From an uncultured Hyphomicrobiales bacterium (GTDB lineage Bacteria > Pseudomonadota > Alphaproteobacteria > Rhizobiales > Ancalomicrobiaceae): a stretch of DNA of 34,829 nt. Below, in pieces: positions 1 to 34,829 of this stretch. The translations under genes and the position numbers were made by a program. Position 1 is the first letter of the stretch. The number at the start of each line of letters is the position of its first letter. A model generated the notes under the pieces. It did not search any database. It had not been told where the DNA came from and saw only the letters and a list, made by a program, of their open reading frames with translations. The stretch spans positions 1 through 34,829 of the forward strand of contig CAIYYN010000006.1 in assembly GCA_903930435.1 (NCBI GenBank). Direction: 5' to 3'.

Positions 1-157
1 CCGCCGCCGCCAGAAACAGGGCATCGAGACCGGCTCGATGCCAGCCCCTGCGTGGCTGCTCGATTTCAATGCGCCCGCCCAGCAACTGGTCAATCGAGGT
101 GTCGGACTCGTCGTCGCTCTCTGGCTGGAGGGTCGAAACAGGCTCAAGTGATGTCAT
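1..157 (-). CDS. SAM-dependent methyltransferase (small-domain methyltransferase, tRNA m6A-methyltransferase-like), N-terminal portion only; gene continues past window start
   Basis: Manual minus-strand translation from the ATG at 157..155 gives MTSLEPVSTLQPESDDESDTSIDQLLGGRIEIEQPRRGWHRAGLDALFLAAA. This matches the conserved N-terminus (LLGGRxxxxQPxxGYRAGxDxVLLAA) of YfiC/methyltransferase-small-domain proteins. The start overlaps the stop of the upstream DUF2007 gene in an ATGA arrangement. Too short for the ORF track because it is truncated by the window edge. Confidence 0.5.
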   Translation of the reverse strand, partial: MTSLEPVSTLQPESDDESDTSIDQLLGGRIEIEQPRRGWHRAGLDALFLAAA

Positions 158-390
158 CCGCGACTGGGCTCCGGACGCAATTCATGCCCCAGCTCCGCGT
201 CCACCATCAGCCGACGGGCCTTGATCGCCTGATCTGAATCCACAATCACCCGCCGTGGTAACATGCCTAGTGACCCTTCCAGGGTACTCATATGTTGATC
301 AAGCACATAATGCACAATGCCGGCGCCTGTCAGCAGAGCCTCGACGGTTGCAATCAGGACCAGGTCGTTCGATCGGATCAGCTCTTCCAT
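154..390 (-). CDS. DUF2007 domain protein (putative signal-transducing protein)
   Basis: 78-aa ORF, MEELIRSNDLVLIATVEALLTGAGI..., typical of DUF2007 small proteins. Conserved Rhizobiales synteny: divergent from ispB and upstream of a methyltransferase. ATG start. Confidence 0.65.
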   Translation of the reverse strand: MEELIRSNDLVLIATVEALLTGAGIVHYVLDQHMSTLEGSLGMLPRRVIVDSDQAIKARRLMVDAELGHELRPEPSRG

Positions 391-693
391 GTGTCCTGCC
401 CATCAACCGGCTAACTCAAGCTACGAGATTGACAGGTCGCAGGTCCCGTTGACAAGCCGGTCGCGGATGATTTTCGGCATGTCTCAAGAACAGTTTTGGA
501 AATAGCGCGTCGAAATGACGATGGAAACCAATGACCGGATACCTCGTGTCCCATGGTTGGCTGTGAGGAACGCAAGTTGCGGTCGTTATGCTCGTTTTCC
601 TGATTTCGTTGTGACTGCGAACGTGCTACTCGAAACGTGATCTTTGGTCGATGGTCCAGGCGACGTCTTGAACCGTATCCAAGATCTGTTCGC

Positions 694-1728
694 ATGAAGG
701 AGCTTCGACGCGTGGGACTGGTAATTCCGCTCGATGAGAGAATAGATGACGAGCCCTCGATCGATCCGTTGGTCCGGCTGGTGAACGCTGATATGGCGCG
801 GGTCAATCAGCTGATTCTGGCCAAGGCAGGCTCCGATGTCGAAATGATTCCAGAGGTCGCCAATCACCTGATTTCTTCGGGCGGGAAGCGTTTGCGTCCG
901 ATGTTGACACTCGCTGCTGCGCAAATGTCCGGCTACGTCGGCGAAGGCCATATCGCCTTGGCGACGGCGGTTGAATTCATGCACACCGCGACTCTTCTGC
1001 ACGACGATGTCGTCGACGAAAGCGATATGCGGCGCGGAAAACTGGCCGCCCGGAAGGTGTGGGGCAATCAGGCCAGCGTCCTCGTCGGCGATTTTCTGTT
1101 GGGTCAGGCGTTCCGCATGATGGTCGATGTCGGTGTGATGGAATGTCTCGGCATTCTGTCGGACGCGGCTGCAATCATCGCTGAAGGCGAAGTGATGCAG
1201 CTAGCTGCCGCCAAGAACATGACAACCACCGAGAGTGATTATCTCGCCGTGATCAAGGCGAAAACGGCAGCCCTGTTTTCAGCCGCAGCGGAGGTCGGTC
1301 CAGTTCTGGCCGGACGTCCACGCGACGAGCAATACGCGCTCCGAAGCTATGGGATCAACCTTGGTTTTGCATTCCAGCTTGTCGATGACGCGCTCGACTA
1401 CGGCGGAACGACGGCTCAACTGGGCAAGAATGTCGGCGATGATTTCCGGGAGGGGAAGGTTACGCTCCCCGTGCTCGTTGCCTACGCGCGCGGGACCGCT
1501 GAGGATCGGTCGTTCTGGCAGCGGTGCATCGCCGAAGGAAACTTGCAGCCGAGCGATCTTTCGAGCGCCATCGAGCGCCTTGGTCGCGCGCAGGCCATTG
1601 AAGAGACGGTGGCCCGCGCTCGAAGCTATGGTGCTCTGGCGAAATCGTCGCTTGCACCCTTCAAGGACAGTCCGCACAAGCGCGCATTGCTGGAAGTGGT
1701 CGATTTCTGCATTGCGCGGGTCCACTGA
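694..1728 (+). CDS. ispB: polyprenyl (octaprenyl/decaprenyl) diphosphate synthase
   Basis: Both trans-prenyltransferase aspartate-rich motifs are present (LLHDDVVDESDMRRG and FQLVDDALDY). Start taken at the internal ATG (MKELRRVG...), which gives the expected ~344 aa. The track ORF begins further upstream. Confidence 0.9.
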   Translation: MKELRRVGLVIPLDERIDDEPSIDPLVRLVNADMARVNQLILAKAGSDVEMIPEVANHLISSGGKRLRPMLTLAAAQMSGYVGEGHIALATAVEFMHTATLLHDDVVDESDMRRGKLAARKVWGNQASVLVGDFLLGQAFRMMVDVGVMECLGILSDAAAIIAEGEVMQLAAAKNMTTTESDYLAVIKAKTAALFSAAAEVGPVLAGRPRDEQYALRSYGINLGFAFQLVDDALDYGGTTAQLGKNVGDDFREGKVTLPVLVAYARGTAEDRSFWQRCIAEGNLQPSDLSSAIERLGRAQAIEETVARARSYGALAKSSLAPFKDSPHKRALLEVVDFCIARVH

Positions 1729-1738
1729 TCCCCGCTGA

Positions 1739-2497
1739 TCATGTTATAAGCCGTTTGAAGGCATAGGCAGCGTAGACGCCTGCCGCCGCAATGGCCAACC
1801 CATACCATGTCAGGGCGTAGCCGAGGTGATTGTTCGAGAAGTCGATGATCGTCTCACCAGCCTGCGGCAGTCCGCCGGGAGGTGTCATGCTGGCATCGGC
1901 GTCGATGTAGAACGGCAGGATGCGATCCCGTGGCAAGCCCAATTGGATTGCCATCGCAACGGGATCACGCGTGAACCAGCGGTTTCGGGTGAGGTCATTG
2001 GCGGGGGTAAAACTGTTGCTCCCCTCTGGGCGACGCAGCAGGCCCGTCAACTCCAGCTCACCGGTTAGCTGTCCGGCCTGACGCGTTGTCGGGTCCTTGA
2101 ACCGGTCCGGCACGAAGCCCCTGTTGACGATCACTTCCGTTCCATCGCTCTCGATGAAGGGCGTAAACACCCACCAGCCAAAGCCGCCTTCGCGTCCCTT
2201 GGGTTCGGTGAGGGATGTGAAGACATGGAACTCGCGGTCAAAGACGTAATGACCGGTCAGCTTGACGCGGCTGTAATCAACAACTTCCGGATCCATCGCA
2301 GGCCATAGGTCGCGAGGCGGTAAGAGGGACGGAGCCTCACCCAAGCGATGAACCACGTCAGATGCGAGCTTCGTCTTGTAGGCGAGCCGGCGCATCTGCC
2401 AGTTTCCAAGCGAAACGAGAATAACCACGGCCACGAGTGTAAAAGCGCCCAGCCAGATCAGTCCGCCAATCGGCCTTGAGGTACTCTTCGTCGCCAT
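1739..2497 (-). CDS. SURF1 family cytochrome oxidase assembly protein
   Basis: N-terminal TM helix followed by WQMRRLAYK, plus a C-terminal TM helix, as in SURF1. ATG at 2497..2495 overlaps the upstream gene's TGA (ATGA coupling). The track ORF's first codon is TTG. Confidence 0.85.
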   Translation of the reverse strand: MATKSTSRPIGGLIWLGAFTLVAVVILVSLGNWQMRRLAYKTKLASDVVHRLGEAPSLLPPRDLWPAMDPEVVDYSRVKLTGHYVFDREFHVFTSLTEPKGREGGFGWWVFTPFIESDGTEVIVNRGFVPDRFKDPTTRQAGQLTGELELTGLLRRPEGSNSFTPANDLTRNRWFTRDPVAMAIQLGLPRDRILPFYIDADASMTPPGGLPQAGETIIDFSNNHLGYALTWYGLAIAAAGVYAAYAFKRLIT

Positions 2498-2997
2498 CAA
2501 TCAATCTGATCCTGTCCAGTAGGACGACCGTTGACGACCCTGGGAACGTTCGAAGCCGGCAGTTCAGTTGCCATGGCGTCCGGCTCTGACTGCAGGCGAC
2601 CCTGTTGAGCCTTGTTTGAAAATTGAAGAGCCACGAGAAGGCCCTTCATCGGGCGCAGCAGTCCGAGGGACAAGGCGATGACGAGGGGAAGCCAGAGCGT
2701 CATGTGCAGCCACATGGGGGGCCTGTATTTGACCTCGGTATAGAGCGCCGCCGCCATGACGATAAAGCCGACCAGCAGGATGACAAACACCGCCGGGCCG
2801 TCGCCTGCATCAATAAACTTGAAGTCCAGTTCGCAGCTCTCGCATTTCGGCGCCAGAGTGAGAAACCCCGAGTATAATTTGCCTGACCCGCAACGCGGAC
2901 ATTTGCCCAGGACACCGGCGACGAACGGGTGAACATTTGAGTTTGCTGGCGCGGGCATCTTTGGGCGCTTCCGGGTCAGGTTCTGGATCATCGGCAT
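2497..2997 (-). CDS. DUF983 domain protein (zinc-ribbon membrane protein of the cox cluster)
   Basis: CPRCGSGKLYSGFLTLAPKCESCELDF zinc-ribbon followed by two TM helices. Start set at the internal ATG 2997 (MPMIQNL...), which is preceded by GGGAGA. The longer track ORF would overlap coxC. Confidence 0.7.
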   Translation of the reverse strand: MPMIQNLTRKRPKMPAPANSNVHPFVAGVLGKCPRCGSGKLYSGFLTLAPKCESCELDFKFIDAGDGPAVFVILLVGFIVMAAALYTEVKYRPPMWLHMTLWLPLVIALSLGLLRPMKGLLVALQFSNKAQQGRLQSEPDAMATELPASNVPRVVNGRPTGQDQID

Positions 2998-3139
2998 CGT
3001 TTGATCTCCCGGCAAAGACCATAGTCTTTGACAGACCGGACCATTGCCCATGAACCGTACCGAGGCAAATAAAAAGAGCGAGAACGCGCTTTTTTCGTCG
3101 CATCCTCGCTCACTGGATCGAAGACCTTGGATCTCGGTC

Positions 3140-4021
3140 TTAGTGTGGTCCGCCTGCGCTTCCCCAGATATAGATTGCGGAGAACAGGAACAGCCAGACC
3201 ACGTCAACGAAGTGCCAGTACCAGGCGGCTGCCTCGAAGCCGAAATGCTGCTTCGGCGTGAAGGCACCTGCATTGGCGCGCAGCAGGCAGACGATCAGGA
3301 AGATCGTACCGACGATCACATGGAAGCCGTGGAAACCGGTCGCCATGAAGAATGTCGAGCCGTAGATGTGGCCAGCGAAATGGAAAGTCGCATCGGAATA
3401 TTCGTAGGCCTGGAAGCAGGTGAAGCTCAGACCAAGCACGATGGTTGCGAGCAAGCCCTTCTTCAGTCCGTCGCGATCATTGTGCAGCAGCGCATGATGG
3501 GCCCAGGTGATCGTCGTGCCAGAAAGCAACAGGATCAGGGTGTTAAGGAGCGGCAGATGCCAGGGATCGAGGGTCTCGATGCCAACCGGTGGCCACACGT
3601 TGCCGATGAAATCGGAACGCAGCGGCTGCTTGAGTTCGTGGGGGTACAGTGCGAAGGCGAAGAATGCCCAGAACCAGGCCACGAAGAACATGACTTCGGA
3701 CATGATGAACATGATCATGCCGTAGCGCAGGTGAATGGCCACGACCCGCGTATGATGGCCTGTGTTCGCTTCCTTGATGACGTCCGACCACCAAGCATAG
3801 AAGGTGAACAGCACAACGGCCAGACCGAGGATCAGGATCCATGGGCCGGTCGCTGCGACATCAACGAGACCGCCAATGACGACCTTCTCCGCCTTCAGCC
3901 AATGGAAGTAGCCGACGGCACCGACGGCCATGATGAACGCACCAATCGAGGCAACGAGCGGCCATGGGCTGGGGTCAACAAGGTGATAATCGTGGTTCTG
4001 GGTCGAATGTGTTTCAGCCAT
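3140..4021 (-). CDS. coxC: cytochrome c oxidase subunit III
   Basis: 293 aa, 7-TM protein. The N-terminus [22 protein letters not shown] and overall sequence match aa3-type subunit III. Confidence 0.9.
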
Positions 4022-4057
4022 GGTGTCCCCCGTGGTCAGCTTCCCTGTCCTGCCGCA

Positions 4058-4663
4058 TCACAGCTTCGGCACGGACGTGTCCTCAACGGACGCGAGTGGT
4101 TTGCGTGGTTTTGTGGATGGGTAGAAAGTGTAGGATAGTGCAATCGACGTGACGGAATTCATGTTGCGGTCCTTGGCGATGTCAGGATCGACAAAGAACG
4201 TGACCGGCACGATGATCTGTTCGCGAGGCTCGAGCTTCTGTTCGGTGAAGCAAAAGCATACAATCTTGTCGAAGTAACTGCCTGCACCGTCTGGCGCGAC
4301 ATTGTAGACCGCCATTCCCGCTGTGGGCTCGTCCGACTGGTTCTCGATCACGTAGTTGACGGTGGCCACTTCGCCACCATGAACGATGATCGATGACTGT
4401 TCCGGATGAAACTTCCATGGAAGGCCCGGCGACGTATTGCTGTCAAAGCGAATCTCGAACGTGCGATCAATCTGATCGACGGGCGCAGAGACGGCCACCT
4501 GTGTGGTTCCGCCATAGCCTGTCGTCTTGCAGAACCAGGTGTAAAAGGGCACTGCCGCGAAGGACAGGCCGAGAGTCACCAAGGCAATAGAGCCCGCAGA
4601 AGCCGCAACCTTGAAATCGCGCTTCTTCTGGGCCTCTGACTTGGGCGGCTGTTCCGAATTCAT
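4058..4663 (-). CDS. ctaG: cytochrome c oxidase assembly protein CtaG/Cox11
   Basis: N-terminal TM helix and the copper-binding CFCF motif (KIVCFCFTEQ) of Cox11. Confidence 0.85.
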   Translation of the reverse strand: MNSEQPPKSEAQKKRDFKVAASAGSIALVTLGLSFAAVPFYTWFCKTTGYGGTTQVAVSAPVDQIDRTFEIRFDSNTSPGLPWKFHPEQSSIIVHGGEVATVNYVIENQSDEPTAGMAVYNVAPDGAGSYFDKIVCFCFTEQKLEPREQIIVPVTFFVDPDIAKDRNMNSVTSIALSYTFYPSTKPRKPLASVEDTSVPKL

Positions 4664-4691
4664 CGGCTGCCTCTGTTGCTGATCGAACGGA

Positions 4692-4874
4692 TCAATGATG
4701 CATTCCTCCGCTCAGCTTCACGATCGTCATTGCATAAAACAGACAGACGAAACCGAGCAACGCGAGGCCGATTGCCAAATTGCGCTGGCCACGACGCTTT
4801 GACTGCAACTCTGTTAGCTTCACGCCTTCGTCATCAGAGCCCGTCTGGTTCGTCATTACTGTACCACTCGTCAT
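4692..4874 (-). CDS. small single-TM protein encoded between ctaB and ctaG
   Basis: ~60-aa ORF starting at the ATG at 4874 (after the ctaB stop). GGGAAA lies upstream. One hydrophobic helix (LAIGLALLGFVCLFYAMTIV). Position is conserved within the cox operon. Confidence 0.4.
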   Translation of the reverse strand: MTSGTVMTNQTGSDDEGVKLTELQSKRRGQRNLAIGLALLGFVCLFYAMTIVKLSGGMHH

Positions 4875-4887
4875 AGCCGTTTCCCGA

Positions 4888-5805
4888 TCATACCAGATGC
4901 ACGAGCCGCTCAACGAGCAGCACAGCGTAGAGGACTGTCAGGTAAAGGATGGAGAAGCCAAACAGCTTGCCACAGCTGCGACGGATCACCGCCCGGTCCG
5001 TTGACAGACGGATGCGCATTGCGAGCGCCAGAAACACACCACCCAAAACAGTGGAAATGATGCCGTAAGCGATACCACCGAACCCAAGCCAATAGGGCGC
5101 AATGCCGACGGGTACGAGCAGGATCGAATAGAGCAGGATCTGGGTGCGCGTTGCTTTTTCACCGGCCACCACAGGAAGCATCGGGACACCGGCGCGGGCA
5201 TAATCGTCCAATTTCAGCAGAGCCAGCGCCCAGAAGTGGGGCGGCGTCCAGGTGAAGATCAACAGGAACAGGACGATCGATTCAATCGACACCGAATTTG
5301 TCATCGCTGCCCAGCCGATCATCGGCGGAAATGCACCGGCAGCGCCGCCGATCACGATGTTCTGCGGAGTCAGCCGCTTCAGCCACATCGTGTAGATGAC
5401 CAGATAGAAGAAAATCGTGAAGGCCAGAAGCCCTGCAGCCAGCACGTTCGCCGCCAGACCGAGTGTGATCACCGAGCCGAGCGACAGGACGAGACCAAAG
5501 GCAAGCGCTTCGTTCGGCGTTACCCGACCCGACGGGATGGGCCTTTTCGTGGTGCGGGACATGACGGCGTCGATATCGGCGTCGTACCACATGTTCAAGG
5601 CACCAGCCGCGCCAGCACCAACGGCGATCGAGAGCAGCGATACCGCCATCAGAAAGGGATTAAGTCCCGATGGCGCAACGAGCATGCCGACGAACGCCGT
5701 GAAGATGACAAGCGACATCACGCGTGGCTTCATCAACGCGAGGAAGTCTCCCGGCCCGGCCGTGGAAACCTCTATCTGGTCTGATGATCTCGTGACGTCC
5801 GACAT
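4888..5805 (-). CDS. ctaB: protoheme IX farnesyltransferase (heme o synthase)
   Basis: UbiA-superfamily polytopic protein with clear similarity to CtaB/CyoE/Cox10 heme o synthases. Start taken at ATG 5805 (MSDVTRSS...) with an AAGGG RBS. The track ORF starts at an upstream TTG. Confidence 0.9.
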
Positions 5806-5904
5806 GAAAACCCTTTTAACACCTATCGGCAAAGCCTCGCTCTGCCTTTTCCGGACGGGCCAGTTTACGTCTGGCTCGGCTGCCCGAAACTTTCAGATGA
5901 TAGA

Positions 5905-5941
5905 CCGCGTGGCCAGATCGGTCATCCGTCTGGCCACGCGG
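5905..5941 (-). terminator. GC-rich stem-loop (13-bp perfect stem CCGCGTGGCCAGA/TCTGGCCACGCGG, 11-nt loop) between coxA stop and ctaB start
   Basis: Perfect inverted repeat 13 nt downstream of the coxA stop. The following tract is only weakly U-rich, so the element may be an mRNA stability or processing element rather than a terminator. Confidence 0.3.
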
Positions 5942-5953
5942 CGCATGTGTAGA

Positions 5954-7636
<1,683 letters not shown>

Positions 7637-7683
7637 TCAATCACGAGGCGGTCTTGAATTGCGCAAGCTGAAATCGAAAAGGG

Positions 7684-7709
7684 GATGGTGCCGACACTCC
7701 GGCACCATC
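7684..7709 (-). terminator. stem-loop (10-bp stem GATGGTGCCG/CGGCACCATC, 6-nt loop) 1 nt after the coxB stop on the transcribed strand, followed by CCCCUUUUCGAUUU; likely partial terminator or attenuator within the cox operon
   Basis: Perfect inverted repeat read from the sequence. U-rich tract downstream on the minus strand. Confidence 0.4.
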
Positions 7710-7710
7710 A

Positions 7711-8688
7711 TCACTTGGAGGCAACGGCCAATTTCTTGGTGTCGGCGTCAATGGCTTGAGCCAATACCTTGTAGGCCTTGTCGACATCCGTCTTTGCGGC
7801 TTCAGACCATGCCTTGAACTGTTCCTCGGTCACGACCTGCACCGCAATCGGCATGAACGCGTGGCCCTGTCCGCAGAGTTCAGAGCATTCGCCGTAGTAC
7901 ATCCCTGTCCGCTCGGCCTTGAACCAGGTTTCATTCAGTCGACCGGGCATCGCGTCGACCTTCACGCCGAAGGACGGCACCGCGAACGAGTGGATGACCG
8001 AAATCGGCTCGGCTGTGACCAGAACCTTGATGGTCTTGCCGACGGGAACGACAAAATTATTGTCGACTGCCAAGAGGCGCGGCTGGGTGTTCGGGTCAGT
8101 ACGGCTGTCAGAATCTGCCGTCGTCAACGAAATGCTGCCAACGGAAACCGGCTGCTTCTTGGAATCCAGCACGTCCGAATATTCGTACGTCCATGACCAG
8201 CCTGCCATTCCGATCGCCTTGACCGTCATGTCCGCCGGGGGAACTTCGAGTTCCTTGTAGAGCAGTCGGAGGGACGGCACGGCAATGACAACGAGGATGA
8301 GTACCGGCACGATGGTCCAGATCACCTCGATCATCGTGTTGTGAGCGACCTTGGATGGAACCGGGTTTGCCTTCGCATTGAAGCGCACCATGACGTAGAT
8401 CAGCAGGCCCAGCACAAACAATGTGATGAAGCCGACAATCCACATCGTCAGATTGGCGAAAGAATGAATGTCTTCCATCACTTCAGTGGCAGAGGGCTGC
8501 AGATACAGTTGCCATTTGACGATTTGCGGCGTCTCGATCATCTCGGCGAGCGCCGGTGTCGCTGCCAGCATTGCGGCCAAGGTCACCGCAATTGCTGCAA
8601 TTCCCACACCGGTCAGTCCGGTCAGGGACGAAAAGCCTGCAGTTCTAGTTGAGCCCGATTGGGCCTTGCGTTTCAGGATCACGTCCAT
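7711..8688 (-). CDS. coxB: cytochrome c oxidase subunit II
   Basis: Signal peptide ending in ALA, two TM helices and the CuA centre (CSELCGQGHAFM). Start set at ATG 8688, which is preceded by AAGGAG. The track ORF begins at an upstream TTG. Confidence 0.9.
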   Translation of the reverse strand: MDVILKRKAQSGSTRTAGFSSLTGLTGVGIAAIAVTLAAMLAATPALAEMIETPQIVKWQLYLQPSATEVMEDIHSFANLTMWIVGFITLFVLGLLIYVMVRFNAKANPVPSKVAHNTMIEVIWTIVPVLILVVIAVPSLRLLYKELEVPPADMTVKAIGMAGWSWTYEYSDVLDSKKQPVSVGSISLTTADSDSRTDPNTQPRLLAVDNNFVVPVGKTIKVLVTAEPISVIHSFAVPSFGVKVDAMPGRLNETWFKAERTGMYYGECSELCGQGHAFMPIAVQVVTEEQFKAWSEAAKTDVDKAYKVLAQAIDADTKKLAVASK

Positions 8689-9620
8689 AGCTCCTTCGCC
8701 AGGTCTTCGGTCCGTTCCGGTCAACAGCCGCTTCAAGAGAGAAGGGGCATTGTTCCGGCAATCACACCAACCACTTCATCGTCTGTTGGGTCCACTGTGA
8801 AGGACATCGACACGTGGGCGGTGTCTCAAGTCCTTCCAAATCGACCCAACAACCCCTCATCAACTCCCACATTCGCCCCCCGCAGAGGCGCATTGAGGAG
8901 TTCGTCCATTCTGTTCAATCCTCTAGGAGCTAGATGGAGCGACATAGTCCCCTGTCCAGCCCTCAGACACGTCATGTGAACAGTCGATGTTGGTCATCTC
9001 GCTTTTGCGAAGACCAATTCACTTTCGCACTCAATGACAGCCCATTTGACTAAGATCAAGGCTTCAGCAGAAAAAGCACAGCCAAAGCTCGCCTGCAACG
9101 GGTCAACTATACGAAATATGTTGCGAATTTGCACTGCCAATTGACGCACCCGCTCAAAAATGGCGAAATTCCGGCGGCTTTCCGCAACAACTCCGCCGAA
9201 AGTCCTAGTCAACATACCGGTAACTACGGATGCGAAAAGGCGGTTTCCCAGATGCACGTGCCTTGCGGATCACGGGGCGCTGCGACCGCGCAAGCGCTCT
9301 GCGTCCGGACACGGCGAGCTATCGCAGCAAGCATGGCATTGATTCGGCGATCCGGCGTGCGGCGCTTTCGGTTCTGTTGAAAAAACAGCGCCTTGAGCCG
9401 TCGAACAGGTGACCGGTTGTCGCAGCCGGTCCGGTCATCGCCCCGAGGTCTTGAGAATTTCGCCGAATGCCCGGCCTTGTGACTGCAAATCCGACTTATC
9501 TTCCGCTATGGATGGCACCAGACAGCAAGTGAGTCGACTTTCGCATCCCGGTCATGCATTGGCCTTGGTTTCGAGGATCATGCCCTTATCCATTTGCTCC
9601 GTCTTTTGAACAGGGGTCTC

Positions 9621-10169
9621 ATGCACATATTTAACCGTCTGCCCGCCTTCCGCGCCGAAACAGTCAGAACCTTGTCAATCGCCTTTGCTGCCGGTCTGTT
9701 GGCGGCGGGAATTCTTGGTGCAACGCCGCATGCCTTTGCGCAAGGGGAGCCGCGAGGTCAGTTCGGCGATTGGCAGATGCACTGTGACAAGCCCGGTGGG
9801 GCCAAGACCGAACAATGTGCGCTCATTCAGAATGTGACGGCAGAAGATCGTCCAAATGTCGGGCTATCCATCATCGTCCTGCGAACAGCTGACAAGAAGC
9901 AGCGCATCCTGCGTGTGCTGGCGCCGTTGGGCGTCCTTTTGCCATCGGGTCTCGGCCTCAAGATTGATACGACGGATATCGGACGCACCGCATTTGTACG
10001 CTGTCTGCCGAATGGCTGCATTGCCGAGGTCGTGATTGAAGACAAACTGCTCGACCAACTGAAGACAGGCAAGAACGCGACCTTCATCCTGTTTCAAACG
10101 CCGGAAGAGGGGATCGGTATCCCGATCGCGTTGGCTGGCTTCAGTGAAGGCTTCGACAAGCTGCCGTGA
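9621..10169 (+). CDS. invasion-associated locus B (IalB) family periplasmic protein
   Basis: Signal peptide plus the IalB-family conserved core (FGDWQMHCD..., CLPNGCIAEV). Internal ATG at 9621 with an AGGGG RBS. The track ORF starts at TTG 9594. Confidence 0.75.
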   Translation: MHIFNRLPAFRAETVRTLSIAFAAGLLAAGILGATPHAFAQGEPRGQFGDWQMHCDKPGGAKTEQCALIQNVTAEDRPNVGLSIIVLRTADKKQRILRVLAPLGVLLPSGLGLKIDTTDIGRTAFVRCLPNGCIAEVVIEDKLLDQLKTGKNATFILFQTPEEGIGIPIALAGFSEGFDKLP

Positions 10170-10282
10170 TCAGGGCCTCGCTTGCCGGGCGATACGCGCG
10201 GGTGTAATCGTGACCCCGCGCTGACGAAAAGTGGAATCGCCAGTCTCGGACCAATATTGTCTTTTGCCCTTGGGAGCGTTCC

Positions 10283-11551
10283 ATGCCTGTTTATGAGGTT
10301 GAATTCCAACGCAAGACGCCGTCTGTGATCTGGCGCTTCATCCTGACGCTGGTGATTGTAGTTCTTGCCATTGCCGTCAACATGATCGTTGGTATCAACA
10401 CGACCATCAGCTTCGGTCAATCGGCTGCCGGTCAGTTTGCCAATAGCAGCGACGCCGCCGTCACTGTTCCTCTGCAATTCTGGGTCTCTCACATGCTTGG
10501 CCTTTCAGCGATCATCACATTCTTGCTACTCTGCCTGATCTGGTGGCCGGTTGTTCGGAGCATCACCCGAACCATGACTGCTGTGATGATCGCGGGCGCA
10601 GCGCTGCTTGCCACTGCCGGGGGTGACGCAAAGGCCTATTACGACAAGACTGACGTTGCGGAAGCCGTGTTCATCCTGCCCAATGAATCCGCCTTCTTTA
10701 TCCCGGATGTCGGCGCGAACAAGGATTCGCAGGCAAAGTTCGGCTCCGAGGAATACCTGAACCAGAACAAGGTCGCGGCCAAACGCTTCCAGATTCCGCA
10801 TGCGAAATTCTCTGGCTCCGGCGGTACCTACAGCATCTGGTCAGATTTTTATGTCCCGACGGGCCGACTGATCATCGTGGATCGCACACCCTATAATCGC
10901 GAATGGACGGCCAGCACGTCTACGGGCACCTCGTCCAAGAACGAGTCCTTTCCCTGCCAGAGTTCCGAGGGTCTGAACATGACCGCCGAGGTCGCGATCG
11001 CGGCGTCGGTATCTGAAGATAATGTGGCCAAGTTTCTCTATTATTTCGGCGTCAATCCGCCGGTGGGAGACAGGTCGCGTCCCGAGGTGATCTTCACGTC
11101 GGTCTATTACGGCAAGAGTCTTGCGCAGGTGATGGATACGGTTGGCCGCGGCAAGGTCCAGTCGATCGTCTGTCACGAATTTGCAGCCCGCACGTTCGAT
11201 GAAGGCAACAAGCATCTCAACGAGGTCATGACCAATGTCGAAAAGAATGTCGGCGATTTCCTGGCATCACGCGGGATTACGCTCGATTACATTGGTTGGG
11301 CCGGGACCATCACCTTTGACAAGGATGTTCAGCAGGCAGTCAATGATCGCTACACAGCTGAACATCTGGCACCGATCCTTCCTGTGATGCAGCAGAAAGC
11401 CGAGATCGCAATCCAGACGGCGGCGGCGACCGCCATCATGCGCTGGGATGGCAAGTTGCCGGCACAGATTTCGGGCCTTTGGATTGTGCCCGGGGCATGG
11501 GTGGATGTCTTGTCGCAGTTTGTAAAACCCGTCGCCCCACCGGCGAAGTGA
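10283..11551 (+). CDS. membrane protein with SPFH/band-7-like domain
   Basis: N-terminal TM helices. The C-terminal region (RGITLDYIGWAGTITFDKDVQQAVNDRYTAEHLA) fits the SPFH core consensus. GGGAG RBS before the ATG. GC content is lower than in neighbouring genes. Confidence 0.5.
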   Translation: MPVYEVEFQRKTPSVIWRFILTLVIVVLAIAVNMIVGINTTISFGQSAAGQFANSSDAAVTVPLQFWVSHMLGLSAIITFLLLCLIWWPVVRSITRTMTAVMIAGAALLATAGGDAKAYYDKTDVAEAVFILPNESAFFIPDVGANKDSQAKFGSEEYLNQNKVAAKRFQIPHAKFSGSGGTYSIWSDFYVPTGRLIIVDRTPYNREWTASTSTGTSSKNESFPCQSSEGLNMTAEVAIAASVSEDNVAKFLYYFGVNPPVGDRSRPEVIFTSVYYGKSLAQVMDTVGRGKVQSIVCHEFAARTFDEGNKHLNEVMTNVEKNVGDFLASRGITLDYIGWAGTITFDKDVQQAVNDRYTAEHLAPILPVMQQKAEIAIQTAAATAIMRWDGKLPAQISGLWIVPGAWVDVLSQFVKPVAPPAK

Positions 11552-11639
11552 TCGCGAAGCGGTTATCTCGCGTATCCATTTCGAGGCGGTGCCGTCGGTT
11601 CCGCAGCTCGGCGTGCCGCATTGATAGAAAGTTATCCGG

Positions 11640-13085
11640 ATGTCCGTTTCCTCCACCAGCGCGTCACAGGATCTGTTTCAGGCAACCGATCTTGATCCAG
11701 ACCGGGCCAAGGCCATCGTTGCCGATGCTCTTCAGGGCAGTGATGACGGCGAGCTGTTTCTGGAATACCGGCAATCGGAGTCGCTCGTTTTTGACAATGG
11801 TCGGCTGAAGGCTGCCACCTTTGACACGACGCAGGGGTTTGGACTGCGCGCGGTTTCAGGCGAACTCGCGGGCTATGCGCATTCAGGTGAACTATCCGAG
11901 GCAGCCCTGAAGCGGGCAGCCGACGCGGTGCGGGCGGTTGGATCTGGATATAGCGGCACTTATGCCGCTGCACCTGGGCGCACGAATACCCGGCTTTATC
12001 CGGACCTTAATCCATTGGGAGCACCTGGTTTCGAGGACAAGGTCAAACTTCTTTCTGAAATTGATGCCTTCGCCCGGGCCCGTGACCCGCGGGTTCGTCA
12101 GGTGAGCGTCTCCCTGGCGGCCTCCTGGCAGGTGGTCGAGATCCTGCGCGCCGATGGCCATCGGGTTCGCGATGTTCGGCCGCTCGTCCGGTTCGGCGTT
12201 TCTGTCGTTGCGGGCAAGGGGGATCGACAGGAAACCGGCTCGGTCGGTTCTGGCGGGCGTGAGGGCTTCGAGCGCTTTGTGTCGATTGATCACTGGCAGT
12301 CTGCGGTTGATGAAGCGTTGCGGCAGGCCCTCGTCAATCTCGACGCAGTACCGGCGCCCGCTGGTAGTTATGACGTTGTGCTTGGGCCGGGCTGGCCGGG
12401 TATTCTCCTGCACGAGGCGATCGGCCACGGACTCGAGGGCGATTTCAACCGCAAGAAGACATCCGCCTTTGCCGGCCTGATGGGCCAGCGCGTGGCCTCG
12501 CCGGGCGTCACGGTGGTGGATGATGGCACACTGGCTTCGCGGCGGGGGTCATTGTCGATTGATGACGAGGGCACTCCGACGTCAACCACGACCCTGATCG
12601 AGGATGGTATCCTGGTTGGCTACATGCAGGATCGGCAGAATGCGCGCCTGATGGGCATGACGCCGACGGGTAACGGTCGCCGACAGTCGTATGCCCATTC
12701 GCCGATGCCGCGCATGACAAACACCTATATGCTGGCTGGCGGTTATGATCCCGCCGAAATCCTCGCTTCGGTCAAGGATGGCATCTACGCGATCAATTTT
12801 GGCGGCGGGCAGGTGGATATTACTTCCGGCAAGTTCGTATTCGAATGCACCGAGGCCTATCGGGTCCAGGATGGCAAATTGGGTGCTCCGGTCAAGGGAG
12901 CCATGCTGATCGGCAATGGACCCGAGGCGCTGACGCGGGTTCGGATGATCGGCAATGACCTGGCGCTTGATCCGGGGATTGGAACTTGCGGCAAGCAGGG
13001 ACAGGGCGTGCCGGTTGGCGTCGGACAGCCAACCTTGCGGATTGATGGCGTCACGATTGGTGGCACGGATATCGCCGCGCGATAG
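11640..13085 (+). CDS. tldD: metalloprotease TldD
   Basis: 481 aa with the TldD HEAIGHGLEGDF metal-binding motif and the glycine-rich C-terminus. Confidence 0.9.
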   Translation: MSVSSTSASQDLFQATDLDPDRAKAIVADALQGSDDGELFLEYRQSESLVFDNGRLKAATFDTTQGFGLRAVSGELAGYAHSGELSEAALKRAADAVRAVGSGYSGTYAAAPGRTNTRLYPDLNPLGAPGFEDKVKLLSEIDAFARARDPRVRQVSVSLAASWQVVEILRADGHRVRDVRPLVRFGVSVVAGKGDRQETGSVGSGGREGFERFVSIDHWQSAVDEALRQALVNLDAVPAPAGSYDVVLGPGWPGILLHEAIGHGLEGDFNRKKTSAFAGLMGQRVASPGVTVVDDGTLASRRGSLSIDDEGTPTSTTTLIEDGILVGYMQDRQNARLMGMTPTGNGRRQSYAHSPMPRMTNTYMLAGGYDPAEILASVKDGIYAINFGGGQVDITSGKFVFECTEAYRVQDGKLGAPVKGAMLIGNGPEALTRVRMIGNDLALDPGIGTCGKQGQGVPVGVGQPTLRIDGVTIGGTDIAAR

Positions 13086-13480
13086 AGCTCCGTGCCATGG
13101 GTGCGCCTGCTTCGCTACTCGCCGACGCTTGACTTGAAGCCGGAAGCCAATCCGAAAGATTTGATCAGTCCGCGATTAAAGGTTGATTTTAATTGGTTGC
13201 TCGCGTCAATGTCAGGTTCAATGCAGAATCCGTCATATTGGCGCATTAATAAAACCGCATGATTTTTCAGTTAAACTGCGTGACTCCCGATGCATTTCAG
13301 GCTTAAAGAAACGCATAACTTCCATTCCGTTGGCGTAAGCATCTGGAATTGATGCCGATAACGCAAATTTTATAGGACTTGGCAGCTTTTGGTCAGGTCC
13401 ACTGTGTTAGACCGGTCTGGAATGGTGCGGTGCTGCGAGGGGGTGTCTTGCGGCACGTAATGGTGTTGGCTGTTTAAGGG

Positions 13481-14887
13481 GTGGTTCATCAGGTGAAAGC
13501 TTTTCTCAAGTTCATCCTGGCGCTGGTCAGATTGGCGATCTATGTCGTCGTTGCTGCGGGCCTCTTTTACAGCGCTGTTATGTGGCGTGCTGACATCGTC
13601 GCAGGGGCGACAAAGCTCGGTGTGCCTGAGTCAATCGTGTCTTTCGTGCGCGACAAGCTCGACCAGGGAACCGGTGTTGTCATCGCAGTGGCTGGTCGGC
13701 TCCCGGTGACCCTGCCTCTGCCATCGGTTGCTGCACCGAAAACGGTGGCGCAGACGAATGACGGGGGAGCAAACCCGGCAGGCGCAACACAAGCGCAATC
13801 GGGCCAGGCGCCGTCGCAAGCTGTTGCCAGACCGGCAGCACCGCCGGTGTCGGTGTTAACTGCGCCTGTCGAAGCCGCGACTGTTCCGGTGGTTCTGGAT
13901 CTGATCGGGTCCGTCCAGGCAGTGGCGTCCATTCCGGTGAAGGTCCGGATCGATAGTCAGATTGTCACCGTTGAAGTCCACGAGGGTGATCATGTCTCAG
14001 CCGGCCAGACGATCTTCACGCTCGATTCGCGCGCTATTCTCGCCCAGATCGACCAGCAGACAGCGCTGATCAATCGTGATCAGGTTCTGGTTGATCAGAC
14101 GAAGGCCGAATTTGAACGGACGGAGCCTTTGGCATCGACAAAGATCCTGAGCCCGAAGGATCTGGACAAGGCTCGCCTTGACTATCTGACCGCCAAGGCC
14201 ACGCTTGCGGCTGACAAGGCGATGCTTGAGAACCTGAAGGTACAGTCGTCCTACTATGTGATCACGAGTCCGATTGATGGCCGGGTTGGTTCACTGCCGC
14301 TGAAGCCCGGCTCTTCGATCCGTGCCGCCGATGCGTTGCTGCTTGCCACGATCAATCAGACCACGCCGGTGTATGTTTCGTTCGCTGTGCCGCAGGTCAA
14401 TGTGGCTGCGCTGCGCAATGCGATGCGGGCCGGAGAGGTGCCTGTGCTCGTGACTTTGCCGGGCACTGACGGCGCGCCCTTGAACGGCAAGCTGACATTC
14501 ACGGAAAACCAGATCGATGCGGCCTCGGGCACTTTGGCGGTCAAGGCGACTATCGATAATCAGGCAGAGATTCTGATCCCCGGCGAGGCCGTCAACGTAA
14601 GAGTCATACTGAAGACGGAGCCGAACGCACTCACGGTGCCCGAAGCGGCTGTCCAGGTTGGTCAGCAGGGTGCCTATCTGTTTGTTTTGAAAGACGATAG
14701 CACGGTTGATCTCCGTCCGATAACGATTGATCGCAAGGTCGATGGCCGCGTTGTCGTCTCCTCTGGACTGAAAGCGGGCGACCAGGTCGTGACCGATGGT
14801 CAGGCCCGTCTCTTGCCAAATTCGAAAGTGGAAGTGCGCCACCTTCCGGGTGGACAAAGCCAACCCAAGCAGCAGACAGGATACTGA
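13481..14887 (+). CDS. efflux RND transporter periplasmic adaptor subunit (membrane fusion protein)
   Basis: N-terminal TM anchor, an Ala/Pro-rich linker, then lipoyl, beta-barrel and MP domains typical of HlyD/AcrA-family adaptors. The stop lies 4 nt before the permease start. The start is GTG at 13481; the GTG at 13493 has better SD spacing. Confidence 0.85.
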   Translation: MVHQVKAFLKFILALVRLAIYVVVAAGLFYSAVMWRADIVAGATKLGVPESIVSFVRDKLDQGTGVVIAVAGRLPVTLPLPSVAAPKTVAQTNDGGANPAGATQAQSGQAPSQAVARPAAPPVSVLTAPVEAATVPVVLDLIGSVQAVASIPVKVRIDSQIVTVEVHEGDHVSAGQTIFTLDSRAILAQIDQQTALINRDQVLVDQTKAEFERTEPLASTKILSPKDLDKARLDYLTAKATLAADKAMLENLKVQSSYYVITSPIDGRVGSLPLKPGSSIRAADALLLATINQTTPVYVSFAVPQVNVAALRNAMRAGEVPVLVTLPGTDGAPLNGKLTFTENQIDAASGTLAVKATIDNQAEILIPGEAVNVRVILKTEPNALTVPEAAVQVGQQGAYLFVLKDDSTVDLRPITIDRKVDGRVVVSSGLKAGDQVVTDGQARLLPNSKVEVRHLPGGQSQPKQQTGY

Positions 14888-14891
14888 CACG

Positions 14892-17800
14892 ATGTCGATT
14901 TCGACAGGTTTCATCCAGCGTCCGGTCGCCACGATCCTCGTGATGGCGGCCTTCGTTTCTGCCGGTGTCTTCGGATACAAGCAGTTGCCGGTTGCAGCGG
15001 TGCCTCGGGTGGACTTCCCGACGATTTCGGTCTCGGCATCGCTGCCGGGCGCGAGCCCGGAATCCATGGCCTCCACTGTTGCTTCGGTGCTGGAAAAGCA
15101 ATTTTCCGGCATCGCAGGCATTTCGTCGATGACATCAATCTCGACGCCGGGTGCGACCAACATCACGGTCCTGTTTGATCTCAATCGCAACATCGACGGT
15201 GCGGCGCTGGATATTCAGGCGGCCATTGGCACTGCCGCGCGTCTTTTGCCGCCGCAGCTGCCGACGCCGCCCAGCTTCAAGAAAGTCAACCCAGCTGACC
15301 AGCCCGTCGTCTTCATTGGCGTAAAGTCCAAGACACTGCCGTTGTCGACCGTCGATGACTACGCAGAAATCAATCTTGCCCAGAACATCTCGACGCTGCC
15401 GGGTGTAGCCCAGGTCAATATTTACGGCGCGCAGAAGTATGCCGTCCGCGTCAAGGCCGATTTTGACGCGCTCGCTGCCCGCAACCTGACGATCAATGAC
15501 CTCAAGAATGCGATTGCGGGCGCGAATTCCAACGCGGCACTCGGACAGATCGCTGGTCATGAGCGGAACTTTACACTGGATTCCACTGGCCCGATCAGCC
15601 GTGCAGCCCAGTACATGCCGGTGGTCGTGAGCTATCAGAATGGCTCACCAGTGCGGATATCGGATGTTGCAACCGCTGTCGACAGTGTGGAGAACGATCA
15701 GGTCGCTGGCTGGATCAACGGGACGAGAGGCGTGCAGATCGCCATCCAGCGTCAGCCCGATGCGAATACTGTCGAGGTTGTTGATCGCATTCGGGCGCTC
15801 CTGCCGCGCTTGATGGCTGATTTGCCGCCGTCGATTGACGTTGAAGTTCTGTCGGACAAGTCAATCTCGATTCGTGACGCCATTGACGACGTGCTCGTTA
15901 CACTTGGTATCGCGATTTGTCTTGTCGTTGGCGTGATTTATCTGTTCCTGAAATCAGCCCGCGCGACAGTTATTCCAGCCCTGGCGCTTCCGGTGTCCCT
16001 GATCGGAACCTGCGCTGGCATGTATATCTTCAACTTCTCCGTCGACAATATTTCCTTGCTGGCCGCCACGCTTGCCGTCGGCTTCGTGGTCGACGACGCG
16101 ATCGTGATGCTTGAAAACATCGTCCGACACATGGAAATGGGCAAATCGCCATTGAACGCGGCCTTTGCGGGCGCGGCCGAAGTCGGTTTCACCATCATGT
16201 CGATGACGATATCGCTGGTGGCCGTGTTCATCCCCGTGCTGTTCATGGGCGGTGTCGTCGGACGCATGTTCTTCGAGTTCGGCGTCACGATGTCGCTGGC
16301 GATCCTGATTTCGGGTGTTGTCGCGTTGACGCTCACGCCCATGCTGGCGAGCCGGATCCTGTCGGAACATTCGCTGCATGAAGAACCAAACGCCATCATT
16401 CAAGTGTTCGACGCGTTCTTTGCCGCGTTGACCTGGTTCTACAAGTGGACCCTGAAGGCGGTTCTCAATGTCAAATATCTGATGTTGCTGGTCACTGCCT
16501 TCACGCTCTTTTACACGGTCCAGCTTTTCAACGATATTCCGAAAGGCTTTTTCCCGCAGGAAGATACCGGCCAATTGTTCGCCCGTACGCAGGGACCGGA
16601 TGATACATCGTTCGAAGCGATGACGAAGCGGCAGGTGCAACTGGAAGAGATCGTCCGGTCTGATCCGGATGTGACGTCAGTGCTGTCGGTTGTCGGCGGC
16701 GGTGGTCCGGGTTCGAACCAGACGACCGGTATCCTGTTCATGAGCGTGAAGCCAAAGGCCGAACGTGCGGCGACCATGCCGGAACTGATCGCCCGTCTGC
16801 GTAAGGCAACGTCGACTGTTCCAGGCATAACGGCCTATTTCCAGGCGATCCAGAACATCAACATTTCCGTCGGTGCGGCCAAAGCGCAGTGGCAGTACAC
16901 CCTGCAATCGACGAGCTTCGATGACTTGCGCCGGATCGCGCCGATCATCGAGCAGCGCATGCGTCAGACTCCCGGGCTGCTTGACGTGTCCTCGGACCTG
17001 CAGACCAAAGGCCGCGAAGCCTATATCGATATCGATCGAGACCGAGCCGCGCAATTCGGCCTGACGGTCGATCAGATCCGGACCCAGCTTTACGCGGCGT
17101 ACGGAACCCAGCAGATTTCGACGATCTTTACGGAGGCCTCCAGCTATCAGGTCATCCTTCAGGCGAAAGACGAATTCGTCCAGAATCCGGCAGCCTTGCG
17201 GCGCATGACGTTCCGCAGTTCAACGGGTGGCGTCGTGCCGCTGGATGAATTTGCGCGCGTTGTTGAAAAGCCGACCCAGCTGCTCGTCAGCCACAAGTCA
17301 CAGCTACCCGCCGCGACGATCGCGTTCAATCTCGCACCGGGCATGGCCTTGTCGGATGCAGTCTCTGCTATCGCTGCCATCGAGCATGACGTCGTCATGC
17401 CGACAACAGTGACCTCGGGCTATTCCGGCACCGCGCAAATCTACCAGGACGCTCTGGCTGGTCAGGGCCTGCTGATCTTTGCGGCTGTGCTCGTCATCTA
17501 CATCGTGCTCGGCATTCTCTATGAGAGCTTCATCCACCCGCTGACGATCTTGTCCGGTCTGCCATCGGCCGGTATCGGTGCCTTGCTCACGCTGAAGCTG
17601 TATCACTATGACCTTTCGGTCATTGCGTTGATCGGCCTCGTCATGCTGATTGGTATCGTGAAGAAGAACGCCATCATGATCGTCGACTTCGCTGTCGAAC
17701 GCCAGGCCCAGGGTCTTTCGGCGCGCGAGGCAGTCGAGGAAGCCTGTCTGCTGCGCTTCCGCCCGATCATGATGACCTCGTTCTGCGCCGTTCTGGGAAC

Positions 17801-18227
17801 GCTGCCAATTGCCGTCGGTCTGGGTGCGGGTGCGGAACTGCGTCAGCCGCTCGGCATTGCGGTCGTGGGTGGTCTGGCGTTCTCGCAGTTGATCACGCTC
17901 TACATGACACCGGCTATCTTCCTGATCCTTGCTCCGTTTACGAAGGTTCGCCATATCATCACGCCAGAAGAAGCCGCTGCGGCAGATCTCGCGCATGACG
18001 ACATTGAGCACGAGCACTCGGCGGAGCCCGATGATCTGCATCCGCAGGAAGCGAAGCCAGATACCCTTCGCCCGGCTGCGATTGTGCGACCGAACGACCC
18101 TGCAATTTCCGGGGAAGCGCCCGTCGGACCAGGACAATCTGTCGATCACCACACCCATCTGGTCCAATCGCTGAGACCTTCGTCAACGGGCAAGGATGAA
18201 GGCGACGTGCCGTCGGCCGCCGAATAA
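14892..18227 (+). CDS. efflux RND transporter permease subunit (AcrB/MdtB/MdtC family) with ~70-aa acidic/His-rich C-terminal extension
   Basis: ~1112 aa from the ATG at 14892 (MSISTGFIQRPVATILVMAAF...). 12-TM RND architecture with two large periplasmic loops. The track ORF starts upstream but in frame. Confidence 0.9.
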   Translation: MSISTGFIQRPVATILVMAAFVSAGVFGYKQLPVAAVPRVDFPTISVSASLPGASPESMASTVASVLEKQFSGIAGISSMTSISTPGATNITVLFDLNRNIDGAALDIQAAIGTAARLLPPQLPTPPSFKKVNPADQPVVFIGVKSKTLPLSTVDDYAEINLAQNISTLPGVAQVNIYGAQKYAVRVKADFDALAARNLTINDLKNAIAGANSNAALGQIAGHERNFTLDSTGPISRAAQYMPVVVSYQNGSPVRISDVATAVDSVENDQVAGWINGTRGVQIAIQRQPDANTVEVVDRIRALLPRLMADLPPSIDVEVLSDKSISIRDAIDDVLVTLGIAICLVVGVIYLFLKSARATVIPALALPVSLIGTCAGMYIFNFSVDNISLLAATLAVGFVVDDAIVMLENIVRHMEMGKSPLNAAFAGAAEVGFTIMSMTISLVAVFIPVLFMGGVVGRMFFEFGVTMSLAILISGVVALTLTPMLASRILSEHSLHEEPNAIIQVFDAFFAALTWFYKWTLKAVLNVKYLMLLVTAFTLFYTVQLFNDIPKGFFPQEDTGQLFARTQGPDDTSFEAMTKRQVQLEEIVRSDPDVTSVLSVVGGGGPGSNQTTGILFMSVKPKAERAATMPELIARLRKATSTVPGITAYFQAIQNINISVGAAKAQWQYTLQSTSFDDLRRIAPIIEQRMRQTPGLLDVSSDLQTKGREAYIDIDRDRAAQFGLTVDQIRTQLYAAYGTQQISTIFTEASSYQVILQAKDEFVQNPAALRRMTFRSSTGGVVPLDEFARVVEKPTQLLVSHKSQLPAATIAFNLAPGMALSDAVSAIAAIEHDVVMPTTVTSGYSGTAQIYQDALAGQGLLIFAAVLVIYIVLGILYESFIHPLTILSGLPSAGIGALLTLKLYHYDLSVIALIGLVMLIGIVKKNAIMIVDFAVERQAQGLSAREAVEEACLLRFRPIMMTSFCAVLGTLPIAVGLGAGAELRQPLGIAVVGGLAFSQLITLYMTPAIFLILAPFTKVRHIITPEEAAAADLAHDDIEHEHSAEPDDLHPQEAKPDTLRPAAIVRPNDPAISGEAPVGPGQSVDHHTHLVQSLRPSSTGKDEGDVPSAAE

Positions 18228-18312
18228 TTTGCCCTGAGACATCTTGACTTGGAAAAGCAGCGGCTACCAAGATCCGGTAGCGCTGCTGAAACCGCAACTG
18301 AGCCGCATTGAC

Positions 18313-18537
18313 ATGATGAACCGTTACGAATCTCCCCGGTCCCAAGGCGAAGCACGCCTTCGTTATCTTGACGGAGAGATCCAGATCGTGACGAACGGTG
18401 CCTTTGTCCGGTGTGCGGTCACGGGCCTGTCCATCCCGCTCGATGAACTGAAATACTGGAGCGTCGAGTTTCAGGAACCTTATGTCGACGCAGCAGCGTC
18501 GCTGAAGGCATATCAGCAGCATCGCGGCCTGGCCTGA
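18313..18537 (+). CDS. DUF2093 domain protein
   Basis: The small conserved Rhizobiales protein motif LRYLDGEIQIV...CAVTG...IPLDELKYWSVEFQEPYVDAAAS. Start set at the internal ATG (MMNRYES). Confidence 0.65.
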   Translation: MMNRYESPRSQGEARLRYLDGEIQIVTNGAFVRCAVTGLSIPLDELKYWSVEFQEPYVDAAASLKAYQQHRGLA

Positions 18538-18552
18538 TCTCTCGAGATAAGC

Positions 18553-19629
18553 TCAGTTACTGGTCTCGGGACCAACACGGGCGGCATCGTTGATGCGCCG
18601 GGGATGTGCGCCAAGAGCCATAAGTCGGTTTGACAAAAAGTCCATCAGGTCCTGCTCGGCGTCAAATCGTAACCTGATTGAAGCGACCTTGGCCCGCGCA
18701 GCAAGGGCAGCCAGATCCTGATCGGAAGCACTCGCCAGCCGCGCCATATCCTTGGCCGTCGTGATCAGCAGTCGTGTTGTACCCTCGACCTTGCGCAAGA
18801 GATCGCGAGCTTCGTCCGGGCGAAATCGGTGGTGATCCGGGAAGCTCACCAGTTCCTCGACAATCGCTCCCCGGGCAAGCAAGCCTTCGGCCAGCTTCTC
18901 GGGTCGCCCGATACCGGCAAACGCGACGACGCGCTGTCCGCGCACATCTACTGCGTCTGTCGTCGGCTCGACGAATGCATTAAAGGTCGGTCGGTTCAAA
19001 GCATGCGCCTGTCTTGCGATGTCATCGGCAGCTTTGCCCGGTGCACCATTCGAGATGATGATGAGGCCATCCATGGCATCCAACTGGGTCTGCAACGGCG
19101 CTCTCAGTGGTCCGGCAGGCAATACTTGGCCATTCCCGACGCCATAGACATCGTCGATCACGACGAATGAGAGATCCTTCGCCAACGTCGGGCTTTGGAA
19201 ACCGTCGTCCATGATGATGAGGTCGCAGCCGCAGGCTATTGCGAATTCAGCCCCTTTGCCCCTGTTTCGCGATACGATTACCGGCAAGCCACTTTGCGCA
19301 ATCATCAGCGCTTCGTCGCCCACGTCCCGTGCCGTGTCGTGTCGCGCGTCGACGAGCTTGGGGCCTTTGACGCGTCCACCGTAGCCACGCATCAGGACGA
19401 TTGGCGAATAATTGAAACCCGTTACCAGCTTTGTAATCGCAATGGCAGCAGGTGTTTTACCCGCGCCACCAGCCGTGAAATTGCCAATCGCAATGACCGG
19501 AATATTGGCCCGGCTGCGCGGCGGCCGCCGCATGCGTGCGCCCGAAATGGACCCATAGACCCAGCTGATCGGCAGCAGCAATTGGCTTGGCCAGCTCCTA
19601 TCCGTCCAGAACTTCGGTGCCGATCTCAT
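18553..19629 (-). CDS. lpxK: tetraacyldisaccharide 4'-kinase
   Basis: P-loop IPVIAIGNFTAGGAGKTP and overall LpxK similarity. Start overlaps the waaA stop (ATGA). Confidence 0.9.
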   Translation of the reverse strand: MRSAPKFWTDRSWPSQLLLPISWVYGSISGARMRRPPRSRANIPVIAIGNFTAGGAGKTPAAIAITKLVTGFNYSPIVLMRGYGGRVKGPKLVDARHDTARDVGDEALMIAQSGLPVIVSRNRGKGAEFAIACGCDLIIMDDGFQSPTLAKDLSFVVIDDVYGVGNGQVLPAGPLRAPLQTQLDAMDGLIIISNGAPGKAADDIARQAHALNRPTFNAFVEPTTDAVDVRGQRVVAFAGIGRPEKLAEGLLARGAIVEELVSFPDHHRFRPDEARDLLRKVEGTTRLLITTAKDMARLASASDQDLAALAARAKVASIRLRFDAEQDLMDFLSNRLMALGAHPRRINDAARVGPETSN

Positions 19630-20990
19630 CCCGCGACGCGCTCCACCACATCGCCGCTCTGGATTTCGGATCGGCTATCATCCAACGTGGTCTGGCCAAC
19701 CTTGGGCAGATAATCCGGGAGTAGTCTTGTTGCCAGCCAATGGCGGGTCTGTTCAAGCGCCCCACGACCGGACTCAACGATCTCGCGTCCGGCTCGCGCA
19801 CTGTCCCGTGCCAGCGTCGGCATCGACAACAACCGGAGGGCATGCTCGGCCAGTTCATTCGCATCCCGGACCAGTCGGGCACCGCCGCCCTCGTCAAGCG
19901 CTGCGAATATATCGCGCGCGTTATAGACGTGTGGGCCATGCAGGACCGCGATATCGAGTTGCGCGGCCTCGATCGGATTATGTCCACCAATCGGCACCAG
20001 CGATCCGCCGACGAAGGCCACATCTGCCAAGCGGTAGAACAGGCCGAGTTCGCCCAGGGTATCGGCCAGATAGATGTCTGTCTCAGGACCCGGAATTTCC
20101 CCCCGCGATCTGGCTGCAGGTTGACAGCCTGTCGCCTCAAGTTCGGCCATGATGTCGGTTCGCCGATCAGGATGTCTTGGAACGATGATCGTCAGCAAGT
20201 CCGGCAGCGATTTTGCTATCTTGAGCGCGGCTTCGGTAACGAGTGCTTCTTCGCCTGGATGGGTACTGGCAGCCAGCAGGATCGGGCGCGCGCCAATCAA
20301 TCGACGCAAAGCTTCAAGCTCCGTTTGATCGGCACCGAGGGGCTTGCAATCAAATTTGATATTGCCTGTCATGACGACATCACTCGCGCCAATCCGCTCG
20401 AAGCGGGCTGCGTCCTCTGCCGATTGCGCGAGCACCAGCGAAAATCGTCCGAACAAGGCACGTGCGATCGGTCGCACCTTCAGCCAACTCGCCATGGAAC
20501 GTTCAGAAATCCGTGCATTAACAAGAGCATGAGGAATGCGCCTTCGGTGCAATTCGCCCAAGGTGGTCGGCCAGATTTCAGATTCAACAAACAGCGCGGC
20601 GACCGGCTGCCAATGATCGAGAAACCGGTTGATGAAGAGCGGCAGATCCAGCGGAACATACTGGTGGATGGCACCCCTCGGCAATCGTCTGGCGGCGAGC
20701 GTTGCCGAGGTGACGGTTCCCGTTGTCAGAACGACCGACAGGCCCGATCCCGCCAGCCAGTCGATCAACGGGAGAACAGACATGGTCTCGCCGACGCTGG
20801 CAGCGTGAACCCAGACAAGCGGGCCGTCCGGGCGCTCGCACGAGGACCAACCTTTGCGCTCTCCGCGCCGAAGTGGGTCTTCCTTGCCGCGCCGGGTGCG
20901 ACGTTCAAGCAACAGGTCCACAAACGGTAGCAGAAGCATCCCAGCACCGCGATAGGCCGCGAATGCCGTTCTGGCCAGGAGGTCAGTCAT
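19626..20990 (-). CDS. waaA: 3-deoxy-D-manno-octulosonic acid (Kdo) transferase
   Basis: 454 aa with an N-terminal TM helix and KdtA glycosyltransferase N- and C-terminal domains. The WVHAASVGE motif is present. Confidence 0.9.
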   Translation of the reverse strand: MTDLLARTAFAAYRGAGMLLLPFVDLLLERRTRRGKEDPLRRGERKGWSSCERPDGPLVWVHAASVGETMSVLPLIDWLAGSGLSVVLTTGTVTSATLAARRLPRGAIHQYVPLDLPLFINRFLDHWQPVAALFVESEIWPTTLGELHRRRIPHALVNARISERSMASWLKVRPIARALFGRFSLVLAQSAEDAARFERIGASDVVMTGNIKFDCKPLGADQTELEALRRLIGARPILLAASTHPGEEALVTEAALKIAKSLPDLLTIIVPRHPDRRTDIMAELEATGCQPAARSRGEIPGPETDIYLADTLGELGLFYRLADVAFVGGSLVPIGGHNPIEAAQLDIAVLHGPHVYNARDIFAALDEGGGARLVRDANELAEHALRLLSMPTLARDSARAGREIVESGRGALEQTRHWLATRLLPDYLPKVGQTTLDDSRSEIQSGDVVERVAG

Positions 20991-21092
20991 TCAATGCCGT
21001 TTCTTTTCTATATCCTGTCCGCACGGCACACCGAGGGCCAACGATCCCGGGATGATCGTGTATCGCTATTTCAGTTGATTTTCGTTGCAAGG

Positions 21093-21690
21093 TCAAACGG
21101 CATCCGCATCCAGAGTTCCGTTGACCCCAGCCTGCGTGCCCAAGCCGTTCATGGCTGACGCAAATTGGGTCTCATGCAGTCGGGCGAAGTTCCCGCCTAT
21201 CGCAATCAGCTCATCGTGGGCCCCGACTTCGACGAGTTCACCCTGGTCCACGACACAGACGAGATCCGCGCGTTGCACGGTGGACAGCCGATGTGCGACC
21301 ATGATCACCGTACGCCTTTCCAGCAATGCATCACGCGCCGCAAATGCGAACGTGTTTCGCCCGCGAAGATCCGCTTCATCGCCCCGAACGTCATCATGCA
21401 CTCATCGACAAACAAAGAATCAGCTATTTCCCGACGAAAGCCTGCTGAACGTTCATCGGGCTTTGCATCGGACGGCAAGAAGCTGATCACATGCTCGGTC
21501 GCAAGATCCTTGTCGTGAACACTTCCGTGGCGGTCGGTGCTTTCCAGCAAGGTGATCGAGTCCGAGATTCTCATTGGTCGATCGAAGCCTGACATAGTGC
21601 ACAATCGAGACAAACGGCATGATGCTCCGTTCGACGGTTCCGACAAACTTCATTTCGCGATCTTTTACAGTGGTTTGTCGTCGATAGGAA
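21093..21690 (-). pseudogene. degraded remnant of an ABC transporter ATP-binding domain (msbA-like lipid A exporter C-terminus)
   Basis: The ABC ATPase C-terminus (...TVIMVAHRLSTVQRADLVCVVDQGELVEVGAHDELI...) is recognisable in the frame 21093..21401. Upstream parts are split over two further frames (21305..21646, 21453..21653) with stops, including a degraded Walker A-like segment. No transmembrane domain is present. Sits where msbA usually lies, upstream of waaA-lpxK. Confidence 0.5.
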
Positions 21691-21698
21691 GTCGCAAC

Positions 21699-21947
21699 TC
21701 AATCGTGATGTGCGGTTGCATCGGGATCAAGCAGGCGGTGCAGATGAACGACGAAATACCGCATATGCGCGTTATCGACGGTTGATTGCGCCTTGGCTTT
21801 CCAGGCCGCATGTGCGGAGGCGTAATTCGGATAAAGCCCAACCATGTCTACCTTCGAGAGATCCTTGAACTCGGTGCCGTTGAGGTCGACGAGTTCGCCG
21901 CCGAAGACGAGATGCAGAAGCTGGGCATTTGGCGTGGAGGTCGGCAT
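21699..21947 (-). CDS. DUF4170 domain protein
   Basis: 82 aa with the QLLHLVFGGELVDLNGTEFKDL...GLYPNYASAHAAWKAKAQSTVDNAHMRYFVVHLHRLLDP DUF4170 signature. ATG start. Confidence 0.7.
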   Translation of the reverse strand: MPTSTPNAQLLHLVFGGELVDLNGTEFKDLSKVDMVGLYPNYASAHAAWKAKAQSTVDNAHMRYFVVHLHRLLDPDATAHHD

Positions 21948-21996
21948 GGGTATCTGGCTCCGTCAGCAAGCGTTGTCTGGAATGCAAGCGCGGGAG

Positions 21997-22863
21997 TCAG
22001 GTCCCGCGACTGCGCGTATGCTTGTCGAGAATCGCACCATAGAGAGACTTGAATGCTTGATAAACGCCTGGACCCGCTGCGACCAGTGCCGGATGTCGCG
22101 GAACCGCGCGATTGTAGGTGAGTGTTGCACCATCAATATCCGTCAGCCGACCGCCAGCCTCTTGCAGGATGAGATCAGCCGCCGCCAGATCCCAGTCATG
22201 CGACCGGGCGAAGGCAAAGGCGGCGTCGGCTGTGCCGTTGGCGACATGGGCAATGCGCAGTGCCAGCGAGGGCACAGGTGATTGCAACGCGATGCCGAGA
22301 CGTTCCGCTTCACTCTCGAGGACGCTGAATTTTCGCGGAGCGGTCAGTCGTGCGCCAGTGATCGTGTCACAGGCGAGGACCGCCATTTGCATCACGCCTC
22401 GCCAGGCACCACGGCCGGCGGCGGCAAGCATCATGTCGTTGACGGCGGGCTGATAGAGCGCGGCAGCGATGGGTCGGTCGCCTTCAACGATGGCGACCGA
22501 AACTGCCCACCGGGGATCGCCGCCGATAAATGCGCGCGTGCCGTCAATCGGATCGACGACGAAGAGCCTGTGACGCTCCAGCCGATCGGGCGTATCGACG
22601 GTTTCTTCCGATAGCCAGCCATAGTCAGGCCGGGCGGCTCGCAACCGGGACTTCAGCAATTGGTCGACGGCAATATCCGCCTCCGTGACCGGACTGTCGC
22701 CGGTTTTGGTCCAGGCTTTCGGCGCGTTGCCAAAGTAGCCGAGCGCAATCTGACCAGCAGCCAGAGTTGCCTCCGCCAGCAGAGCGACCTCAGGTCCGAG
22801 ATCGCGTCCACCGGTGACTGGCGCTCCAATGCCACTATCAGGTCGATCCTCAGCTGCCGGCAA
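21997..22863 (-). CDS. inositol monophosphatase family protein
   Basis: IMPase motifs WLSEET and VVDPIDGTRAF. Start overlaps the pmbA stop region; the true start could be slightly internal. Confidence 0.85.
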   Translation of the reverse strand: MPAAEDRPDSGIGAPVTGGRDLGPEVALLAEATLAAGQIALGYFGNAPKAWTKTGDSPVTEADIAVDQLLKSRLRAARPDYGWLSEETVDTPDRLERHRLFVVDPIDGTRAFIGGDPRWAVSVAIVEGDRPIAAALYQPAVNDMMLAAAGRGAWRGVMQMAVLACDTITGARLTAPRKFSVLESEAERLGIALQSPVPSLALRIAHVANGTADAAFAFARSHDWDLAAADLILQEAGGRLTDIDGATLTYNRAVPRHPALVAAGPGVYQAFKSLYGAILDKHTRSRGT

Positions 22864-24193
22864 TCGTCAATCCCTCAATCAGCACCGTTGGCGCATTGGT
22901 GCCGTAGCGATAAACGAGGTCGTCGGCGGGCACAATCCGTTGAAACATGTCCTTCAGATTGCCCGCTATCGTGATCTCGCTGACGGGATAGGTCAGTTCG
23001 CCATTCTCGATCCAGAAGCCTGAGCAGCCGCGACTGTAATCACCGGTCACGCCATTGACCCCCGATCCGATCATGTCGGTTATGTAGAGCCCGGAATTCA
23101 CGGATTTGATCATGTCCGCACGCGATATGGTTCCGGCATGCAGCGTCAGATTTGTCGACGACGGGTGCGGCGAGCCGACGCCGCGCGATGCGCGCGCATT
23201 GCTCTGAAGCCCCAGTTCCCGTGCTGTCGAGGAATCGAGGAACCAGGTGGTGAGCACACCGTCCTCGATGACATTCAGCACGTCCCCGGTCAGCCCTTCG
23301 CCGTCGAAGGGACGCGAGCCAAGCCCGCGACGTCGCGTCGGATCATCCGAGATCTGGATGCCTCTGGCGAAGACCTGTTGGCCGAGCTTATCCTTCAGAA
23401 ACGAGGTCTTACGGGCAATCGATGCGCCGTTGATCGCGCTGGCCAGATGCCCGACGAGACCCCCTGAGGCCCTCGGATCATAGATGACGGTTGCCGTACC
23501 GCTCGGAACCTTGCGCGGAGCAACCCGGCGTACGGCCCTTTCGCCAGCTTTGCGACCGATCTCGGCAGCTGCGTCCAGATCGGCTGCGTGGATCTTCGAA
23601 CTGGATTCCCAGTCCCGCTCCATGCCCGTGCCTTCGCCTGCGATTGCCGTTGCAGAAATCGAATGCCGCGAGCCGAGATAGGCACCGGAAAACCCGTGCG
23701 ACGTCACCAGAACCAGTCCGCCGACCGACCAAGACGCACCTGCGCCGCCGGAATTGGTCACACCGCTAACTGCGCGCGCCGCGTCTTCCGCTTCCATGGC
23801 CAGCGCAATCAGCCGTTCGCTGCTGACAGGTACGGGATCGAGAAGGTCGAGATCGGCAAAGGCTGTGGCCAGACGGTCGGCGGGTGCCAGACCCGCAAAC
23901 GGGTCTTCAGGCGCAATTTTCGCCATGGCGACGGCGCGTTCGGCGAGTTCGCCCGGATCGTTGAATGCATTGGCAGAGACGCTTGCATGTCGCTTTCCGA
24001 TGAAGACACGCAGACCGAAATCATCGCCCTCGGCACGTTGAGTATCCTCAAGTTTGCCGAGCCGGACCCCCACGGATAGCGACGCCCCGCGCACTGCCAC
24101 GGCGTCAGCTGCATCAGCCCCTGCCTTTAGCGCAGCTCGTACCAAGGCGTCCGCACGATCCCGGGAACTGGTCTGGTCGAGAATATCAGTCAT
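22850..24193 (-). CDS. pmbA: metalloprotease PmbA/TldE
   Basis: 447 aa of the TldE/PmbA family; partner of TldD. ATG start. Confidence 0.9.
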   Translation of the reverse strand: MTDILDQTSSRDRADALVRAALKAGADAADAVAVRGASLSVGVRLGKLEDTQRAEGDDFGLRVFIGKRHASVSANAFNDPGELAERAVAMAKIAPEDPFAGLAPADRLATAFADLDLLDPVPVSSERLIALAMEAEDAARAVSGVTNSGGAGASWSVGGLVLVTSHGFSGAYLGSRHSISATAIAGEGTGMERDWESSSKIHAADLDAAAEIGRKAGERAVRRVAPRKVPSGTATVIYDPRASGGLVGHLASAINGASIARKTSFLKDKLGQQVFARGIQISDDPTRRRGLGSRPFDGEGLTGDVLNVIEDGVLTTWFLDSSTARELGLQSNARASRGVGSPHPSSTNLTLHAGTISRADMIKSVNSGLYITDMIGSGVNGVTGDYSRGCSGFWIENGELTYPVSEITIAGNLKDMFQRIVPADDLVYRYGTNAPTVLIEGLTIAGS

Positions 24194-24462
24194 GCGACCC
24201 CTTCGGCATAGTCGACGCGGCCCGAGGCCGACAACGGAAACGCAAATCAGGTTCCTACCGTTGAACTATGGCACGATTCGGTCGTCTGCAAGATGCTTGG
24301 TCTGGTGAATGTAACGCTTTAGTCATTCTTTTGAAGGGATCCAGTAACTCTAAAAAAATCCAGATTTTCTTAACCAGATACTTTAAGTCGTTGGCGAAAA
24401 TGAACGTGTAACGTGAGGCCAAGTCAGGAAATGGATCAATAAAGATCAGCCTGGAGGCTTTC

Positions 24463-25065
24463 GTGGGACGTCAATCAAATCTTGGCAAGAAGTATATCGA
24501 GCAGGATACAGTTACACCAGATGTAACTGTGCGCATCGATCCTTACGCTCTGCCACAAAGCTATCGGTACAACACTGGTTTGAGTGGAGAGGCTGCTCAG
24601 GCTGCGGTCGTGCTGGATCGCGGTTTGGCGACGATTTGCCGTCGGCTACCCTCCGGGATTCCGATGGCCATGCGGATGCCGATGGACATTTTCGAAGGCG
24701 TGGCAGTGCGCATGGTGCCTGCCACTGACGCTGTCGACGATGTCACCATCGTGCTGGAATTGCTGCATCGTGATCCCATGCTGTCGCTGCCGTTAATGGT
24801 CACAACCTCGATGGATGACGTCGTTGCCGACTGGCGCGCATGGGGGCGTATTCTCTGCCTGCCGCTGCTGATGGTCGAGCCGGATGGCAGCTACAAGCCC
24901 GTTGAAGCGCGCATCGGCTGCGTGTCCGTCAGGTCAGTGCAGCCGCGTCGTCATCGCTCGGTGCTCGCCAAGCGTCGGCCACGGTTTCTCGCCCGTCGTC
25001 GTGTTGGCGATCCGCGTCGCAGCGTCAAGGTCGAAGATCTCCGGGAAATCACAAGCTGGGAATAA
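24463..25065 (+). CDS. conserved hypothetical protein (Arg-rich C-terminus; possibly DUF6101-like)
   Basis: 200-aa ORF with a GTG start preceded by a strong GGAGG SD. No recognisable catalytic motif. C-terminal RRHRSVLAKRRPRFLARRRVGDPRR. Confidence 0.45.
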   Translation: MGRQSNLGKKYIEQDTVTPDVTVRIDPYALPQSYRYNTGLSGEAAQAAVVLDRGLATICRRLPSGIPMAMRMPMDIFEGVAVRMVPATDAVDDVTIVLELLHRDPMLSLPLMVTTSMDDVVADWRAWGRILCLPLLMVEPDGSYKPVEARIGCVSVRSVQPRRHRSVLAKRRPRFLARRRVGDPRRSVKVEDLREITSWE

Positions 25066-26080
25066 GCAACCGTATCAGGCAATCGGCAACCAGACCGACG
25101 AATACGAGCCAGCCGGTTTGCGTGTTTGAGCGGAACAGGTCAAGGCACCGATCGCCATCGTTGATGTCGAGCCGGTGGATCTGCCAGCCCATGTGACCAC
25201 CAGCCGCAACAAGCCCGACATAGGCTACGGCGCCCGTGCCTGCCAGCGCATAAGCGAGGGCCAGCAAGATAAGTGCGCCCGTATAGAACAGGGAAATCGC
25301 CAGTTTCGACTTCTCGCCAAACAGGCGTGCCGTCGAGCGGACGCCAACGAGCACGTCATCTTCCTTGTCCTGATGGGCATAGATCGTGTCATAGCCGATG
25401 GTCCACAGGATCGCCGCGGTGTAGACAAGCAACGCGGGCGCATCGAGACGTCCGAAGGTGACCGCCCAGCCCATCAGGCCGCCCCACGAAAAGGCTAGCC
25501 CGAGCACGAACTGCGGCCAGTCCGAAATCCGTTTCATGAATGGGTAGATCGCAACAACCCCAAGCGAGGCAATTCCAAGCACGATCGAAAACAGATTGAA
25601 CTGGATCAGCACAACAAATCCGACCAGTGCCTGTCCGATCATGAAAAGCTTGGCCTGCCGGACGCTGACCTGCCCCGACGGGATCGGTCGTGACCGCGTC
25701 CGGGCGACGGCAGCGTCGATATCGCGATCGACAATATCGTTGTAGGTACAGCCCGCGCCGCGCATGGCGACCGCGCCGATCAAAAACAAAACGAGATGCC
25801 AAGGATTTGGATAGGCACGATGTGCTGCGTCAGCGGCCAGCGCCGTCGACCACCAGCATGGCCAAAGAAGCAGCCACCAACCGATTGGCCGTTCAAGACG
25901 CATGAGTCGTGCGTAGGGCTTCCAGGCGTCGGGCAAAAACCGGTCGGCCCAATGGCCACGCACGGCATCGGCGACAATCGTCGTATCTGGCTGGTGTATC
26001 GGCATGCCAACAAGGTGGCGCGGCAGGCGAGATGGGTCAAGGGTGTTCCGTCGGGGATTGACTTGACCCTCAGGAGTCAT
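25049..26080 (-). CDS. ubiA: 4-hydroxybenzoate polyprenyltransferase
   Basis: NDIVDRDID aspartate-rich motif and UbiA-family TM topology. The track ORF has a ~76-aa N-terminal extension that would run into the divergent purD. Start chosen at ATG 26080; the ATG at 26005 is an alternative. Confidence 0.8.
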
Positions 26081-26139
26081 GCTGCCTAAAAGTGCCCGTA
26101 ACGGACCAGGATCCCGGTTCAGCACATCGGAGCACACCC

Positions 26140-27417
26140 ATGAACGTCCTTTTGATCGGCTCTGGCGGTCGCGAACATGCCCTGGCGCTTGCGCTGTCGC
26201 AGTCGCCGTTGCTGACGACACTCTTTGCTGCGCCCGGTAATCCCGGAATTGCCGAATTGGCGATCTGCGTCGCGCTGGACCCGAGCGACCATGACGCCGT
26301 GATTGCATTCTGCGAGCAGGAATTGATCGAGCTTGTCGTGGTCGGACCGGAAGCGCCGCTGGTTGCCGGGCTCGTTGATGATCTTGAAGCCGCCGGAATT
26401 GCCGCCTTCGGGCCGACCGCCAAGGCTGCGCTGCTTGAGGGGTCCAAGGGCTTCACGAAGGACCTGTGCGCCCGTTACGGAATACCGACCGCTGCCTACG
26501 CAAGGTTTTCCGAGCTCCAGCCAGCATTGGACTATGTCCGGGCACAGGGCGCGCCGATTGTCGTCAAGGCCGATGGGCTTGCAGCCGGCAAAGGCGTCAC
26601 TGTTGCCATGACGCTTGATGAAGCCATTGCGGCCGTTGAAGGCTGCTTTTCTGGTCAGTTCGGCGCTGCCGGGGCAGAGGTGGTCATCGAGGCTTATCTC
26701 GATGGCGAGGAAGCCAGCTTCTTTGCGCTGTCAGATGGCGTCAACGTTCTGGCGCTGACCTCCGCGCAGGATCACAAACGCGTTTACGACGGTGATCAGG
26801 GTCCGAACACCGGAGGCATGGGAGCCTATTCGCCAGCCCCCGTCATGACGCCGGAGATGACTGACCGGGTGATGAACGAGATCATCCGCCCGACGGTGGC
26901 AGGCATGGCCCGCGACGGCATTCCGTTCAAGGGAGTTCTGTTTGCGGGTCTCATGATCACCGCCAAGGGTCCGGAACTCATCGAATATAATGCACGGTTT
27001 GGCGATCCCGAGACACAGGTGCTGATGCTGCGGCTGCAATCCGATATCCTGCGGCTGTTTCTGGCCAGCCGGAACGGTACACTCGATCATGAATCCGTTG
27101 TCTGGTCGGACGATGCCGCGCTGACGGTCGTGATGGCTGCGAATGGCTATCCCGGCGATCACCAGCGGGGCACGGAATTGCGCGGGCTTGAACAGGCGGC
27201 TGATTGTGATGGCGTTACGCTGTTTCACGCTGGAACCAGGCGCGATGGCGCCCGTTTGCTGGCCAATGGCGGACGTGTGCTGAATGTGGCAGCCACAGGC
27301 GCGACCGTTACCGAGGCTCAGGCGCGTGCCTATGCAGGTGTTGCGCAGATTGACTGGCCGCAGGGCTTCTGCCGCACTGATATCGGCTGGCGCGCTGTTG
27401 AGCGGGAACGGCACTAA
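26140..27417 (+). CDS. purD: phosphoribosylamine--glycine ligase
   Basis: [17 protein letters not shown]-terminus and ATP-grasp domain. 425 aa from the internal ATG. Confidence 0.95.
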
Positions 27418-27467
27418 ACTGACTGACCCGGGTCTGAGGCACACTCCAGAACTGAAGGAGCCAAAGC

Positions 27468-28385
27468 ATGAACTTGCCAGATCTTTTCCCCGGGTTCGCT
27501 GAGCGGACGTTCCATCTGCCGGGCGTCGATATCTTCGCCCGCATCGGCGGCGATGAGCAGGCTCCGCCGCTGGTCCTGTTGCATGGTTTTCCGCAGACTC
27601 ATGCCATGTGGGCGGGCATCGCGGGCGAGCTTGCGAAAACGCACCGCGTGATCGTGCCGGACCTGCGTGGCTATGGTTTTTCCGGCGTGGTCGAGCGATC
27701 ACCGGATCATGCGCAAATGTCGAAGCGCGCCATGGCGGGCGATATCGTCGCACTCATGCGTGAACTCGGGTACGAGCGCTTCGCGGTTGCCGGGCATGAC
27801 CGGGGCGGGCGTGTTGCCTATCGGCTGGCCCTCGATAGTCCTGAGTGTGTGACGCGGCTCGCGGTGCTCGATATCGTGCCGACAAGCGCCATGTGGGCCA
27901 GCATGACGGCTGCCTTTGCGATGAAGGTCTATCACTGGCAGTTCCTTGCGCAGCCCTATCCGATGCCGGAGACAGTGATCAGTGGAGCGCCGGTTGGTTA
28001 CCTCGAACACACGCTGGCGAGTTGGACTGCGCGTCGCGATCTCAGTGCCTTTTCAGCCGATGCACTCGAGCATTATCGCGCCGCCTTCTCGCAGGCGGAT
28101 CGCATCTCCGCATCCTGCGAGGACTATCGTGCCGGCTGGTACGTAGATCGGCTCTTGGATGAGGCGGATCAGGCAAATGGTGTCCGCATCCAGTGCCCGA
28201 CGCTGGTTTTATGGGGCAATGCGGGCCTGCCTGCGGACTCCGTTGATGCGGAGTCGACACCCCTCAGCGTCTGGAAGTCCTGGGCGACCAACGTGTCCGG
28301 TCAACCAATCGCGGCCGGGCATTTCATTGTGGAAGAAAACTCGGCGGAGACGCTGGCGGCACTGAAAGTGTTTTTTGCAGACTAG
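27468..28385 (+). CDS. alpha/beta hydrolase, haloacetate dehalogenase/epoxide hydrolase-like subfamily
   Basis: HGFPQTHAMW and a nucleophile elbow with Asp (AVAGHDRGGRVAY), as in fluoroacetate dehalogenase-type enzymes. Confidence 0.75.
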   Translation: MNLPDLFPGFAERTFHLPGVDIFARIGGDEQAPPLVLLHGFPQTHAMWAGIAGELAKTHRVIVPDLRGYGFSGVVERSPDHAQMSKRAMAGDIVALMRELGYERFAVAGHDRGGRVAYRLALDSPECVTRLAVLDIVPTSAMWASMTAAFAMKVYHWQFLAQPYPMPETVISGAPVGYLEHTLASWTARRDLSAFSADALEHYRAAFSQADRISASCEDYRAGWYVDRLLDEADQANGVRIQCPTLVLWGNAGLPADSVDAESTPLSVWKSWATNVSGQPIAAGHFIVEENSAETLAALKVFFAD

Positions 28386-28492
28386 ACACCTTGCCCTTAC
28401 CGCTGCGAACTTGCGACAGTTAGCGGAATGACAGCTTGTCAGCCAGCAGGCAGATCCCCATCTTTACAAGAGTGGCAACGGCGAGGCGATCT

Positions 28493-29383
28493 ATGGCGGA
28501 TCCACGGATTGGGCTGGTACTGGGCGGAGGCGCAGCACGAGGCGTTGCGCACATCGCCATGTTGCACGCGCTCGATGATCTTGGTCTGAAGCCTGCGGCC
28601 ATTGCGGGCACGTCGATGGGTGCGATCATCGGGGCAGGCTATGCGGGTGGGCTGAGTGCGTTGGACATCCGCGACCGGCTAATTTCAGCCTTTGGTACAC
28701 GCAGCACGGTCTTGACCCGTCTTTGGCAGTTGCGGCCACGCTCCTTTGGCGAAATGTTCCGGTCGGAAGGTCTTGGCCTCGGCAAGCTCGATGCCGAACG
28801 CATGATCAGCGCCTTCGTCGATGACGGCATCGCGGCGACGTTTGACGAACTGAAGATTCCCTTCACGGCAGTCGCAACGGATTTTTACGCCGGAACAGAA
28901 GCGCATCTGCGGTCTGGTCCCCTGTTGAAAGCCATCGCGGCATCCAGTGCTCTGCCAGGAATTTTTCGCCCGGTTGTGATCGATGGCAGGGTCATGGTGG
29001 ACGGAGGCATTCTCAACCCCGTTCCGGTGGATGCGCTTTATGCCAACGTTGATCTGTTGATTGCGGTCGACGTCGTCTCTTTTCCCGAACCCAGGGAAGG
29101 ACAGGTCGGGCCAAGCGGCTTCGAAGCCATGCTCGGCTCGGCGCAGTTGATGATGCAGCAGCTGATGATGCCGAAACTCGAGCGTCATCGGCCAGATCTG
29201 CTGATCCGGCCGCCGATCCACGGCTTCCAGGCCGTCGACTTCCTCAAGACCCGCGAAATCATCGAAGCGTGCGACCCCTTCCGCGAGGAGATCAAGCGCA
29301 AGCTTTCCAGGCTGATCGAACACCCGGAACTGCGCGTCATCGCGCCGGAACGTCCACAACTGAAACTGACAAATCAGGGTTGA
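28493..29383 (+). CDS. patatin-like phospholipase family protein
   Basis: GGGAARG oxyanion motif, GTSMG serine lipase motif and a DGG catalytic Asp motif. Start at the internal ATG (MADPRIGLVLGGG). Confidence 0.8.
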   Translation: MADPRIGLVLGGGAARGVAHIAMLHALDDLGLKPAAIAGTSMGAIIGAGYAGGLSALDIRDRLISAFGTRSTVLTRLWQLRPRSFGEMFRSEGLGLGKLDAERMISAFVDDGIAATFDELKIPFTAVATDFYAGTEAHLRSGPLLKAIAASSALPGIFRPVVIDGRVMVDGGILNPVPVDALYANVDLLIAVDVVSFPEPREGQVGPSGFEAMLGSAQLMMQQLMMPKLERHRPDLLIRPPIHGFQAVDFLKTREIIEACDPFREEIKRKLSRLIEHPELRVIAPERPQLKLTNQG

Positions 29384-29426
29384 GAAACGTCTCCTCGGTT
29401 GCAATTCTTGGTGAGAATGCTATGGT

Positions 29427-29465
29427 GGGAGTCACGATGGTGCGCTAACACCACCGTGACCGCTC
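29427..29465. other. second imperfect hairpin (GGAGTCACGATGGTG ... CACCACCGTGACcgCTCC) in the same intergenic region
   Basis: ~11-bp stem with one mismatch plus a 4-bp extension with a 2-nt bulge, read from the sequence. Confidence 0.3.
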
Positions 29466-29567
29466 CTCAGGTGGACGTTTTGACGCTGAAGGTAATCGCT
29501 ACCGACATCCGTCGCCACTGCCACTTCAGAAGCAGCTTCCATGATTTGGACATGGAATGTCTCCCAT

Positions 29568-29597
29568 CCATCAGAGAGCGGAATTGCTCTCTGATGG
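29568..29597. other. strong hairpin (12-bp perfect stem CCATCAGAGAGC/GCTCTCTGATGG, loop GGAATT) in the convergent patatin-tadA intergenic region
   Basis: Perfect inverted repeat ~65 nt past the tadA stop and ~185 nt past the patatin stop. AT-rich flank (gttttaagttttaaa) on the plus-strand side. Confidence 0.4.
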
Positions 29598-29661
29598 ACA
29601 GACGATGTGATTTATGGTTGTAAAAATCAGTTTTAAGTTTTAAATGACTTATTGATCAGTG

Positions 29662-30126
29662 CTATCGCCGTGTCTGGAAAAAATCGGTGAGCAGTTGTGT
29701 TGCCTCGCTCTCGGCCATCCCGGAATAAACCTCGGGCGCATGGTGGCATGTCGGTGACCCGTAGAACCGGACCCCATGTTCGACGGCTCCGCCCTTTTCG
29801 TCGCTGGCTGCAAAATACAACCGCCGAATCCGCGCAAACGAGATGGCCGCAGCACACATGGGGCAGGGCTCCAGCGTGACGTAGAGATCGGCTCCGGGAA
29901 GTCTTTGGCTCTCCACTCCGGCGCATGCCAGTCGTATCGCGAGAACCTCCGCGTGGGCGGTGGGATCGTTCAGTTCAAGGGTTCGGTTGCCAGCCGCAGC
30001 CAGAACGACTCCATCCCGCACCAGGACAGCGCCAATGGGAACTTCGCCGCGCTCCGCTGCTGCGCGGGCCTCGACGAGTGCCAGATCCATGAAATTGTCC
30101 CGTTTGCCGTCAGAATTGGCGTTCAT
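29662..30126 (-). CDS. tadA: tRNA adenosine(34) deaminase
   Basis: HAEVLAI ... PCPMCAAAI zinc-binding deaminase motifs. ~154 aa from ATG 30126. Confidence 0.85.
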   Translation of the reverse strand: MNANSDGKRDNFMDLALVEARAAAERGEVPIGAVLVRDGVVLAAAGNRTLELNDPTAHAEVLAIRLACAGVESQRLPGADLYVTLEPCPMCAAAISFARIRRLYFAASDEKGGAVEHGVRFYGSPTCHHAPEVYSGMAESEATQLLTDFFQTRR

Positions 30127-30187
30127 GGCATGAAAACATCTCGGATGATGGCTCGCACACCCAGGCAACCTCTGTTACTAAGGCGCC

Positions 30188-32125
30188 ATGAGCAAGACCA
30201 AAGAGACCAAATCAGGCGAGCCGGCGACATCGGCATCCCCTTCGAACACCGATCCCGCAGCCCCTTTGAAGCGCAAGCGTGTAGCAGGGGTGGCCAAATT
30301 CGCCAAATCGGCCCCTGATGACGAGATGCAGGGCGAGCGCATTGCCAAGGCGATGGCGCGTGCCGGCCTCTGCTCGCGTCGCGACGCGGAAGCCTGGATT
30401 GCTGAAGGCCGCGTCAGCGTCAACGGCAAGGTGCTGGAGACCCCGGCGTTCACATTAACGGGCAAGGATCGCGTCGTTGTCGATGGGCAACCGATGCCGA
30501 TCAAAGAGCGAACCCGGCTGTTTCTCTACAACAAGCCGCGCGGCCTGGTGACCACGACGAGTGACCCGGAAGGCCGTCCGACGGTCTTCGAGAGCTTACC
30601 GGAGGACATGCCGCGCGTTGTCACCGTCGGGCGGCTCGATATCAACACCGAAGGCCTGCTGCTGCTGACCAATGACGGTGGCCTCGCCCGTGTCCTTGAA
30701 TTGCCAGCGACAGGCTGGCTCCGTCGTTATCGCGTTCGCGCTTTTGGGGAAGTCACCAAGGAGCAGCTGGATTCGCTCAAAGAAGGCGTCACCGTCGAAG
30801 GCATCGCCTATGGTCCGGTCGAGGCCGAGATCGATACGGTCACAGGCTCCAATGTCTGGCTGATGGTCGGTCTGCGCGAAGGCAAGAACCGCGAGGTCAA
30901 GCGCATCCTCCAGCATCTGGGGCTGACCGTGAACCGGCTGATCCGCATCTCGTTCGGTCCGTTCCAACTGGGCGATCTCGATGATGGCGAAGTCCGCGAG
31001 ATCCGGGGCAAGGTGCTGAAGGATCAACTCGGCCAGCGGCTAGTTGATGAATCCGGTGCTGATTTCGATGCGCCGATCATTCACCACATGCAGGGCGGTG
31101 AAGGTGAGGGGGCGAAGCCTGCCCGCGCTGCGAAGCCGGTTTCTGAAAAGCGTCCGTCGGCCCAGTCGCCACGCCAGCGTGCCGCCCGCACACAGATGGA
31201 ATTTCTGGGGACAGGCGACGACGGTTCGCGTCAGGCACGCCTCAACCGCGAGGGTAAGCCATCGGTCGCCGTCAAATACAAGCCACGTGATGAAAGTGGA
31301 TCTGTCCGCCCGCGAGCCCCTCGCTCCGAGGGGTCGGAGGCGCGCGGCTTTGCGCCACGCACGCCATCCCTCAGGGATCGCAAGCCGGTCGAAGGACCAG
31401 ATCGTGCTGAGCAGGCCGAGCGTCCGGTTCGGCCGCCGCGCGTGGATGGTGCCTTCGGGAACAAGCGTCCTGCGCGCAGTTTCGGCGACCGTCCGGATCG
31501 CGGACCGCGTCCTGAGGGATCAAGTGATCAAAAGCGTGGTGGCGGTCGCCCGTTCAGCGACAAGCCACGTGGCGAACGGACTGCGTCTGGTGACAGACCG
31601 GAGCGCGGTCCCCGGCCTGACCGTGAAGGCGGCGAACGTCCGGCACGCAGCTTCGGCGATCGCCCGGCGCGTGGCCCGCGTCCGGATCGCACGGATGGTG
31701 ACCGTCCGATGCGCTCGGAAGGGTTCCGTGACCGGCCTGCAGGCGCTGGATCGCGTCCGCCGCGCGACGGTGGCGATGGTTCGAAGCGGTCGGAAGGTTT
31801 CCGCGACAGGCCGCAGGGCGGCATGGCCGCGCGTGGCCCACGCCGTGAGGGACCGCGTAGCGAAGGTGGTGATGCGGAGACACGCGGTCCACGCGGGTTC
31901 GGGCCGAGAGGCGGCGCGGGCGGTAAGCCGCGCAGTGACAGGCCGCAAGGCGACCGGCCCCAAAGTGACCGGCCCCAGGGTGATCGGCCACGCGGTGACA
32001 GGCCTGCGGGCGGCGTTCGGTCGACGGGTCCGAAATCCGGCGGGATCAAGCCGTCGAGGCCGGGCAATGGTGGCAAGCCATCGGGGCCGCGCAATGGGGG
32101 AAATGGTGCGGATCGTCGGCGGTAA
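30188..32125 (+). CDS. rluB: 23S rRNA pseudouridine synthase (RluB-like) with ~380-aa Arg/Gly/Asp/Pro-rich repetitive C-terminal tail
   Basis: S4 domain ([19 protein letters not shown]) and RsuA/RluB catalytic core ([18 protein letters not shown]). The C-terminal half is low-complexity, with [16 protein letters not shown] repeats. Confidence 0.85.
31933..32007 (+). repeat. 5 tandem copies of a 15-nt unit (agtgacaggccgcaa / ggcgaccggccccaa / agtgaccggccccag / ggtgatcggccacgc / ggtgacaggcctgcg) encoding (S/G)DRP(Q/R/A) within the rluB tail
   Basis: Direct inspection of the sequence. Longer imperfect ~50-nt repeats are also present (about 31467..31520 vs 31638..31690; 31711..31740 vs 31789..31820). 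Confidence 0.7.
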
Positions 32126-32660
32126 ACATCGCGGCGCGGCACTGGCCGGTCCGAAGTCGATGGCGATCCGCCCGACGACCGATCGGCTGCGCGAAAGCCT
32201 GTTCAATATCCTCGTACATGCCTATGAGGACCCGATTACCGATGCCCGTGTGCTCGACCTGTTTTCCGGCACCGGTGCGCTTGGGCTGGAAGCGCTGTCG
32301 CGCGGTGCGCGGTTCTGCCTGTTCGTTGAAGAGGCCATCGAGGCGCGCGGCCTGATCCGCCGCAATGCCGAGACGCTGGGCGCAACCGGTATCACCAAAC
32401 TCTGGCGCCGCGATGCCACCAAGCTCGGTGCCATTGAAAGCCAGGCCCCGTTCAGCCTCGTTTTTGCCGACCCGCCCTACGGCAAGGGGCTCGGCGACAA
32501 GGCACTCGCCAGCGCGCTTGATGGTGGCTGGCTCACTCCCGGCGCACTCTGTGTTCTAGAAGAACGCGCCGACGCCGACGTCACCGTACCCGCCGGGATG
32601 GAAGAGATCGAAGTCCGGGAATTTGGCGAGAGCAAGGTTTGGTTTCTAAGGGTTAGGTAA
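32103..32660 (+). CDS. rsmD: 16S rRNA (guanine966-N2)-methyltransferase
   Basis: 185 aa with the [21 protein letters not shown]-binding motif and FADPPY. Overlaps the rluB 3' end by 23 nt. It is the only genuine part of the 538-aa track ORF 31044..32660. Confidence 0.85.
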
Positions 32661-32892
32661 CAGTCCGAAAAATCCGATTAATGTAAGCGGGCGCTCCGGT
32701 CTGGCGTACTTGCCATGTAAAAGACTATTTCGCTCAGAGCGCTATGAGCCTTTCTTAAACCGCCCTGTTTATGATCAAGCAACTGTAATGATGAATTTTC
32801 TCCAACTAATCCCAAATTAGAGAAATTCACACAAATTAACTTGTCAGTAGCAATGAGGGTTCGAGCCTGCCAACCGCTACGTCAGTAACCAT

Positions 32893-32922
32893 TGCAACGC
32901 TCACATAAACGTGCTGTATCAT
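32893..32922 (+). promoter_or_regulatory. candidate sigma70-like promoter (TTGCAA-N18-TATCAT) for the ATPase/RloB operon
   Basis: Hexamers read directly from the sequence ~65 nt upstream of ATG 32985, in an AT-rich leader. Confidence 0.25.
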
Positions 32923-32984
32923 TTTCTGGGCTATTTTTTCTAAAAAAATCGGGAAAAATAGCCGTTCAACGCGACGGGATTCTC

Positions 32985-34286
32985 ATGATTATCGACTTCA
33001 CTCTCAAGAACTTCCGATCATTTCGTGATGGGCACACGCTCAGCATGAACGTGGAAAAAAAGGGCACAACCCACTTCAACAATTTCTCGGAAGTGGCACA
33101 TGGTCGGCTCAGTGTTCTACGCACGGCTGGCATCTATGGTGCGAATGCCGCTGGGAAATCAAATGTTTTAATAGCGCTAAACGCGCTGCGGTGGATTATT
33201 GTTGAGTCTGGGGATCTGAAGGAAGGTGATAAAATTCCCCCATACGAGCCGTATAGGTTAAATGAACGTAATAAATCTGAACCGGTCGAGTTCGAGATCG
33301 AGTTCGTTGATTTGAGTGGTGCAAGATATTCTTATTTTGTCTCTTTCACGAATTCGAGAATTGTGGAGGAACGGCTATTTACATTTGGAAGCCGACTGCG
33401 CTCTAAGATATTTGAACGTGGCTCCCACGACACATGGGAAACTATCGAGTTTGGCGGAAATTATAAGGGTGGCATCAAGAAGTTATCGTTTTTTCCAAAT
33501 CAAAGCTATTTATCAAAAGCTGGAAATAATGCTGCTGCCCCAGATGCAATTCGAGAGATTTATCGCTACTTCAGAAGCTTTTCATTTGTCGGACACAATT
33601 CAGCTCCGCGCATACCGAGCTACTTTAACGATCATAGAAGGCATTCTCGAATTAATAAACTCCTTCCCCTTTTCGATACGGGCGTGGAAAAAGTATCTTT
33701 AGAAGAGAACAACAATCCACCGTTCATACCTGAATATTTTCCGGAAGAAGTAAAAAAGAAAATAATTGAATTTTCAAGCCAGAAGTTTGTGTTCTGGCAT
33801 AAGTCTGACGACGGTGATCTGGTTCAGTTCGAAGTAGATGACGAGTCGGATGGCACGCAACAAGTTTTTAATATACTACCTCTAATTGTCGAGTCGCTTC
33901 GGCGAGGGGGCGTGCTTATTATAGATGAGATTGAAAATAGTTTTCATCCTCATTTGGTCCAAACGATACTTCGTCTCTATAATGATCGTTTGGTTAACCG
34001 TCGCAACGCCCAACTAATCTTTACAACCCATGACACAAGCAGCCTTAGCGAAAACATCTTTCGTAGAGACCAGCTCTGGTTTGTCGAAAAGCGTAACGGC
34101 GCGTCATCCTTGTATTCTCTGGATGAGTTTGATAAGCGGAAGGTCACGCCCGACAGTCCGTTCAGCCTCTGGTATATGGATGGTCGTTTCGGTGCTGTTC
34201 CACAAATCAAGTATGCTGATATCGCAGCAGCGATAAACGAAGACATTTCTGACGAAAAAAGCGATCAAAGCGATGCCGAAAAATAG
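32985..34286 (+). CDS. AAA_21/ABC-type ATPase of an AbiL-like (AbiLi / OLD-family-like) two-gene defence module
   Basis: N-terminus MIIDFTLKNFRSF, Walker A GANAAGKSNVL, Walker B VLIIDEIENSFHPHL and H-loop LIFTTHDTSSL. The ~230-aa variable middle region is typical of AAA_15/AAA_21 defence ATPases. GC ~43% against ~62% genome background. ATG 32985 with a GGGA RBS. The track ORF starts at an upstream TTG. Confidence 0.8.
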   Translation: MIIDFTLKNFRSFRDGHTLSMNVEKKGTTHFNNFSEVAHGRLSVLRTAGIYGANAAGKSNVLIALNALRWIIVESGDLKEGDKIPPYEPYRLNERNKSEPVEFEIEFVDLSGARYSYFVSFTNSRIVEERLFTFGSRLRSKIFERGSHDTWETIEFGGNYKGGIKKLSFFPNQSYLSKAGNNAAAPDAIREIYRYFRSFSFVGHNSAPRIPSYFNDHRRHSRINKLLPLFDTGVEKVSLEENNNPPFIPEYFPEEVKKKIIEFSSQKFVFWHKSDDGDLVQFEVDDESDGTQQVFNILPLIVESLRRGGVLIIDEIENSFHPHLVQTILRLYNDRLVNRRNAQLIFTTHDTSSLSENIFRRDQLWFVEKRNGASSLYSLDEFDKRKVTPDSPFSLWYMDGRFGAVPQIKYADIAAAINEDISDEKSDQSDAEK

Positions 34287-34818
34287 GACAAGGCCTGAGA
34301 GGCAAATCAGAAATCTACTTCGAATATATTGTGAAGGGGAAAAATCGGAACCAGCTTATTTGTATGGCTATCTACAGTACATATCGTGTCCGGCTGGTCG
34401 AATTAAAATTGAACAATGCTTCAAGAATACACCAATTCAGTTAGTTGGCGCAGCTTGTGAAAAGAAGAAATCGAGAGATTCTTTGGACGGCGACATATTT
34501 TGGGTCGTTTACGATAGAGAGGCTGTAAGCGCTATCACTAATGCTACCCACGAAAGCGCGAGAGCAAAAGCTGAGGCTTTTGGAATTCAGATCGCCATAT
34601 CAAATATTTGCTTTGAATTGTGGCTGCTACTACATCTTGAAGATACGTGTGCGCCATATAATAGCTGTGACGAACTTTTAAAACAAAGCATGTTTAAAGA
34701 AAAATATAAAGAAGAGACCGGAGGATATTACGAAAAGAGCAATAGTGATACATTTCATAAATTGAAGCATAGGTTGCCCAATGCTCGGCTTAGAGCCAAA
34801 CGACTTATGAGGATATGA
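34273..34818 (+). CDS. RloB-family (Toprim-like, AbiLii-like) protein, partner of the upstream ATPase
   Basis: N-terminal LLRIYCEGEKSEPAYL (RloB CEGExTE motif), DGD (Toprim-like DxD) and ISNICFELWLLLHL (RloB SNPCFExWLLLHF motif). Start overlaps the ATPase stop by 14 nt. Low GC. Confidence 0.8.
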   Translation: MPKNRTRPERQIRNLLRIYCEGEKSEPAYLYGYLQYISCPAGRIKIEQCFKNTPIQLVGAACEKKKSRDSLDGDIFWVVYDREAVSAITNATHESARAKAEAFGIQIAISNICFELWLLLHLEDTCAPYNSCDELLKQSMFKEKYKEETGGYYEKSNSDTFHKLKHRLPNARLRAKRLMRI

Positions 34819-34829
34819 TAAAAGCCGCC

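Follow-up and report, generated by a model that had tools for sequence, protein, structure and literature searches.

In E. coli, msbA and lpxK form an operon. MsbA is the lipid A-core flippase and is represented by the NCBIfam family TIGR02203 and by PDB entries 3b5x, 3b60 and 6bl6. The gene block PmbA-IMPase-DUF4170-...-waaA-lpxK-DUF2093 is widely conserved among the 81 related loci that we compared, and an initial annotation of the locus studied here had taken an intact msbA-type gene to be the normal upstream neighbor of waaA-lpxK. We found that msbA lies upstream of waaA at only 15 of the 81 loci, and at neither L001 (an Ancalomicrobiaceae MAG) nor L002 (Pinisolibacter), the nearest species-level genomes with WaaA identities of 62% and 55%, respectively. 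At most of the other loci a DUF374 gene directly precedes waaA (e.g. L002, L003, L005, L013 and L064). A scan of JGI metagenomes for nearer relatives gave a top match of 56% WaaA identity, and a search of the literature for msbA pseudogenes or msbA synteny in Alphaproteobacteria returned general context only.

The segment that separates the DUF4170 gene from waaA in the bacterium described here is very probably a non-functional, internally deleted pseudogene of a half-transporter of the MsbA type (ABC subfamily B, type IV exporter). As such it is an ordinary dead gene and not a new element.

The locus and its two msbA-related fragments

The window, by which we mean the whole stretch of 34,829 nucleotides that was analysed, comes from the chromosome of an uncultured Hyphomicrobiales bacterium and is of housekeeping character, with genes for cytochrome oxidase, for TldD and for an RND efflux pair. 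Two PmbA/TldD-family metallopeptidase genes are found in it (11640-13085 and 22850-24193), the TldD-like one close to the RND pump on the plus strand and the PmbA-like one at the head of the DUF4170-waaA block. The divergent intergenic region between the PmbA gene and a DUF6101 gene (24200-24650) shows a sharp fall in GC to 0.46-0.48. At the end of the window (32892-34818, plus strand) a gene for an AAA_21 protein (AbiEii-like ATPase, 464 aa) adjoins one for an RloB-like protein (181 aa), a combination characteristic of modules of the accessory or defence type.

The stop codon of the DUF4170 gene (21699) and the start of waaA (20990) are separated by a gap of 708 bp, and the features within and around it are collected in Table 1. 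The GC content of 21093-21690 is modestly lower than that of its surroundings (0.555, versus 0.581 in the window as a whole and 0.607 in waaA), as had been noted at the outset. An Rfam search of 20800-21900 returned only a chance snoRNA match (E=0.1), and no other ABC-B exporter was found within the 34.8-kb window.

Table 1. Positions of the msbA remnant, its neighboring genes and associated features in the window
Feature	Position	Strand	Basis
PmbA	24193..22850	minus	
Inositol monophosphatase (IMPase)	22863..21997	minus	
DUF4170 gene, upstream neighbor of the remnant	21699..21947	minus	Pfam DUF4170, 2.5e-24
Former msbA 5' intergenic region, DUF4170 stop to msbA start	21596..21698	minus	blastn to L081
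5' fragment of the msbA pseudogene, ~88 codons from ATG 21595	21331..21595	minus	BLASTP, multiple alignment
Deletion junction	21329..21341	minus	end of N-terminal homology overlaps start of C-terminal homology; frames differ
3' fragment of the msbA pseudogene, last ~75 codons	21093..21341	minus	TIGR02203, tblastn, PDB matches
Conserved block over and past the msbA stop codon, candidate waaA promoter	21065..21101	minus	conservation
waaA (Kdo transferase), intact, purifying selection	19626..20990	minus	Pfam Glycos_transf_N, 6e-59
lpxK (tetraacyldisaccharide 4'-kinase), intact, overlaps waaA stop	18553..19629	minus	Pfam LpxK, 8e-82

The 3' fragment (..ALLERRTVIMVAHRLSTVQRADLVCVVDQGELVEVGAHDEL..) consists of the H-loop and C-terminal tail of a nucleotide-binding domain and terminates at a stop codon at 21095..21093. 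It lies in an ORF of 102 aa with a GTG start (21401..21093, minus) that ends ...RRTVIMVAHRLSTVQRADLVCVVDQGELVEVGAHDELIAIGGNFARLHETQF... and matches the NCBIfam MsbA model TIGR02203 at E=2.7e-18 over profile positions 511-571 of 572; other NCBIfam models of subfamily-B exporters fit this ORF less well. Against the C-termini of MsbA and ABCB1 in the PDB, the same ORF gives E-values down to 1e-24. With five intact MsbA proteins from related loci as tblastn queries, matches were obtained only at 21338..21129 (1e-14 to 6e-18); the rest of 21000-21700 gave no match even at a word size of 2 and E-values up to 10, and residues ~70-540 of the queries found no counterpart in the window. The initial annotation had recognized the extreme C-terminus of an ABC ATPase in a single frame, and the comparison with a Rhizobiales MsbA that it proposed bears this out, the ABC-related similarity being confined to the tblastn interval.

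What remains of the nucleotide-binding domain is incomplete. Of its parts, only the H-loop region (VAHRLSTV) and C-terminal tail are retained; Walker A, Q-loop, LSGGQ, Walker B and D-loop are missing, and no ORF scores with Pfam ABC_tran. No match to the six-helix transmembrane domain (ABC_membrane) was found in any frame with either Pfam or NCBIfam, in keeping with the earlier observation that a transmembrane domain is missing.

The sequence upstream had been described as pieces in two frames broken by stops, among them a decayed Walker A-like stretch, and our results depart from this description on both counts. We find a single uninterrupted frame of 96 aa (21595..21305) that begins MSGFDRPMRISDSITLLESTD, and no similarity to ABC_tran, Walker A or any other part of a nucleotide-binding domain in 21340-21700 in any frame by Pfam, NCBIfam or tblastn. 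The 5' fragment (MSGFDRPMRISDS...GAMKRIFAGETRSHLRRVM) instead corresponds to the cytoplasmic N-terminus of MsbA and ends just before TM1. By BLASTP it matches residues 1-65 (pre-TM1) of the MsbA encoded at the related locus L081 (E=5e-13, 38% identity), and in a multiple alignment it aligns with the pre-TM1 N-termini of MsbA from L081, L064 and L032. No protein similar to it was found in a collection of 5.8 billion proteins.

Relative to the L081 N-terminus, the 5' fragment carries 24 additional codons (RHGSVHDKDLATEHVISFLPSDAK) at 21452-21523 (minus). A 'DEAD'-like string (GDEADL) in the C-terminal frame resembles a Walker B motif. Its DNA reads AMKRIF in the N-terminal frame, as part of GAMKRIF, and, since this DNA is derived from the N-terminus, the resemblance is coincidental.

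A different origin for the two fragments, as chance ORFs or as pieces of an unrelated ABC gene carried there by a mobile element, would have the slightly lower GC in its favor and nothing more. Their E-values range from 1e-13 to 1e-24, both match one and the same L081 gene with the order and orientation expected of its two ends, and no repeats (beyond 14-nt chance repeats) or insertion-sequence traces flank the scar. We consider such an origin vanishingly improbable.

The deletion and its replication in independent contigs

A protein-search match to the 3' fragment, P0003 (76% identity), led to L081, an 18-kb contig (ENA ERZ25070695). The window and L081 share the order PmbA-IMPase-DUF4170-X-waaA-lpxK-DUF2093-AcrB, with neighboring proteins 65-89% identical, and in L081 the slot X is occupied by a 1.9-kb msbA that covers residues 19-611 of an intact homolog. 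The synteny comparison proposed with the initial annotation thus locates a full-length gene in the very position of the remnant. When P0003 served as the query of a protein search, the matches were all short, partial ABC sequences (two with 85-88% identity and the others at 72% or below), with no full-length close ortholog among them.

By blastn, window positions 24195..21658 correspond to L081 3854..6388 and window positions 21326..19860 to L081 8292..9763, and from the positions of these blocks it follows that ~1.5 kb of L081 has no counterpart in the window. Two further short matches occur at the msbA start, and in this region window 21600..21554 corresponds to L081 6598..6644 at 79% identity. 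Because homology on the N-terminal side ends at ~21329 (codon 89) and that on the C-terminal side begins at 21338-21341, we place the junction at 21329-21341, with a precision of about ±10 bp given that L081 is only ~70-75% identical. Relative to L081, about 1.48 kb is missing (1,481 bp, ~494 codons; roughly L081 6798-8278), a segment that encodes TM1-TM6, Walker A (GPSGGGKST in L081), the Q-loop, the LSGGQ signature, Walker B and the D-loop. About 25% of the msbA gene is left. Its two ends (~88 and ~75 codons) are in different frames, the 5' frame continuing out of register past the junction to a stop at 21305, so that there is no continuous frame of about 580-640 codons.

L081 is the sole full-length syntenic comparator, and its msbA (6624-8513) is itself broken into 3-4 frames. 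The AcrB-type RND pump gene of L081 (11401-14801) is likewise split, and coverage by homologs is continuous over both genes. For these reasons the breaks in L081 seem attributable to indel errors in a long-read assembly of low coverage and not to real pseudogenization.

That such errors occur in comparable data lends some initial appeal to the idea that the shortened copy in the window is itself an assembly or sequencing artefact, the gene being intact in the organism and cut short by misassembly or indel errors. Two Logan contigs from other sequencing runs (SRR24390619 and SRR24390601), L082 (3124 bp) and L083 (949 bp), are ~98% identical to the window and argue strongly otherwise. Both have the same 708-bp interval between the DUF4170 gene and waaA with zero indels, and L082 aligns to the window over its 3124 bp with no gap and 71 mismatches (2.3% substitutions). 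Moreover, the loss of ~494 codons exceeds anything that a shifted frame would produce. An artefact is therefore extremely unlikely, and the frameshift errors suggested earlier as an alternative can be set aside. Since L082 and L083 carry the identical scar, the deletion is real and older than the split between these strains.

Comparison of the window with L082 also provides a view of selection across the locus, with the proviso that the substitution counts in the fragments are small (6 and 15 changes). For waaA, pS is 0.065 and pN is 0.0105 (pN/pS 0.16), and the DUF4170 gene is identical in the two sequences. In the C-terminal fragment we find five nonsynonymous changes and one synonymous change (pN/pS 1.7), and in the N-terminal fragment pN/pS is about 0.87. 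The scar as a whole diverges by 4.1%, which is near the waaA synonymous rate (pS 6.5%). Small as they are, the counts all point to a scar that drifts neutrally, under selection that appears relaxed relative to the neighboring genes.

These figures bear on whether either fragment could have been retained as a selected small protein, for example a regulatory peptide or a partner of another ABC domain. In the window each fragment still lies in an open frame of about 100 codons, and gene callers predict a 69-aa version of the C-terminal fragment in both L082 and L083. However, the pN/pS of each fragment is close to or above 1, L082 has a TAA at codon 66 that interrupts the N-terminal ORF of 96 aa, and the GTG with which the 102-aa ORF begins is not conserved in L082. 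The C-terminal fragment (69-102 aa) also lacks all catalytic motifs save the H-loop, and the N-terminal fragment has no stand-alone homolog. A functional small protein is very unlikely, and the 69-102-aa 'ABC ATP-binding' ORF predicted by gene callers (P0001) is best annotated as a fragment of a pseudogene.

We thus return to an internally deleted pseudogene, for which the following history can be proposed. An msbA-type gene would once have separated the DUF4170 gene from waaA-lpxK, an arrangement that L081 retains. One internal deletion of about 1.48 kb would then have removed codons ~66 to ~560 and joined the initial ~88 codons out of frame to the final ~75, leaving fragments predicted to be unable to bind or hydrolyse ATP or to form a membrane pore. 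Thereafter the scar would have drifted neutrally while the downstream genes, waaA and lpxK, stayed intact and constrained. The original suggestion of a deletion or decay event stands in part: a dead msbA-type remnant produced by deletion agrees with the full gene in the L081 slot, whereas a progressive decay of the ATPase does not describe what we find.

A conserved block at the msbA stop codon

One element of the scar stands out by its conservation. The window, L082, L081 and L084 all share a conserved block of the form GTTTGACC-N18-GAAATA or GATATG (GAWATR), although the remainder of the spacer between msbA and waaA cannot be aligned among them. Its position and conservation suggest that it may be a waaA promoter. 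As the candidate block overlaps the old msbA stop codon, its presence could account for the retention of the 3' end of msbA. A scan with a generic sigma-70 consensus called no promoter sites and did not call this block, and a consensus scan for terminator-like sites between the remnant and waaA found none.

The block raises the possibility that the scar has been kept mainly as regulatory DNA, with the old msbA promoter and 5' end, the block at the stop codon, or both, driving waaA-lpxK. If the ends of msbA served this purpose, only its dispensable middle could be lost. Conservation of the block amid an otherwise unalignable spacer, the uninterrupted path (free of terminator-like sites) from the remnant to waaA and the fact that the msbA start region can still be aligned to L081 are all consistent with such a role. 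On the other side, the generic promoter scan is empty and the -10 element of the block is weak. In addition, the corresponding spacer in L001 is 340 bp long and has no trace of msbA, an indication that a related lineage can express waaA without any msbA sequence. We regard a mainly regulatory scar as possible, if doubtful. Such a role would in any case complement the pseudogene explanation and not replace it.

msbA at related loci and in known systems

The identity of the ancestral gene can be judged from its intact syntenic homologs, for which the best family is MsbA (TIGR02203, equivalog cut-off 602 bits). L039 scores 605 bits against this model, and the Hyphomicrobiales homologs L064, L032 and L050 score 515-525 bits. 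With MsbA as the best family and the Hyphomicrobiales homologs below the equivalog cut-off, 'msbA-type' is therefore a fair label, and on sequence grounds the ancestral gene is better called MsbA-like than a proven ortholog of the lipid A flippase.

The DUF374 gene that precedes waaA in many related genomes is absent from the locus in the window (site 20991-21092), L081, L082, L084 and L001, and tblastn for DUF374 found no match anywhere in the window. The interval from the DUF4170 gene to waaA contains a DUF374 gene in L002, and searches of this interval in L001 and L002, the closest named relatives, for traces of msbA returned only noise. Loss of msbA from the DUF4170-waaA-lpxK block appears to be common and to have been repeated within the Hyphomicrobiales.

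Given that waaA and lpxK are intact and constrained, lipid A-core is presumably still made. Its flipping would fall to another MsbA-like paralog, probably encoded outside the window, and Hyphomicrobiales that have no msbA at this locus presumably make the same use of a paralog elsewhere. The initial annotation had likewise presumed that a functional msbA lies elsewhere and that the locus belongs to an essential pathway. Ca. Liberibacter asiaticus, with a reduced Rhizobiaceae genome, has two MsbA-like genes (PMC3688454). There is only a slim chance that the lineage represented by the window, L082 and L083 has no MsbA ortholog at all or, in a milder version, that the gene ends were spared as promoters of waaA-lpxK. 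If it had no ortholog, the lineage would have lost its sole flippase linked to the LPS locus while keeping waaA and lpxK under selection, and lipid A-core would be exported by a non-orthologous transporter. The locus provides a clean, datable case of msbA loss from the DUF4170-waaA-lpxK block with little import beyond annotation, and only the absence of any other MsbA-like exporter from a complete genome of the lineage would make it interesting.

Set against known systems, the remnant can be compared at three levels. Over their whole length its C-terminal 60 residues align with the last 60 positions of the MsbA model, and they also align with solved MsbA structures, but unlike MsbA it has no transmembrane domain, Walker A, signature or Walker B, and its site adjoins lpxK and waaA in an arrangement that resembles the E. 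coli msbA-lpxK operon. With the syntenic msbA of L081 it shares its position, but L081 has the full 1.9 kb, of which about 1.48 kb is missing from the window. With the Hyphomicrobiales loci that have no msbA (e.g. Pinisolibacter L002, Kaistia, Xanthobacter and Rhizobiaceae) it shares the gene block and, likewise, the lack of a functional msbA; those loci have no trace of msbA and usually contain a DUF374 gene, whereas the window retains an msbA scar and has no DUF374 gene.
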